Program-made: the position numbers and the translations under genes
Shown: positions 1 through 64,000 of the stretch, piece by piece
How positions within the stretch are numbered: the first letter of the stretch is position 1
Layout of the letters: each line of letters begins with the position of its first letter
Notes under the pieces: model-generated
Databases searched by the model: none
What the model was told of the DNA's origin: nothing
Seen by the model: only the letters and a program-made list of their open reading frames with translations
Assembly: GCA_038207085.1 (NCBI GenBank)
Contig: JBBRAE010000008.1
Location: 32,001 to 96,000 of the forward strand
Direction of reading: 5' to 3'
Source of the DNA: Armatimonadota bacterium
Lineage (GTDB): Bacteria; Armatimonadota; UBA5829; DTLH01
DNA length: 64,000 nt

Positions 1-1
1 G

Positions 2-1018
2 ATCGCCGCGCTTTCGATCGCATTTGCACGAATGACGCGCAAACATCCCTATATCGGGATGGGGTGGGTGTTCTTTATCTTTACGCTCCTGCCTGTGATC
101 GGACTTTTCGTGCAGGTCGGCGAGCAGGGGATGGCGGACCGATACACCTACGTGCCGTACATCGGGCTCTTTATCATGATCGCCTGGGGAGTGCCGGAGC
201 TCCTTGCGAGAATGCCTGATCGGAAGCGCGCGCAGACACTTGGCGCGCTTGCGGGCGTGGTAATCCTCGCGCTTGCGGCAGGGACCTATCATCAAGTCGG
301 ATACTGGAAGGACACCGGCACACTTTTCAGGCATACGATCGCAGTCACGCCGCCGAATATCACCGCAGAGATCAACCTCGGGGCCTGGCTTGAGGATCCG
401 GAGCGGGGCAAGCGGCCGGAGGCGATCGAGCACTACAAGGCGGCCCTTGACGTGAACCCAAACCATGTGAGGTCGCTCAACCTGCTCGCAACGGCTTATG
501 CTCGGGATCAGAGGTATCAGGAAGCCGTCGATATCTATCAGAAGGCGCTCTCCCTCTCCGATGACCTCAACGTGACCAACAATATCGGGCTCACGCTAAA
601 CGAAATGGGCAAACCCAAGGACGCGATCCCTTATCTTGAGAAGGTAATTGCACTGAAGCCGGACTTCTTTGCAGCCTATAATAATCTCGGGAACTCCTAT
701 AGAATGCTTGGTCAGTATGATAAAGCAGTAGAGCTGTTTGATCAGGCTATTGGCATCAACCCGTCGCTCGGACATTCCTACGCAAACCGAGGGCTTGTGC
801 GCGTGCTGCAGGGAAGGTTCGACGAGGCTTTGGCCGACTATGCCGAAGCCCTGAGGGTCGACCCGAACCTCGGCTACGTGCATACGAGAATGGGCGCGGC
901 GTACTACTTCATGAAACGCTACCCAGAAGCGCTCGAAGAACTCCGACAGGGTGCGGATATGGGTGTTGAACCTGACCCGGCACTTCTGGCTGACCTCAAG
1001 GCCAGGCTCGGGCAGTGA
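2..1018 (+). CDS. TMTC-like membrane protein (putative GT-C protein O-mannosyltransferase) with C-terminal TPRs; 5' end lies outside the window
   Basis: Frame is open from the window start; hydrophobic segments with the 'ADRYTYVPYIG' and 'WKDTGTLFRHTIAV' motifs typical of TMTC-like proteins, followed by several TPR repeats. Confidence 0.75.
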   Translation: MAALSIAFARMTRKHPYIGMGWVFFIFTLLPVIGLFVQVGEQGMADRYTYVPYIGLFIMIAWGVPELLARMPDRKRAQTLGALAGVVILALAAGTYHQVGYWKDTGTLFRHTIAVTPPNITAEINLGAWLEDPERGKRPEAIEHYKAALDVNPNHVRSLNLLATAYARDQRYQEAVDIYQKALSLSDDLNVTNNIGLTLNEMGKPKDAIPYLEKVIALKPDFFAAYNNLGNSYRMLGQYDKAVELFDQAIGINPSLGHSYANRGLVRVLQGRFDEALADYAEALRVDPNLGYVHTRMGAAYYFMKRYPEALEELRQGADMGVEPDPALLADLKARLGQ

Positions 1019-1061
1019 TAGGCGAAGACGGCCTCAGCCGTTGACATTTTGACAGTGCAGG

Positions 1062-1102
1062 CTAGCGAGAGCTTTATTCGTTTCACTAATAAAGCTGGCT
1101 AG
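1062..1102. repeat. YTAR-flanked palindromic repeat, type B unit
   Basis: CTAG-CGAGAGCTTTATTCGTTTCACTAATAAAGCTGG-CTAG; related to the copies at 12019, 15687, 37475 and 56755. Confidence 0.85.
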
Positions 1103-1139
1103 AAATTACTCAGCAATGTCCATTAAAGGAGAATCTGCT

Positions 1140-4100
1140 ATGCTAAAGCGCGTTCCGATCTACGCGTTCATCGTTTTGTTGTTGGCCAGCCTGGTGACAA
1201 CAGCTGTTGCTCAGGAGAAGAAAGCTCCGACTCCGCCCAAGAAAGACCCGGCGATGGTCCACTTCCAGAAGGCCATCGAGGCTCACAAGGCGAAGAAGCT
1301 GGACGACGCCATGCGTGAGTACAAGGAAGTTGCGAAGCTCAAGCCTTCGTTCTCCGTCGTGTACTTCAATATGGCAGCGATCCATATGCAGAGAAACGAG
1401 CTCGACGCGGCTATTCCGCTGCTTCTTAAAGTGGAAAAGTTAGAGCCGAAGAACTCCGAAGTTCCTGTTCAGCTCGTACGTATCTATTTCTCCAAAAAGC
1501 AGATGGAGCAAGCCGCCGCGCAGGCTAAAATTGCGGTTGGGCTGAAGAGCAAGGACCCCGTAGCCTACTATGTGTTGGGCATGCAGGCGTTCGAGAAGAA
1601 AAATTACGCTTCGGCTGCATCGAACCTGCGCCGGGTCGTCGATCTCAACCCCACGGACTCACAGGTGCGCTTCAATCTCGCCTATTCCTACATGCAGACC
1701 GGCAAATACGCGCTTGCTCTTAAAGAGTGCGAGAAGCTGACGGCGAAAGACCCCGACAATCTCCAATACCGTCAGATGGCCGCCGAGGCCGCGCGGCTTT
1801 CCAAGAACACCAAGGCCGCTGTGAAGCAGTACGAGGCGATAGCCAAGTTTGATCCCAAAGACACCACTGCGCTTGTCGCCCTTGCCAAGCATTACGAGCA
1901 GACCGGCGACATTAAGAAGTCCAAATCGACTTTCGAGCGGCTTCTCAAGATAAGCAAGCCCGGAAGCGAAGTGGAGTATATCGCAATATTCAACCTCGGA
2001 CGCCTCGCATTCGAGGAGCGACAGTTCAACGTCGCCAAGACGTACTTTGCCAAGGCTTGCGTGCTTCATCCCAAGGATATCAGTGCGAAGCTGAACCTCG
2101 GGCTTGCCGAAACTCAGCTCAAACAGTATGATCTTGCGCTCAAGCACTTCAATGCGGCGCTTGCGATCAACCCCAAACACAGGGGAGCGCTGCTTGGTAT
2201 AGCTGGTATCTACGAAGAGAAGAAAGATTACGAAAACTGCCGCAAATACCTAGGCAAGCTTGCTGCGTATTATCCCAAGGAGTCGCAGTATCTGGTTCAG
2301 ACCGCGTTCGTCTATCTTGAAGAGAACAATACTGACGACGCTGAGAAGACCCTTAAAGACGTTCTCGCCAAGTTCCCGAACGACGTTGCGGCGATGTCCG
2401 GGCTCGCGGATATCTACACCCGTGGACGCAAATATGAGGACGCGATCAAGCAGTGGGAAGCCGTCGGCAAGCTTCCGGCTTCGGCAGTCAGAGCTTCCGG
2501 CGTGCCGGTCCCTGACTACAGGGAGATGATCGCCCAGGTCCATACTCAGGAAAACAGGCACGACAAGGCAGCCGAGCGCTACAAAGACATTCTAAAGGGC
2601 GACCCGGACAACAGTCGAATCCTCGCCGCGCTTGCCGAGTCCTACAGCCGTGGCGGCTTCGCTCAGGAGTCGATCAACACCTGGAGGCAGGTGGAAAAGC
2701 TGAACCCGGATATGGTTGAGCCCTATTTGAGTATTGCCAGGGTCATTCGCACAAACGAGAGGATGTCCCAGGACACCCGCCTCGCAGGCGCAGCAAAGGA
2801 GCTCGAAGGCATCAAGCCGAAGTTCCCGAAGAGCAGGGCGCTTCTTGAGGTGCTTGCCGACATCTACGCCGAGCAGAAGCAGTATGACAAGGCGATCGCC
2901 GCCTGGCAGGAGATCGACACAAAGAAGCTCGCTTCAGAGGGTATGAAGGCGTCCGAGCCGACCGACCGCATAGCCGACCTTCTGGCCGACAAGGGGGACA
3001 TCAATGCCGCGCTCGGCAAATATGACCCGATGATAACCAAGAACTCGAAAGACCCCGTTCCCTATAAGGGCAAGGCGAGGATCTATCTTCGGGACAAGAA
3101 ATATGACGACGCAGTCGCCCAGTGGGAGATGGTAAAGAGCCTCGACCCCAAGAAGATCGATGCCTATCAGCAGATCGCCAATATCTACCGCATGCAGGCC
3201 TTCGAGAAGAAGGAACTCTTCGACAAGGCAATCGGCCAGTACAAAGAGTTCCTCGGGAAAGCTCCCGGCGACGAAGACAAGAAGATGGCTATGTGGCAGA
3301 TGGCGGGCGTATATCACGACGCCAAACGCTACGATGAGACCATCGCCGAGCTTCGCGAGATCGCAGCCGCGTTCCCCAAAGACGCGAAGATGATGAACAT
3401 TACCGACAACATCGCTCGGATCTACTCCACGCAGGGGAAATATGATCTTGCGATTGATGAATACGTCAAAGCCCTCAAGGCTGATCCCAAGGACTCAAAC
3501 GCTTTAACGGGGCTGACACAAGTCTATGGCGAGAAGAAGGATCCCACGCTTGGGGAGCCGGAAGTCGCCGCGCTTCGCAAGCTGATCGAAATCTGCCCGG
3601 ATAACGTCGAGGTGAAAGTCGACGCTTACAGGCAGATAGCGAACTTGTTCTTGAAGAAAGATCAGGACGAGGCGGCATCAAAGGAGTTTGTCGAGGTCGT
3701 CAAGCTTCGCCCCGGGGACGTCAGCACGATCCTCCAGCTCGCGCGGCTTTATGAAAAGCTCGGCAAGAAACCTGAGGCATACGAGCAGTATCGCGCGGCT
3801 GCCAAGTTCAGACCGCTATTTAGAGTGGAGTCCGCCCGTATGCTCGTGGAGCAGGGCAAGGTGGCAGAGGCGAAAGCCGAGCTTGAGGACGCTATCAAGA
3901 CCGATCCCAAGAACGGCAGGACGCACAGCTCACTCGGCAAGATCTATGAGAACGAAGGCAAGACCGACCTCGCCGTGATCGAGTATAAGGCGGCGATCAC
4001 ACTCGACCCGACGATCTTCGACGCGACGTTCGGCCTGATGAAGATCTACGAGAAACAGGGCAAGCTTGACGAGGCCGCGAAGCTTCAGCGCAAGCTTATT

Positions 4101-5030
4101 GAGAATAACCCGAACAACACGAGCCCGACCGACCTGATGCGCGCGCTTGAGAAGGCTGGCAAGATCGAAGAGGCTTCCAAAGAGTATCGGTCACAGATCG
4201 AGAAGAACCCGAAACTTGTCGCGCAGCTCCGCGCTGAGTGGTCGAGGATGCTCCTGCGCCACGATCGGCTGGAGTCGGCGCTTGCGGTCTATCAGGATAT
4301 GATGAAGGATGAAGTCACCAAGTGGGACGGCATCCGCGGGACCGGCGACGTCTATGCCAAACAGGGCAAAGACGCGCAGGCGATCAGCGCTTACAAGCAG
4401 GTGCTCGGCAAGTATCCGTCCTACCCGGACGTGATCGACCGGCTCGAAGCTATCTACGTCGCACAGGGCAAGCGTAACGAGTTCCTAAGCTACATGAAAG
4501 ACCTCGTCAGGACTTCCCAGACGAGCGCTCCCTACGACTTCATGATGGCGAAGTTCAAGTCCGCCGATAGGGCAAGCGAGGGGCTTTCTTACCTTGAGAG
4601 CCTGCAGACCGAGCGCCCGAACGACGACAACCTGAAGGTATGCATCGCCCGCTGGTATGCCGATGGCGGCAACCTGGCAAAGGCGATCGATATCTACGAG
4701 AAGCTGATCGCGACATCCACGCAGGACCCGGGCGTCGGCGTCCGACAGACGCTTGCGATGTTCTACGAGAAGGCCGGGGACAGTGCCAAGGCCATGGTCG
4801 AATACGGCAAATGCGTCGACCAGAGCGGCTCCCCTGAGCTTCGCATGAAGTATGCGGCGCTTCTTGAGAAGTCGGGTAAGAACGACGACGCGCTCATTCA
4901 GTATAAGAAGGTCCTCCAGATGGACCCCACGAACGAAGAGGCCACCCGCGGGATGAAGAGGATCGACCCGAATGCGGTCGCTCCGGCCCCCGAGCCCATG
5001 CCCGGCCAGATGGGCAACATGTCGCGTTAG
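1140..5030 (+). CDS. Giant exported tetratricopeptide-repeat protein (~1300 aa)
   Basis: AAGGAG RBS before ATG at 1140; signal peptide (MLKRVPIYAFIVLLLASLVTTAVA); TPR-like helical repeats along the whole length. Confidence 0.85.
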   Translation: MLKRVPIYAFIVLLLASLVTTAVAQEKKAPTPPKKDPAMVHFQKAIEAHKAKKLDDAMREYKEVAKLKPSFSVVYFNMAAIHMQRNELDAAIPLLLKVEKLEPKNSEVPVQLVRIYFSKKQMEQAAAQAKIAVGLKSKDPVAYYVLGMQAFEKKNYASAASNLRRVVDLNPTDSQVRFNLAYSYMQTGKYALALKECEKLTAKDPDNLQYRQMAAEAARLSKNTKAAVKQYEAIAKFDPKDTTALVALAKHYEQTGDIKKSKSTFERLLKISKPGSEVEYIAIFNLGRLAFEERQFNVAKTYFAKACVLHPKDISAKLNLGLAETQLKQYDLALKHFNAALAINPKHRGALLGIAGIYEEKKDYENCRKYLGKLAAYYPKESQYLVQTAFVYLEENNTDDAEKTLKDVLAKFPNDVAAMSGLADIYTRGRKYEDAIKQWEAVGKLPASAVRASGVPVPDYREMIAQVHTQENRHDKAAERYKDILKGDPDNSRILAALAESYSRGGFAQESINTWRQVEKLNPDMVEPYLSIARVIRTNERMSQDTRLAGAAKELEGIKPKFPKSRALLEVLADIYAEQKQYDKAIAAWQEIDTKKLASEGMKASEPTDRIADLLADKGDINAALGKYDPMITKNSKDPVPYKGKARIYLRDKKYDDAVAQWEMVKSLDPKKIDAYQQIANIYRMQAFEKKELFDKAIGQYKEFLGKAPGDEDKKMAMWQMAGVYHDAKRYDETIAELREIAAAFPKDAKMMNITDNIARIYSTQGKYDLAIDEYVKALKADPKDSNALTGLTQVYGEKKDPTLGEPEVAALRKLIEICPDNVEVKVDAYRQIANLFLKKDQDEAASKEFVEVVKLRPGDVSTILQLARLYEKLGKKPEAYEQYRAAAKFRPLFRVESARMLVEQGKVAEAKAELEDAIKTDPKNGRTHSSLGKIYENEGKTDLAVIEYKAAITLDPTIFDATFGLMKIYEKQGKLDEAAKLQRKLIENNPNNTSPTDLMRALEKAGKIEEASKEYRSQIEKNPKLVAQLRAEWSRMLLRHDRLESALAVYQDMMKDEVTKWDGIRGTGDVYAKQGKDAQAISAYKQVLGKYPSYPDVIDRLEAIYVAQGKRNEFLSYMKDLVRTSQTSAPYDFMMAKFKSADRASEGLSYLESLQTERPNDDNLKVCIARWYADGGNLAKAIDIYEKLIATSTQDPGVGVRQTLAMFYEKAGDSAKAMVEYGKCVDQSGSPELRMKYAALLEKSGKNDDALIQYKKVLQMDPTNEEATRGMKRIDPNAVAPAPEPMPGQMGNMSR

Positions 5031-5069
5031 CCCGCATTATTCACGCTACTCGTGAATAATGCGGGTTAG
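5027..5069. repeat. YTAR-flanked palindromic repeat, type A unit, on the stop codon of the TPR gene
   Basis: TTAG-CCCGCATTATTCACG-CTACT-CGTGAATAATGCGGG-TTAG; perfect 15-bp stem. Confidence 0.9.
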
Positions 5070-5093
5070 TTCAAAGAGACATAGCAGACACCC

Positions 5094-5132
5094 AAGCCCG
5101 CTCTCAATATTCTTTGAGAGCGGGCTTTTTTT
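5094..5132 (+). terminator. Rho-independent terminator
   Basis: AAGCCCGCTCTCAA...TTGAGAGCGGGCTT stem followed by a T-run. Confidence 0.85.
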
Positions 5133-5234
5133 ATTGAAGTATCCTCCCAACCAAGCGGTCTAAGCATATAGAACGGCGCGAATGGACCACAACGGTCGGA
5201 ACGGGTTCGCGCTTGTGAAAGGGGATATTTCAAG

Positions 5235-7625
5235 ATGAAGTTTCGATTGTTTCTGGTTATGATGCTCGCGCTCATCGCGGTTGCGGCGGTGGGGCTTGTT
5301 GTCCAGTCGGTGAGCGCCGACTCAAACCGCGTCGCGCTGAAGCACAGGCTGATGCCTGCGAGCAAAGTCACGGGCGGACAGCTTCAGGTCGTCGGGAAAG
5401 ACGGGAAGCAGCTTGGGCAGTGCCCGCTTGAGCATACGACGGTCAAGGCCGAGGCGGCGGGGTTTGTCGCCCGGGTGGACGTGACGCAGGAGTTCACAAA
5501 CCCACTTGATGAGCCGATCGAAGCCGTTTATGTCTTCCCGCTGCCCTCGGACTGCGCCGTTGATGCGATGGAGATGACCGTCGGCGACAGGGTGATCACG
5601 GGGACGGTCAAGCGCCGCGAAGAGGCGAAGCAGATCTACGAGGCTGCCCGCAGAGAGGGCAAAGTTGCGAGTTTGCTCGACCAGGAACGGCCGAACATCT
5701 TCACCCAGTCGGTCGCAAACATCATGCCCGGTGCGCGCGTCAAGATCAAGATCAGCTATGTCGACGTGCTGAAGTATGAGGACGGGCTCTACGAGTTCAG
5801 CTTCCCGATGGTCGTCGGGCCGCGCTACATGCCAGGCGGCGATCAGGTGCCGGACGCAGGGAGTATCACCCCGCCCATCACTCCTGAAGGCACTCGTGCG
5901 GGGCACGACATATCAATCGACCTTGATATCAACGCTGGGGTGCCGATCGGTGAGATCAAGAGCGTCCTACATGAAGTTAAAGTCGATCGATCTGCTGACA
6001 CCGAGGCGCGCGTGACGCTGAGGGACGAGTCGACGATCCCTAACAAAGACTTTATCGTCCGCTACAGGGTCGCAGGCGAGAGCGTCCGCACCGGCTTTCT
6101 TCCCAACACTCGGAGCGCGGGCGACGGTTACTTTGGCATGATCCTCGTGCCGCCGAAGTCGCCGACGCCGGAGCAGATCGCGCCCAGGGAGATGATATTC
6201 GTCATCGATTCATCGGGTTCGCAGCAGGGGTGGCCGATCGAGAAGGCCAAGGAGACGATGAAGCTCTGCATCGAGAAGATGAACCCCGGCGACACATTCA
6301 ACGTCATGTCGTTCTCAAATGAGGTGAACCCGCTGTTCTCCTCGCCGCAGCCGAACACCATCGAGAACAGAGCATTCGCGACTGAGTTCCTCGCGTCGAG
6401 TCTTGGAAACGGCGGAACGGAGATGATGAAAGCCATCGACGCCTGCCTCACGCCACAGCCAGACCCCAAACGCCTGCGGGTGATATGCTTTATGACCGAC
6501 GGTTACGTCGGAGATGACTTTGCAATTCTCGACACCATCAAAAAGAAGATCGGTAACGCCCGGCTGTTCTCATTCGGGATCGGCAACGGCGTGAATCGGT
6601 TTCTGCTCGACGGTATGGCTCGGATGGGCCGGGGAGCGGTCGAATACGTCACTCTGCAGGAAGAAGGCAAGGGCGCAGCGGAGCGATTCTATGAGCGAAT
6701 CGGCAAACCGGTGCTGACCGATATTTCGATCGACTGGAACGGTCTGCCCGTATACGACACCTATCCGAATCAGATTCCTGACCTCTTCAGCGCCCAGCCG
6801 GTCATAATCAAAGGCCGCTACGACAAGCCGATGAGCGGGACGGTGATCATCCACGGCAGGCTTGGCGGCAGACCGTGGGAGGAGCGCATTAAGGTTTCGC
6901 TTCCGGGGCACGAGGAAGAGAATGGGGCGCTCCCGGCGCTTTGGGCCAGGGCCAGGATAGGCGACCTGATGGCGCTCGACTACGAAGGCACCCAGCGGGG
7001 GAAGACCGACCCCAAGATCAAAGAAGACATCATCGCCACCGCGCTCAGCTATCAATTGATGAGCCAGTTCACCTCGTTTGTCGCAGTCGAGGAGAAGGTG
7101 GTGAACGAAGGCGGCGTGCAGAAGAAGGTGGCGGTGCCGGTCGAGATGTCCGATGGGGTGAGCTATGAAGGTATCTTTGGCGACAAGGCAGAGGCGGGCC
7201 AGGCCGTCTATTGCAATAGCGTTCCCAGCCCGTCGATGCCCAAGATAATGAGAGTTCCTATGTCGGGCTCCGTGAACGTGGCAGCGACCTCTCCTGCGCC
7301 CTATGTCGAGTGTGACGCCGGCGCCTCCGACGCACTGAAGCCCGTTATTATGAAGCCCCAGCAGATACGAAAGCAGAAGATCGAGACCCGGCTTGCCCCG
7401 TCGCTTCGCAAGCTTGTCGCGAACGGTAAAGTGGGAGACAAGGCGCGGGTGTCGATCAAGATGTCAGCGTTGTCTGAGACAAATCTCGCTCAGCTTCGCG
7501 CACTTGGGGTCAAGATCACGAGCACGAATAAGTCGCTTGTGATGGTGATCGGCTCGGTTCCAGTTGCCAGGCTTGAGGAGCTTGCACTGCTCGACTGCGT
7601 GGTGAAGATCGCGCCTGTCAGGTGA
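5235..7625 (+). CDS. Secreted VIT + von Willebrand A domain protein
   Basis: Signal peptide; VIT motifs (VTQEFTNP..IEAVYVFPLP; LLDQERPNIFTQSVANI); vWA MIDAS 'DSSGS' and 'FMTDG'. Confidence 0.9.
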   Translation: MKFRLFLVMMLALIAVAAVGLVVQSVSADSNRVALKHRLMPASKVTGGQLQVVGKDGKQLGQCPLEHTTVKAEAAGFVARVDVTQEFTNPLDEPIEAVYVFPLPSDCAVDAMEMTVGDRVITGTVKRREEAKQIYEAARREGKVASLLDQERPNIFTQSVANIMPGARVKIKISYVDVLKYEDGLYEFSFPMVVGPRYMPGGDQVPDAGSITPPITPEGTRAGHDISIDLDINAGVPIGEIKSVLHEVKVDRSADTEARVTLRDESTIPNKDFIVRYRVAGESVRTGFLPNTRSAGDGYFGMILVPPKSPTPEQIAPREMIFVIDSSGSQQGWPIEKAKETMKLCIEKMNPGDTFNVMSFSNEVNPLFSSPQPNTIENRAFATEFLASSLGNGGTEMMKAIDACLTPQPDPKRLRVICFMTDGYVGDDFAILDTIKKKIGNARLFSFGIGNGVNRFLLDGMARMGRGAVEYVTLQEEGKGAAERFYERIGKPVLTDISIDWNGLPVYDTYPNQIPDLFSAQPVIIKGRYDKPMSGTVIIHGRLGGRPWEERIKVSLPGHEEENGALPALWARARIGDLMALDYEGTQRGKTDPKIKEDIIATALSYQLMSQFTSFVAVEEKVVNEGGVQKKVAVPVEMSDGVSYEGIFGDKAEAGQAVYCNSVPSPSMPKIMRVPMSGSVNVAATSPAPYVECDAGASDALKPVIMKPQQIRKQKIETRLAPSLRKLVANGKVGDKARVSIKMSALSETNLAQLRALGVKITSTNKSLVMVIGSVPVARLEELALLDCVVKIAPVR

Positions 7626-7632
7626 CCCGGTC

Positions 7633-7708
7633 GGGCGGACACATTCGTCCGCCCTCTTGCACCATCTGCATGAGCCCGAAATGGGCGGACACATTGGTCC
7701 GCCCCTAC
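7633..7708 (-). repeat. GTAG-type REP pair between convergent genes
   Basis: GGGCGGACACATT(C/G)GTCCGCCC occurs twice; the minus strand reads GTAG-GGGCGGACCAATGTGTCCGCCC, the REP layout of tetranucleotide plus imperfect hairpin. Confidence 0.75.
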
Positions 7709-9432
7709 AATTTGGGTGAGACGTCTACGGTCTTTTCTCTCTGGTAGGTGACTAACCCCGGTGCTGCTGCCCGGGGTTTTCTCACGTGTTTTCGCAGCGT
7801 ATAATCGACCGGGACCAAGCTCGAGTGCTTGGCGTCGCAGTTCTTGGCGGCGACCATCGCGGCTTCGCGGATCGTTCCCGGCGGGACGGCGTCCGGCCTG
7901 TTGTTCGTGCGTATGACGACGTGCGCGCCGGTGATCTGACGCGCGTGGAGCCATAGGTCATTCGGTTTGGCGACCTTGGTCGTCAGGAAATCGTTGGACG
8001 TGCTGTTTTCGCCGTAAAGTATCTCAAAACCGTCGGATGAGGTCAGCCTGCGGATCTTCGCGCTGCCAAACTCGCTCTCCTCCCGCTTGCCGGGAACCGC
8101 GTGCACCTGCTCGGCTCGAAGGAGGTTCTGCTTGGTCAGGCTAGGTCGAAGCGACTTAACGCCATCGACCGTGGTTGCCCTGGACAGAGTCTCAAGCGCG
8201 GACTGCAGCGTGGCAAGCTCGTCGCGGACGCCGTCGATTCGGTTCACCGCAAGCGCGGAGGCCTCGCGGGTCTTTCGCGCGCGCTGGAACAGACGCTCGG
8301 CGTTTTCTCTTGGAGTCATCTTCTCATCGAGCGGAATCTCGATCTCGGGCATCTCGGGGTCGTAATAATCGATCACCCGCGCGGACTTGTCACCCTTCTC
8401 TATCGTGTGCTGGCTTGCAAGAACGAGCTCGCCGAACTGCTGGAGGCGCTCCGACTTCTTGCCGTCGACGACGGAGGTTTCGAGCCCTTTCAGAGTCTGC
8501 CTGCGGGCTGCGATCGAGCGCTTGATCGCCGTTTCGAGCGAGGCGTACTCGGTGTCGAATGCGTCGCGGCGCGTGAGATCGCGGTAGAGGGTGTCGAGCA
8601 CCTCGTTCATAGAGCTTCGGGGGTGCTGCAGCTTCTCCGGGTGCTGACGCGTGGGCATCGGGTAGGCGTAGATCGACGAACCACGCTCGTTTGTGATGAG
8701 CATCGGGGCAAACTCGCGCGTCCCGACCATCACCCGGATATTTTCAAGCGCGTTCCAGACGGCGTCGGGGGTAGGGGAGCCGGCGCGGAGCATGATCTCC
8801 TCGGCAAGGAACGGCCCAATGCCGCTGAACCCCGCGACGAGGCCGCGTTTGACGTTATCTTCGGTCGCTTCCGTGCCGATACCGTCGCGCCAGAGCGCAT
8901 CATACTCAGCTCTGCTGCAGGAAAGTGGGTCGAGCTTGCTGCCTCCGGGCGGCGGGATATAGTCGCGCCCGGGTAGCACCTGGCGATACCTGCTGACCGC
9001 CGCCGATACGTGCTTGGCCGCGCCGAGGATTTTATCGGTATCTGAGAGCAGTATGAGATTACTGTGCTTGCCCATCAGTTCGAGCACTAGCGTGTTGCGG
9101 TTGCCGTCGGGGGCCTGTGTGTTGATCTTTAGCACCCGGTCGAACCCCGACTGTTCCACCGACCTGATGAATGCGCCGCCCAGGTATTTGCGAAGGAGCA
9201 TGCAGAAGTTGGGAGGCGTCTGCGGCGTCGGTGGCTTTCCCGACGAAAGATGCACGCGCGAAAACCTCGCCGAGACCGACATGAAGAGCAGATAGCTTTC
9301 GTTCCTGCTTCTCACCTCAAAGGTCAGGTCGGAGTCGTCGTGCTGTCGGATATGCTGAATCCGCCCGGTTTCCACAGTTCTTTTAAGCTCCGCGACCACC
9401 GCCGCAAGCACAAGTCCATCGTAGGTCATCAT
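7705..9432 (-). CDS. rqcH: Ribosome quality control factor RqcH (NFACT/FbpA family)
   Basis: 'YDGLVLAAVVAEL', 'PPNFCMLLRKYL', 'FDRVL', 'ELMGKHSNLIL' and a C-terminal NFACT-R domain 'WLHARQITGAHVVI...VPVDYT'. Confidence 0.95.
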   Translation of the reverse strand: MMTYDGLVLAAVVAELKRTVETGRIQHIRQHDDSDLTFEVRSRNESYLLFMSVSARFSRVHLSSGKPPTPQTPPNFCMLLRKYLGGAFIRSVEQSGFDRVLKINTQAPDGNRNTLVLELMGKHSNLILLSDTDKILGAAKHVSAAVSRYRQVLPGRDYIPPPGGSKLDPLSCSRAEYDALWRDGIGTEATEDNVKRGLVAGFSGIGPFLAEEIMLRAGSPTPDAVWNALENIRVMVGTREFAPMLITNERGSSIYAYPMPTRQHPEKLQHPRSSMNEVLDTLYRDLTRRDAFDTEYASLETAIKRSIAARRQTLKGLETSVVDGKKSERLQQFGELVLASQHTIEKGDKSARVIDYYDPEMPEIEIPLDEKMTPRENAERLFQRARKTREASALAVNRIDGVRDELATLQSALETLSRATTVDGVKSLRPSLTKQNLLRAEQVHAVPGKREESEFGSAKIRRLTSSDGFEILYGENSTSNDFLTTKVAKPNDLWLHARQITGAHVVIRTNNRPDAVPPGTIREAAMVAAKNCDAKHSSLVPVDYTLRKHVRKPRAAAPGLVTYQREKTVDVSPKL

Positions 9433-9515
9433 AGTTCGGACATTTTACCACGTTTGGGGGAAGAGTTGGGAGGTAATCTGCGACTGCCTTCCAAGATGCG
9501 TTCACCCAACGAAAC

Positions 9516-9544
9516 TTGACCTCGTCGTGATCAAATGTTATAGT
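9516..9544 (+). promoter_or_regulatory. Sigma70-type promoter of yebC
   Basis: TTGACC-N17-TATAGT with extended TG. Confidence 0.7.
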
Positions 9545-9570
9545 TTATATATACGTGGAGGTGTGCTCAA

Positions 9571-10320
9571 TTGTCAGGTCATTCAAAGTGGCATAATATC
9601 AGACTTCGCAAAGGAAAACAGGACGCGGAGCGCGGTAAGGTTTTTACCAAACTCGCACGCGAGATCATAGTCGCGGCCAAAGCTGGAGGCGGCAACATCG
9701 ATGCTAACCTCAGGCTTCGCCTGGCTATCGGCAAAGCCCGCGATTCCAGCATGCCAGCGGACAACATCAAGCGAGCAATCCTGCGCGGAACCGGCGAGCT
9801 CGAAGGCGTCAACTACGAAGAGATTACCTATGAAGGTTATGCTCCGGGCGGCGTCGCGGTGCTTGTGCAGTGTCTTACAGATAACCGCAACCGCACCGTC
9901 GCTGAACTGAGAAACGTGTTCGGCAAGGTCGGCGGAAGCCTTGGTGAGACAGGATGCGTCGGCTGGATGTTCGACCAGAAGGGCGTCGTGGAGATTCCCG
10001 CTGAAGGCAACGATGAGGAGTCTATTATGATGACGACTCTCGACGCCGGAGCCGAGGACATCAAAGTCGATGACGAAACCATCGAGATTACGAGCAAACC
10101 CGAAGACCTCAACGCTGTAAGAGAAGCGCTGGAAGCCGCGGGGATCAAGTTCATCTCAGCTGAGGTCGCGATGGTCCCGCAGACCACCGTGTCCGTCAAC
10201 GCGAAGGTAGCATCTCAGATTCTCAGGCTTATGGATCTGCTTGAGGACCTCGACGACACACAGAACGTCTACGCGAACTTCGATATTCCCGATGAAATAA
10301 TGCAGGAAGTGGCCGTCTAA
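9571..10320 (+). CDS. yebC: YebC/PmpR family protein
   Basis: 'MSGHSKWHNI', 'YEGYAPGGVA', 'TDNRNRT', 'LEDLDDTQNVYANFD'; GGAGGT RBS and TTG start. Confidence 0.97.
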   Translation: MSGHSKWHNIRLRKGKQDAERGKVFTKLAREIIVAAKAGGGNIDANLRLRLAIGKARDSSMPADNIKRAILRGTGELEGVNYEEITYEGYAPGGVAVLVQCLTDNRNRTVAELRNVFGKVGGSLGETGCVGWMFDQKGVVEIPAEGNDEESIMMTTLDAGAEDIKVDDETIEITSKPEDLNAVREALEAAGIKFISAEVAMVPQTTVSVNAKVASQILRLMDLLEDLDDTQNVYANFDIPDEIMQEVAV

Positions 10321-10347
10321 AACTGTCGCTCTGCTTAATATTGGTTC

Positions 10348-10387
10348 AAAGAAGCTGATCGGATTATTTCGGTCAGCTTCTTTTTTT
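10348..10387 (+). terminator. Rho-independent terminator
   Basis: AAAGAAGCTGATCGGA-TTAT-TTCGGTCAGCTTCTTT followed by a T-run. Confidence 0.85.
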
Positions 10388-10731
10388 GGGGTGTATACCG
10401 CTGTATGCTGCGGTGTGCCGGGCATGGCCTGATGATGGAATGCGGCCAAGTCAAGTTCCCACAGCAGTCTTCGGCGGAGGAAAGTAGCAAAGCGACAAGA
10501 AAAGATGAGTAACCAGCGTTTCCGAAATGTCTACCAGGACGGGTGAAGTCACTTCTGTAAGGCAAACGTGGCATCGTTGGCTATGGCTGCTACAACGATA
10601 GGCCAGGCCCCATCGACGTTGATCTGCCCTCTGCTGCGGGAACTTAGAGGGCGCGAGGATGATCAGTTTGTGGACAGAGGCGTTCACGCAGCTTACACAA
10701 GTCTCCGATGGAATTACTTCTTATCGCGCGC

Positions 10732-11952
10732 CTATTCGGACGCCTTGTCGCTCTTCTTCGTGCCAACAGGAGAGTTGTGGGCAGGGTAGTAGAACGGCCT
10801 TATGTTCCGGACTGCCACGGGGCAGCTTGATATAGATTCACCCGTTCGGATATCGACGGAGTATGCCGCCGGGCTCGACCCTTTGTCTCCCCATATGAAG
10901 GCATAAGGCCCAAGAAGCTCGTAGCCTCGCAGAGTGAAGTCGCTGATTTTTGCCACTAGATTGCGGTCCCCGGTGAACCAGACACGGGCCACTTCAACGA
11001 CGGGTTTGCTGCTGTCCTTCACCTGGTCAATCTCAAGGGTCTCGCTCTTGTTTAGCATAAAAGAGTCTTGGCCGGGGAATGTGTGCACGCCTACAGCTTT
11101 CCATTCCGGCCTGTCGGCTTTTGGAGATGTTTCGTAGGCGAGGGTGCGATCGGCCTTGTTGACCATTATCATCAGCGTTTCCCCGGACCATGCGATCTTG
11201 CTGGGTTGTACTCCTTCGGGCAAAGTCAGAGTCTTGGCTTTTGAGGTGTCCTTGCCCACGAGGCCTATCACGATAGTCCAGTCTGTTCCCAATTCGGGTC
11301 TGACAAATCCTGCCCACTGGTCCTCCGCGCTCGTAAACGCCGCATCGCCGAAATCAAGAGCCCCGTAGAGCAGCTTCTCTTTTCCAGGTTTATCTGCTCT
11401 GACATAAAGAAGCTCATGGGTGGAACGGGATGTTCGCCGTTTTATGATCACCACGCCCTTGTCCTGAGGATAGTAGTCCGACACTTCAGATGCGATACGA
11501 ACGCTATTAGTGCCAAGCAATGAGCACTGACACAGATCGCCGTTGAAGTTCGGGTCGTTCTCAATGGGCTGCAGGTAAAGCATAGAGTAAGACCAGGAAG
11601 AGACTGGTCCGCCGTATCTGAAGGATTTCGCACTGGTTGTGTAGAGGTACTGCGACCCTCGGGCTTCCAGAGTCACCCGCGACCCCGGAGTCTGCACCTG
11701 CGCGTACATCTTGCCGGTCTCCGGCATCCCAAGTGCTGCGCCCGGCCAAGTCGTAGCCTGTTCGTCGACCACTTTGATATCCTTGACCTGCAGCTTAAGT
11801 CTGCCTGCCAGATCCTGTTTGCACTGTGAGATAATGGGAGATTTCGCCTGCGCAATGGTCGAGGCAGGCGCGGCGGCTACTGCCACAGTGCTTCCACCCA
11901 AGGCTGCGAGCACTATCGCGGCAAGGAAACGGTTGCTGTTGCAGTTCTTCAT
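10732..11952 (-). CDS. Secreted hypothetical protein
   Basis: AGGAG RBS before ATG at 11952; signal peptide; N-terminal 'DLAGRL...WPGAALGMPETGKMYAQVQTPG' module followed by a beta-rich region. Confidence 0.75.
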   Translation of the reverse strand: MKNCNSNRFLAAIVLAALGGSTVAVAAAPASTIAQAKSPIISQCKQDLAGRLKLQVKDIKVVDEQATTWPGAALGMPETGKMYAQVQTPGSRVTLEARGSQYLYTTSAKSFRYGGPVSSWSYSMLYLQPIENDPNFNGDLCQCSLLGTNSVRIASEVSDYYPQDKGVVIIKRRTSRSTHELLYVRADKPGKEKLLYGALDFGDAAFTSAEDQWAGFVRPELGTDWTIVIGLVGKDTSKAKTLTLPEGVQPSKIAWSGETLMIMVNKADRTLAYETSPKADRPEWKAVGVHTFPGQDSFMLNKSETLEIDQVKDSSKPVVEVARVWFTGDRNLVAKISDFTLRGYELLGPYAFIWGDKGSSPAAYSVDIRTGESISSCPVAVRNIRPFYYPAHNSPVGTKKSDKASE

Positions 11953-11978
11953 TCTAGTTCTCCTGATGTTCATTATGG

Positions 11979-12059
11979 CTAACTGGCATTATTCACGAGA
12001 AGCGTGAATAATGTTCTCTTAGCAAGAGCTTTATTCGCTTCACGAATAAAGCGGGCTAA
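11979..12059. repeat. YTAR-flanked palindromic repeat, A+B doublet
   Basis: CTAA-CTGGCATTATTCACGAGAAGCGTGAATAATGTTCTC-TTAG-CAAGAGCTTTATTCGCTTCACGAATAAAGCGGG-CTAA. Confidence 0.85.
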
Positions 12060-12379
12060 CTGGCTCATCAATTATACCAGATCGCCTGATTGCTACATTG
12101 GTTTAGACCCCTGTAACAGTAAAGCCTTCAATAAATCGAGCAAACATACAGAAAAAACAATGGGTAGTAGATTTCGACGAGGACGAACGCGAACTGTGTG
12201 AGGTCGTGATAGAGAGGCAGTAACAGCCTTCCGTGACTGCATCGAAGACTGTTGGAGCCAAGCTGGCTTTGCCGCGCTCACTCCTCCGCCAATCATCTCG
12301 TAGAGCAGCTCATCGCCGTGCCCCACATCCTCCGAATATCCCCCCGCACCCTTGCCGGTTTTCTCCCCAAACACTCCCG

Positions 12380-12395
12380 TGGCACGCAATGTGCA
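12380..12395 (+). promoter_or_regulatory. Putative sigma54 (-24/-12) promoter
   Basis: TGGCACG-CAAT-GTGCA; GG-N10-GC spacing, one mismatch to TGGCACG-N4-TTGC. Confidence 0.5.
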
Positions 12396-12676
12396 TCTAA
12401 AGCCTATTGCAGGAGCGGTAGTTGAGTTCACCCTGCGTCGTTTACAGGGACAAGGAACTCTTTCGTTGCTGCAAAGTTGACCGTCTGCGCTCTTGCGCCG
12501 CCGTTCGCCGATGATTTTGCCATCTGATCACGGGTCTCATTCCCCGCTGGGTCCGGTTGCTCGTCTCTCTCACTCCGGACCCGGCCCGCCTCTCGCCAAC
12601 TCCCTGGTTTGTCTGCTATAATCTCCCGTTGGGTACATTCGTTTGCACAGCCCAATTCCCATGATGGAAGGTAGAC

Positions 12677-14206
12677 ATGAACAGCAGAACATCACTCCAA
12701 AAGCATAAGAACGGCCACCGTCTCCTGATCGACGGTCAGCCTACGATACTCCTCTCCGGCGAACTCCACAACTCGAGCGCCGCCGCGATGGTCGACGTTC
12801 GGGATAAGTTTGCTAAGCTTTCGGATTTAAACTTAAACTCCGTTATACTTTCGATTAGTTGGGAGTTAGTCGAGCCTGTAGAGGGCGGGTTCGACTTTTC
12901 CCTGATCGACGGCATCATAGAGGAGGCAAGGCTTCGCCGATTGAGACTTGTTTTCCTATGGTTTGGCACGATGAAGAACGCGATCTCCTGCTACGTCCCT
13001 GAGTGGGTGAAGACCGACACTACACGCTTCTTCCGAGCCGAGGGCACGCCGGGGCAGGGGAGCTGGACCGTTTCGCCGTTCTGTCGCGAGGCGATGGAGT
13101 GCGACGCCCGCGCCTTTGCCGCCGTAATGCGCCATATCCGAGAGTATGACTCCGAGCACGGCACGGTAATTATGATGCAGGTCGAGAACGAGTCCGGTAT
13201 CCTGCGTGCTACCCGCGACTTTTCACCCGCTGGCGAAGCTGCGTTCCATTCCCAGGCGCCAACAGATCTGACCGATTATCTGTCGACTCACTCTGATGAT
13301 CTTATTCCCGAGTTTGCCGACATCTGGAAGGCGATGGGTTCGCGCACCGAAGGCACATGGTCCGAGGTTTTCGGTCGCGACGCCGATGAGGTCTTCATGG
13401 GCTGGTACATCGCAAGTTTCATCGAGCACGTCACTGCCGCCGGTCGCGCCGAGTATGATATCCCGATGTTCGCCAACGCCTGGCTGATCGCTGGCCCTGG
13501 GTATCTTCCGGGCCAGTATCCAAGCGGCGGCCCGGTATCGAAGTTGATGGACGTCTGGCGCGCCGCCGCCCCAAGCATCGACTTCATCGCACCCGACATC
13601 TATTCTCCCGAGTTCAGAGAGCACTGCGCCTCCTACACCCAAAGTGGCAACCCGCTCTTCATTCCAGAGGCCCAGAACGGCCCACTCGCCGCCGCGAACG
13701 CGCTCTATGCCATCGGTCGGCATGATGCTATCTGCTTCTCACCGTTCGCGATCGACGACATCGCCACGGATCACCCCCTGGGTGAGACCTACCGGATGCT
13801 TACTGAGATGATGCCCCTAGTCGCCGGCGCATACGGCGAAAGCCAACTAACGGGGTTCGTCCAGCAGTCTGATGAGGAGCGCTTCAGCGAAGGGCTCGCA
13901 GGCTATCGATTCAACGCCCGGACCAACAAACCCCTAGCCGAGGTCACCGTCCCCGGAAGCTGTCTGATCCTATCAATAGGAAACGACGAGTTCTTCTGCA
14001 TCGGCTACAACCTGACAATCACCTTCGACTCGCTCGACCAGAGCAAGAACACCGCCGCAATCGTCTGGCTCGATGAAGGCGAGTTCAAGGACGCCAATTG
14101 GCACCCCATTCGCAGGCTAAACGGCGACGAAACCTTCCACGGCACAGGAGTCCAGCTAACAGACAAGCTCACTGTCTGCAAGTTCAAGCTCCACGCGCAT
14201 AAGTAG
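12677..14206 (+). CDS. GH35/GH42-like beta-galactosidase family protein with a DUF5597-type C-terminus
   Basis: 'LSGELHNSSA', 'SWELVEPVEGGFDFS', 'MMQVENE', 'YPSGGP', 'APDIY', 'NPLFIPEA', 'RRLNGDET'. Confidence 0.85.
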   Translation: MNSRTSLQKHKNGHRLLIDGQPTILLSGELHNSSAAAMVDVRDKFAKLSDLNLNSVILSISWELVEPVEGGFDFSLIDGIIEEARLRRLRLVFLWFGTMKNAISCYVPEWVKTDTTRFFRAEGTPGQGSWTVSPFCREAMECDARAFAAVMRHIREYDSEHGTVIMMQVENESGILRATRDFSPAGEAAFHSQAPTDLTDYLSTHSDDLIPEFADIWKAMGSRTEGTWSEVFGRDADEVFMGWYIASFIEHVTAAGRAEYDIPMFANAWLIAGPGYLPGQYPSGGPVSKLMDVWRAAAPSIDFIAPDIYSPEFREHCASYTQSGNPLFIPEAQNGPLAAANALYAIGRHDAICFSPFAIDDIATDHPLGETYRMLTEMMPLVAGAYGESQLTGFVQQSDEERFSEGLAGYRFNARTNKPLAEVTVPGSCLILSIGNDEFFCIGYNLTITFDSLDQSKNTAAIVWLDEGEFKDANWHPIRRLNGDETFHGTGVQLTDKLTVCKFKLHAHK

Positions 14207-14296
14207 ATTCTAAGAATGATGGCCGGAGAGATTCCTCCCCGGCCCCGCTATCCAGGGCATCTGCCCTACCACCCAACACAATACCAATCCCCTTTC

Positions 14297-14326
14297 TTGA
14301 CTAAATGGTCCAATATGCTCTATCGT
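14297..14326 (+). promoter_or_regulatory. Putative promoter of the Rh50 gene
   Basis: TTGACTAAA-N9-ATGCTCTATCGT; nearly the same motif occurs at 15810. Confidence 0.55.
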
Positions 14327-14469
14327 ATTTCAGGTACGTTTCTGCTAAATTTCCTGCATGTTACGTGCGGCTCAGTGAGTGTGAGCAGAGTCGCACGTTA
14401 TCCAGTTTCCATGACCAAGCCAAGTGCGGATTATTCTGCACCCATATCACTGTCTGGAAAGGATCAACT

Positions 14470-15690
14470 GTGTTAAAAAAGAGCTTTGGGCTGATCGTGG
14501 CGAGCCTTGCCTTCTCGCTTTTGGGGCTGAGTATTGCCTGGGCCGGTGAGGCCGGATCGAGCGCCCTCAGCAGCAACCTGAGACAGGTGGAGCAGTACAA
14601 CTTCTCCATCCATATCCTGGCGATGCTGCTTGTCGGCTTCGGCTTCTTGATGGTATTTGTCAGGAACTATGGTTACAGCGCCACGGCCGGCACATATATG
14701 GTAGTCGGTGTTGGCCTTCCACTCTATATGCTGCTCCGGTCCACTGGAGTCATCAGCGCGGAGGCGGTGACTGCTGATTCGATCAAGGCTCTGCTTCTGG
14801 CCGAGTTCGCGTGTGCGGCTGCCTTGATCGCTATGGGAGCCGTTCTCGGTCGGCTCCGTATCTACCAGTATGCCATTTTGGCAGCTCTGGTTGTTCCGAT
14901 GTATATGTTAAACGAGTGGCTGGTGCTCGACGGCGGTCTGGGAGTCACCAAAGGCTTCGTAGATTCCGCCGGTTCAATCGTCATACACGCATTTGGCGCG
15001 TACTTCGGTTTGGGCCTGACCATCGCATTGACGAGCCGCCTTCACCGTGAGCTGATTGTTGAGAGCGACCCCACGTCCGACCGTTTCTCCATGCTCGGGT
15101 CTATGGTGCTGTGGATGTTCTGGCCGAGCTTCTGCTGCGCGGTGGTTCCTTCTGAGCAAATGCCGCACACCGCAGTAAACACTATATTGGCTCTGTGCGG
15201 AGCGACGGTTATCACATATATAATGAGCAGCCTACTTCGCAAGGGACAGCCTTCCATCGCCGATATGGCCAATGCCGCTCTTGCGGGCGGTGTAGCCATC
15301 GGGGCTACGTGCAACCTGGTGTCAGCTCCGGGCGCATTTGGAATCGGGTTGTTGGCGGGTGCGATATGCGTAATAGGATACGTCTTCGTCCAGCCGAGGC
15401 TTCAGGCTCTGCTTAAGGGAGTAGATACCTGTGGTGTGCACAACCTCCACGGAATGCCTGGTCTGCTTGGTGGGATAGCCGCGATATTCGTGGTTCCGGG
15501 AATCATGCGAGCCCAGGTGACGGGTATTGCCGTTACTGTAGCCATCGCTTTCATCAGTGGGCTTGTAGGCGGCTATATTATCAAAGCCACCGGTTCGAAG
15601 AAGTCCGCCTATGAGGACAGCGACGAGTTCGGCTGCGAGATTCTGGTTCCGTCCGAAATCGTGACCAGCGCATCGCCTAAGCTTCGCTAG
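14470..15690 (+). CDS. Rhesus (Rh50)-type ammonium/ammonia channel
   Basis: AAGGA RBS and GTG at 14470; 'YNFSIHILAMLLVGFGFLMVFVRNYGYSA' Rh-type N-terminus; twin-His motifs 'IVIHAFGAYFG' and 'DTCGVHNLHG'. Confidence 0.9.
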   Translation: MLKKSFGLIVASLAFSLLGLSIAWAGEAGSSALSSNLRQVEQYNFSIHILAMLLVGFGFLMVFVRNYGYSATAGTYMVVGVGLPLYMLLRSTGVISAEAVTADSIKALLLAEFACAAALIAMGAVLGRLRIYQYAILAALVVPMYMLNEWLVLDGGLGVTKGFVDSAGSIVIHAFGAYFGLGLTIALTSRLHRELIVESDPTSDRFSMLGSMVLWMFWPSFCCAVVPSEQMPHTAVNTILALCGATVITYIMSSLLRKGQPSIADMANAALAGGVAIGATCNLVSAPGAFGIGLLAGAICVIGYVFVQPRLQALLKGVDTCGVHNLHGMPGLLGGIAAIFVVPGIMRAQVTGIAVTVAIAFISGLVGGYIIKATGSKKSAYEDSDEFGCEILVPSEIVTSASPKLR

Positions 15691-15727
15691 TCCGCTATAT
15701 TCGTGAAGCGAATAAAGCTCTCGCTAG
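15687..15727. repeat. YTAR-flanked palindromic repeat, type B unit (inverted), on the stop codon of the Rh50 gene
   Basis: CTAG-TCCGCTATATTCGTGAAGCGAATAAAGCTCTCG-CTAG. Confidence 0.85.
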
Positions 15728-15748
15728 GCGGCATCGATCCAGGCTTGT

Positions 15749-15778
15749 CCGGGAGGCGATATCCTCATCGCCTCCCGG
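15749..15778. repeat. GC-rich hairpin (REP-like or terminator)
   Basis: CCGGGAGGCGAT-ATCCTC-ATCGCCTCCCGG; shares the GGCGAT..ATCGCC core with the hairpin at 36044. Confidence 0.5.
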
Positions 15779-15809
15779 TCCAACTTCACTACGAAACTCA
15801 AAGCCAATA

Positions 15810-15839
15810 TTGACTAAAGAGCCGGGCATGCTCTATTGT
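15810..15839 (+). promoter_or_regulatory. Putative promoter of the HI0933-family gene
   Basis: TTGACTAAA-N9-ATGCTCTATTGT. Confidence 0.55.
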
Positions 15840-15893
15840 GGTTCTGAGTGATTGCAGCAATACGTGTGTTAGGATAACAAGCGAGGGTAGTGA

Positions 15894-17114
15894 ATGAATA
15901 AGTATGATGTCGCGATAATCGGGGCCGGTCCTGCCGGGATGACGGCAGCCATCACCGCTTCAGGCAATGGAAAGCGCGTCGCCCTGATCGATAGAAATCC
16001 TCAGCTTGGCAGAAAGCTCCTGGCGACCGGCAACGGACGCTGCAATCTGACCAACCAATACGTTACCCTCGACCGATATCACGACGCCAACCCAGAGTTC
16101 ATAGAAACCGTGCTTACCGGCTTCGATCAACGCGCAACATTGGAGTTCTTCCAAGACCTGGGGCTTGTCGTGAAAGAGGAGTCCAACGGCAGAATATTCC
16201 CCCGGACTAACCAGGCATCAAGCGTCGTCGAAGTCCTCAGGCAGCGACTTGCCCGAAACAACGTCGACGTTCTGCTCGATACGCAGGTTGTAGGAATCGC
16301 CAAATCATCTTTTTGGAACATATCCCTAAACAGCGAAAGAACGATCCAATCTGCCAAATTGATCATAGCAGCCGGGGGAAGAGCCGCTCACCATTTTGGC
16401 TCCACCGGTGACGGGCTTTACTGGGCTACCAAGCTTGGGCACTCCCTAACCCCAATTCATGCTGCTCTGGTCCCTATTGAGATCGTTGAGCAGTGGCCGA
16501 AGCGTGTTCAGGGAATCAAGGTTGAAGCCGGAGCCTGGGCAACGAGCGGCGGCGAGAGAATCTGTGAAAGCGCCGGGGACGTTCTTTTTACAAGTTACGG
16601 AGTCTCGGGCCCTGCCGTTATGGCGCTTGCCCGAATTATCGCTCCTCTGCTTAAGACATCCCGCGTGCAGATCCACATCGATCTGTTTCCTGATATGACG
16701 GACGAACAGTTGGATCAGATATTACTGCGCATTATTGCCAGTGATGACAAGAAGACGCTCAAAGCTGCTTTGGTCGGCCTATTGCCAAGCGGCCTGATCC
16801 CCGTTATCATCAGTCTTGCCGGGCTTGCTGAAGCCGATCGAGTTGCTGCAATCCCGATGAGCAATCGGCTGGACGTCGTAAAGACTCTAAAGGACCTGAC
16901 TCTCACCGTCTCAAAGTTACGACCACTGAAAGAGGCCCAAGTCACAGCAGGCGGCATAAACAGCGACGAGGTAGACCCTCGTTCTTTGCAGTCAAAGCTC
17001 GTAAAGGGCCTATACTTTGCCGGTGAGGTGTTGGATGTTGACGGCGATTCCGGTGGGTTCAACCTGCAGTGGGCTTGGTCCAGCGGCTATGTCGCGGGCC
17101 TGACCGCTGATTAG
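15894..17114 (+). CDS. HI0933/YhiN (BaiN/RdsA-like) family flavoprotein
   Basis: 'IIGAGPAG', 'GRKLLATGNGRCNLTN', 'GRIFP', 'GSTGDG', 'AQVTAGG', 'GGFNLQWAWSSG'. Confidence 0.93.
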   Translation: MNKYDVAIIGAGPAGMTAAITASGNGKRVALIDRNPQLGRKLLATGNGRCNLTNQYVTLDRYHDANPEFIETVLTGFDQRATLEFFQDLGLVVKEESNGRIFPRTNQASSVVEVLRQRLARNNVDVLLDTQVVGIAKSSFWNISLNSERTIQSAKLIIAAGGRAAHHFGSTGDGLYWATKLGHSLTPIHAALVPIEIVEQWPKRVQGIKVEAGAWATSGGERICESAGDVLFTSYGVSGPAVMALARIIAPLLKTSRVQIHIDLFPDMTDEQLDQILLRIIASDDKKTLKAALVGLLPSGLIPVIISLAGLAEADRVAAIPMSNRLDVVKTLKDLTLTVSKLRPLKEAQVTAGGINSDEVDPRSLQSKLVKGLYFAGEVLDVDGDSGGFNLQWAWSSGYVAGLTAD

Positions 17115-17177
17115 CCCGCCCCTTGATTTGTCCAAACACAAGGACATTTCGCCTCCGGCGTCTAAGTATTAACTGAT

Positions 17178-17957
17178 ATGACAACACAGAATACAACCAA
17201 GAAGACATATCTACTGGACATGGACGGCGTGCTCGTCCGCGGTCGCAAGCCAATCCCCGGCGCGCAGGAGTTCATCGCGCGCCTGACCTCAAACGGCAAT
17301 CCGTTTCTGGTCTTGACGAACAACCCGATGTATACTCAGCGCGATCTCCAGCACCGCCTGCAGTCCGAGGGCTTGAACGTCTCCGCCGACCACCTCTTCA
17401 CTTCGGCGATGGCGACCGCGAAGTTCCTGCACACCCAGCGGCCCGACGGCACCGCGTTTGTAATCGGCGAAACCGGCCTCACGCAGGCGCTGCACGAGAT
17501 CGGCTACGTGCTCACAAGCCGGGACCCCGACTACGTTGTCCTCGGTGAGACGACTTTCTACAATTTCGAGCTGATCAGCAAAGCGATCCAACTAGTAGCC
17601 GCTGGTGCAAGTTTCATCGCGACCAATCCCGACCCGACCGGCCCAAGCGAGCGAGGAATCCTTCCCGCGTGCGGCGCGATGGCAGCCTTGATCGCCAAAG
17701 CGACGGGTGTCGCCCCATATTTCGTCGGCAAACCCAACCCTCTTATGATGCGAAGTGCGCTTCGATACCTCGGCGCTCACTCTGAGATGACCGTTATGGT
17801 CGGCGACCGTATGGACACCGACGTCGTAGCTGGAATGGAAAGCGGCCTTGAGACGATACTCGTTCTCTCGGGTGTAACGACCGCTGAGGAAGTAAGCCGC
17901 TACCCGTATCTGCCGACGCGAGTGCTGGGTTCCGTCGCCGAGATCGAGATAGAGTAG
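17178..17957 (+). CDS. nagD: HAD-IIA family hydrolase (NagD-like)
   Basis: 'LLDMDGVL', 'LTNN', 'IATNPD', 'GKPNP', 'VGDRMDTD', 'LVLSGVT'. Confidence 0.9.
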
Positions 17958-17967
17958 GGGATGTGAG

Positions 17968-18168
17968 ATGTCGATCGCCCCGTCCCCCGGAGACATCGCC
18001 CGAATGCGCAAGGCTCACCCCTGCGGCGGCTTTGAGTGGGAAATAACCGGCGCAGGCGCCGACATCCGAATGAAATGCCTGACCTGTGGCCGCCGAGTGA
18101 CCCTGGACCGCGAAACATTCGCCCGCCGCGCACAATCTACAAGAAAACCCAAAGAACCAAGCTCATAA
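17968..18168 (+). CDS. DUF951 family small zinc-binding protein
   Basis: 'GDIARMRKAHPCGGFEWEITGAGADIRMKCLTCGRRV'. Confidence 0.85.
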   Translation: MSIAPSPGDIARMRKAHPCGGFEWEITGAGADIRMKCLTCGRRVTLDRETFARRAQSTRKPKEPSS

Positions 18169-18170
18169 TA

Positions 18171-18199
18171 TTGACGTTTCTCTGCAACTAAGCTATAAT
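18171..18199 (+). promoter_or_regulatory. Sigma70 promoter of tRNA-Pro
   Basis: TTGACG-N17-TATAAT. Confidence 0.85.
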
Positions 18200-18210
18200 A
18201 AAGTCGCTGT

Positions 18211-18287
18211 CGGGGAGTAGCGCAGTTTGGTAGCGCACCTGTATGGGGTGCAGGGGGTCGCCGGTTCAAATCCTGTCTCCCCGACCA
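18211..18287 (+). tRNA. tRNA-Pro (GGG)
   Basis: Cloverleaf CGGGGAG...CTCCCCG ACCA; anticodon arm CCTGT-ATGGGGT-GCAGG; T-loop GGTTCAAATCC. Confidence 0.97.
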
Positions 18288-18291
18288 CAGC

Positions 18292-18327
18292 AAGGGCCGC
18301 CTGAGTCAATTCTCAGGCGGCCCTTTT
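18292..18327 (+). terminator. Rho-independent terminator
   Basis: AAGGGCCGCCTGAG...CTCAGGCGGCCCTTTT. Confidence 0.85.
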
Positions 18328-18417
18328 CTATGACCATTTGACCACTACTTACCAGCAGCACAGACACGCATAGCATCTGCGGAGGCTGCTGGCCAAGCCA
18401 ACGTCTTAGTGGGGTCG

Positions 18418-19332
18418 CTATCTCAGAGCAAGAGCTATTGACGGAATGCGTCCGCTGCCGACTATGACCAAACGATCCTGATATACCCGGACAAGCGCGA
18501 ATGCGTTGGTGTCGGGGGTGTCGACCATCCCCTGCAGCGTCACGTAGTGTACGCCGTCCTTAACTGCATAGTTGCCCTTGTGGTCGTGCCCGTTGATCCA
18601 GACCTTAACGCAGGGGTATGACTCGATTGTCTTCACCAACTCCTCGTCGTTCCAGAGGTTGCAATCCCCGCCGTAGGGAAAGACGGGCATGTGGCAGAAG
18701 ATAACCACATTCTGATGAGATTTCGACGCGGCATTGAGCTTAGCCTTTAGCCACGCAAGCTGTGCAGGGCCTACTCCGCCGTTGTAGGACTGAGCATTAG
18801 GGGCGTGCAGGCCCTTCTGCTTCTGGAGCATAGCCTGAGCTTCGGCGGTCTTTTCGGCATTGCCAACGCTGGATTGCAAGCTCACATCGTTGCCGTCAAG
18901 CACGACAAACTTCCAGGAGCCCTTGGCGAAGTCGTAGTATCTGCGCTTCAGCCCCAGGTGGCGCACGACCTCTTCGGCGCTCACCCTGGCGAAGTCGTGG
19001 TTTCCGAGGACGTTGTAGTGAGGCATCGAAAGCTTGTTGTAACGATCGAGCATAGGGCTAAAGCTTGCCCCGTCGTGGTCTATCAGATCCCCCATCTGAA
19101 CGACGAACGCAGGTTTTTCAGCGTTGAACCGTGCCACGCACTCCTCAACCTTGGCAATGGATGCGCGGTAGCAGCGGTTTCCGCCGTTGGGAGCATCCAC
19201 GTACTGTGCATCCGCAAATACGCCGAAGCTAAACAGCACTCTGCCTGAATCTGCGTGTAGTGGGACTGCACAAATCCCACAGCTGAGCGCCATCAGGAGC
19301 GTCACAGCGCCTCGAAAAATAGCCTCCTTCAT
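18418..19332 (-). CDS. Exported metallophosphoesterase (Mn-dependent ADP-ribose/CDP-alcohol diphosphatase-like)
   Basis: Signal peptide; 'FADAQY', 'QMGDLID', 'LGNHD', 'FCHMP', 'NGHDH'. Confidence 0.85.
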   Translation of the reverse strand: MKEAIFRGAVTLLMALSCGICAVPLHADSGRVLFSFGVFADAQYVDAPNGGNRCYRASIAKVEECVARFNAEKPAFVVQMGDLIDHDGASFSPMLDRYNKLSMPHYNVLGNHDFARVSAEEVVRHLGLKRRYYDFAKGSWKFVVLDGNDVSLQSSVGNAEKTAEAQAMLQKQKGLHAPNAQSYNGGVGPAQLAWLKAKLNAASKSHQNVVIFCHMPVFPYGGDCNLWNDEELVKTIESYPCVKVWINGHDHKGNYAVKDGVHYVTLQGMVDTPDTNAFALVRVYQDRLVIVGSGRIPSIALALR

Positions 19333-19550
19333 CCTTTACCTCTTTGACTTCCGTCAGTCGTTATAGTTCAATAGCAACTTCTCCCAAGCCCAAGTGATAT
19401 CCTCCTTTCACGCACCCTCCCAGGGTTTGAGCACTACCTTCACCCATCCATAGCTATCCGTAAGTCAAAGTCTGTATAATAATCGGTCTTTGTGTTATAC
19501 AAACCAATACTGCTCACCCAGCTATCAGCAAAATTGCACCCTGCCAGTGA

Positions 19551-19898
19551 TGCCTCTGCATCTTCGGGAATAATGCACATCAGCGCACTGTCACTGCATC
19601 GGGGGAGCTGGACCTTTTGGACGTATCGCGTCTCAACCTTGCGCTTGATCACGCGTTGATTGCGGGCGGTGGGTTGATAGTAGACCTGCGCGAGGTGGAA
19701 TTCATCGATACTGCGATTCTCGCGTGTCTTGCCAAATATGCCAAGAGTCTGAGTGATACAGAGTGTCGTATGAAAGTGAAAGTGAGGCATGAAAGCCATC
19801 CCGACTGCGTCCTGAAGACCGTCGGTTTCTCGCATATCATGGATATCGCAGTCTCTGCGCCAGTGAGGGAATGCAAAGTGGAGGAGACTACTGCCTGA
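19551..19898 (+). pseudogene. STAS (anti-sigma antagonist) domain gene with no proper in-frame start
   Basis: Frame reads ...RTVTASGELDLLDVSRL...LIVDLREVEFIDTAILACL...VLKTVGF; in-frame TGA at 19548 and no ATG/GTG/TTG upstream of the GELD motif. Confidence 0.55.
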
Positions 19899-21174
19899 CG
19901 CCGTCGAGCATTTTGCGTGCAAGCTTGGAGTTCGGGTTCTCCCGAACAAGTGCCTTGAACTCGCTCTGCGCTTCGTCGTTCATCCCGAGCTTCTCATAGA
20001 CGGTTCCCATCACGAGGTGAGAGTCAGAGTAGCGCGCCTTCGCTCCTGAGAGTAGGTCGCTTTCGTTCTTTGAAAGTACCCGGAACCAGATCGCCTGAGA
20101 CGGGTTCCACTCGGCGTACTCACCGAGCCGCACCCACACGGTCCACTTGTAGTAGCCTGTGGTAAGCGCCTTTGTGGACTGAAACTCGTTCACGCTCGTC
20201 TCTTCGTACAGCGCCGTCGTGCCGTCAAGCTTACTTACTTCAACCCGATACTTGTCCGCTCCATCCACCGCTTCCCACTTGAAGCTCGGTGTGTTTGGCG
20301 CAATACTTGCGGGTTTGGGAGAAATCTTGTTGATCTCGATCGTGCCCTGCGGACCGCGCACCATATCGTCGGAATCAAGCATCGCAACCTGCATATCGGC
20401 CGGAAGCTTCCCTGTTCGAAGTTTCTTCTCAACCGCCGCCGCAACGACCGACACAAGATCGCGTCCACCGGACTTAACCCGAACCTTGCCGCCGACCTTA
20501 TCAACCGTGACGCTGCCGTCTTTCAGCACCGCAACGGGCTCAGGCCTTGGCGTTCTATGCGTAACCACCGGCCGCTCGATCTGATGAACAACTGTCGAAG
20601 GCACAGATGCGATCACCGTCTTTTTGGGCTGAACCGGCGCAGAGGCTATGATCCTTGGAGCCTCATTTGTCGCAACAGCCGTAGGTTTCTGCGGGCTTTT
20701 AACGACAGACGAGCTCGACATCACGAGAACCGCCGCAACCGCCGCAACTCCAATAGCCGCAGTCGCCGTGCTTTTCCATCCCAGCACCGTCCACACGGAT
20801 CTCTTACGTCCAAACATTTGGGGTGTGACTGTGATCGACGGCGCAAGCGAAGCGCGCGACCGTGCTTCCTGCAGCGTTTCAACGTCATCCCAGCAGAGTT
20901 CGCAGTTGGTGATATGCCGCTCGACTGACAGATACTCCACGCCCGAGAGTTCTTCGCTTGCGTAGGCCGAAAGTGTCTCGTACTGCGGGCAATCCTGATC
21001 CGCGCTTGCAAGCGAGCCGAGTTCGTACGCCGCCTTGGCATAACCAGCAAACCCAGCGATCTGTGCCCGGCAAGCCTCGCACCCGCGAACGTGTTCGCTC
21101 GCAGAAACGATCTCACCAGCCGGAAGCGCCCCCGAGAGGTAATTCTTCAGTTTTCGCTCATCAAGACATTGCAT
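19888..21174 (-). CDS. Anti-sigma factor-like protein with two zf-HC2 zinc fingers, one TM helix and an extracytoplasmic domain ending in a TPR-like helix pair
   Basis: 'HVRGCEAC' and 'HITNCELC'; TM 'AAIGVAAVAAVLVM'; C-terminal 'HLVMGTVYEKLGMNDEAQSEFKAL'. Confidence 0.85.
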   Translation of the reverse strand: MQCLDERKLKNYLSGALPAGEIVSASEHVRGCEACRAQIAGFAGYAKAAYELGSLASADQDCPQYETLSAYASEELSGVEYLSVERHITNCELCWDDVETLQEARSRASLAPSITVTPQMFGRKRSVWTVLGWKSTATAAIGVAAVAAVLVMSSSSVVKSPQKPTAVATNEAPRIIASAPVQPKKTVIASVPSTVVHQIERPVVTHRTPRPEPVAVLKDGSVTVDKVGGKVRVKSGGRDLVSVVAAAVEKKLRTGKLPADMQVAMLDSDDMVRGPQGTIEINKISPKPASIAPNTPSFKWEAVDGADKYRVEVSKLDGTTALYEETSVNEFQSTKALTTGYYKWTVWVRLGEYAEWNPSQAIWFRVLSKNESDLLSGAKARYSDSHLVMGTVYEKLGMNDEAQSEFKALVRENPNSKLARKMLDGVRQ

Positions 21175-21410
21175 ATCAGTAGCCTTCTACGTATTTCTTG
21201 GTTACAAGGTTTCAAGACGTGCCTGTGGAAAGATTCTTGCCAACTGATTTCCATAATTTTTCACCCGACTGCCTGCTCCGATTATCGGTTGAATAGCCTG
21301 CGTCCTCCAGCGCGGAAGCTCTCGTGCCAATTACCACCAAGTCCATTCCGGACTCCTGCGAAACGTGCTCTATACTACGTGCAGAGACATCCCAGTCATT
21401 GGGGGGCTCA

Positions 21411-21926
21411 ATGGACTTACTGGCTAAGCATTACGAATTGGTCGCGTGGCTGTCATTAATCCCGGCTCTTTGCCTGATCTATCTCATCGCGAAAGCTGCT
21501 CTGGAGTGGAAATGGACGCCTCATGCGGCCTTTGTGGTGGTTCTGATTTTCGCCGTGGCAAGTATACTGGAATTGACATTGATCCACACCGGCCTCGCCG
21601 GGCCGTGGTATGACTACATCGGACTCGGAGTGTCGGGCCTTGCTGTGGCCTGGTTCGCTTTACGCAGACGCAAGACGGCCAGTTTGATAGGCGGACGATT
21701 CTGCCTCCCCCTCATATTCGCATACGCGGGGTACGCACTGATAGATTACATCCTGGGTCATAGGTATAGCTACGACGACGTACATCCGTGTTATTATTCC
21801 CATCTGTGGTGGTCTGACTTTACGGCTCCGTTATGGGGAATTGTGGGCGCGTTTTCAGCAGTCCACCAGAACAGAATACGCCTAGTATGCTCCTGCGCAG
21901 CGATAGCCATATGGGCGCTGATATGA
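21411..21926 (+). CDS. Hypothetical membrane protein
   Basis: GGGGG before ATG at 21411; about five hydrophobic segments. Confidence 0.6.
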   Translation: MDLLAKHYELVAWLSLIPALCLIYLIAKAALEWKWTPHAAFVVVLIFAVASILELTLIHTGLAGPWYDYIGLGVSGLAVAWFALRRRKTASLIGGRFCLPLIFAYAGYALIDYILGHRYSYDDVHPCYYSHLWWSDFTAPLWGIVGAFSAVHQNRIRLVCSCAAIAIWALI

Positions 21927-21936
21927 CAGACCTCGC

Positions 21937-23289
21937 CTAACCCCACCGCTCCCGAACAATCTCCGCAGCTCTTTCTTTGTCCTCCGGCGCAAGCTTCCCC
22001 TCAAGAATCTCATTGATCAAAAACTCCTTGATCTCTGAGAGCACATGCCCCGCCGGAATCCCGAGAATCCCCATAATCTCGTGCCCATTCAACGGACTTC
22101 TGATACCGACAGCGTCGACCGTCGTCTGCACATGGGCAATGCGACGTTCCAATTCACCCAGATCAACCGAAGGCATCGCCGTGTTCGCAGCCGCTCTGTC
22201 GGCCTGCGTAAGCGAGATCAGCGTACGAAGATCATCCCCCGCCTCCCGAATCAGCCGCCGCACCGCCGCATCGCTCCACTCCGAGTCGTACTCCCCGACC
22301 CGCAGGTGCATATCGACGAGTTTCGCGACCTTCGAGACGACCTCATTTGGAAACCTTAGCCGCAAAAGCACCCGCCGGGCAATGTCCGCCCCAACGTGCT
22401 GATGGGTATAGAAGTGAACGTTCCCCTTGTCGTCGATCGTCCGAGTCTCGGGCTTTCCAATGTCATGAAACAGAGTCGCAAGCCGAAATGTGAGGTCCGA
22501 GTCCTCGGGAATCGCCTCAAGCGCCTTCATCGTATGCGTCCAGACATCATAGAGGTGGTAGATATTCTGAGTGACCCCGTAGGTGCGCGCAAGCTCCGGC
22601 GCAAAGTGGTCGAGCAGCCCCGCCATTCGCAGCTTCTCAAGCGCCTGCGACCTCCCCGGCGTCAAGAGCATCTTGGAGAACTCGTCCCGAATCCTTTCCG
22701 CGCTGATGATCTCCAGCCGCGCGGCCTTGCGCTCGATCGCCCGATAGGTCTCATCTTCTATCCGAAACCCAAACCGAGCCGCAAAGCGAACCGCCCGAAG
22801 CATCCTGAGCGGGTCGTCCTCAAACGTCACATCCGGGTCAAGCGGCGTTCTGATCACCCCCGCCCGGATATCCTCCATCGCCCGCCCCGTGAGATCGAGC
22901 ACCTCCCCGGTGTGCAGGTTCTCCATCAGGGTATTGATAGTAAAATCCCGTCGAAGCACGTCCAAATCAAGCGACGCGAACTCCACATCCGGCTTCCTGC
23001 TCTCCGGCGCGTAGGACTCGCTCCGCGCGCTGACAAGCTCCACCTGCTGCCCTGAGACCGTCACCATAGCCGTCCCAAAGCGCGGGTAGACGACCGGCGC
23101 GTGGTCGGCAATCCCCTTCTTGAAGATAAAGTGGGCAAGCTCTGTGGCATCCCCCTCTATGACGATGTCGATATCTTCGTCCGCGGGCAGGCCCATCACC
23201 AGGTCGCGGACGATCCCGCCGACCAGAAACAGCCTGCCCTCGTAATCCGAACCTTTAGTCGCCTCCCGGAGACTGTCGAGCGCCTTCAC
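21937..23289 (-). CDS. cca: CCA tRNA nucleotidyltransferase/poly(A) polymerase family protein with an HD domain
   Basis: 'LVGGIVRD', 'DIDI', 'RRDFTIN', 'EDDPLRMLRAVRF', 'ISAERIRDE', 'YDVWTHT', 'FHDIGKP'. Confidence 0.93.
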   Translation of the reverse strand: MKALDSLREATKGSDYEGRLFLVGGIVRDLVMGLPADEDIDIVIEGDATELAHFIFKKGIADHAPVVYPRFGTAMVTVSGQQVELVSARSESYAPESRKPDVEFASLDLDVLRRDFTINTLMENLHTGEVLDLTGRAMEDIRAGVIRTPLDPDVTFEDDPLRMLRAVRFAARFGFRIEDETYRAIERKAARLEIISAERIRDEFSKMLLTPGRSQALEKLRMAGLLDHFAPELARTYGVTQNIYHLYDVWTHTMKALEAIPEDSDLTFRLATLFHDIGKPETRTIDDKGNVHFYTHQHVGADIARRVLLRLRFPNEVVSKVAKLVDMHLRVGEYDSEWSDAAVRRLIREAGDDLRTLISLTQADRAAANTAMPSVDLGELERRIAHVQTTVDAVGIRSPLNGHEIMGILGIPAGHVLSEIKEFLINEILEGKLAPEDKERAAEIVRERWG

Positions 23290-23917
23290 GGGTCAACCTT
23301 TCTATGGATGAGTGGATCAGCTGCTCAAGCTGCTGCTCGCGCATAGTGACGGTGAGGTCACCGCGGCTTCGTTCGAGCACCCCGCGCACCATATCGGTAG
23401 TCCTTCGAAGCCCGCCGGTCACCGCATCGGGATAATCGAACGTGACGAGAATATAGAACACATCGTCCATAATCCCCAGAATCTGCTCCGCGCGCTTGAG
23501 GTCGCCCGTCCTCATCACATCGAGGATATGCCTGCGGCTCTCCCCGATCGCCTCACCAAGCCCGTTCAAGTACGACGCGCACTCGACCCCAAGCTCCTGA
23601 TGGCTCGGCAGCGGCATGTCTCGAGCAATCGCCGCCGTAAGCTCCGACTCTGCGTACTCTTTCTGCGCATCGAGCACATAGCCCGTATAGTAGATATCCA
23701 TGTGGTCGCGCAGCAGTTCTTTGGTCTCGATGACCTTCTGCCGTGCCTGGTCCATCAGCATGCGCGCCTCATCCCACTCCTCACGATGCGTAGCGCGAAT
23801 CGAGTTCGCGGACAGCCTGATAATCTCCCGAGAAAGTTTGAGCGCCCCTTCGCGAGCCGCGTTGGTAGCATCAAGCTCAGCGCGTATATCATCAGCAATC
23901 TTCTTCAAGTTTTCCAA
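23255..23917 (-). CDS. Translin/Trax (C3PO-like) family protein
   Basis: AAGGAG RBS and TTG at 23917; 'AREGALKLSREIIRLSANSIRATHR', 'AQKEYAES', 'YLNGLGEAIGESRRHILD', 'GLRRTTDMVRGVLERS'. Confidence 0.85.
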   Translation of the reverse strand: MENLKKIADDIRAELDATNAAREGALKLSREIIRLSANSIRATHREEWDEARMLMDQARQKVIETKELLRDHMDIYYTGYVLDAQKEYAESELTAAIARDMPLPSHQELGVECASYLNGLGEAIGESRRHILDVMRTGDLKRAEQILGIMDDVFYILVTFDYPDAVTGGLRRTTDMVRGVLERSRGDLTVTMREQQLEQLIHSSIERLTREGARQSPGGD

Positions 23918-23973
23918 TAGAAAGCTCCTTTGCTCAAAATCATCAACACAACAGCTTACCCTCATGTGACGCT

Positions 23974-24002
23974 ATTGTATCAAAGCAGGCAAGCGTATAC
24001 AA
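23974..24002 (-). promoter_or_regulatory. Sigma70 promoter of the translin-cca operon
   Basis: Minus strand TTGTAT-N17-TACAAT. Confidence 0.6.
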
Positions 24003-24115
24003 GTAGTGGCCGGACTCCGTCCCGGCCTGAATCTACCGGTATCCCCTCAGTGGTTCAAAAGGCAAGAGAGCCAAAAGAGCCCAAAACCCCGCTCCCACAA
24101 AATACCGACAAAACG

Positions 24116-24149
24116 AAAAAAAATCCACGCTCATTACAAGCGTGGATTC
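24116..24149 (-). terminator. Rho-independent terminator after grpE
   Basis: Minus strand GAATCCACGCTTG-TAA-TGAGCGTGGATT followed by a long T-run. Confidence 0.85.
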
Positions 24150-24182
24150 GTTTCGCCAAAACCTGTAATAAACCCGTTTCGC

Positions 24183-24770
24183 TTACTCCGGCAACACCGC
24201 GACTACCACCCGGGACGGCCGCACAACCTGCTCGCCCTGCACGTAGCCGGTCTGCACTTCCTGAATGATAGTGTTCTCTGGGTAGTCATTGGTCTCAACG
24301 CGCTGCACCGCCTCATGGACGTTGGGGTCGAACTCCTTGCCCTCTGCCTCAATCGGCTGGACACCCTCGACCGAGAGCACATCCTGGAACTGCCTGAGCG
24401 TCAACTTGACTCCCTCTGCGAGGCTCTCAAAGCTGTGGTTCTTGTCAGCAGCCGCGACCGCGCGCTCAAAGTTGTCGATGACGGGGAGGATCTTCATGAT
24501 AAGCTCACGCGAGGCAAACTTGATCGCCTGAGCATAGTCATCCTGATGCCTGCGCTTGTAGTTGCTGAAGTCCGCGAGCGCCCGCAGGTGCCTGTCGTGC
24601 TCCTCGACGGTATTTTTGCGCTCTTCGTCGAGTTCCAGCAGCATCCGGTCTAGCGCCGCCTGAAGCTCATCTACGGTCGGCGCTGCCGACTCCATCTCCA
24701 TCTCAAGCTCGGAGGACTCTTCGTCTATCTCAACTTTGATGGGTTCTTCGTTGTTATATCGCTTGCTCAT
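24183..24770 (-). CDS. grpE: Nucleotide exchange factor GrpE
   Basis: 'LRALADFSNYKRR', 'LPVIDNFERA', 'FDPNVHEAV', 'GYVQGEQVVRPSRVVV'. Confidence 0.96.
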   Translation of the reverse strand: MSKRYNNEEPIKVEIDEESSELEMEMESAAPTVDELQAALDRMLLELDEERKNTVEEHDRHLRALADFSNYKRRHQDDYAQAIKFASRELIMKILPVIDNFERAVAAADKNHSFESLAEGVKLTLRQFQDVLSVEGVQPIEAEGKEFDPNVHEAVQRVETNDYPENTIIQEVQTGYVQGEQVVRPSRVVVAVLPE

Positions 24771-24923
24771 TGTTCCTCACTTCTGTTCGTCAAGTATGCT
24801 CTTATGCCCTATACCCTCAGGCAGGGGCGATTCACTCACAGAAAAGGTGCTGGACACAGGGTGGGGGACGCTATCACGTCCCGACACAGGGCATCCAACA
24901 CCCTTGGTATATGGTGGTGTCTG

Positions 24924-25952
24924 CTAGCTTAGACTAAGCAGCGTCAAAAGTTCACTCAAGTTCTGCGCCATCGCGTTCACGGCCGAGATTGCTCGCCGGT
25001 AGTCCATTCTGGTCGGTCCGACCACTCCGATGGTCCCCATCTTGCGCCCGCCGATGGCATAGTTCGCGGCGACAAAGCTCGTATCTCTCATGTCGACGTA
25101 GGGGTTCTCGCTTCCGATGATCACAGTCACCGTCGGCCCCAGCATCGCGCGCGAGAGTATCAGGTAGAGCCTGCGCCGCTGTTCAAGCGCCCCGAGGATG
25201 CTCTCAAGGCGGGACACGTCCTTGAACTCCGGGTGCTTCAGGATATAGTTTGTTCCCTCAACGCAGACATCGTGCTCGGAGGCAAGAGTCTGCGCGATCA
25301 GACGCACCGTGCCAAGCACCTGAGCGCACACGGGGTGAGCGTCCTGCACGAGAGGCTCGACCCCCGACGCCGCCGCGTCAAGCGTCTTGCCGACGTACTG
25401 CGCGCTGGTCATATTCCCGATCCGCTCCACGTCCGCCGCGGTCATCCGCACCCCGGCGTCGATGATCCTGTGCTCCACGTGTGTGTCGGATAGCACCACC
25501 ACAAGGAGCAACTTGCGTTCGCCGACCTTGGAGAGCGCGACGTGTCCGATCGTCGTTTCGCTCATCGTGGGCTGGGTCGCAAGAGATATGTAGGAGGTAA
25601 GCCGCGCGAGCATCCGGCACGTCTCCGAGATGATGTCCTCGATCTCGCTTGCGATAGCCGCCGAATTGGCGTTCGCAGCGGTCGAGTCCTGCGTTGGCGG
25701 GTCCATCAGCCGGTCGACATAAAACCTGTAGCCCATATCCGATGGCACGCGGCCTGCAGATGTGTGAGGCTGACGCAGGTAGCCCAGCTCGGACAACTCC
25801 GCAAGTTCGTTACGGATAGTAGCCGACCTCACGCCAAAGTCGTAGTGCACCGCGAGAATCTCAGAGCCCACAGGCTCCGCAGTCTCAACGTGCTTATTGA
25901 CCACGGCCTTAAGAATCTTCTGTTTTCGCTCGTCCAGTGCGCCAAAATACAT
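24924..25952 (-). CDS. hrcA: Heat-inducible transcription repressor HrcA
   Basis: 'LDERKQKILKAVV', 'SATIRNELAELSELGYLRQPHTSAGRVPSDMGYRFYVD', 'GVVGPTRMDY'. Confidence 0.97.
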   Translation of the reverse strand: MYFGALDERKQKILKAVVNKHVETAEPVGSEILAVHYDFGVRSATIRNELAELSELGYLRQPHTSAGRVPSDMGYRFYVDRLMDPPTQDSTAANANSAAIASEIEDIISETCRMLARLTSYISLATQPTMSETTIGHVALSKVGERKLLLVVVLSDTHVEHRIIDAGVRMTAADVERIGNMTSAQYVGKTLDAAASGVEPLVQDAHPVCAQVLGTVRLIAQTLASEHDVCVEGTNYILKHPEFKDVSRLESILGALEQRRRLYLILSRAMLGPTVTVIIGSENPYVDMRDTSFVAANYAIGGRKMGTIGVVGPTRMDYRRAISAVNAMAQNLSELLTLLSLS

Positions 25953-25989
25953 ACGCAGAGTACTCCAGAAAGCTTACAAGCTCGACTGT

Positions 25990-26018
25990 ATGGTACCATC
26001 GGGCCAAGTGGGTGTCAA
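25990..26018 (-). promoter_or_regulatory. Sigma70 promoter of hrcA-grpE
   Basis: Minus strand TTGACA-N17-TACCAT with extended TG. Confidence 0.75.
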
Positions 26019-26048
26019 GCCCGCCGGCCTCAGGTGCCATGCTCGAAC

Positions 26049-26231
26049 CTACGCTTTCGGTGCTTCCTCCGAAGTCTCGTCCGAAGCGGTGTCGTCACCT
26101 GTGATGTTCTTCGAGGCCTTCTTAAACTCTTTGATCCCTTCGCCGAGAGACTTGCCAAGCTCCGGGAGCTTTCTCGCTCCAAAGAGGAGGATTCCCACGC
26201 CGATTATGATGATCCATTCCTGTGCACCCAT
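26049..26231 (-). CDS. tatA: Twin-arginine translocase TatA/E subunit
   Basis: 'EWIIIIGVGILLFGARKLPELGKSLGEGIKEFKKA'. Confidence 0.93.
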   Translation of the reverse strand: MGAQEWIIIIGVGILLFGARKLPELGKSLGEGIKEFKKASKNITGDDTASDETSEEAPKA

Positions 26232-26446
26232 TATGCTTCACCATCCCTTTTGATGACCTGCTGCGGTTCTTCGCGCTCGGGTTCCCCGGCGTCGTTTACC
26301 GTGGACATCAGGTCGTTTGACGCGCGTTTAATCTCGCGCAGGGTCTTTCCAAGCGTTCTGCCGACTTCCGGCAGTTTCTTCGGGCCGAACACGATCAGCG
26401 CGACCGCAAGTACTATTACCAGTTCAGGGGCCCCTACGTCGAACAT
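26231..26446 (-). CDS. Twin-arginine translocase TatA/TatB-family subunit
   Basis: 'MFDVGAPELVIVLAVALIVFGPKKLPEVGRTLGKTLREIKRA'; its stop overlaps the tatA start. Confidence 0.88.
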   Translation of the reverse strand: MFDVGAPELVIVLAVALIVFGPKKLPEVGRTLGKTLREIKRASNDLMSTVNDAGEPEREEPQQVIKRDGEA

Positions 26447-26459
26447 GTGTCGTATCTTC

Positions 26460-27392
26460 CTATTCCAGCCGCGTAACCCGCACATCGGGTCTGAGCTTGT
26501 TGAAACACTCAAGTGTGAGGCACGCGGCTCCGTACGTCATAGCGTTTCCAGCACCGGCGGCGACCCCGGCGGCGATTGCGTCGGCCAAATTGCTCCCACC
26601 GGCAGCAGCGTCGACAAATGCGGCCACAAGTGAGTCACCAGACCCGACCGCGCTTACAAAGTCTATCTTGGGCGGCACGGCAAGCCATGTCTCGCGCCCG
26701 TTGGTGACTATTGCACCCGAGCGTCCCATCGATACTACCACGACGCCTATGCCCCTGTCGACAAACGCCTTCGCTGCGGCGAGCACTTCGGTCGTAGTGT
26801 TTAGCTCAGAGCCGACAAGTGAAGACAGCTCTGCAGCGTTTGGTTTGATAATATCCGGCGCGGCTGCAATGCCCCTGCGCAGGTGCTCCCCGCTTGAATC
26901 AAGCACGGTGATCGCTCCGGCGGACTTGGCGGCCTCTATAGCGACGGCGTAAAAGTCGTCGGGCACCCCGGGAGGGGCGCTGCCTGATAGCACGAGGTGA
27001 CTAGCCCCGGGCAAGAGTGAGCGAATCTTCGTCAGCAGCGCGCTGACCTCGTCGGCGGTTACAAGCGGCCCGGACTCGTTCACCTCGGTCTGCGTGACGT
27101 TGGCCGGGTCGACTACAGCGATGCACAGCCTTGACTCGCCGACGGTTCGCACAAAGTCGTGGCGGATGCCTTCGGTGTCCAGGCTCTCAAGAATCAGATC
27201 GCCGTTGTGTCCGCCGATGAACCCTGTCGCGATCGCTTCGCGCGCAAGCGTTCCAAGCATCCGGGCGACGTTGATTCCTTTGCCCCCGGCAGCCGTCTTT
27301 TCGATCGATGGCCTGTGCATTCGGTCGATGGTGAAGTCATCGACCGTATAAGACTTATCAACGGCTGCGTTAAGTGTGACTGTGACGATCAA
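26460..27392 (-). CDS. 1-phosphofructokinase (FruK/LacC) family hexose kinase
   Basis: Probable TTG start before 'IVTVTLNAAVDK'; 'AGGKGINVAR', 'LSGSAPPG', 'IKPNAAEL', 'VGSGDSLVA'. Confidence 0.9.
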   Translation of the reverse strand: MIVTVTLNAAVDKSYTVDDFTIDRMHRPSIEKTAAGGKGINVARMLGTLAREAIATGFIGGHNGDLILESLDTEGIRHDFVRTVGESRLCIAVVDPANVTQTEVNESGPLVTADEVSALLTKIRSLLPGASHLVLSGSAPPGVPDDFYAVAIEAAKSAGAITVLDSSGEHLRRGIAAAPDIIKPNAAELSSLVGSELNTTTEVLAAAKAFVDRGIGVVVVSMGRSGAIVTNGRETWLAVPPKIDFVSAVGSGDSLVAAFVDAAAGGSNLADAIAAGVAAGAGNAMTYGAACLTLECFNKLRPDVRVTRLE

Positions 27393-27508
27393 ATATACAC
27401 CCGGCTGATAGTGAGATTTCATTCTTATTGTACGCTCCCCGGCAGAGGAAGTCAAATGCGTTGATGCGGGTGTGAGTAAAGATTGTTGGCGGCCTCCAAT
27501 CCCGATTT

Positions 27509-27620
27509 TGGAGTGCGGCGAGCAATCGCCGCTTTCACGTATCTTTCGAATGATGCCGACTCGGCGCTTGCGCGCTCTGTTTCAGTCGAGAGAAAAGCGA
27601 CGCTCGCACGCCGCACTCCA
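27509..27620. repeat. GGAG-type inverted REP pair (REPIN-like)
   Basis: TGGAGTGCGGCGAGCAATCGCCGCTTT ... AAAGCGACGCTCGCACGCCGCACTCCA; another half copy at 36206-36234. Confidence 0.7.
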
Positions 27621-27797
27621 TATAGAGGCGACTTGTCGTCACCTGCCAAGTCTAATATTGGAATAAATACTTACACTAATATGAACTTGCGGCATGGGTT
27701 GAGCAAATCGGTGGCTCTGCTGTATAATAGATGTGGCTGGCGAGTTTGCCAGCGAAGTATTGAGGAGTCTTGCTCCTTGTAATCTATGAGGTCTTCG

Positions 27798-28010
27798 ATG
27801 CCGACTTATGAGTATGAGTGCCTGGACTGCGGGCACAGGTTTGATGTGTTTCAGAAGATGACCGATGCACCGGTCACTGCCTGCGAGAAGTGTTCTGCCA
27901 AGGTCCGAAAGCTCATATCCCCCGTTGGGATTTCGTTCAAAGGCTCGGGTTTCCATGTCAATGACTATCGGAAGCCCGGCTCGACAGACAAGGCAAAAGA
28001 GACTGCCTAG
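27798..28010 (+). CDS. FmdB family zinc-ribbon protein
   Basis: 'MPTYEYECLDCGHRFDVFQKMTD...CEKC...ISFKGSGFHVNDY'. Confidence 0.92.
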   Translation: MPTYEYECLDCGHRFDVFQKMTDAPVTACEKCSAKVRKLISPVGISFKGSGFHVNDYRKPGSTDKAKETA

Positions 28011-28040
28011 CTGGAGAGCATTTAGCGACACTATGAATTA

Positions 28041-28079
28041 ACAAAGCCAGGTACCTGATGAGAGGTACCTGGCTTTTGT
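28041..28079. terminator. Bidirectional terminator between convergent genes
   Basis: AAAGCCAGGTACCT-GATGAG-AGGTACCTGGCTTTT. Confidence 0.8.
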
Positions 28080-28110
28080 CGTTTTTGTCTAGTATTGTCT
28101 GTTACAGGGA

Positions 28111-29982
28111 TCAGGCGGAGACGATTCTCCACTCGCCGGTGCGCTCATCAGCCTCGAGTTTTGCGCCGAGGACTTCCTTTAGAGCCTGCACATCGACCAT
28201 CATTCGTCCGCGGCCCGCGATGAACGGGGCACAGGACAGCTTGACCTGCTGGCCATCGACCGATGCGATCGGCTGGCCTACCTGGAACTTGACGGTCTTG
28301 TTTCCAAAGCGGGCAAGGACTGTGCGGGTGCGTTTGTCCCAGGCGATGATCCTGCCGCCTGCCGACTCTATCGCAAATCGCAGGCCGGTGATGACTGTGC
28401 CTTTATGGCGCACGGTCATCAGGCGGACCTTGATCGTCTTGGGGTCGGGCGCGGGCTGATACTTGAGCGGCTCAGGCTGCGGCGATCGGGCCATCTTGAT
28501 CGGTTCGGGGATCTGGGCCTTGGGCTGCGCGATCTTCTGGGCGAGTCTCATACCTGTTCCGCGCTCACTGAGAAGTTCGGAGCGGCTCATCTGGGCTCTG
28601 GGAGCATCGGAGGCGATCGCCGGTTCGAGGGGAACGGACGGCTCAAGTGCGGACGCAGGAGACGACTCGCCGCTCATATTCTCAGCAGCTACGTCGCCGG
28701 CGCCTGATGTGCGAGCAACGTTCGGTGTCGTCGCGCTTGCCGGAGTAGCCGGTTCGAACTCCGGCTCTTCAGGGTCCGGGCCGGAAGACAGCGTCGGGTG
28801 CGGAAGCTCGGCCATCAGCACTGGCTGATCGATCCTCGCGACCTGCGCGGTCTGAATAGTCTCAGCGGCGGGCTTCCTCTCGGGAAGTCGGGCGGGTCTG
28901 GGTTCGCTAACCCTTGCGGTGCTCTGTGACCTCGTCTCAACGACGGTCGGCTTGACCGAGGCTTCAGACTGCCTGGAGACTGACTGAGGCCTGCTCTCGA
29001 CCGGCTTTGCGATGACCTTTTCGGTCCAGGCCGGGCGAGCCACAATTGAGTCGGACTGTTGCGCCGGGGCGACCGCGCGCTCGGAGCGTGAAAAAACTTT
29101 GTCAGGCCTCGCCGAAACGGTGTTTGTCTGAGCCGATGAGACGCTCGGAGTGGCTGTGCGAGCGGCGCTTGTCTGAGAGGCGGTGCGCTCCATCGGGATG
29201 ACGGCGGGCCGCGCCGTTTCGGTACGAACAACTACCTGAGTTTCTATTGCAGCTGATTTCGGAGCCTCAACTGCGGCAACTTTTGGCGTTTCTGCGGGAA
29301 CTTCGGCGATTGATGCGCCTGCGTTTCTCACCGTGACTTCTATCTCTTGGGCGTCGCCCCTGTTTCCTGCCTCGTCATAGGCGTAGGCGTGGAGGGTGTG
29401 GCGGCCGTTTTCATACTCGGCTGTGTTCCAGGAATAGCGATAGGGCGGGGTGTTTCTGATAAGCTTGAGCGACTTGTCGACCATGACTGAAACAAGCGGG
29501 TCTTTGTCGCTTCCGTCGCGGGCCGAAACCTCAATCTCAGTGGTCCCAGAGACCACTTTGCCCTGAGTGACTCCGACGAACTTGATGGTAGGCGGAAGCA
29601 CGTCTATGGTGGAGTTGCTGACGGCGGACTTGCTTGACGCGGAGCCGATAAGGACGGTCCCGGAGTACACCTTGACGACGATCGAGCGCACGCCGTTTGC
29701 AAAGCGCGTGGTGTCTACAAGGAACGAGGATATCCCCTTTGAGGTGGGCTCGGCGAGGTTTCTGGTGCCGCAGCGCTGCCCCTCGACGTCGATGTCGACG
29801 CGGGTCACCTTTTGCGCGGAGCCGGTGTTGAAGCTTACTGAAACCTCCGCGCGGCGACCGGCGAGAACTTCGCCAGGACCCGGGGAGACTATCGACACCC
29901 AACTCGTCTCAGCACAGACGGGCAGGTAGCTAGTGAGCATTGTTAAGGCAACTACAAGTGATAAGGACCGCAAGGTGTCCAA
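28111..29982 (-). CDS. Exported protein: two Ig-like (Big) domains, a long Pro/Ala/Ser/Thr-rich linker and a C-terminal copper amine oxidase N-terminal-like (stalk) domain
   Basis: AAGGAGG RBS and TTG; signal peptide; 'PPYRYSWNTAEYENGRHTLHAYAYDEAGN'; C-terminal 'LRFAIESAGGRIIAWD...APFIAGRGRMMV'. Confidence 0.8.
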   Translation of the reverse strand: MDTLRSLSLVVALTMLTSYLPVCAETSWVSIVSPGPGEVLAGRRAEVSVSFNTGSAQKVTRVDIDVEGQRCGTRNLAEPTSKGISSFLVDTTRFANGVRSIVVKVYSGTVLIGSASSKSAVSNSTIDVLPPTIKFVGVTQGKVVSGTTEIEVSARDGSDKDPLVSVMVDKSLKLIRNTPPYRYSWNTAEYENGRHTLHAYAYDEAGNRGDAQEIEVTVRNAGASIAEVPAETPKVAAVEAPKSAAIETQVVVRTETARPAVIPMERTASQTSAARTATPSVSSAQTNTVSARPDKVFSRSERAVAPAQQSDSIVARPAWTEKVIAKPVESRPQSVSRQSEASVKPTVVETRSQSTARVSEPRPARLPERKPAAETIQTAQVARIDQPVLMAELPHPTLSSGPDPEEPEFEPATPASATTPNVARTSGAGDVAAENMSGESSPASALEPSVPLEPAIASDAPRAQMSRSELLSERGTGMRLAQKIAQPKAQIPEPIKMARSPQPEPLKYQPAPDPKTIKVRLMTVRHKGTVITGLRFAIESAGGRIIAWDKRTRTVLARFGNKTVKFQVGQPIASVDGQQVKLSCAPFIAGRGRMMVDVQALKEVLGAKLEADERTGEWRIVSA

Positions 29983-30213
29983 CCTCCTTCGTAAATGGCG
30001 CTTTATGCCATTTACGTTCCCATCGTGACGAAGCCTTTGGCGACAGCATCATCGATAGATGATGCGAAAGCCGGCAGCGGCGCGCAGTCTGCGCTGCGAG
30101 AAGCTTCAGGCACGATTCCTGTCAAGCTGTAGTCGGTGGTCCTCCGGCGGGGTGAAACATGGTCCTGCGCGGAGTGTGTTTTTGACTCAGCTCAACTGTT
30201 TTATACTGTTCAA

Positions 30214-30242
30214 ACTCTACCATATAGACCCCCGAAAGTCAA
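30214..30242 (-). promoter_or_regulatory. Sigma70 promoter producing a ~225-nt structured leader
   Basis: Minus strand TTGACT-N17-TAGAGT with extended TG. Confidence 0.6.
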
Positions 30243-30266
30243 CGATTGTCAGCAATGTCAGAATCT

Positions 30267-32466
30267 CTAAGCTTCGTGCAGAGTCCTTGCGAGGATAGCC
30301 TGCTGCAACTCCGGGCTGAGTATTGTGAACAGACCCGAAAATCCACCGACACGCACTGCCAGATTGGCGTATTGCTCGGGGTTGTCGATGGCGTCCTGCA
30401 GGGTCTCCTGGTCTACTACGGAGAACTGCAACTGCATTCCGCCAAGCTCGAAATACGCCTCCACAAGGCTCCTCACACGCATGCGGCCTGACTTGCTCTT
30501 TAGCGCCGATGGCTGAATGCGCAGGTTGAATACCGGCGTGCCGATGGCGCGGTGAAGTGGCAGCTTCGTGACGCTTCGGATGGTCGCCGTGGGGCCGTTC
30601 TTGTCGCGTCCTTGGTAGGGGCCGATCGAGTCGGCAATGGGTTCCCTCGCGCGGCGACCGTCGGGAAGCGCGCCGACGTCCATTCCCGCTGCAGGCGCAC
30701 CCATGAATATGATGCAGCTGGGGAGGTAGGGGCCGCTGCCCTGGTAGGTACGGTGACGTGCGATTTCGTCGCAGGCTGTGCTGAAGACGTGTGCGGCGAG
30801 GTCGTCGACGTCTTGGGCGTCGTTGCCGAACTTGGGGGCGCGCACGAGACGTGCAAGGAGTTCGTCGTAACCTGCAAAATCGGCTTTCAGTGCATCAAGA
30901 AGTGCTGCCTTAGAGCAAAAACCCTGACTGAATACTACATCACGAAGCGCTGCAAGCGAGTCGGCGACATTTGCGAGACCGGCGAGAGTGAGAACGCCCC
31001 AGTTGTAGCGCGCGCCACCTGCGTTGAAGTCGAGACCGCGCTCGATGCAGTCCTGGTGCAGGATTGTTCGCATAGGGTGGGGCATAGCGATGGCCCGGTC
31101 GCGCTGGATGTCGTTCAAAAGACCTGTGACATGGGCGATATTCTCAACAAGCTCAGCTTCAAAGCTCGAAACGAAACTCTCGAAGTCGGGCGAGGCAATG
31201 AGGTGCTTGTGGAGCGATTGCTCGAGGATCCAAGGCAGGTTGAACCCGGCGTCGAGACTTCCGCAGTTTGTGCGCCCCTGGATTAGCGTTTCGGTGCACC
31301 CAGCGCCGGCCCACCACGCGAGGTCGTCATCAGTGAGATCCGGGATGGCGTTCTTGAGTGATTTCAGGTAAAGCATCTCGTTGTGAAGCGCCGGCTGTCC
31401 TGTCGCGGCTGCGATGGCGTCTAGGGCCGCGCCCCAGGTGGAATCGGGCATGTCGGGTCGAATTCGGAGTTGGTAGTTCGGTCTATGATGCCCAATCACC
31501 GCCTCAAGACACAGATCCGTGACTTCGCTGAAGGCAGGCGACCCTTTGGGGTTTGTTCCGCCGATAGTTGCGGACCAGGTGTCGTTGTCGCAGACGATCC
31601 GGCAAAGCTCGCGGAGGAGCTCAAGCGCCTCTGCTCTTGTAATGCGCCCGGCGGCGAGGTCGGGTTCGTAGTAGGGCGCGAGTTCGATGTCGAGGCGTCC
31701 GGGGTTGTCGCAGAAGTCCAGGTACATCACGAAGACGTGTGTGAGGATCGCTTCATAGAACGTGCGAGCTGGCTTGAAGGGGATGCGAGTAAGCACTTCC
31801 CTGAGTTTGCGCAAACGCGCGGCTTCTGCTTCGTCCGCAGGCTGGTGTCCGCTCAGATGATCGAGAATATTCTGGTGCCACGCACGGATGCCTGCAAAAA
31901 CGTCACATACCCCGGAGTAGAAGTCGACCTTGCCGGCGTCTCCTGAAGCCTCCGCCTCGCGCAGATATGTCATGGCTTGTGCCTCTACAGCGTCAAAGCC
32001 ATCGCTGCTGAATCGCACGTAGTCCGGGACGCTGTGGGTGCTCCCACTGCCGCCCAACTACGTGCACGGTCTGCTTGTCCTTGGGCAGGAAGGCGAGCCC
32101 TCTTGGGAACGTGACATCCATCGCCATTAGGTGTTCGTCTAGTCTTTGGAGTGATGTCCGGACGCTCTCGTCGTCCGATGTGTCCATCACGCTTTGGAGC
32201 AGACTACGATTATACGCCCAGGTATAGTCGCGATCAGGGGCAAGGAGTCTGTTATAGTTCTGATTCTTTGGCCCGCTGTAGTGCCCCCACGGGAAGAGTC
32301 GGGTGCCGGAGTAGGGGGTGATTGGATTATGTTCTAACTGGCGCCGAAACGCCCGTGACCAGCGTCGGTGCGGCGACGCCTGGGGCATCTCGCAGTAGCC
32401 GGAAGCGAAGAACTCACCTACTGATCTCAAGCGTTCGGGGATTGGAGGGTTTTCTATTGTTGTCAT
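30267..32466 (-). pseudogene. Glycyl-radical enzyme (PFL-like family) split by a one-base frameshift near 32055
   Basis: The N-terminal ORF (...KQTVHVV) joins the C-terminal ORF (GGSGSTHSVPDY...) if one G of GTT-GGG-CGG is removed; Cys loop 'AGCTE' and glycyl motif 'AVRVGGFS'. Confidence 0.8.
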
Positions 32467-32532
32467 TTTGTTGGTTCCCACTCTCATTCACGAACGAATG
32501 ATAGCACGAAAGCCGACCAGCCGCAATTGACA

Positions 32533-32568
32533 AAACAACGAGGCCGCCGCATCATAGCGGCAGCCCCG
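32533..32568 (-). terminator. Terminator after the response regulator
   Basis: Minus strand GGGGCTGCCGC-TATGAT-GCGGCGGCCTC followed by GTTGTTTT. Confidence 0.65.
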
Positions 32569-32630
32569 TATTTTCTCGATTTGGATATGCATGTTTCGGA
32601 CGCATTGCGTCCGTCAGGCTGAACCGATGC

Positions 32631-33338
32631 CTATACTATTGCCGGCTCCCTGATCTCGAACTTGTAGCCAACGCCCCAGATCGTGGTGATCCTGCAGGGG
32701 CTGCCGTTGTTCTCGATCTTTCTGCGCAGTCGCTTGATGTGCTGGTCCACGGTTCTCTCGTCGCCGTAGAACTCCTGGTAGGCCCAGACATGCTCAAGCA
32801 GCTGTTCGCGGGTGAATACGCGGTTTCGGTTGGATGCCAGATACCAGAGCAGATCGAACTCCTTGGGTGTGAGGTCAACCTTGCGGTCGCCAACCACTAC
32901 CTCGCGGGAAATCCTGCTCACTGCGAGCCCAGGCAGATTCAGAACCTGCTGCTCATCGGGGTTCGGAACATATGCGGCCCTGCGGAGGACAGCTTTTACT
33001 CTTGCGAGAAGTTCACGAGGGGAGAAAGGCTTGGTGATATAATCATCAGCGCCTATTTCAAGGCCGAGCACTCGGTCAACCTCATCGTCCCTGGCGGTCA
33101 ACATAACGATCGGAACGTTGCTTGACTTTCTGATCTCCTTGCAAACGTCGAGGCCGTCCATACCTGGCAGCATCAGGTCGAGGATAATGATATCGGGTCT
33201 ATTCTGCCTGGCCTTCTCGATTCCATCTGCTCCGTCGCTGGCAGTTACGACTTCATAACCTGCCTTGTCGAAGTAGATGGAGACCATTTCACATACGTTT
33301 TCTTCGTCGTCGATCACCAATACCTTCTGTTTGGTCAT
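32631..33338 (-). CDS. OmpR/PhoB family response regulator (orphan)
   Basis: 'VLVIDDE', 'LDLMLPGMDG', 'GADDYITKPFSPREL', winged helix 'RTVDQHIKRLRRKI...TIWGVGYKF'. Confidence 0.95.
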   Translation of the reverse strand: MTKQKVLVIDDEENVCEMVSIYFDKAGYEVVTASDGADGIEKARQNRPDIIILDLMLPGMDGLDVCKEIRKSSNVPIVMLTARDDEVDRVLGLEIGADDYITKPFSPRELLARVKAVLRRAAYVPNPDEQQVLNLPGLAVSRISREVVVGDRKVDLTPKEFDLLWYLASNRNRVFTREQLLEHVWAYQEFYGDERTVDQHIKRLRRKIENNGSPCRITTIWGVGYKFEIREPAIV

Positions 33339-33436
33339 ACCTTCTTCTTCCTTTCGTTTCGGGTCCAGCATATCCATATCGTGAGAATTCCCCATCAAGT
33401 TGGGAGCAAAGCGGTTCAGCTAGCCCATCTATTGCC

Positions 33437-33465
33437 AGTATATGACTATTTCTCTGGTGTGTCAA
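33437..33465 (-). promoter_or_regulatory. Sigma70 promoter of the response regulator
   Basis: Minus strand TTGACA-N17-TATACT. Confidence 0.75.
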
Positions 33466-33700
33466 TGCTGAAACATATAGTCGGCGAGATATTTCCTTGT
33501 AACTTGGTACAAATCACCCCTTCAGGCAGGTCGCTATTGCGCGGATATTGCCCCTATCGTATGATTTTGTTATCGGTTAGTGCTGGTCTGAACTGTATAT
33601 TCAGTATCATCATAATAATATCGCAGATGCCACCAGTTTGACGGCTGCCTGGTTCGGTACTCAAATTGACACATTGCTGATTGCTGGTAAGTTATGCAGT

Positions 33701-33845
33701 ACGGGAAAGTGTTCGGGGGGTGTGCAATCGTGACAGGGGTCTACCTCCAAAGTGCCGCCACTCGGTATGCTAACGTATCATTAGCCTGCCCAAAGTGGCA
33801 AAACACGTGTACATACACAAGCCCGTGAAACTCTGTGGGTTTTGC
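33701..33845 (+). ncRNA. Candidate stand-alone rod-shaped small RNA
   Basis: TTGACA-N16-TAAGTT promoter at 33666-33693; no ORF; nested pairings ACGGG/CCCGT, TGTGCA/TGTACA, CGTG/CACG, GCCACT/AGTGGC, GGTA/TGCC, GCTAA/TTAGC. Confidence 0.45.
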
Positions 33846-33882
33846 GTAAAGATGTGGCTGAAACGAGCGTTTGTGGCAATTA

Positions 33883-34146
33883 TTAGCCAGGCAAGCTGTG
33901 CGGCTGTTCAATATCTCTGCGCATTTGCTGATATTGCTCGCGCGTGATCTCGCCGCGTGCGTATCGTTCGCTCAGGATATCAAGTGATGACGTCCCGCGC
34001 GTGCTGGGGGTTCGCGACGACTGTCCGGCAAGCCATCTGACGAGAAATATAACCCCGACGATGATGAGCGCCCAGAAAACAAGCATCATCAACATCATCC
34101 ACGACCCCGCCGCCCACCAGTTGTTGTTGAACCACCAGTGCATCAT
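33883..34146 (-). CDS. SHOCT domain membrane protein
   Basis: One TM helix followed by 'SLDILSERYARGEITREQYQQMRRDI'. Confidence 0.9.
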   Translation of the reverse strand: MMHWWFNNNWWAAGSWMMLMMLVFWALIIVGVIFLVRWLAGQSSRTPSTRGTSSLDILSERYARGEITREQYQQMRRDIEQPHSLPG

Positions 34147-34223
34147 AATCTTACTCCTACACTGGTAGGTTTACCCAACGGCAGCTCACATTATACAGCA
34201 AGCCGCCGTTGGCAAGATGCTGG

Positions 34224-35168
34224 TTACATATGCTCGAAGAAGACCATCGACTTGAACTCGTTGTATCGGGTGGTGATGTCGTCGTCGGTCAGTTTGCGCA
34301 TGCGGTCCAGGCTGAAGCCCTCGACGTTGTAAGAGGCGAGCGTGCTTCCGTAGACGACTGCCTTGCGGATGTTCTGTTCGCTCGTGTCACCGGTGCTTGC
34401 GAGGTAACCGATGAACCCTCCCGCGAACGTGTCGCCTGCGCCCGTGGGGTCGACGACCTCCTCAAGCGGGTAGGAGGGAGCGGCAAAGCAGCGGTCGCTG
34501 TCGCAGAATGTGAGTGCCCCGTGTTCGCCCTTCTTGATGACGACCGACTTTGGGCCCATCGCTCGGATTTCCATCGCCGCCTTGACCAGGCTTCCGGTGC
34601 CGACAAGCTGCCGGGCTTCGGCGTCGTTCAGGAAGGCCACGTCAACACGCGCGAGCACTTCTTTGAGCTTTTCAGGCTTGCTTGTGATCCAGAAGTTCAT
34701 TGTGTCGCATGCGACGAGTTTCGGACTTTTGACCTGGTCGAGCACTTCAAGCTGAAGCTCGGGGTCGATGTTGGCGAGAAAGACGTATTCGGCGGACTTG
34801 TAAGCCTCAGGGATAGTCGGCCTGAAAGTCTCAAACACGTTAAGCTCGGTCGAAAGCGTGTGGGCCTGATTCAAATCATACTCGTATGTGCCTGCCCAGC
34901 GGAAGCTCTTGCCGGGCTGGATCTGCACCCCGCGGATATCTATCCCACGGGTCTCAAGATACGACAGGTGCTCCTTTGGGAAGTCCTCACCGACGACTCC
35001 GACGATCATAACCGGGGAAAAGAAGCTCGCCGCGACTGATGAGTATACCGCCGCGCCGCCGAGTGCGTTCTCCACCTGACCAAGCGGGGTCTTAACAGAG
35101 TCGAGCGCCACGCTGCCGACGATCAGGACGGGGCTTGCGCCGTTCACGTTGCCAAATTGCAGTGCCAT
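34224..35168 (-). CDS. PfkB family carbohydrate/nucleoside kinase
   Basis: 'VGSVALDSV', 'LGGAAVY', 'DTMNFWI', 'IKKGEHGA', 'DPTGAGDTFAGGF'. Confidence 0.92.
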   Translation of the reverse strand: MALQFGNVNGASPVLIVGSVALDSVKTPLGQVENALGGAAVYSSVAASFFSPVMIVGVVGEDFPKEHLSYLETRGIDIRGVQIQPGKSFRWAGTYEYDLNQAHTLSTELNVFETFRPTIPEAYKSAEYVFLANIDPELQLEVLDQVKSPKLVACDTMNFWITSKPEKLKEVLARVDVAFLNDAEARQLVGTGSLVKAAMEIRAMGPKSVVIKKGEHGALTFCDSDRCFAAPSYPLEEVVDPTGAGDTFAGGFIGYLASTGDTSEQNIRKAVVYGSTLASYNVEGFSLDRMRKLTDDDITTRYNEFKSMVFFEHM

Positions 35169-35173
35169 AGTAG

Positions 35174-35926
35174 TTATATCCTCCGAAGCCTGTCGACGAG
35201 CACCATCCAGAGAAACCGCGGAAGCGTCGCGACTTTGGTGATCTTTTTAGGGTTGCTTGCGAGCCTGTGGACCCACTCGAGCCCGTGGCGGCGCATCCAC
35301 TGAGGAGCGCGGGTGACCCGGCCCGAGAGCACGTCAAAAGTGCCGCCGACACCCATTCCGACGCTGATGCCCATCCGTTCCATATTGCCGGCGATGAACT
35401 TTTCCTGCCTGGGGATGCCCATCGCGACTAGTAAAATCTTTGCGCCGGAGGCTGCGACCGCCTGGACGACTTCCGATTCGTCAGTGAAAAATCCGTCGCG
35501 CACTCCGGCGATTTTGAGCGGCGGGTAGCGCCTTACAAGCTCCCGTGCGGCTTCCTCAGCTACGCCGGGGGCGGCGCCGAGCAGAAACATCGGGTAGCCT
35601 TCACGGGCTGCGAGATCGGCCATCTCAACGGCGAGGTCGACGCCGGATACTTTTTGGGGAAGCGGGCTGCCATACCACTTGGAGGCAATCATGATCCCGG
35701 AGCTGTCGGGGGTGACGAGGTCGGCGGAGTTGATTATCTCCGCAAGAACCTTGTCCTCCTGGGCGATGACGACCGCCGAGGCGTCCGCTGTGACGATGAT
35801 ATGCGGCGTGCCACTCTCGATGAAATCCTTCACTGCTTCCATAGCTGTGGGGAAGGTGATCTTATCTATTCTGATTCCAAGCAGGCTGATACTGTCCATT
35901 TGTTTGCTGTGCATATTTACTTTCAA
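35174..35926 (-). CDS. WecB/TagA/CpsF family glycosyltransferase
   Basis: 'ADLVTPDSSG', 'KVSGVDL', 'FLLGAAPGVAE', 'AMGIPRQEKFI', 'GVGGTFDV', 'RAPQWMRRHGLEW'. Confidence 0.93.
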   Translation of the reverse strand: MKVNMHSKQMDSISLLGIRIDKITFPTAMEAVKDFIESGTPHIIVTADASAVVIAQEDKVLAEIINSADLVTPDSSGIMIASKWYGSPLPQKVSGVDLAVEMADLAAREGYPMFLLGAAPGVAEEAARELVRRYPPLKIAGVRDGFFTDESEVVQAVAASGAKILLVAMGIPRQEKFIAGNMERMGISVGMGVGGTFDVLSGRVTRAPQWMRRHGLEWVHRLASNPKKITKVATLPRFLWMVLVDRLRRI

Positions 35927-36043
35927 GCGAAGTGTGCGCTCTTGAAGAGCCCTCAGTATGATACAGAATTAGAGGCAAAAATACAAATGGGGATAGAAGC
36001 TAGTTGTTAGTTGTAATTCGCTAGCTGGGATTTTGTCTTTGTT

Positions 36044-36098
36044 GGGTGGCGATTTCCGAATCGCCACCCCAAAGCTAAGACGGGATTTCCGAATCCCG
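36044..36098. repeat. Tandem REP-like hairpins sharing a GATTTCCGAATC core
   Basis: GGGTGGCGATTTCCGAATCGCCACCC and CGGGATTTCCGAATCCCG. Confidence 0.6.
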
Positions 36099-36205
36099 AA
36101 TGGCGTAATGCATGGCAATTGACCCACTAGGTCAGACTAGACTTGATAAGTGGGACGAAACGAAGCGTTCCCGCAGTATACAAAAACTATCTGTCGCCCA
36201 AAAAC

Positions 36206-36234
36206 AAAGCAGCCTCGAGATGCCGCACTCCATA
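36206..36234 (-). repeat. Half copy of the GGAG-type REP
   Basis: AAAGCAGCCTCGAGATGCCGCACTCCATA resembles 27594-27622. Confidence 0.55.
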
Positions 36235-36302
36235 TGCTGTTTGGTCGCCATGTTGGTATAACTGTGTAGGACTCTAAGGCTAATAGTTATACTCGGCTTT
36301 GC

Positions 36303-36335
36303 AAATAAGAAAGGGCAGGGGTTAGCCTGCCCTTT
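36303..36335 (-). terminator. Terminator after the NDP-sugar synthase
   Basis: Minus strand AAAGGGCAGG-CTAACC-CCTGCCCTTT followed by CTTATTT. Confidence 0.75.
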
Positions 36336-36368
36336 GAATGATTGTCGATAAGACCTAACCCGGAGCGA

Positions 36369-37403
36369 CTATCTGCCGCCGGGGTCTACTATGACTCCGT
36401 CGAACACTGCGGCGTTGGATTTTACCCGGCAGCCGGTTCCTACTACGCACCGTTCTAGCATGGTGTCGCGCATGACGCACGCGCCGTGCCAGAGGATGCT
36501 CTGCTTGACCGTCGCGTTCTCTTCAAGCACGCAGTCGTCACCCAGGATAGAATATTCACGCAGCTTTGCGCCCGCCTCTATGCGGCAGTTGCGGCCGATC
36601 ACTACAGGGTAGCCGATCTCAGCGGTCGGGTCGATCTCTGCGCCTTCGCCTATCCAGACGTACTTGCGGACCTGCTTGTGCGGGATTTCGATATTCACCC
36701 GACCGTCCAGCGCGTCAAAGTGCGACTGCTGATACTGCTTCAGGTTTCCGACGTCTCTCCAGTAGCTGGAGGTCAGATATCCGTAGAACCTGGTGCGGTG
36801 CTCGAGCATCATTGGGAACACGTTGTTGCCGAACCCGTAGGGGATCCCGCGTGGGATGAACTCAAGAACCTGAGGCTCGAAAACATAGACGCCGGTGTTC
36901 GCGGTGTTGCTGAATATCACCTCGCCGCGCGGCTTCTCAAGGAACCGCGTGATGCGCCCACGCTCGTTTAGAAGCGCGATTCCATACTCGGAGGGGTCGT
37001 CAACAAGCGAAAGTGCGATCGTCGCGATCGCGCGCTTCTCCTTGTGAACCCGAATGACCCGCGACAGGTCGAGGTCGGCAAGGTCGTCGCCGCCGACTAC
37101 GAGGAACGTGTCATCGAAGAAGTCCTCGCAGCGCTTGACGCTTCCCGCGTCGCCCCAAAGCCTGTCCTCCCTGGAGTATTGGATATTGACGCCCCACTTG
37201 CTTCCATCGCCGAAGTACTGCTCGATCTGGTCGGCGAGGTAGTGCAGGTTGACCATGATATCCTTGATGCCGTGCTTCGCCAACAGGTCGACGATGTGTT
37301 CCATAACCGGTCGGTTGACGATCGGCACCATGGGTTTTGGAATATTGCGGGTTAGCGGATCAAGCCTTGAACCAACACCCGCAGCCAGAATCATAGCTTT
37401 CAT
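36369..37403 (-). CDS. NDP-sugar synthase (mannose-1-phosphate guanylyltransferase-like) with a left-handed beta-helix
   Basis: 'MKAMILAAGVGSRLDPLTRNIPKPMVPI', 'FLEKP', 'YWRDVG' and hexapeptide repeats. Confidence 0.92.
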   Translation of the reverse strand: MKAMILAAGVGSRLDPLTRNIPKPMVPIVNRPVMEHIVDLLAKHGIKDIMVNLHYLADQIEQYFGDGSKWGVNIQYSREDRLWGDAGSVKRCEDFFDDTFLVVGGDDLADLDLSRVIRVHKEKRAIATIALSLVDDPSEYGIALLNERGRITRFLEKPRGEVIFSNTANTGVYVFEPQVLEFIPRGIPYGFGNNVFPMMLEHRTRFYGYLTSSYWRDVGNLKQYQQSHFDALDGRVNIEIPHKQVRKYVWIGEGAEIDPTAEIGYPVVIGRNCRIEAGAKLREYSILGDDCVLEENATVKQSILWHGACVMRDTMLERCVVGTGCRVKSNAAVFDGVIVDPGGR

Positions 37404-37438
37404 ATAAGCACCGTTTGATGATTTTAGATTTTGGATTG

Positions 37439-37515
37439 CAGAGCACTGTTCACGAGTTACGTGAATAGTGCGGGCTAGCGAGAGTTTTATTCGCTTCACG
37501 AATAAAACGGGCTAG
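37439..37515. repeat. YTAR-flanked palindromic repeat, A+B doublet, on the stop codon of the DegT gene
   Basis: CAGAGCACTGTTCACGAGTTACGTGAATAGTGCGGG-CTAG-CGAGAGTTTTATTCGCTTCACGAATAAAACGGG-CTAG. Confidence 0.85.
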
Positions 37516-38606
37516 AACGTCTTCAACGCCTTAACTATCTCAGCGACTTGCTCTTCTCTGAGCTCAGGGTGGACAGGGAGCGACAGAACCTCACGTGACG
37601 CCAGCTCGGCTGCCGGGAAGTCACCCTCCTTATACCCCAAAAACGCATAAGCTGGTTGCACATGCAGCGGGGAAGGATAATAAACTGCACAGCCGATACC
37701 CGCGTTCTTCAGGGTTGACTGCACTATATCTCTATTCCCGGTTCGGATCGTATACTGATGATAAACATGATAGTTGCCGGCAAGTTCGGTCGGGGCGGTG
37801 ATCGATGAACCCTCAAGCGCCGCCGTGTAGGCGTGTCCGTGGGTTCGGCGCGACTCGTTCCACTCCTTGAGCTTTGTGAGCTTCACGCCGAGCACCGCGG
37901 CCTGGATGCCGTCGAGCCTGCTGCAGAACCCGATCCGCTCGTAGGCGTAAGTCGCTGACCTGCCGTGGTCCCGAAGGCTTCTTGCGGCTTCTGCAAGCTC
38001 GTCGCTGTTTGTGAGGATCATCCCACCGTCGCCCGCGCCGCCGAGGTTCTTTGTAGGGTAGAAGCTGAGAGTGCAGGCGTCACCGAGTTCACCGATCGGG
38101 CGGCCCCTGTAGGTCGCGCCGATGGCCTGAGCGCCATCGCAGATCACTTTCAGGTTGTGCCGAGCGGCGATCTCCATAATCTCGTCCATATTGGCGCACT
38201 GGCCGTAGAGGTGGACGGGAAGAATCGCCTTGGTCTTCGGGCTAATCGCCTTTTCTACTGCAACCGTATTGATGTTGTAGGTCACGGGGTCGATGTCGGC
38301 GTATACCGGCTTCGCTCCGACCAGGCAGATCGACTCGGTCGTTGCGACGAATGTGAAGGGAGTTGTGATCACTTCATCGCCGGGCCCGACACCCGCAGCG
38401 GCAAGCGCGATGGTGATGGCATCTGTGCCGGAATTAACCGCGATGCCATACTTTGCGCCACACAGCGCAGCTATGTCTTCCTCAAGCTTGGTGACGGTTT
38501 CGCCGAGGATGAACGAGCACTTGCCGAGAACGTCAAGCACTGCGGCGTTGATCTCAGCCTCAAGTGAGCGATACTGTGCTCTTAGATCGGCCATCGGAAT
38601 GGACAA
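37512..38606 (-). CDS. DegT/DnrJ/EryC1/StrS family PLP aminotransferase
   Basis: 'VNSGTDA', 'TPFTFVAT', 'PVHLYGQ', 'SFYPTKNLGGAGDGG', 'SLPVHPEL'. Confidence 0.95.
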   Translation of the reverse strand: MSIPMADLRAQYRSLEAEINAAVLDVLGKCSFILGETVTKLEEDIAALCGAKYGIAVNSGTDAITIALAAAGVGPGDEVITTPFTFVATTESICLVGAKPVYADIDPVTYNINTVAVEKAISPKTKAILPVHLYGQCANMDEIMEIAARHNLKVICDGAQAIGATYRGRPIGELGDACTLSFYPTKNLGGAGDGGMILTNSDELAEAARSLRDHGRSATYAYERIGFCSRLDGIQAAVLGVKLTKLKEWNESRRTHGHAYTAALEGSSITAPTELAGNYHVYHQYTIRTGNRDIVQSTLKNAGIGCAVYYPSPLHVQPAYAFLGYKEGDFPAAELASREVLSLPVHPELREEQVAEIVKALKTF

Positions 38607-38656
38607 CTCAACAACTCCTTTGTGAAAAACGATGTCTGCCCGGTCTATTGCAAGAC

Positions 38657-39511
38657 TCAGCTTACAGACTGATCGAGCGCGGATTGAAACTGCGCTCTAA
38701 ACGATGGTCCAAGCTCCGGGTCACTAAGACACGCGAGCGTGAATGCTTCAAAATATATGGGAAACGTGCCAATATCCCGCCGGATCTCACTTCCAACAAG
38801 CGGCACACACCACACCGGGTTGCCGTCCGCAAGCATCAGCCCGATAGAGTCGGTGATCTGAAGCTCGCCAAGCGCGCCCGCTGTGGTTCTCTTTATATAG
38901 TCAAAAATGCGTGCGTCAAAGGCGTAGCGTCCGGCGATCGAGTATTCGCTCGGGCATTCCTCCGGGGCGGGTTTCTCGACGAGCAGATCGATCTCGAACC
39001 GCTCGGCTCCGTCCCATCGCACAGGACGGACCATACCAAAGCTTCGGCACTGCTCGATCGGCGTGCTCATGACCACTATCACGGACTCAGCGTTGGTCTG
39101 TGCGAAGCAGTCCAGAACCCGTGTGGTGGAATGAGCCGGGCCGTCCTGCGTGATGATCGAGTCGCCGAGAGCAACAAGAAACGGGTCGCCCGCGACGAAC
39201 TCCTCGCTGCAGAGCACCGCATCGGCGAGCCCTTTTTGCTCTTTCTGGATAGTGTAATCGACCCGAACACCGGGATAATTCTTGAAATACTCAGGAACTG
39301 AAAGCTTTTCGTCCGAGATCACGAGGAGAATGTCGGTGATGCCTGCGCCAGTGAGTTCATCGAAGATGACTTCAAGCACCGGTTTTCGCCCGAGCGGAAG
39401 CATTTCCTTGGGCACAGCTTTGCTCAAGGGGTAGAGTCTAGTCCCTTTGCCTGCCGCAGGGATAACGGCTTTGGTTATCTTTTTGGTTTCTCCCAAGGTT
39501 TGTTCCCGCAA
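38657..39511 (-). CDS. galU: UTP--glucose-1-phosphate uridylyltransferase-like nucleotidyltransferase
   Basis: 'KAVIPAAGKGTRLYPLSKAVPKEMLP', 'QKEQKGLADAV', 'LVEKP', 'GELQITD'. Confidence 0.8.
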   Translation of the reverse strand: MREQTLGETKKITKAVIPAAGKGTRLYPLSKAVPKEMLPLGRKPVLEVIFDELTGAGITDILLVISDEKLSVPEYFKNYPGVRVDYTIQKEQKGLADAVLCSEEFVAGDPFLVALGDSIITQDGPAHSTTRVLDCFAQTNAESVIVVMSTPIEQCRSFGMVRPVRWDGAERFEIDLLVEKPAPEECPSEYSIAGRYAFDARIFDYIKRTTAGALGELQITDSIGLMLADGNPVWCVPLVGSEIRRDIGTFPIYFEAFTLACLSDPELGPSFRAQFQSALDQSVS

Positions 39512-39578
39512 ACTCCTCTTAAGACCGGCTACATTTTAGCATACGGCAGAGCCACGGTCAAACCTTGATATTTCGGCA

Positions 39579-42008
39579 CTATTTTCCGAGACGAAACACC
39601 AGAACTGCCACGTCATCGCGCAGCAAGCCGCCCGCGTGGGCCTTGGCGGAGTTGACGACAAAGGAGGCTACCGACTTCGGATCTCGGTCCTTCACAACCG
39701 ATAAAACACTTCGAAGTCCCTCCGTGCCGAAAAACACTCCCGAAGGTGATCTAGCTTCGGTGATGCCGTCGGTGCAGAGGACGAACACGTCTCCATCGTT
39801 AAGGCTTTGTGAGGCTTCGGGATACTCGTAACCCATGGAAATGCCTATGGCCCGCCCCGCGATATCGACGTCAAGGACAGAGCCGTCAGTTCTCACGATA
39901 ACGGGAGAACTGTGCCCAGCGTTTGCGCACGTAAGAGAGCCACCAGTCGTATCGACTACGGCGAAGAAGGCCGTCATCATCTCTGATCCGATTTGGGGGT
40001 TTCTGATCAGCGCTTCGTTCGTGAGCGTGAGGACGCTTGCCGGGCTTGGGTCAATATACGCGTAGGCACGAACTGAGTGCCTCGCGGCGGCTACGCGAAT
40101 CGCAGCCGCAAGGCCTTTGCCCGAGACGTCGCCGATCAGTATGCCGATCCGTCCACCGTCGAGCTCGAACACGTCGTAGAAATCGCCTCCGACCTCAGCC
40201 TCTTTCATAGCAGGCAGATACGCCGCGGCTATTTCACAGCCGTGAATAGAGTAGACGGTATCAGGGATCAGTGCTTTTTGGAGGACATCTGCGATGTGGT
40301 GTTCGCGCTGGAAAAGGCGTTTGCGCTCTTCTTCACGCGTGTATACATCGGTTATGTTGCGGAAGACGTTTGTCGCGCCTATGATCTCACCGTTTGCGTT
40401 CCTGACGGGGCTTGCGCTTGTGCTGATGACAATGTGGCGGCCGTCCGGGGTTACCATTCGGTAGCGAAGGTCCCGCACAGTCTCACCCTGAAGCGCGCGG
40501 TAAGTCGCCGTCTGCTCAATGGTCATCGGTGTGCCGTCGAGGGTTGCTATGGAAAACTTTCGTTCAAAGTTCGCGGGACACAGGGTGTCATCGATGCACA
40601 GACTTTTTCGACCTGCCTGGTTGATGAACTTGATGCATCCCTTTGTATCAAAGAGTGCGACGCCGTCGGACATACTTGAAATGAACGATGTGAGCTCCGC
40701 TGCGCGCATTTCGGCGGCGGCCCTCGCGTTGGCAGCCTCTTCTTCGGCGGTAATCCTCGGGGTAACATCAAGGCCGAGTGAGAGCATGCCCGTCGTGTTT
40801 CCATCGGCGTCCCGAAGCGCCGAGTTATGCCACTCACAGACGATCACGCTGCCGTCCTTGCGCCGGTTGCGGTTTCTGCTGAAGCCGTATGAGAGCTCTC
40901 CTGAGTAGAGCCTTTCTGTCATCTGAATGACGCCTTCCACGTCGTCTTCATAAATTGTGTCAAGTTTGGTCGGAAGCTGGCCCATCACTTCTTCTGCCGT
41001 CCAGCCGAGCAATCGTGTTGACTCAGAGGTCCATCGCGTGATGCGGCCTTCTTTGTCCCACTCGATCAGGCCAAGGGGGGAGTGCTCGATCAACGTGTCG
41101 AGCCGCTGTGCGGCGTCTCGCAGCGCTTCCTCGGCGTGTTTGCGCTCGGTGATGTCCTCGATGACAATCACACCAAATTGCGGCGTATTGTCCGGGTTTC
41201 GAACAACTGAGACGTTCAGTCGTACCCAGATGACCTCTCTGTTTTTCCGAACATAACGCTTTTCAATGCCAACGCTTGGGATGAGGTTGGCCAAGAGATC
41301 GCGATACGGTTGTGATGAGATCGGAACGTCGTCGGGATAGGATATCGCGTCTCTGTGAACACCGTTTAGCTCACCCGGGCCGTATCCCATCAATCTTTCA
41401 AAAGCGGTGTTCGCCCGGTGGAAGGTGCCGTCCATTGCGCCGATAGCCATGCCGACTGCGGCTTTGTCAAATATGGTTCGGAACATATCATCGCTTCGTT
41501 GCAGTTCCACTTCCAGGCGTTTGCGGTCGGTGATGTTACTTAGCCCTATGATGAGCCCTTTCTGGTAGGGACAGGCGTTCACCTGGTAGACGATCCCAGT
41601 CCGTTCGCAGTGTGAGTCGAAGTTGGTTGGGGCATGCTCGGCCATAGCACGGATGAATGGGGCGCTGTTCTCGCCTTCCAGAAGGTGAGCGTGAGTCTCC
41701 CAGAGCGTGCGCCCGAGCAGTTCAGAGTGGTCACAGCTGCATGCCCGCCCAGCGGCATCGTTCGCATAAAGGAACTTCCACTTTGAGTCGACGACGAAAA
41801 CCGGGTCGGAGATCCTGTCGAAAGCTGCGAAGCGAGCAGAGATATCTTGAATGGACTGTGTGACATTGACCGCAGTGCATTTTCCGGACGCGACAGCGCT
41901 TGCAGCCTCACCAACACTCCGGTAGGCAACGGCGTCTATATTATTGGCAGCCAGAACCCTCTGCAGCTCATGAAGGATGGAATCGTCACATACTACAATA
42001 ACAGACAT
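39579..42008 (-). CDS. Multi-PAS PP2C/SpoIIE-type serine phosphatase (RsbU/RsbP-like)
   Basis: About four PAS/PAC units; 'EVGGDFYD', 'GDVSGKG', 'ANAGH', 'CTDGITEAR', 'DDVAVL'. Confidence 0.92.
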   Translation of the reverse strand: MSVIVVCDDSILHELQRVLAANNIDAVAYRSVGEAASAVASGKCTAVNVTQSIQDISARFAAFDRISDPVFVVDSKWKFLYANDAAGRACSCDHSELLGRTLWETHAHLLEGENSAPFIRAMAEHAPTNFDSHCERTGIVYQVNACPYQKGLIIGLSNITDRKRLEVELQRSDDMFRTIFDKAAVGMAIGAMDGTFHRANTAFERLMGYGPGELNGVHRDAISYPDDVPISSQPYRDLLANLIPSVGIEKRYVRKNREVIWVRLNVSVVRNPDNTPQFGVIVIEDITERKHAEEALRDAAQRLDTLIEHSPLGLIEWDKEGRITRWTSESTRLLGWTAEEVMGQLPTKLDTIYEDDVEGVIQMTERLYSGELSYGFSRNRNRRKDGSVIVCEWHNSALRDADGNTTGMLSLGLDVTPRITAEEEAANARAAAEMRAAELTSFISSMSDGVALFDTKGCIKFINQAGRKSLCIDDTLCPANFERKFSIATLDGTPMTIEQTATYRALQGETVRDLRYRMVTPDGRHIVISTSASPVRNANGEIIGATNVFRNITDVYTREEERKRLFQREHHIADVLQKALIPDTVYSIHGCEIAAAYLPAMKEAEVGGDFYDVFELDGGRIGILIGDVSGKGLAAAIRVAAARHSVRAYAYIDPSPASVLTLTNEALIRNPQIGSEMMTAFFAVVDTTGGSLTCANAGHSSPVIVRTDGSVLDVDIAGRAIGISMGYEYPEASQSLNDGDVFVLCTDGITEARSPSGVFFGTEGLRSVLSVVKDRDPKSVASFVVNSAKAHAGGLLRDDVAVLVFRLGK

Positions 42009-42156
42009 ACTCAGAACAACCCATCAGGACATCATTGTGGGGAAGTTCAAGCCCCAATGACTACTTAACCAGGTGGGCACATATTTCCTGCCAAAGGCCA
42101 AGCATGTAATTGGCACGTCGAAAACACGGTGGACTCTGCGACGATGTGCGACTGTA

Positions 42157-42194
42157 CAAAGAAAGAACCCGATGAGAATAATCTCACCGGGCTC
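42157..42194 (-). terminator. Terminator after tRNA-Leu
   Basis: Minus strand GAGCCCGGTGAGA-TTAT-TCTCATCGGGTTC followed by TTTCTTT. Confidence 0.8.
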
Positions 42195-42201
42195 GTATCT
42201 G

Positions 42202-42287
42202 TGGTGGGGATGAGAGGAGTTGAACCTCCACGGGGTTGCCCCCACTTGGCCCTCAACCAAGCGCGTCTGCCATTCCGCCACATCCCC
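42202..42287 (-). tRNA. tRNA-Leu (GAG)
   Basis: GGGGATG...CATCCCC ACCA; anticodon arm CTTGG-TTGAGGG-CCAAG; long variable arm GGGGCAACCCC. Confidence 0.96.
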
Positions 42288-42299
42288 TTAGCGACTTAT

Positions 42300-42328
42300 A
42301 TTGTAGCGAGTATCACTTTATGTGTCAA
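42300..42328 (-). promoter_or_regulatory. Sigma70 promoter of tRNA-Leu
   Basis: Minus strand TTGACA-N17-TACAAT. Confidence 0.85.
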
Positions 42329-42342
42329 GCGTTTTGTGGCCA

Positions 42343-43236
42343 CTACTTGGATAATTCTTGCAGATGGTCTATTTGTTCACTCTCTGTGAGGTCTATGGGT
42401 TCGGTGCGATCGCGCAGGTAGATGATCCAGTAGACCAGCCCGACCATCACCGCGCCGCCGATGATGTTGCCGATCGTCACCGGCAATAGGTTGCCGACCA
42501 GAAACCTCTCAGGGGTGAAGATAGACACAGGATACTTTTCGATCACGTGCACGGTTGCAGGATTGGATAAGAACTGAGGCGTGTGCGAGAGCATCATCCC
42601 GTAGGGGATGAGAAACATATTCGCGACGCTGTGCTCAAAACCCATCGCCACAAACGCGGTTACGGGGAAGATTATCGCGACGATCTTGTCGGCGACCGAG
42701 CGCGACCCATAGCAGAGCCACACGGCGATACACACAAGCGCGTTGCAGAGCGCTCCACTTGCGACAGCTGCTGCAAATGAGAGGCTCAGCTTCTTACCTG
42801 CAATGACGTACGCCGTCGCTCCGACCGACATATCACCGGCCTTCCAGTGGCCCGCGAGAATGATCAGCCCGACAGTGAGCAGGCTTCCGACAAAGTTGCC
42901 GAGGTATACGATCGTCCAGTTGCGCAGCAGCCGCCCCATGCTAACTCTGCCGCTGATCGCCGCCATGATGATAAGAGTGTTGCCGGTGAAGAGTTCCGCA
43001 CCGGCAACGACTACCAATATTAGCCCGAGGCAGAATACGAGCCCTCCAATGAGCCTCGTGATCCCGTATCCCGCCTCTGAGCCGGTTATCGAGTTTAGAT
43101 AGAAAGCCGAACCAAGGGCGACGAACCCACCCGCAAGCACCGCAAGCATAAACGTGCTCAGGAAATCGAGCCTGGCTTTCGCCACACCTACGTTTTCAGC
43201 CTTCTTCGCGATATCCTTGGGAGGGAATGCGTCCAT
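42343..43236 (-). CDS. Formate/nitrite transporter (FNT) family channel
   Basis: 'GAELFTGN', 'NWTIVYLGNFVG', 'CNALVCIAVW', 'GFEHSVANM', 'NLLPVTIGNIIGG'. Confidence 0.95.
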   Translation of the reverse strand: MDAFPPKDIAKKAENVGVAKARLDFLSTFMLAVLAGGFVALGSAFYLNSITGSEAGYGITRLIGGLVFCLGLILVVVAGAELFTGNTLIIMAAISGRVSMGRLLRNWTIVYLGNFVGSLLTVGLIILAGHWKAGDMSVGATAYVIAGKKLSLSFAAAVASGALCNALVCIAVWLCYGSRSVADKIVAIIFPVTAFVAMGFEHSVANMFLIPYGMMLSHTPQFLSNPATVHVIEKYPVSIFTPERFLVGNLLPVTIGNIIGGAVMVGLVYWIIYLRDRTEPIDLTESEQIDHLQELSK

Positions 43237-43301
43237 CTAGTTCATCTCCGGTGGCGCAAGCGCCACTGTGAAAGCAGCCATCGGCTGCGAAAGAACTGGC
43301 G

Positions 43302-46300
43302 CTATGCGCCACCGGTGATCCTCAGGATCATCATGTCATGTTTCTTCAGTGGGAATGTTACACTATTCCCCTTAACACTCAGGGGTGTAACATCCTTCTT
43401 TTCTGTGTCGGTTACGGTATAATCGCCATACCCAAGCGCTTTCGGGTCGATGTTGAGCTTTACCTGCTCATCGTTGTCTGAGTAGCCGACGACTACCACA
43501 ATCGCTTCGCGTCCGGGGACGCTGTAGACGATTGTCGGGATGTCCTTGTTGCCGGTCGTGACGGGTTGCGCGCGGTCGTCCCAGTAGCGGTAGACCGTAA
43601 GCGCCGGGTCGTCGAGCAGGTCGAGTATTGGTTTGGGAACACTGCCGCCGTCGAGCTCGTGCACGAGCCTGGAGGCGACGAATGTTCTTGCGATCCACTG
43701 GTCGTCTGCCTGTGCTCCGTGCTCGCCGAGCGGAACGGGCCATACGCCGGAGAGTTCTCCGTCTGTGGCAAGCTGGATATACTCGCGGGTGAACCTGTCC
43801 TGCACCTCGCCGCTTGAGTACTTCCATTCCCAGTCATACTGCACCGTGGCGAAGCTCATGATCGGCAGGCAGTTGAAGCTGGTCATGTGTGGGAACGTGA
43901 TCGGCAGCATCCCGCGCTCGTTCATCATGACAAACGTGCGTTTGACGAGGTCGCGCAATTCCCATATGCCGGTCGCCGGGACGATCTTGCCCGAGGTGTC
44001 CTTGTAGGCGGCGGTCATCTCTGTGTTGGCAGTCGCGACGATGAACATATTGTCCCAGTAGACGCCCTTGTTATTCCCGACCTCGAAGCTCTTCGCGTAC
44101 CAATAGAGCGCATGGTCGATGTAGGACTTGGATGGGACGATCTTGATCTCGTACCGGTTGTTGTCTTTGCCGAAAGCTCTGAAGTCGGAAAGCCCCCACT
44201 CATCTTTGAACGTTTCGAACTCGTCAGCCGCATTGTAGCTTGCCCGGTTGTAGTAGAAGACCATGTTGGCCCCGAGGTGCGACCTCAGATTGTACCCCGC
44301 GCAGGCCTTGAACCAGTAAAGGGGCTCATTGCCGTAGGGCTCGAAGTAGTGCTTGCCGTAGTCGATCAGGTCGTTGATCTCTTTGTCGCTTACCTGCTCT
44401 TTGTTGCCCTTAGCGATCATCTCCCAGAAGCGCATGTCCTTGCCTGCCGGGTAGACGCTTCCGCAGTTGCCGAGCGCGAGCCAGTTGATGTCGGTGCCCA
44501 GGAGCTGATAATTGTCTCGCTCGTAGCGGTATCTCCACCAGTTGGGGTTGCCGTCTGCCGTGATTCTCGGTTTGACGGGCGCACCAAGCAGGCCGAAGGT
44601 GATCGTTCTCGGGTGCGTGATGACGGTCGGCTGGTTAACGAGGTGTATTCGCAGCGTCACCTGTTCGCCGTTTCGAACGACTTCCATGTTGGAGGTCTTC
44701 GAGTCCCATCCCCAGCCGCGATTGTTGTCGGCGAACCACGCTAGCCCGCGCACGGCGTTGCCGATGAACACATACGGGCAGAAGTTCGGTATGTAGTCTA
44801 TGCACTGGACCTGTGAGCCGTCCCAGACGATTCCCTGGCCCTCTGGAATCTTCTGCGCGACTGGGCTTCTTATGCTGTCGCTGTTCGCGTGGATCAACTC
44901 TGCGGCCGCTTTGTCGAACGGTATCTCAAGCGTGAGTTCGTCGATTTTCTTGCCGCCGGTTGGAAGCAGTGTGAGGTCGACCCTGAGCGTGCCGTCGTAG
45001 TCCCACGTGCCAAGCGATGTCGCCTTGAACGCGCCTGCGGTGAAGCTCGCTTTGGTCTTTGCGATGTTCGGCTTTGCGCCAAGGACTATGATCTGTTCGG
45101 CTGTTACGGGAAGTGTCTTGCCGTCGATCTTGATCGTGTAGCGCATCGGCTCAGAAAGAATCGGCTTGGCGACGCCGGTCTGCGCGGAGGTCCCGAGCAT
45201 CTGGTCAAAGAGTCCAAGTCCGTTCAGTGTATACTCTCGAAGGACGGTCCTAAGCTTGTTACCATCCACTTCGATCGGCGTAAACGGCGCGTAGACCTTG
45301 TCGCTTATGCCCACCTTGCTGTTTTCCCACGGGTAAACCGTGCGCTCGAAGGTCTTTACGACCTCTTTGGCCGAAACGCCCTTGCCCGCGGCCTTTACGA
45401 CGATCTCGTAGTTGCCCTTGAGCGGCGGCAGGTTGAACGCGACCTCCTGGCGACCGCCTTTGAACCCGGCTGCTGGGAATTTCGTAGTGTGGATCACCTT
45501 CTTGTTCGACGCTTCGCGCACGACTGCCGTCACGGCTGTGACCTTGGCGGTCTTCGGCATATTGGTGATATCGGCGAAGAGCTTCATCTTGTTTTTGGAG
45601 GGATAATACGCGAAGCCGAAGTTGAGCGGCGGCTTTTTGATCTCAGCTCCCTTGCCGACGTATATGACGGGTTCGCCTTTGGTCCACTTGGTGCGCCTGT
45701 CGTAGATGGACACGCCGTCGGCGGTTTTGACTGTAGCGTCGAGCTGATAGCTTGTCGTCGGGTCGTCTTTGGGGATCGCAAGGGCGATCTCTTCATTTGT
45801 TCCCGGGGCAAGCGTGATTGCCTTCTGCTCTTTAAGCTCTGGCATGTTGTTGCGATTCACAAAAAGCCGGGCGTCCAGGTTTATCGCAGCGTCTGTCGGG
45901 TTGAACAGGGAAAGCGTGCCCTTTGCTCCCTGGATATAGGGGTCGCTGTCCCAGGCGAACTGGACCGCCGGGGCTTTGGGGTCGAACTTGAACAGGCATC
46001 CAGCTAGCGCGTAACCGCCGCCATCGGGAAGGGCGCTCCATGACCATTCCGGTTTCCAGTTGCGGGTAATGTTGATCTGCCAGATTCCGTCCGTCGTCTT
46101 GCGGCCCGGGCCGGAGTATTTCATAGTTTCAATAGGAATGGCACACTCCCACTGCCACCAGCCGCCTCCTACGGAGTTGGCGAGCTTCCAGTTGCCTTTC
46201 CAGCTCGGGGTGTCGTTTCCTTTGGCTACAGTGTGGATCTTGTAGCCGCCTTTACCCGTTGAGTTGAAGAGGAACTGATACTGCACCTGGTCAGCCTGGT

Positions 46301-46655
46301 TCGGCGCAGGGTTTATGTAGACCTCAGCGGAGTCGTCACAGACCGTGTTCAGGTTGTCGTTTTGTGGGTCTGCGAACAGCTTGCCCTTGGTGGGGAGCAT
46401 GCTCCGCATCGCAATGTAGATATTCTTTTCGTCTGCGCCGACATAGGTCTGGACGCGCCGCTGATCGATCTTTGCGCCGTTGAACAGTCCGTCGAAACCG
46501 GCAGACGCGGCCCATTCAGCGGCGTCGATCTTGCCGTCGATCGTCGGCGGCTTTGCCATAATCGGCACACGGTTCTCGCCCGCGGCGTGAGCCGTTCCTG
46601 CGAGTGTGGCTGCTGCTGCTATGAGCGCGCTCACCAAAGTGGTGGCTTTCTGCAT
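43302..46655 (-). CDS. Large secreted protein: CBM9-like N-terminus plus putative glycoside-hydrolase-like (DUF6067-like) domain, paralogue 2
   Basis: GGAGG RBS; signal peptide; 'PPTIDGKIDAAEW', 'WQWECAIP'; TIM-barrel-like 'GVYWDN' segment; strong similarity to the upstream gene. Confidence 0.75.
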   Translation of the reverse strand: MQKATTLVSALIAAAATLAGTAHAAGENRVPIMAKPPTIDGKIDAAEWAASAGFDGLFNGAKIDQRRVQTYVGADEKNIYIAMRSMLPTKGKLFADPQNDNLNTVCDDSAEVYINPAPNQADQVQYQFLFNSTGKGGYKIHTVAKGNDTPSWKGNWKLANSVGGGWWQWECAIPIETMKYSGPGRKTTDGIWQINITRNWKPEWSWSALPDGGGYALAGCLFKFDPKAPAVQFAWDSDPYIQGAKGTLSLFNPTDAAINLDARLFVNRNNMPELKEQKAITLAPGTNEEIALAIPKDDPTTSYQLDATVKTADGVSIYDRRTKWTKGEPVIYVGKGAEIKKPPLNFGFAYYPSKNKMKLFADITNMPKTAKVTAVTAVVREASNKKVIHTTKFPAAGFKGGRQEVAFNLPPLKGNYEIVVKAAGKGVSAKEVVKTFERTVYPWENSKVGISDKVYAPFTPIEVDGNKLRTVLREYTLNGLGLFDQMLGTSAQTGVAKPILSEPMRYTIKIDGKTLPVTAEQIIVLGAKPNIAKTKASFTAGAFKATSLGTWDYDGTLRVDLTLLPTGGKKIDELTLEIPFDKAAAELIHANSDSIRSPVAQKIPEGQGIVWDGSQVQCIDYIPNFCPYVFIGNAVRGLAWFADNNRGWGWDSKTSNMEVVRNGEQVTLRIHLVNQPTVITHPRTITFGLLGAPVKPRITADGNPNWWRYRYERDNYQLLGTDINWLALGNCGSVYPAGKDMRFWEMIAKGNKEQVSDKEINDLIDYGKHYFEPYGNEPLYWFKACAGYNLRSHLGANMVFYYNRASYNAADEFETFKDEWGLSDFRAFGKDNNRYEIKIVPSKSYIDHALYWYAKSFEVGNNKGVYWDNMFIVATANTEMTAAYKDTSGKIVPATGIWELRDLVKRTFVMMNERGMLPITFPHMTSFNCLPIMSFATVQYDWEWKYSSGEVQDRFTREYIQLATDGELSGVWPVPLGEHGAQADDQWIARTFVASRLVHELDGGSVPKPILDLLDDPALTVYRYWDDRAQPVTTGNKDIPTIVYSVPGREAIVVVVGYSDNDEQVKLNIDPKALGYGDYTVTDTEKKDVTPLSVKGNSVTFPLKKHDMMILRITGGA

Positions 46656-46667
46656 CCTGACCTCCAT

Positions 46668-49600
46668 CTATTTATCTCCCTTGGGTGCTATTTTGAGGAT
46701 GATCATATCGTGTTTCTTGAGCGAGAACTTGACAGCATTGCCTTTGACTGGCAGCGGCTCTGAGTTTTCTTTTTCGGTGTCGGTGACGGTGTAGGTGCCC
46801 AAACCGAGCGTTGTCGGGTGGATCTTGAGCTTGATCTCTTCGTCCTTTTCGGAGTAGCTGACGACGACTGCGATCGCCTCTTTGCCCGGCACACTGTATA
46901 CGACCGTCGGGATGTCTCTGTTGCCTGTCGTAACTGGCAGCGTGCGGTCGTCCCAGTAGCGGTAGACCTGAAGCGTGGGGTCGTCGAGAATGTTTAGTAT
47001 GGGTTGCGGAACATCTCCGTCGAGTTCGTGCACCAGCCTTACGGCCCTGAACGTTCTTTGTATCCACTGGTCGTTTTCCTGCGGTCCATGGTCGCCGAGG
47101 AGCACCGGCCATACCCCTGAGAGCTCGCCGGTTGTTGCGAGCTTGATATACTCGCGGGTGAACCTGTCCTGTACCTCACCGCGCGAATACTGCCACTCCC
47201 AGTCATACTGCACCGTTGAGAAACTCATAATCGGCAGTGGGTTGAAGCTTGTCATGTGCGGGAATGTGATCGGGAGCATCCCGCGCTCGTTCATCATGAC
47301 AAACGTGCGCTTGACGAGGTCCCGAAGCTCCCAGAACCCGGATGCAGGGATGACTGAGCCATCAGTGGACTCGTAGGCGTCGGTCATCTCTGTGTTTCTG
47401 GTGGGGACTATGAACATGTTGTCCCAGTAGACGCCCTTGTTATTTCCGACCTCGAAGCTTTTTGTATACCAATACATGCAGTAGTCTAGGTAGGACTGGG
47501 TGGGGACCACTTTGATCTCGCCGATGCCGTTACCCTTCTCAACTGTGCGAAGGTTGTCGCAGCTCCACTCGTCCTTGAACGTCTCGAACTCTTCGCAAGC
47601 CTGATAGCTTGCGCGGTTGTAGTAGAAGACCATCTTCTTGCCCTGACGATTTCTCAGATTTGGGCCGACGTGATGTTTGAATGTGGCGAGCCAGTCTGGG
47701 TAAGGCGCGAAGTACGGGCTTCCTCGCTCAATCACTTCCTGGATTAGGCTGTCTGGGGCCTGCTCTTTGTTGCCGCGGGCGATCGCCTCCCAGAGGAACA
47801 TATCTTTCCCTGCGGGGTAGACTGCGGCGCAGTTTCCAAGTGCAAACCAGTTGATATCGGTACCAAGAAGCGAGTAATGATCGCGGGCGTATCGGTAGCG
47901 CCACGAGTTCGGGTTTGAGTTCGCGGCAAGCCTCGGTTTCACAGGTGCTGCGAGCATCCCGAATGTGATCGTCCTTGGTTCGGTGATGACTGTCGGCTTG
48001 TTGACGAGGTGGATTCGCAGCACTACGTTCTTACCAGTGCGCACAAGTTCCATATTCGGCGTGGCGCTGTCCCAGAGCCATCCCTGGTCGTTTTCTGCGA
48101 ACCAGGAGAGCCCGCGCACTGCGTTGCCGACAAAAACATACGGGCAGAAGAGCCTCGGCCAGTCAAGGGTGCCGAGGTTCTTTGAGCTCCAGACGATGCC
48201 CTTCCCCTCAGGGATTTGCCGCGCTACAGGAACTCTGATGCGGTCGGCGTTGGCGTGGATCATCTCGCCGGTCTCAGCGTTGAACGGGATCTCAAGCGTG
48301 AGCTCATCGACCGTCTTGCCAGCCGACGGCTGCAGGGTGAGTTCGACTTTTACCGTGCCGTCATAGTCCCAGAGGCTTTTTGACGAGGCCCTGAGCGCTC
48401 CAGCTGTAAAGGTGGTCTCGGTTGTCACTTCGTTCTGCTTGGCTGATACGACACGGAGCGTGCCTGCTTGAATCGCTGTCGGTTTGCCGTCCACACGGGC
48501 GACGTAGCGCATGGGCGATGCAAGCATCGGTTTGGCGATGCCGGTGTTCGCCGACTCGCCGGTTATCTGGTCTAGCAGTCCAAGGCCGTTTAGCGTATGA
48601 TTGCGAAGGACGGTCGAGAGCGTGTTGCCAACTACTTTGATCGGAGTAAACGGCGCGTAGACCTTGTCACTGAGGCCCAGAGTGTTGTGTTCCCACTCAT
48701 AAACGGTTCGCTCGAAGGGTTTGACTATTGCCGCAGGGGCGTTTGTCCCACGTGGGCTAAGTACTAGCTCATACTGCCCTTTGAGCGGCGGCAGGTTCAT
48801 CTCAAGCTCCTGTTTGCCTGCCTTATCGAACCCGTCAAGCGATACGGGCTGCACTTTGACCGTCTTGCCGCCCGCTTCACGAACCGTAGCGCTCAGGCCG
48901 GCGAGCTTTGCGTCGCTGGGAAGCCCTGAGATGTCGATCGCAATGCGCATCTTGTTTGTGTAAGGGTAGTAAGCAAAGTCGAGCTTGAGCGGGGCTTTCT
49001 TGACAACAACGTCTCCGCCCTTGTAGACAAGCTTGGATGTGCGGGGCCACTTGGTGGCGCGGTCGTAGTAGACGGTTTTGCCGTCGGCGGAGGTGACGAG
49101 GATGCGCTGGTCAAAAGCGGTCGTCGCGTCGTCCTTGGGGCAGGTGATGACAAGGCTTTCGCGCGCTCCAGGGGCCAGTGTAAACTTCTTAGCCTGCCTG
49201 ATCTCGGGCATCCGGTCGCGGTCTATCACGATGGACGCATCAAGCTCCATCGGTGCGTTTGTCGGGTTGTATAGTGAAAGCGTTCCAGAGAAGTCGGAGA
49301 GAAACGGGTCGGAGCCGACCGAGTAACCGACCGCTGGGGCCGCTTTTGTGAACATGAACGGCAGTCCCTGGAAGAGATGTGGGCCGCCTGCGCTGAACCC
49401 GCCGTTTAGAGTCTGGCACGCGATGGAGCCAACTGCGCCGGTCGGGCCTTTCCACTCACGGGACAGGTTCAAAACCCAGACGCCATCCGTGATCTTGCGA
49501 ACTTTCTTGACCGCGCTCATGCTGGAGATCGGTACCGCGCACTCAAACTCCCAGTATCCGTTTCTGAAACCTATGGCTTTCTGCCAGCCGCCATCCCAGC

Positions 49601-50045
49601 CCGGGTCTTCCTGGGCATTGTTCAGCTCATGCACTCTGTAGGTTGCATATCCGAGGTGGTTCACGAGTAGCTGATACTGAAGCTGTTTGTAATCGTTTGG
49701 GATCGGGTTTATGTGCACGTCGACTGTGTCGTCGCTCCAAAACATCTGTGCAAGGTTTGCCCGGGGCTCTGATATCAGGCTCCCTTCGTCGGGGGTCTGT
49801 GTGCGTACCGCGAAGTAGAGCGTTTTCTCATCTGCGCTGACCCAGGCCTGCGCGCGCTGTTGGACAAGCCCTTCGGTACGACCGAAACCGTCAAATGAAG
49901 TGGCAGTAGCCCATTCACATGTTTCTATCTTGCCGTCAATCTGTGGTGGTGTGCTTGTTAGTGGTGATGTGAAGTTGTCGGCGTGAGCCGTGCCAACGAG
50001 TGCAGCAAGCATTGCGGCTGCCGCCAGTCTTTGAAGATGAAACAT
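46668..50045 (-). CDS. Large secreted protein: CBM9-like N-terminus plus putative glycoside-hydrolase-like (DUF6067-like) domain, paralogue 1
   Basis: Signal peptide ending AHA; 'PPQIDGKIETCEW'; segments such as 'SFEVGNNKGVYWDNMFIV' and 'LRDLVKRTFVMMNERGMLPITFPHMTSFN' are identical in paralogue 2. Confidence 0.75.
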   Translation of the reverse strand: MFHLQRLAAAAMLAALVGTAHADNFTSPLTSTPPQIDGKIETCEWATATSFDGFGRTEGLVQQRAQAWVSADEKTLYFAVRTQTPDEGSLISEPRANLAQMFWSDDTVDVHINPIPNDYKQLQYQLLVNHLGYATYRVHELNNAQEDPGWDGGWQKAIGFRNGYWEFECAVPISSMSAVKKVRKITDGVWVLNLSREWKGPTGAVGSIACQTLNGGFSAGGPHLFQGLPFMFTKAAPAVGYSVGSDPFLSDFSGTLSLYNPTNAPMELDASIVIDRDRMPEIRQAKKFTLAPGARESLVITCPKDDATTAFDQRILVTSADGKTVYYDRATKWPRTSKLVYKGGDVVVKKAPLKLDFAYYPYTNKMRIAIDISGLPSDAKLAGLSATVREAGGKTVKVQPVSLDGFDKAGKQELEMNLPPLKGQYELVLSPRGTNAPAAIVKPFERTVYEWEHNTLGLSDKVYAPFTPIKVVGNTLSTVLRNHTLNGLGLLDQITGESANTGIAKPMLASPMRYVARVDGKPTAIQAGTLRVVSAKQNEVTTETTFTAGALRASSKSLWDYDGTVKVELTLQPSAGKTVDELTLEIPFNAETGEMIHANADRIRVPVARQIPEGKGIVWSSKNLGTLDWPRLFCPYVFVGNAVRGLSWFAENDQGWLWDSATPNMELVRTGKNVVLRIHLVNKPTVITEPRTITFGMLAAPVKPRLAANSNPNSWRYRYARDHYSLLGTDINWFALGNCAAVYPAGKDMFLWEAIARGNKEQAPDSLIQEVIERGSPYFAPYPDWLATFKHHVGPNLRNRQGKKMVFYYNRASYQACEEFETFKDEWSCDNLRTVEKGNGIGEIKVVPTQSYLDYCMYWYTKSFEVGNNKGVYWDNMFIVPTRNTEMTDAYESTDGSVIPASGFWELRDLVKRTFVMMNERGMLPITFPHMTSFNPLPIMSFSTVQYDWEWQYSRGEVQDRFTREYIKLATTGELSGVWPVLLGDHGPQENDQWIQRTFRAVRLVHELDGDVPQPILNILDDPTLQVYRYWDDRTLPVTTGNRDIPTVVYSVPGKEAIAVVVSYSEKDEEIKLKIHPTTLGLGTYTVTDTEKENSEPLPVKGNAVKFSLKKHDMIILKIAPKGDK

Positions 50046-50357
50046 TCGATTCCCCTTTGAATAGTCCCTAAATCTGATAGACGTAATAGTACAGGTTTGA
50101 TAGCCATTTATCGGCTGCCTGTGGCCTGTTTGCTTTGCTGGGCAAATACGTTTGATAATCCCAGCGTTTCTATGGAATAGATGAGCATTGAAAGGCCTCG
50201 TTTCGACGAGATCACGCTCACAGATCTGACACGGAAAGGATTGATATCTAGGTCGATATACAACAGATGTGCATCAAATGCGCAGAGCTCGTTGTCACGG
50301 CCAGCGGTTGAATGATATAATGGAACAAGATATTACTCCAGAGGTTGATTCCCCGAT

Positions 50358-53300
50358 ATGACACGCCAGGCCGGGACACCTGAGTTTTCGGGCGAGGCTG
50401 GCTCCTCTCTACATTCGGATGGCTCCAAGTCGGCTGCAATACTGCGGACCCTTGAAGCGGCCCGGGCGGAGATCGGCGCCGAGTGCCTTGCGCTCGCGGC
50501 CCAGGACGGTAATCTAAGCCATGTCCTAACATGGAAGGCTGAGCTTGACGGATGCGCGGATGCCGCGAAATGCGTTGAAGCCGCCACGCGTGTCTGCGGG
50601 GACGCCGAAGCGTCCGATTCGGGCGTGCTTTCCATCACATTCGGATCAAACCGGCGAGCCGCGCTTGCCTCTGCGGCTGGCAGCACCGAGCTATTGGAGA
50701 AGATTTCCCCCCAGATTAACCTCGCCCTTGAGAACTACAGGCTCACTTGCGAGCTTGAAGCGGCCAAAGAACAGTCGAGAAAGCGCGTGGAGGAGGTTGC
50801 GGCGGTCTACGAGATAGGCGCGGCGATAACCGAGGTCGACACCTCTAACTTGCTCCCGATGATCACGGAAAAGGCCGCTCATGTTATGGACGCGCAGGCG
50901 TGTTCGCTCCTGATACGCGATTTCGAGAGCGATGAGCTTACGATCGAGGCAAGCTACGGGCTGGTCGACGACATCGTGCGGGGAACGAGAATCCCGGTGG
51001 GGCAGGGGATCGCGGGGCGGGTCGCTTCGACCGGCGAGGCGATGCTGATTCTCGATGTGGACTCCGACCCCAGGCTCCACGGTTTTGTGCGGGCGCGAAA
51101 AGACATCGCAGCCTCGATCTGCGCGCCGATGAAGGACGAAATGGGCCGGGTGATGGGGGTGCTGAACATCAGACGGCACTTCCCAGCGGAGCCCTTTACC
51201 GAAGAGGACGTGAAGCTCTTCTCCATCTTTGCCACCCAGGCCACACTCGCGATCTCAAACGCAAATCTCTATACCAGTCTCACCCGCCGAGTCGCCGAGA
51301 TCAGCACGATCTCCGACCTGTTGCGGGCGATCAACTCGACGCTCGACCTAGACGGCGTCTTGAACCAGGTCGCCGACAGCATCGTAGACGTTGTTGGCTT
51401 TGACCGCTGCTGCGTGTATCTCTCCGACCCGCGCACAGGCGAGCTTATAGCTGGCGTCTGCCGTGGTTACACTGAGGCTGAACTCGTCGCCCCGGTCGCG
51501 CCGGGTGACGGCATTGTCGGCCTTGCCGCGCGCGAGCACATCCCGATTTTTGCCCGCGACGGCGGGATCACCGACTACGATCACCCCGGAGTCGTTCGGG
51601 AGGACGCCCACCTCGCTGCCCCGATTGTAGTGCGCGAGGAATGCATCGGCGTTGTTATGGTCGACAACTCCGTGTCGAACCGGGCGATCCAGCCTTCTGC
51701 CGTGGAACTCCTATCGACGTTTGTCAGCCAAGCCGGTATCGCCATCGAAAACGCTCGGCTTTACGAGGCTATGGAAGAGAAATACAGCGAGCTGAACGTG
51801 CTCTTTGAGCACAGCAAGACGATCAGCTCGGCTTATGGCCTTGATAACGCCGCCACGATCGCAACCGACGTTGCGCGTAAAGCCGTCGCATGCGACGGCT
51901 GTGGGCTGCTTCTCTTGGACGAACGGCGGACCTCGATCGATCTCAAATCGGCGACCGGCGTCGACGGTGACGTGCTCGGCCTGGTGCGGGAGGTGTTGAC
52001 GAGCGATCACGCGCTTGAGCTTGTTCGTGAGCTTCGTTCTACTGTTCAGTTTACACACGAAACGGCGACAGGGCTCACACCAACGGCCCGGATTTTGATA
52101 GACCAGATCGCAGGTCCCGACGGCGCTGTGCTTTTGGTGCCGCTCCTTGCCGAGGATGCTCCGGTCGGTGCGCTTGTGATGTTCAGACGCGAGAAACCGG
52201 CGTTTGCGATCGGCGAGACCCAACTGCTTTCGATTGTTGCTTCCCAGGCTGCGGTCGTTCTGAAAAACGCTATCAGGTACGAGCAGAGGATGCGCCGTCA
52301 GGTGCTCGATCTCTCTACACTGTATGAGTTCTCGCGAAGAATCAGCTCGTCATCGAGCCTGGAAGAGGCGCTTGACGCGATTCTCTCCATTGTGATCGAT
52401 CTCGTCGACGCCGATGAAGCGGCGATATACGCGATCGACCACGAGCACGGGCTTATGGTGCCGACGGCTGTGAAGTGTACGGTCGGCAACCCGAGAAAAC
52501 TTGCCCCGCAGCCGCTTTCCGGCAACAATGTGATGAGTTGGACGGTGCGCGAGGCGAAAGCCGTCGTCTCGCCGGACGTGAGCCAGGACCAGCGTTTCGA
52601 CCCCATCAACTTGAGCGACAGGCCGATTCGCTCGCTTATGAGCATCCCGCTTATGGTGCAGGACGACGCGGTCGGCGTTCTTTCGGTCCACAGCGCGAAC
52701 CCGAATCTCTACTCCGAAGACGACGTGCGGGTGCTTTCCATCATCGCAAGCCAGAGCGCCGCTATATATAAAGAATTGGAAGCGCTCGCGACGCTTACGA
52801 GCTATACCTACAATATTCTTTCAAGTATTGCAGCAGGTGTCATCACGCTGGACAGCGGCGGGAAGGTGCTGACATGGAACAACGCGGCGGAAAAGATCGT
52901 CGGTGTCGTGGGGTACAAAGTCATCGGGAAGCTATTCCGGGATGTCGTGAAGTCGCTCAAGATGACCGATGAGGACAAAAAGAGCACTCTTGACATCATT
53001 GGGCACGTACAGTCCACAGGGCTGCTCTACCAGGGCTACAAGCTCGTCTATCACCCCCCCGGCCCGGACGTGATGTACTTGAACCTAAGCGCATCGGTTC
53101 TCTCGAACAACTCAGAGGAGCCGCTTGGAACCGTTATCATTTTTGAGGATATCACGCGAGATATCAAGATGGAAAACGAGTTCCGTCGGATGGGGGAGCT
53201 TGCGGCTGTCGGCCAGCTTGCGGCGAGCATCGCCCACGAGCTCAGGAACCCGTTGAGCTCGATCAAGGGCGCGGCGCAGTATCTGCAGAAGGAATTCGAG

Positions 53301-53903
53301 CACGAAGCTTCTATTGTAGAGTTCCTTGGTATTATAATAGATGAGGTGAACGGACTCTCGCGCCTCACTACGGAGTTTTTGGAGTATGCGCGGCCGATGG
53401 AGTTCGATATCGGCCCGGTAGACGTAAACGAGATCGTCGAAAAGACTTTGGCGCTGATGTGCGTTCACATCGTCGACAGCGGTGCAGTCGCCCACGAGAA
53501 GCTCGCGGCGGAACTGCCGCTCATACAGGCCGACGGCAAGCAGCTTGAGCATGTGCTCCGTAACATGATCATCAATTCGCTTCAGGCGATGCCCACGGGC
53601 GGCGAGATAACGATCATCACGCGCTCTATCGGCGGTCACAGTGTGGAGCTTGCAGTAAAAGACACCGGCTGCGGAATCGCCGAGGAGAAGCTCAGGAGCA
53701 TCTTTGTACCGTTCTTCACTACCAAGACCAAGGGAACAGGGCTTGGCCTCTCGGTCGTCCAGAAGATTGTGGAGAACCACAGCGGGCGGATACACGTAGA
53801 AAGCCGGGTCGGGCAAGGGACGATGTTCCGTATGATCCTTCCGGTCGCAGGAGCGCTGCGGCCAAACCCGCCGGAAGCCGATACTATTGATAGAAGACAG
53901 TAA
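50358..53903 (+). CDS. Soluble multi-GAF + PAS sensor histidine kinase (NtrB/AtoS-like)
   Basis: Four GAF repeats each ending 'Q(A)(x)(x)(A/V)IxNA'-like helices; PAS; 'IAHELRNPL', 'INSLQAM', 'DTGCGI', 'FFTTK..GTGLGL'. Confidence 0.93.
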   Translation: MTRQAGTPEFSGEAGSSLHSDGSKSAAILRTLEAARAEIGAECLALAAQDGNLSHVLTWKAELDGCADAAKCVEAATRVCGDAEASDSGVLSITFGSNRRAALASAAGSTELLEKISPQINLALENYRLTCELEAAKEQSRKRVEEVAAVYEIGAAITEVDTSNLLPMITEKAAHVMDAQACSLLIRDFESDELTIEASYGLVDDIVRGTRIPVGQGIAGRVASTGEAMLILDVDSDPRLHGFVRARKDIAASICAPMKDEMGRVMGVLNIRRHFPAEPFTEEDVKLFSIFATQATLAISNANLYTSLTRRVAEISTISDLLRAINSTLDLDGVLNQVADSIVDVVGFDRCCVYLSDPRTGELIAGVCRGYTEAELVAPVAPGDGIVGLAAREHIPIFARDGGITDYDHPGVVREDAHLAAPIVVREECIGVVMVDNSVSNRAIQPSAVELLSTFVSQAGIAIENARLYEAMEEKYSELNVLFEHSKTISSAYGLDNAATIATDVARKAVACDGCGLLLLDERRTSIDLKSATGVDGDVLGLVREVLTSDHALELVRELRSTVQFTHETATGLTPTARILIDQIAGPDGAVLLVPLLAEDAPVGALVMFRREKPAFAIGETQLLSIVASQAAVVLKNAIRYEQRMRRQVLDLSTLYEFSRRISSSSSLEEALDAILSIVIDLVDADEAAIYAIDHEHGLMVPTAVKCTVGNPRKLAPQPLSGNNVMSWTVREAKAVVSPDVSQDQRFDPINLSDRPIRSLMSIPLMVQDDAVGVLSVHSANPNLYSEDDVRVLSIIASQSAAIYKELEALATLTSYTYNILSSIAAGVITLDSGGKVLTWNNAAEKIVGVVGYKVIGKLFRDVVKSLKMTDEDKKSTLDIIGHVQSTGLLYQGYKLVYHPPGPDVMYLNLSASVLSNNSEEPLGTVIIFEDITRDIKMENEFRRMGELAAVGQLAASIAHELRNPLSSIKGAAQYLQKEFEHEASIVEFLGIIIDEVNGLSRLTTEFLEYARPMEFDIGPVDVNEIVEKTLALMCVHIVDSGAVAHEKLAAELPLIQADGKQLEHVLRNMIINSLQAMPTGGEITIITRSIGGHSVELAVKDTGCGIAEEKLRSIFVPFFTTKTKGTGLGLSVVQKIVENHSGRIHVESRVGQGTMFRMILPVAGALRPNPPEADTIDRRQ

Positions 53904-53938
53904 CCTCAGACTAAACTCTGATTGGAAGCGAGTGGAAA

Positions 53939-55150
53939 GTGGCTGCTAACAACACTGGAACGATTCTTATAGCTGATGACGAGCCCAATATCAGGCGAGT
54001 TATCGAGGCGGTGCTAACCAAGGATGGCTACACCGTAATAACCGCCGAAAACGGCAAAAAGGCGATCGACATAGTGTCGACGAACACATCGATCGACTGC
54101 ATGATCTCTGACCTCATCATGCCCGACGTCAACGGCGTCGAGCTCCTTGAGGCCGCCAAGGAGATAAACCCGAGCCTTTCGGTGATTATGATAACTGCGC
54201 ACGGCACCATAAAGAGCGCGGTAGATGCGATGCGCCTAGGCGCGTTCGACTACATCACCAAGCCTTTTGAGATGGACGAGCTAAAAGTTGTCGTCAAGCG
54301 AGCCCTCGAGCGCAGACACCTGATCAACGAAAATAGAGAGCTTCGCCAGCAGCTGAAGACCCGCTACAAGTTTGAGAACATCATCGGCTCATCAAGCGCC
54401 ATGCAGGAAGTCTATAAGATGGTCGAGCGCGTCGCCGACAGCCGGGCGACCGTGCTTGTGCGGGGTGAAAGCGGCACCGGCAAAGAGCTTATCGCCCGCG
54501 CGCTTCACTTCAACTCGACGCGTGCGCAGCACCCGTTTATCCCCGTCGTCTGCGTCGCACTCTCCGAGCAGCTTCTTGAAAGTGAGCTCTTCGGGCACGA
54601 GAAGGGGTCGTTTACTGGCGCTATGAATCAGAAAGCGGGGCGATTCGAGCTTGCCCACACCGGAACGCTTTTTCTCGATGAGATCGGCGACATCCCCGGC
54701 AACGTGCAGATGAAGCTTCTGAGGGTCATCCAGGAACGTGAGTTCGAGCGCGTCGGCGGCCTGAAGCCGATCAAAGTTGACGTAAGGCTCGTCACCGCGA
54801 CCAACCAGAACCTCGAAAAAGATGTGAAAGAAGGCAAGTTCAGGGAGGACCTGTTCTACCGTCTGCAGGTAGTTCAGATCAATCTGCCGCCGCTACGCGA
54901 GCGCATCGACGACGTTGCGCTTTTGGTCGAGCACTTTATCGGCAAGTTTGCCAAAGAAAACGGCAAAGATATCAAGTTTGCGAGCCCCGAGGCGCTTGAG
55001 ATAATGATGCATCACCGCTGGCCGGGGAACATCCGAGAGCTTGAGAACGTCTGCGAGCGGGCGATAGTGCTCGCTGACCCCAAGGCCCAGCTGATCACCC
55101 CCGACCTGCTTCCGCCCGCTGTAATTGCATCGGCAGTCGCTGCAAAGTAA
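53939..55150 (+). CDS. Sigma54-dependent response regulator (REC + AAA+) with no C-terminal HTH
   Basis: REC 'ADDE..DLIMP..KP'; Walker A 'GESGTGKE'; 'ESELFGHEKGSFTGA'; 'FLDEIG'; 'WPGNIRELEN'; the protein ends about 30 aa later. Confidence 0.92.
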   Translation: MAANNTGTILIADDEPNIRRVIEAVLTKDGYTVITAENGKKAIDIVSTNTSIDCMISDLIMPDVNGVELLEAAKEINPSLSVIMITAHGTIKSAVDAMRLGAFDYITKPFEMDELKVVVKRALERRHLINENRELRQQLKTRYKFENIIGSSSAMQEVYKMVERVADSRATVLVRGESGTGKELIARALHFNSTRAQHPFIPVVCVALSEQLLESELFGHEKGSFTGAMNQKAGRFELAHTGTLFLDEIGDIPGNVQMKLLRVIQEREFERVGGLKPIKVDVRLVTATNQNLEKDVKEGKFREDLFYRLQVVQINLPPLRERIDDVALLVEHFIGKFAKENGKDIKFASPEALEIMMHHRWPGNIRELENVCERAIVLADPKAQLITPDLLPPAVIASAVAAK

Positions 55151-55162
55151 ACATAATCATTT

Positions 55163-55193
55163 GTGGGGACGGGTCTATTGCACCCGTCCCCAC
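55163..55193. repeat. GC-rich hairpin (REP-like or terminator)
   Basis: GTGGGGACGGGT-CTATTGC-ACCCGTCCCCAC; perfect 12-bp stem with no T-tail. Confidence 0.6.
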
Positions 55194-55212
55194 TATCCTC
55201 CCAACCAATGGT

Positions 55213-55229
55213 TTGGCGCAATCTCTGCT
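55213..55229 (+). promoter_or_regulatory. Putative sigma54 (-24/-12) promoter
   Basis: TTGGCGCAATCTCTGCT; GG-N10-GC, ~19 nt upstream of the ATG at 55248. Confidence 0.4.
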
Positions 55230-55247
55230 GGGAAAACTATTAGATGT

Positions 55248-56123
55248 ATGGACACCCTACTTTTCAACCCAAACGCCGGGAAGGCGAAGAAGATAGGCTT
55301 GACTCCGGAGGACCTCGCCTCGCGGTTCTATGCTCGCGGAATCGAGGTGGAGTATCCGCCGTGTGCGACGGAGGCTGAGATCCTCGACGCCGCCACTCGC
55401 TCCGGGGGCCGGGTGATTGTCGCGGGTGGCGACGGGACGATTCATGCGCTTCTGCAGGCGGTCGACCGCTGCCGTGCGCTTCGTCTCGGGATCATCCCCG
55501 TAGGCTCGGCGAACCATCTCGCAAACGCGCTTGGCATACCGACAGACATCGACGCGGCGATCGACGTTTTCGCTGAAGGACACACCCGCGAGATCGATCT
55601 TGGCAGGGTAAACGGCGTCGTGTTTTCGCAGGCCGCTGGTGTCGGGTTTCACGCTGCTATATTTCGTGCCTACGGCGAGCGCACCGAGAAGAGCCGGGTC
55701 GATGCCATCTCCGCAGCTATCGCGACGTTCTCGGACTGGGCCCCACAGCTAGTTCGGGTGATCATCGACGGCGTGCCCTATGTCGAGGAAGTCTTCCAAG
55801 TTACAGCCGCCAACACCTCGATGTATGGTGGGCAGTTCCAGATCGCCCCTGACGCAGTGATTGACGACGGCCTGCTCGATGTCATCATAGTCGGGAGTCT
55901 GAACAAGGTTGAGATCATCGAGTATAGCGTTGCGGCAGCCATGGGCGCCCATCTGGGCCTGGCGAAGACCTATATCACCCGGGCAAAACGTGTGGAAGTC
56001 GCCGCAGTGGGCGACGAGCAACTGGCGATTCACGCCGACGCGATGTCGGTCGGGTTCACTCCCGCCGAGATCGAGGTGCTGCCCGGATGCCTGCAAGTCG
56101 TGGTCCCGGAGGCGGTGCCATGA
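55248..56123 (+). CDS. Diacylglycerol kinase family (YegS/BmrU) lipid kinase
   Basis: 'FNPNAG', 'AGGDGT', 'IPVGSANHLA', 'IDLGRVNG', 'DDGLLDV'. Confidence 0.9.
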   Translation: MDTLLFNPNAGKAKKIGLTPEDLASRFYARGIEVEYPPCATEAEILDAATRSGGRVIVAGGDGTIHALLQAVDRCRALRLGIIPVGSANHLANALGIPTDIDAAIDVFAEGHTREIDLGRVNGVVFSQAAGVGFHAAIFRAYGERTEKSRVDAISAAIATFSDWAPQLVRVIIDGVPYVEEVFQVTAANTSMYGGQFQIAPDAVIDDGLLDVIIVGSLNKVEIIEYSVAAAMGAHLGLAKTYITRAKRVEVAAVGDEQLAIHADAMSVGFTPAEIEVLPGCLQVVVPEAVP

Positions 56124-56758
56124 ACGTAGCCCTCCACGTCCACACGAACTTTTCAGCCTGTTCTGAGAGCAAACTCCCCGCTATCGCCGAGTACTGCAGG
56201 CGAGGCGGGATCGACGCGATCGCGATCACCGACCACAACCGCATCGACGGCGCGCTGGCCTTTGCAAAAGAAGCGCCGGACCTGCATGTGATAATCGGTG
56301 AGGAGATATCGACGATGCACGGTGAGGTGGTCGGCCTGTTTCTAAGCAAAAAGATCGAGGCCGGGGGAAACCTGCGTGAGACCTGCATCGAGATCAAGCG
56401 CCAGGGCGGTCTCGTCTACGTGCCGCACCCCTTTGACAAGTTCAAGGTCCACCGCGTGCGCAGGCGGAGGCTTTCAGAGATAATCGACCTCGTAGATATA
56501 ATCGAAGTCTTCAATGCAAAGATCAGCCTGCCGATGTACAACGTTCGGGCGCTCCACGTAGCAGAGCGCTTCGGCAAGGTCGGTGCAGTTGGAAGCGACT
56601 CCCACTTTGTCGCATCGATCGGGAGCGCAATCAACATAATGGAGCCATTCACCGACCCCGCAAGCTTCCTCGAAAACCTCCGTCAAGCCAGATTCCACAC
56701 CGAAGCCTCAGGCCTGCTGTCGACCTGGTGGGTTAGGATGCGTAAGATGGTCAGTTAG
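56120..56758 (+). CDS. PHP domain metal-dependent phosphoesterase
   Basis: 'LHVHTNFS', 'AITDHN', 'GEEI', 'VPHPF', 'GSDSH'; ATGA overlap with the upstream gene. Confidence 0.9.
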   Translation: MNVALHVHTNFSACSESKLPAIAEYCRRGGIDAIAITDHNRIDGALAFAKEAPDLHVIIGEEISTMHGEVVGLFLSKKIEAGGNLRETCIEIKRQGGLVYVPHPFDKFKVHRVRRRRLSEIIDLVDIIEVFNAKISLPMYNVRALHVAERFGKVGAVGSDSHFVASIGSAINIMEPFTDPASFLENLRQARFHTEASGLLSTWWVRMRKMVS

Positions 56759-56835
56759 CCCGCTTTATTCGTGAAGCGAATAAAGCTTTCGCTAACAGAG
56801 CATTATTCACGCTACTCGTGAATAATGCAGGTTAG
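56755..56835. repeat. YTAR-flanked palindromic repeat, B+A doublet, filling the gap between two convergent stop codons
   Basis: TTAG-CCCGCTTTATTCGTGAAGCGAATAAAGCTTTCG-CTAA-CAGAGCATTATTCACGCTACTCGTGAATAATGCAGG-TTAG. Confidence 0.9.
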
Positions 56836-56837
56836 CC

Positions 56838-59800
56838 CTATTCCATCCGAATGTCCGAGCTTGTGCATGGTTTCACGACCCGCACGACCGGGCCACCCAT
56901 CGAGCGGATGCAGGAACTGATCCCCTTCACTGTGACATAGTTACCGATGGCGTAGCTTCGGCCGTCGAAGGCGATTCGCACTCCGAGGGGGTAGGGGGTG
57001 CGCTGCGAGGTTCCGTCGTACAGCCCCGAGCCGTCATCGATGTAGAAATACGCGCCGGCTGGGTCGATGCAGGTGATCTTGCCCCAGACCCGCACGAGCA
57101 GGCCGAGGTTGTTCCTTCCTATGGACTGGTTCCATCTCCATACTCCCACGGTGTCAACGCTCTCAGCAGCGTCCCACACGCCTTCCTGAAGGCCGAGTGG
57201 GCCGCCGCCAAGCGCGTAGTTTGTCATACCCAGTGGAGCCGGGACGGGTGCGACAGCGGCGAGGTCGGGCCACTGTCCTGTGGGCTCGATATAGCGCTCG
57301 CCTGTCGTGCTGTCGGTCTTGATCGCCCCCGAGAGGTTGATCACCTGCCCAAGAGCGAACGCCTCCGACGTATCTATTCTCGTACCTCCCGATCTGTCGG
57401 CAAACTCCGCGTAGAGCATGGATGGGAACGCGGCAGTCACTACGAGGTCCCCCACGCTCACACTCGTCCCATCAGAAAGCGATCGTTTGGCAGAAGAAAG
57501 CGCCAGCGGACGCTCGTAGGCGCCTATATCGGGAAGCGCCGTCCCGTCGCCGTCGCCGTCCTGCGGGCGGATCGACCCCGCAATGTCTTTGGCGGGCGCA
57601 TCGGCAGGGGCAGCCGTGTCTACACAGGGAGAGGTGAACATCGGCTGATAATCCGCCGCCGCAAGAGCCGGGTCACTTGTCACGTCGCCGCTTGATGACA
57701 GCCCGGAGTAATCGTAAGCGCCGTTTGACCCGACGCAGTTGCTGCGGGCAGTCGGGCTGCCGGATATCTTGAACACACCAGGTGAGTTGTAGGCGACGAC
57801 GTTGTTGGCAATGATGGGCGATGAGTTCATTATGTAGATTGCGCCACCGTCGGTTGAGGTGCTGTTGTAGACTATAGTGTTGTTTCTGATCGAAGGCGCG
57901 CCCGATGAACAGCGGATGCCTCCACCGGTTGAAGCGCTGTTGCTTGAGATGATATTGTTCACGATCACCGCGTTTGAGCCATAGCAATAGATGCCCCCGC
58001 CAGTCGTCGTCGCGCCGTTTCCAATGATGATGTTACCTGAGATAGTCGGAGAGCTTGTATAAATATAGAAGCCACCGCCGTTTGTCGCAAGCCCGCCGGT
58101 AACGGTGAACCCATCGATTACGGTGGTCTGAGTCGCGCCGGACTGAACGGTTATGGTCGACCCCCCGCTGCTTCCGTTTAGCGTCGTCTTGTTGACCCTG
58201 GCGTTGCGTTCTTCCCTGACTCCCTCGCGAGCCGCAAACCCTCCGTAAATCGCTGTGCCCGACTTTATCGTGATGCGCTCAGCGTAATCGCCAGAGGCGA
58301 CCCATATTTCCTTGCCGCTTGTCGAGGCGCTTATCGCCTGGGTGATGGTCTGATAGGCGGTCGTCCAGCCCGACCCGTCGCGAACGGCGTTTTGGTTGGC
58401 TTTGTTGACGTAGATTACGTTTGTTGTAAGCCGAACTTCTAACGTTGAGCTTATCACAGGGCTTGCATTGCCGGAGCTCGAAAACGCCTGGGTCTGGACG
58501 GTGTGTAAGCCTGCGCCGAGCGTCTGCGTTGTGAACGTAAACGACTCGGAGTCCTCGTCAAATGCACCGTCCGCTGAAGCGGCATCACTCCACACCCCAC
58601 CGTCGATACACCACTTCACAGCTGTGATTTTGTTGATAGTCACGTCCGAGCGCAAGGGAGCGACACAGGGGATGTCGGTAGCGGTGCCGTAAATGGTAGG
58701 AGTCGAGTCGTCATTCGGTGTCGTGATGGTGCTGTACGTGCAGCCCACTGTGTTGTCGACGGTGTCGGGGAGCCCGTCGGAGTCGCTGTCCCTCCATCCT
58801 ATCTGCGCCCAGGTATACTGACACAGGTAGTCGTCGTTGGACTTCATCACGCAGGAAACACTCGCGGGGTTGTCCAGTTCGCAGTTGGTGTTTGGAATGT
58901 TAAGATAACCGGCATTTGCCGACGTGCAGCAGGCGTAACCTTGCTGGCAGTATTCGTCGTCTGCGAGGAAGATGTGACCGGTCTCGTGGCTTGTGACCTG
59001 GTTCATTCGCGATATTCCCCAGCCGTCGTTGTCGTAGGTCATGATGACATAGGGACCACCCAGCCACGCGTAGCCGAACCTTCCAGTGGTGAACATGCCG
59101 TCGCTATCGTTCAGGCTGTCGACGACGATGATCGCAAAGCTCCAGTCCGTCGCCATAGTGCTTCTGAGGTTGTTAATATAGCTGCGAGCCCGGGCAAAAG
59201 GTGTGCCTGAGGAGTAACCCATGTTGGCGAAGATGTCTGACACCCACGTGCTCTCATCTTCGTAACCCTGCATGGTGATCGGCTCGTACTGGGTTGGAAC
59301 GCTGAACTTTTTGTCGTAATAGAACGTGAGATGCGCTGCGGCCCCGCCTTTGTTGACCCACCAGTTGAGCCCGGTCACGATCTGGCTGAAGACGGTGTCC
59401 TGCCGTGCCGCCGACCAGTTCTCACCGGACCCGTTTGACTCCGGGATGATGACGCCGACCGCCACTTTGCCGATCATAAACTCGCTGGTCTGAGTGGTTC
59501 CCGGGGCTGCCGCAGCCAGGACCGCTGATGTGCTCATATCAGGCTCCGGCGGGACAAAGGCGTCTCTGACAAGCGGCTGTCCGTCGGGCGCGTCCGTGGC
59601 AGTCTCAGGTTGCAGAAGTGTGTTCCAGATTTTGATGGCGGTTGTCGTGTCCGGGTCTGCTGAGGCGGGAATGGCCACGGTCACTCGGATGATTGCCCTG
59701 ACTTCTGGGAGCTCGTTTGCACCGGCCTCCGCGCTCGTCGGAACGCTTGCGATAATCGCGCCTCCTGGGAGCACGTGCTGGGCTTCAATTCCTAGCGCTC

Positions 59801-59987
59801 GAAGCCTTTCTATGGCGGCTTCGACCCCCGCGGCGTCTTTCTGATTAAGCAGAATGAGCGCCTGGTCCGGTGCTGCCGCGGCATGCGCCGGGGGCGTCGG
59901 AAATATCAGTGTAAGAACAACGAATAACAGACCCATCCATGTCTGAAGAGACGAATGTCCATCCTTGGAAGCATCTTTTCGCCGCAC
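56838..59987 (-). CDS. Secreted zinc metallopeptidase-like protein with Ig-like and parallel beta-helix domains and a C-terminal double OB-like module
   Basis: Signal peptide; 'SHETGHIFLADDEY' (HExxH..DEY); GGG-I beta-helix repeats and 'PDIGAYE'; C-terminal 'PLGMTN..LGG', 'GLLVRVWGKIT', 'FYIDDGSG', 'VTVKGISS'. Confidence 0.8.
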   Translation of the reverse strand: MRRKDASKDGHSSLQTWMGLLFVVLTLIFPTPPAHAAAAPDQALILLNQKDAAGVEAAIERLRALGIEAQHVLPGGAIIASVPTSAEAGANELPEVRAIIRVTVAIPASADPDTTTAIKIWNTLLQPETATDAPDGQPLVRDAFVPPEPDMSTSAVLAAAAPGTTQTSEFMIGKVAVGVIIPESNGSGENWSAARQDTVFSQIVTGLNWWVNKGGAAAHLTFYYDKKFSVPTQYEPITMQGYEDESTWVSDIFANMGYSSGTPFARARSYINNLRSTMATDWSFAIIVVDSLNDSDGMFTTGRFGYAWLGGPYVIMTYDNDGWGISRMNQVTSHETGHIFLADDEYCQQGYACCTSANAGYLNIPNTNCELDNPASVSCVMKSNDDYLCQYTWAQIGWRDSDSDGLPDTVDNTVGCTYSTITTPNDDSTPTIYGTATDIPCVAPLRSDVTINKITAVKWCIDGGVWSDAASADGAFDEDSESFTFTTQTLGAGLHTVQTQAFSSSGNASPVISSTLEVRLTTNVIYVNKANQNAVRDGSGWTTAYQTITQAISASTSGKEIWVASGDYAERITIKSGTAIYGGFAAREGVREERNARVNKTTLNGSSGGSTITVQSGATQTTVIDGFTVTGGLATNGGGFYIYTSSPTISGNIIIGNGATTTGGGIYCYGSNAVIVNNIISSNSASTGGGIRCSSGAPSIRNNTIVYNSTSTDGGAIYIMNSSPIIANNVVAYNSPGVFKISGSPTARSNCVGSNGAYDYSGLSSSGDVTSDPALAAADYQPMFTSPCVDTAAPADAPAKDIAGSIRPQDGDGDGTALPDIGAYERPLALSSAKRSLSDGTSVSVGDLVVTAAFPSMLYAEFADRSGGTRIDTSEAFALGQVINLSGAIKTDSTTGERYIEPTGQWPDLAAVAPVPAPLGMTNYALGGGPLGLQEGVWDAAESVDTVGVWRWNQSIGRNNLGLLVRVWGKITCIDPAGAYFYIDDGSGLYDGTSQRTPYPLGVRIAFDGRSYAIGNYVTVKGISSCIRSMGGPVVRVVKPCTSSDIRME

Positions 59988-60031
59988 GGGAGCCCTCGCT
60001 TTCGAATCGAGGATACTTGCAATTCTGTCGC

Positions 60032-60075
60032 AGTATATCCCCAGCCTGCCTGCTTGTCAAACATAGCAGGCAGGC
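60032..60075 (-). promoter_or_regulatory. Sigma70 promoter with its -35 box in the loop of an inverted repeat
   Basis: Minus strand TTGACA-N17-TATACT; GCCTGCCTGCT-N10-AGCAGGCAGGC at 60044-60075. Confidence 0.7.
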
Positions 60076-60091
60076 GAGAGCTTTACGCACG

Positions 60092-60417
60092 TCAGGCGGC
60101 GTCGGACTGAATCTCGATTACCGATTCCAAGAGGCTCGTGAAACTGGAGTGGTTTGCGTCTGTGCTGCGAGCGGCGATGCTGGCGGCGAGCGCCCGCACG
60201 TCGCAGGCCGCCGGAGTCATAGGGGAAGATGCGACGAACGATTGTCGCTTGCGCACGCAGGAGGCCGCTGGGCGTCGGCGCGTACACATCCGCCGTAGGT
60301 TAGTCGCTTGGACAGAAACTTGCCTGCGATGGAGTCGATGATGCCAAAAACCTGCTCCGCCTGCTCCTGGCTCTGCGCCATATTGACGACTACCCTGATG
60401 TTGGCAATGGAGATTTG
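60092..60417 (-). pseudogene. 3' remnant of an FlhG/FleN (MinD-like ATPase) gene, truncated and frameshifted
   Basis: Frame A reads 'ANIRVVVNMAQSQEQAEQVFGIIDSIAGKFLSKRLTYGGCVRAD'; after a 1-nt shift near 60270, 'AASCVRKRQSFVASSPMTPAACDVRALAASIA'; upstream in-frame TGA and no Walker A. Confidence 0.7.
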
Positions 60418-60505
60418 TCATAGACATAGTATTGCTACCTGTCCAAGAGTATTGTTCTATCAACTGTCGGGGAATTGCCGAGGATTTCGTGCCTGTAATC
60501 AATCA

Positions 60506-60539
60506 AAAAGGCCCGGAGCTCACTACTGCTCCGGGCCTG
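60506..60539 (-). terminator. Terminator of the hydrogenase operon
   Basis: Minus strand CAGGCCCGGAGC-AGTAGTGA-GCTCCGGGCCTTTT. Confidence 0.8.
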
Positions 60540-60550
60540 TGGGTTCTCTT

Positions 60551-62323
60551 TTATGCTTCTTGAGTCTCAGGCAACAGAGGCTCAATCTCAACCACGGGAT
60601 ACCTGCGCCGCTTGGTGTAGTGCGTGTGCAGGAGTTTGTGGGCGAGGTGGCTGTTTGGCTCGCCGAGGAACTCCTCGTAGAGCGCCTTGACGGCCGGATT
60701 CTCGTGGCTCTTGCGGATGACAAGCGCCTCGTCCTCGTCGTAGATGGCCTTCATGCGGGCCTCGCGGATCGCGTCGGTGGTTGGGATCGGCTGTCCGCCT
60801 CCACCAATACACCCGCCGGGGCAGCACATGATCTCGATGAAGTGATAGTCGGCGGTTCCGGCTGCGACCTTGTCCATAAGCTGGCGGGCGTTTGTAAGCC
60901 CGTTTGCAATCGCGACCTTCACGGGGATATCCCCGACCTGTACCGTCGCCTCTTTCACGCCTATCAGCCCTCGAACGTCGGTGAAGTTGACGTTCTCAAG
61001 CGTGTCGCCCGTGACTACTTCATACACCGTCCGAAGCGCGGCTTCCATAACACCGCCGGTCGCTCCGAAGATCACTGCAGCGCCGGTCGATATGCCAAGC
61101 GGCTCGTCGAACTGGTTGTCGGGCAGGTTCGCGAAGTCGACGCCCATCTCGCGGATCATCTTCGCCGCCTCACGGGTCGTCAAGACCGCGTCGATATCAG
61201 GGATGCCGGGGTTCGCCGACATCTCCTCGCGCTCCGCCTCGAACTTCTTCGCCGTACAGGGCATGATCGAGACCACATAGACGTCTTTGGGGTCGACGCC
61301 TTCTTTTTCGGCGTAGTAGGTCTTGGCGAGCGCCCCAAACATCTGCTGCGGACTCTTGCACGTAGACAGATGCGGCAGTAGCTCGGGGTAGAAGTGCTCG
61401 ATATACTTGATCCATCCCGGCGAGCAGGATGTGATCATCGGGAGCGTCCCGCCCTTCTTCAGGCGACCAAGAAGCTCCGTTCCTTCTTCAAGGATCGTCA
61501 GATCCGCGGTGAAGTCGGTGTCGAAGACCTTGGCAAAGCCCATCTGGCGAAGCGCGTTCACCATCTTGCCGGTGACGCGGGTGCCCGCAGGCATGCCGAA
61601 CTCCTCGCCGATCGCCACGCGGACGGCTGGCGCGGTCTGAACTACAACGTGCTTGGTCGGGTCGGCGAGCGCCTTCCAGACGGCTTTGGTCGAGTCCTTC
61701 TCGTAAAGCGCGTTAACCGGGCAGACAGATACGCACTGCCCGCACATCACGCATGCGACATCGTTCAGGTCCTTCTTCATCGCCGGGACGACCGCCGTCT
61801 CGAATCCACGGTCGACCGGGAACAGCGCCCCGACGCCCTGCACCTGCTGGCAGACCGTCACGCAGCGTCTGCACAGGATGCACTTGCTGCTGTCGCGGAC
61901 GATGCTCGGGCTTGAGGTGTCCATGATCTGCTTGGGCATTGCTCCCGCGAAGCGCGATTCGGTGACACCGAGCTGCTTTGCCACCTCCTGAAGCTCGCAG
62001 TTAAGGCTGCGGCCGCAGAAGGTGCATTCCTGGCGGTGCGCTGAGAGCATCAGCTCGACGACAGTTCGCCGGGCCGATCTAACCCGCTGGGTGTTGGTCT
62101 TGACGGCCATTCCGTCGGTCGCGGGGTAGACGCATGAGGCCTGAAGCCCGCGCCCGCCTTCGATCTCAACGAGACAGACCCGGCAAGCGCCCATCGAGTG
62201 CACGCCGTCGAGGTAGCAGAGCGTCGGGATGTTGATCCCCGCGGCCTTTGCCGCCTGCAGCACCGTGCTTCCCGTCGGCACGCTCACCTGTTTTCCATCT
62301 ATAGTAAGGGTAATGTTCTCCAT
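60551..62323 (-). CDS. hydA: Group A [FeFe]-hydrogenase catalytic subunit (HydA/HndD-like)
   Basis: H-cluster motifs 'TSCSPGW', 'MPCTAKKFE', 'EIMCCPGGCIGGGGQP'; N-terminal 2Fe-2S, His-ligated 4Fe-4S and 2x4Fe-4S motifs. Confidence 0.96.
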   Translation of the reverse strand: MENITLTIDGKQVSVPTGSTVLQAAKAAGINIPTLCYLDGVHSMGACRVCLVEIEGGRGLQASCVYPATDGMAVKTNTQRVRSARRTVVELMLSAHRQECTFCGRSLNCELQEVAKQLGVTESRFAGAMPKQIMDTSSPSIVRDSSKCILCRRCVTVCQQVQGVGALFPVDRGFETAVVPAMKKDLNDVACVMCGQCVSVCPVNALYEKDSTKAVWKALADPTKHVVVQTAPAVRVAIGEEFGMPAGTRVTGKMVNALRQMGFAKVFDTDFTADLTILEEGTELLGRLKKGGTLPMITSCSPGWIKYIEHFYPELLPHLSTCKSPQQMFGALAKTYYAEKEGVDPKDVYVVSIMPCTAKKFEAEREEMSANPGIPDIDAVLTTREAAKMIREMGVDFANLPDNQFDEPLGISTGAAVIFGATGGVMEAALRTVYEVVTGDTLENVNFTDVRGLIGVKEATVQVGDIPVKVAIANGLTNARQLMDKVAAGTADYHFIEIMCCPGGCIGGGGQPIPTTDAIREARMKAIYDEDEALVIRKSHENPAVKALYEEFLGEPNSHLAHKLLHTHYTKRRRYPVVEIEPLLPETQEA

Positions 62324-62328
62324 GTATA

Positions 62329-64000
62329 TTACCTCGACTCCTGGTTGCAGGCGTCGCATCGCAGACACCTGTTAGCTTCCCTGATCGCGACATCTCGTTC
62401 GTAGCCTGTCTCGACTTCGGCGAAGCGGTTTCTCTTCTCGACCGAGATACTCGGCATCTCGGCACGCGGTGTCTCGACGATGTCGTCAACGTCTTCGGCG
62501 GGCTGCGGGATCACGATGTCCTCGATATCCGAGGGAATCACCCCGTCGCCTCCAAAGAGCCTGTCGATACCCTGGGCAGCGGTGATACCCGCGCCAATCG
62601 CCTCGATAACGGTCGCAGGCCCCGTAACAACATCACCACCGGCGAATATGCCGTCGGCTGATGTCGCGCCGGTCTGCTTGTCGACCCATATCTTGCCGCG
62701 CTTGGTTTCGATGGTGTTGCCACCGAGGAAGTCTAGCTCCGGCTCTTGGCTGATCGCCGAGATGACGGTGTCGGCAGGGATGTCGATAACTTCGCCCTCG
62801 ATCGCCTTCGGGCTGCGCCTTCCGCTCTTGTCGAACTCTTTTAGCTCAAGGAGCTGGCAGCGAAGCGACTTGGCCTTGCCGCCTTCGGCGACGACTTCGG
62901 TCGGAAGCACGAGGAACCGAACGACGACCCCTTCAAGCTCCGCCTCATGTATCTCGTAAGGGTCAGCGGGCATGTCTTCCCTGAGCCTTCTGTAGGCGAT
63001 GGTGACGTGCTTTGCGCCGAGCCGAAGCGACGTTCTTGCCGCGTCGATTGCAGCGTTTCCGCCGCCGACTACGACGACGTTTTCGCCCACGGGGATGCTC
63101 TCTCCGAGTGCAGCATCGCGCAAGAATTTGATGGAATCATATACACCCTCGGACTCTTCTCCGGGGATTTCAAGGTTCCAGCTCTTGTCTGCGCCGGTTG
63201 CGACATAGACCGCGTCAAAGCCGCTTTTTATCGCATCCATTGTAATCTCTTTGCCGACCCGGGTGTTGCACTTGATCGTAACACCGAGCTCTTCGATGGC
63301 TCTTATCTCTTCGCGAAGCACGGCCTTCGGCAGGCGATACTCGGGGATACCCCAGACGAGCATTCCACCGGCTTCGGGGAGCGCCTCAAATACGGTCGGG
63401 GTGTGGCCCATCCGCGCGAGGTGATACGCGGCGGTGAGGCCCGATGGCCCGCCGCCGATGATCGCGACCTTCTTGCCGGACTTCGTGCCGCGCGTCTTAA
63501 CCGGCGGCATCTTGGTGTCTTTCATCTCAACGTCGGCGACGTATCGCTTCAGGTTTCTGATCGAAAGCGGCTCGTCTATCTGGCTTCTGCGGCACTTATC
63601 TTCACAAGGCGCATTGCAGACCCGACCGCAGACCGCGGGAAACGGGTTGTGGTCGCGCACGATCCTGAGCGCATCGGAGAAGCGCCTGTTCGAGATAAGC
63701 GAGAGATACTTGGGCACACTCGTCCCTGCGGGGCAGGTGTGCGAGCAGGGTGCCTCAAACATCGCGTTGCAGACGCACGCCGGGCACTTCTTGTCCCTGA
63801 TATGCGCTTCGTACTCGTGCCTGAAGTATCGCAGTGTCGAAAGCACGGGGTTCGGAGCAGTCTGACCGAGCCCGCAGAGCGCGGAGTCTTTGATCCGCTC
63901 GCCAAGGTCGATCAGAAGCTCGATATCGCCTTCTTTGCCATCGCCGTGTGCAATTCTGTCCAAGATTTCAAGCATTCTCTTGGTCCCGACGCGGCACGGT
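62329..64000 (-). CDS. NuoF/HydB-type subunit fused to a GltD-like FAD/NADPH oxidoreductase; 5' part lies outside the window
   Basis: NuoF C-terminus 'PCRVGTKRMLEIL...SALCGLGQTAPNPVLSTLRYF..EYEAHI', then GltD 'APCSHTCP', 'CGRVCNAPCE', 'GGGPSG', 'GIPEYRLP', 'GGGNAAID', 'YRR'. Confidence 0.9.
   Translation of the reverse strand, partial: PCRVGTKRMLEILDRIAHGDGKEGDIELLIDLGERIKDSALCGLGQTAPNPVLSTLRYFRHEYEAHIRDKKCPACVCNAMFEAPCSHTCPAGTSVPKYLSLISNRRFSDALRIVRDHNPFPAVCGRVCNAPCEDKCRRSQIDEPLSIRNLKRYVADVEMKDTKMPPVKTRGTKSGKKVAIIGGGPSGLTAAYHLARMGHTPTVFEALPEAGGMLVWGIPEYRLPKAVLREEIRAIEELGVTIKCNTRVGKEITMDAIKSGFDAVYVATGADKSWNLEIPGEESEGVYDSIKFLRDAALGESIPVGENVVVVGGGNAAIDAARTSLRLGAKHVTIAYRRLREDMPADPYEIHEAELEGVVVRFLVLPTEVVAEGGKAKSLRCQLLELKEFDKSGRRSPKAIEGEVIDIPADTVISAISQEPELDFLGGNTIETKRGKIWVDKQTGATSADGIFAGGDVVTGPATVIEAIGAGITAAQGIDRLFGGDGVIPSDIEDIVIPQPAEDVDDIVETPRAEMPSISVEKRNRFAEVETGYERDVAIREANRCLRCDACNQESR

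Follow-up and report, generated by a model that had tools for sequence, protein, structure and literature searches.

A Trax/C3PO-type gene kept directly upstream of cca in one clade of Armatimonadota

Why would a bacterium keep a gene for a Trax-like nuclease homologue whose 3' end runs into the start of the gene for a tRNA nucleotidyltransferase? The question is posed by a 64,000-nucleotide stretch of an Armatimonadota genome (assembly GCA_038207085.1, contig JBBRAE010000008.1, positions 32,001 to 96,000; this whole stretch is the window below). The original prediction for this DNA described a translin-family gene overlapping the start of cca by 35 bp, and that overlap is indeed present between the open reading frames at 23255..23965 and 21937..23289, both on the minus strand. 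Each gene is the only one of its kind found in this genome, with one match to the translin superfamily and one to the cca type. The two genes are laid out as follows, numbered from the first letter of the window.

23255..23917, minus strand: trax-like gene, 220 aa, homologue of Trax/C3PO-type metal-dependent nucleases, TTG start
23255..23965, minus strand: longest trax open reading frame in the ORF list, 236 aa, ATG at 23965
23255..23289, minus strand: 35-nt overlap of the trax 3' end and the cca start, in different frames (ORF list)
21937..23289, minus strand: cca, class II tRNA nucleotidyltransferase with a C-terminal HD domain, 450 aa, GTG start at 23289

The trax product is a genuine Trax/C3PO-type protein, resembling the archaeal form of C3PO. 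A phmmer search of the PDB with the 236-aa frame found AfTrax of Archaeoglobus fulgidus (PDB 3ZC0, 3ZC1) as the best match, at E 4.1e-21 over residues 25-206, with a weaker match to NeC3PO (NEQ131) of Nanoarchaeum equitans at E 2.7e-6. The AlphaFold2 model (pLDDT 97.2, pTM 0.90) is built of helices only, and its top Foldseek matches are AfC3PO, NeC3PO, human C3PO and translins, each with a probability of 1.00. Structure comparison with archaeal Trax, which had been suggested as a check, puts AfC3PO first: it superposes with a TMt of 0.89-0.92 and an rmsd of 1.4-1.9 Å at 29-31% identity. NeC3PO (PDB 5JR9, 5JRC, 5JRE) has the same fold (TMt 0.88-0.89) at an identity of only ~20%, and the eukaryotic translin-TRAX hetero-octamer shares the superfamily fold as well (human C3PO, 3PJA, TMq 0.78). 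Pfam returned no family for Trax, Translin included, even at E 10, so the protein is identified by its PDB sequence match, by the PRK14562 models of NCBIfam and by its fold. Six PRK14562 models match, the best of them (PRK14562.1-5) at E 1.5e-79 and 266.4 bits, under the equivalog cut-off of 291. NCBI calls these models 'haloacid dehalogenase superfamily protein'. The name is wrong for these proteins and is contradicted by their fold; its correction is a by-product of the present analysis.

Does the protein look capable of catalysis? The phmmer alignment to AfTrax sets the motifs 'KEYAES' and 'GLGEAIGE' against the ExxE and DxxxE acidic residues of Trax, and from this alignment come the following codons (220-aa numbering).

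23540..23659, minus strand: span of the metal-binding acidic codons
23659-23657, minus strand: codon of E87
23650-23648, minus strand: codon of E90
23554-23552, minus strand: codon of E122
23542-23540, minus strand: codon of E126

The ExxE and xxxE residues are thus shared with AfTrax, and the two proteins differ at the third acidic position, which is Glu here and Asp in AfTrax. Across 37 diverse homologues, E87, E90 and E126 are invariant, and position 122 is acidic in all (Glu in 26, Asp in 11). NeC3PO carries out two-metal catalysis with Glu82, Glu85, Asp117 and Glu121, and HsTrax, whose residues are E123/E126/D193/E197, has the same catalytic set as the Armatimonadota protein (both described in PMC5100593). 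Sequence match, translin fold and catalytic residues together bear out the translin/Trax identity first proposed, down to the Glu in place of Asp in an otherwise retained set. The same source reports that in the archaeal octamer structures six of eight subunits adopt a non-catalytic, translin-like conformation, as might suit a protein that serves tRNA or the CCA enzyme as an RNA-binding scaffold or chaperone and cuts nothing. Retention of all four acidic metal ligands in the 37 homologues argues instead for selection on catalysis, and we think a scaffold very improbable indeed.

The partner had been named an HD-containing CCA enzyme, and all three expected parts are matched above the Pfam cut-offs: the nucleotidyltransferase head (PolyA_pol, PF01743, 8.4e-24), the RNA-binding body (PolyA_pol_RNAbd, PF12627, 3.9e-18) and the HD domain (HD, PF01966, 1.5e-10). 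The known HD-domain class II CCA enzymes, such as E. coli Cca and the actinobacterial enzymes of TIGR02692, have the same head, RNA-binding and HD domains; they differ from the protein here, which falls under the equivalog cut-off and is preceded by an overlapping Trax gene. Its best NCBIfam model is TIGR02692 (tRNA_CCA_actino, E 4.7e-98) at 328.8 bits, short of its 438.8-bit cut-off, and the other NCBIfam CCA and PcnB models score far under their own cut-offs. Since no model matches at the equivalog level, we can only infer from sequence that the enzyme adds CCA, rather than poly(A) or A.

What such an enzyme would do in this cell is suggested by the tRNA genes, all 43 of which (43/43) end in an encoded CCA, so that cca acts in 3'-end repair and not in synthesis. 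E. coli, too, encodes CCA in all its tRNA genes. No RNase Z scored over the cut-off in the genome (best 33.8 bits against 293), as expected where tRNA genes encode CCA, and RNases PH, E/G, Y and J are present, each scoring above its own cut-off. The lack of RNase Z together with the presence of RNase PH fits exonucleolytic 3' maturation with CCA repair. We also considered Trax as a stand-in for a missing RNase and rejected the idea, since RNase Z alone is lacking among these enzymes.

Three further elements bear on how the gene is expressed.

23925..23930, minus strand: trax Shine-Dalgarno sequence AAGGAG, 7 nt 5' of the TTG, read by eye
23974..24002, minus strand: promoter-like TTGTAT-17 nt-TACAAT with TG preceding the -10 hexamer, 85 nt upstream of the TTG, read by eye
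24121..24149, minus strand: intrinsic-terminator-like hairpin directly after grpE, 13 pairs and then a T-run

Translation of trax probably begins at the TTG at 23917-23915, giving the 220-aa product. This start is made likely by the AAGGAG 7 nt upstream, by the gene call in the protein collection, which is also 220 aa, and by relatives that start at the equivalent codon, with GGAG-type motifs similarly placed before it. As to a promoter of its own, claimed for trax at 23974-24002, the picture is divided: promoter-like boxes can be read there by eye, but the site was not listed in a consensus scan, its putative -35 hexamer matching the consensus at only 3/6 positions. Of 27 loci, 14 have a promoter-like match of at least 9/12 positioned 48-113 nt before the start of trax, a count made with no shuffle control. 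The insulation of trax from grpE by a strong terminator holds up better, with the 13-pair hairpin and T-run at 24149-24121 on the minus strand. Terminator-like sites across the region are as frequent as in shuffled sequence (6 found, 6.6 expected), so the weight lies on the position and strength of the grpE hairpin and not on the number of such sites. Rfam, searched with 21000-26500 at E up to 1, returned no element, and hence no known leader or riboswitch ahead of trax.

Lying on the same strand in overlapping frames without a terminator between them, trax and cca are predicted to be transcribed together as a two-gene operon. Of the 13 relatives' loci examined, 6 have the same overlap of 35 nt, in a comparison that leaves out the figures for L010, L011 and L089. 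For L011 an in-frame read-through from trax into cca was considered and ruled out, because a TGA stop intervenes, followed by 15 nt. No Trax-CCA fusion was found among 14 longer Trax homologues either, PolyA_pol and HD occurring in none. The Pfam domains recorded for these proteins are Clp_N in four, TMP-TENI, S-methyl_trans, Peptidase_S26, GAF, TsaD and Phos_pyr_kin in one each, and an aldehyde dehydrogenase with an aminotransferase in one more; three have no record. Complex prediction for two Trax chains and one CCA enzyme, with alignments as input, scored 0.03 and 0.27, the mark being 0.32, and is evidence neither way.

How far does the pairing extend? It is shared well beyond this genome: among 40 close relatives that have Trax, 34 have the two genes adjacent on one strand, with trax upstream of cca. 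Twenty-six loci from four families, compared over ~5 kb on each side, have only trax and cca in common. Here grpE/hrcA appear in 0/26 and the anti-sigma gene downstream of the pair is kept in 3/26, and the order and strand of the pair stay constant despite the reshuffled flanks. A tree, a quick one from which 22 of 148 loci were excluded (duplicates, short matches, a stop within the match), places the linked Trax sequences in a single clade (26 rows, two unlinked rows being nested; SH-aLRT 92). The linkage thus goes back to about one origin, and the 34 genomes are therefore not 34 independent observations.

Synteny across bacteria, the other check that had been proposed, gave a mixed answer: the pairing is kept in this one Armatimonadota clade and missing elsewhere. 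Among phylum-wide Armatimonadota loci it was present in 1/40 and absent in 39/40; a scan of species genomes, with a 7-sequence Trax alignment as query, found it in 0/68 loci not labelled Armatimonadota and found it absent in 7 of the 12 so labelled. Most of Armatimonadota, and Chloroflexota, have Trax without an adjacent cca, as do family f5 and genus g10. Family f29 shows the reverse, with Trax in 0/11 and a cca orthologue, at 52-56% identity, in both genomes sampled (2/2).

Such a distribution would also be left by gene order without shared function, Trax being a housekeeping nuclease that landed once upstream of cca and never separated, the overlap hindering separation. The near-single origin favors this account, as do the absence of the pairing from the rest of the phylum and other phyla, neighbours of trax that differ by lineage, and the uncoupling of the two genes in f29, f5 and g10. 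It sits less easily with a pair that has come through in order and strand in 26 loci of four families while both flanks were reshuffled, and with the recurrence of an identical overlap. We hold it possible, if somewhat doubtful. Our preference, held with a little more than even confidence, is that trax and cca form a co-expressed RNase and tRNA 3'-end rebuilder that serves tRNA end turnover or quality control. Of the undescribed tRNA-related pair originally proposed, the linkage is real and extends beyond one genome; its reach has narrowed to one clade and about one origin, with cca doing without Trax in f29. The pairing itself is new as far as could be found.

The Trax family is another matter. 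Its bacterial members had been described as sparse, and they are not: Trax occurs in 164 of the 201 Armatimonadota sampled and in 71 of the 121 Chloroflexota. Clustered at 50% identity, the family has 1,663 representatives, and it is found in at least 550 stretches of species-representative genomes. trax is near-core in Armatimonadota and common in Chloroflexota. Translin-superfamily proteins of Chloroflexi are in print (Gupta, Kale and Kumar 2012, as cited in PMC5100593 and PMC5424206); they belong to the same family, at 46-57% identity to Armatimonadota Trax, and differ in phylum and in their neighbours, thiE and hppA there and cca here. Our literature search turned up no paper joining 'translin' with 'Armatimonadetes', and no biochemical assay of any bacterial Trax-family member.

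The neighbours elsewhere bring in a further reading, that DNA or RNA-DNA hybrids (in recombination, repair or the by-products of replication) are the main targets of Trax and that its link with cca is incidental. NeTrax alone cuts ssDNA and dsDNA as well as ssRNA and dsRNA (PMC5100593), and these recur near trax elsewhere: RadC at 8 loci, RNase HII at 22, YraN/UPF0102 at 24, and PD-(D/E)XK or Cas4-like nucleases at 6 and 5. In other Armatimonadota radC stands beside trax, with PD-(D/E)XK nucleases also among the neighbours of unlinked loci; in Dehalococcoidia, where thiE and hppA adjoin trax, yraN, rnhB and mnmA lie upstream. Yet mnmA, present in those blocks at 16 loci, encodes a tRNA thiolase, and the immediate neighbours thiE and hppA encode neither DNA nor RNA enzymes, so the Dehalococcoidia blocks may not be operons. 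Outside the linked clade, then, the neighbours suggest DNA no less than tRNA; cca, however, is the only tight, overlapping partner of trax seen anywhere, and we judge a mainly DNA-directed role improbable. RtcB adjoins trax in G037 and was dropped as a second RNA-repair link, being found at 1 of 148 loci.

How might an RNase paired with an end rebuilder work? By homology, Trax would form a hollow homo-oligomer (both archaeal structures solved are octamers) and would cut nucleic acid inside its cavity, most likely short or single-stranded RNA, by a two-metal mechanism using E87, E90, E122 and E126. Within a single Armatimonadota clade trax would have become the first cistron and an HD-type cca the second, their frames overlapping, with the CCA enzyme acting in tRNA 3'-end repair. 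The oligomeric state, the RNase activity and any tRNA substrate are what we infer for Trax. AfTrax is its nearest known relative, and the Armatimonadota protein differs from it in its bacterial host and its operon with cca. Unlike eukaryotic C3PO, the bacterial Trax has no separate translin subunit, and bacteria have no RNAi pathway. For eukaryotic C3PO tRNA processing has been reported, the Neurospora complex degrading 5' pre-tRNA fragments (PMC5100593, citing Li et al. 2012), whereas for Armatimonadota Trax the tie to tRNA is gene order only.

A role for the pair in surveillance of tRNA ends is plausible but unproven. The boldest form of this idea, which seems to us unlikely, is a dedicated 3'-end surveillance module: the caged nuclease would remove damaged or aberrant 3' ends, or break down tRNAs flagged as faulty by the CCA enzyme, and would clear the fragments, while the CCA enzyme would rebuild the ends of those that can be salvaged. 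Taken with the reported archaeal SepRS-TRAX operon and the pre-tRNA fragments of Neurospora, such a module would make tRNA metabolism the original role of all Trax proteins.

Much is known of Trax/C3PO in eukaryotes, and of its structure in two archaea, and the trax-cca pair offers a testable lead to its role in prokaryotes: a tight, overlapping operon with a gene for tRNA 3'-end repair, kept through extensive rearrangement of its surroundings. Should the lead fail, the locus would join the other cases in which the gene order around a housekeeping nuclease is bound to the lineage. Should it be true, the pre-tRNA fragments of Neurospora, the archaeal SepRS clade I (said in PMC5424206 to stem from an operon that included a TRAX homologue) and the trax-cca operon would be joined in one role.

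The product of trax, the Trax/C3PO-like gene of the window, is almost certainly a homologue of the Trax-type nucleases; the identification is secure. Pfam returned no family match at thresholds up to E 10, and six PRK14562 models of NCBIfam match the protein, the best (E 1.5e-79, 266 bits) below its cut-off of 291. Searching the PDB by sequence finds AfTrax of Archaeoglobus fulgidus (3ZC1/3ZC0, E 4e-21) and NEQ131 of Nanoarchaeum equitans (5JR9, E 3e-6). The AlphaFold2 model, built with 37 diverse homologues, is all-helical (pLDDT 97.2, pTM 0.90), and Foldseek puts A. fulgidus C3PO top (TMt 0.89-0.92, rmsd 1.4-1.9 A), followed by N. equitans C3PO, human C3PO and translins. The comparison with archaeal Trax suggested by the original prediction returns a translin fold. 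The PRK14562 models (NF011156-NF011161) are titled 'haloacid dehalogenase superfamily protein', as are many GenBank records, and JGI labels the same proteins 'translin'. With a predicted all-helical translin/Trax fold, not HAD, 'haloacid dehalogenase' is a misnomer for this family.

Aligned with AfTrax, the protein supplies four acidic residues, putative metal ligands: an ExxE pair from 'KEYAES' (E87 and E90, in 220-aa numbering) and the third and fourth from 'GEAIGE' (E122 and E126). The third is Glu here, Asp in wild-type AfTrax and Ala in the RNA-complex entry 3ZC0. Among 37 homologues (32-49% identity), E87, E90 and E126 are invariant and position 122 holds Glu in 26 and Asp in 11, so alignment and homologues bear out the earlier impression of a retained catalytic set with Glu at the usual Asp position. 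According to passages of PMC5100593, the catalytic centre occupies the same four positions in human Trax (E123/E126/D193/E197) and N. equitans C3PO (E82/E85/D117/E121), catalysis uses two metals, AfTrax and the N. equitans Trax are homo-octamers, and the latter cleaves ssRNA, dsRNA, ssDNA and dsDNA.

Features of trax and of cca, the gene downstream
23255..23965, minus strand: longest trax ORF, 236 aa (ORF listing)
21937..23289, minus strand: cca ORF, 450 aa (ORF listing)
23255-23289, minus strand: trax/cca overlap, 35 nt, frames differ
23930-23925, minus strand: AAGGAG in Shine-Dalgarno position, 7 nt before TTG (read from strand)
23917, minus strand: probable trax start codon TTG (read from strand)
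24149-24121, minus strand: grpE terminator-like hairpin, 13 pairs and T-run (terminator scan)
24002-23974, minus strand: promoter-like TTGTAT-17-TACAAT, TG before the -10 box (read from strand)

We took the gene as 23255-23917 because of the AAGGAG spacing, the 220-aa product in the protein collection (P0001) and the equivalent start in relatives, which is TTG, ATG or GTG, usually preceded by a GGAG-type motif. The predicted 35-bp overlap with the start of cca is there, as is the strong terminator said to insulate trax from its upstream neighbour, grpE (Pfam GrpE), at whose end the hairpin lies. The promoter proposed at 23974-24002 is there too: the paired boxes and TG are present, but the -35 hexamer has only three matches of six, and the consensus scan therefore left the site unlisted. 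In 14 of 27 loci a promoter match of at least 9/12 sits 48-113 nt ahead of the trax start, a count without shuffle control. With a threshold of E 1, Rfam found no element between 21000 and 26500. On the far side of the hairpin, hrcA and grpE stand together (24183-25952, minus strand); a strong terminator closes the pair, and neither dnaK nor dnaJ follows. A search of the whole window for CIRCE-like inverted repeats, allowing up to 3 mismatches to the consensus, found none.

The linkage is not unique to this genome. By coordinates, 34 of 40 Trax-bearing relatives have trax immediately 5' of cca and in the same orientation, the exceptions being three genomes of genus g10, where cca is only 33-37% identical, one (G017) with the genes on separate contigs, and two of family f5. 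Across 26 loci with about 5 kb per side, only trax and cca are common to the window; grpE and hrcA are shared in none, and the downstream anti-sigma gene in three, all of the window's own family. The unit has been retained while its surroundings moved. The overlap is an identical 35 nt in 6 of 13 loci, others having small overlaps or gaps of at most 87 nt (three loci's values left out). We consider it very probable that trax and cca are organised as an operon in this clade. The match to the cca gene behind trax is split in two in three relatives (G031 contig C10, 3539-4883; G035 contig C3, 1087981-1089325; locus L012, 6751-8092), which suggests a frameshift or assembly error.

Farther afield the synteny thins. 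A phylum-wide draw has the pair in one of 40 loci, in family f4; among the loci listed in a species-genome scan, some too short for neighbours, it occurs in 5 of 12 labelled Armatimonadota and in none of 68 others (Chloroflexota, Actinomycetota etc.). The translin-cca synteny, proposed for a check across bacteria, holds within one clade. A quick phylogeny built from 126 Trax sequences (SH-aLRT support only, midpoint root, 22 loci dropped beforehand) places the 24 linked rows in one 26-row clade, two unlinked rows nested; it requires two linkage changes and is compatible with a single origin. Members of family f29 lack Trax but have this cca orthologue (52-56% identity), and none of 14 longer homologues is a Trax-CCA fusion. 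Conserved pairing is real evidence for co-expression, but about one evolutionary event lies behind it; neither gene requires the other across the phylum.

Bacterial members, once supposed sparse, are plentiful. The nearest homologues carry the label Armatimonadota; trax matches in 40 of 41 close relatives, 164 of 201 evenly drawn Armatimonadota genomes (families f8, 0/18, and f29, 0/11, wholly lack it) and 71 of 121 sampled Chloroflexota. HMMER gives 1,663 matches at E up to 1e-3 among 1.84 billion cluster representatives, and in species-representative genomes at least 550 stretches carry the family (550 confirmed among the 600 listed). The model matches three of 14 control genomes, all archaea and no model bacteria, and it is fair to say that the family is unstudied because model bacteria lack it. 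Bacterial translin-superfamily members in print are from Chloroflexi only, in the passage of PMC5100593 citing Gupta et al. 2012. Our literature search found no paper naming both 'translin' and 'Armatimonadetes', none with 'COG2178' and no assay of any bacterial Trax.

What might the partner say about function? The cca product has PolyA_pol head, PolyA_pol_RNAbd and HD domains (Pfam); its closest NCBIfam model is the actinobacterial CCA enzyme TIGR02692 (E 5e-98, below cut-off), and it is the only cca-type gene found in the genome. Since all 43 tRNA genes end in CCA (aragorn), RNase Z gave no match over cut-off and RNase PH is present, we read it as a 3'-end repair enzyme here. Aragorn also reports a tRNA-SeC (anticodon tca; contig C11, 19633-19729). 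From this repair role, from Neurospora C3PO, which clears pre-tRNA fragments (a passage of PMC5100593 citing another paper), and from the ancestral archaeal SepRS-TRAX operon (as described in part of PMC5424206), a role for Trax tied to tRNA may be proposed as plausible, at less than even odds. The DNA-flavoured neighbours of trax in other lineages speak against it. Recurrent neighbours in some Chloroflexota are PD-(D/E)XK or Cas4-like nucleases; in Dehalococcoidia trax stands between thiE, upstream, and an H+-pyrophosphatase gene, downstream, and yraN, rnhB and mnmA precede thiE. The genome also encodes RNase E/G, Y and J, leaving no obvious RNase gap for Trax to fill.

Trax neighbourhoods elsewhere
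Dehalococcoidia block examples: L036 2301-3422; L016 3544-4182; L040 4811-5188; L044 5304-5984; L022 6726-8762
radC-trax loci, same strand, often touching or overlapping trax: L027, L039, L045, L100, L106, L121, L126, L127

The recurrent same-strand block of Chloroflexota runs mnmA - rnhB - yraN - (Zn-ribbon protein) - thiE - trax - hppA (16 to 26 loci by gene). In eight other Armatimonadota loci a RadC-family gene (RadC JAB domain and UPF0758_N) is immediately upstream. An RtcB RNA ligase gene lies 268 nt downstream on the same strand at L091 (6890-8347; G037, of the sister family f5; Pfam E 1.8e-184), the only such case in 148 loci. Rare longer proteins (P0272-P0275, P0276 and P0281) join the Trax domain to Clp_N (four clusters), ThiE (one) or TsaD (one); all come from short metagenome contigs and are candidate fusions or read-through gene calls.

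New here are a member of the known Trax family, in a phylum unnamed for it in the papers searched, and a locally conserved gene partner. As a pointer to what bacterial Trax does, the pairing with cca is more specific than any before it, and it is a lead only.
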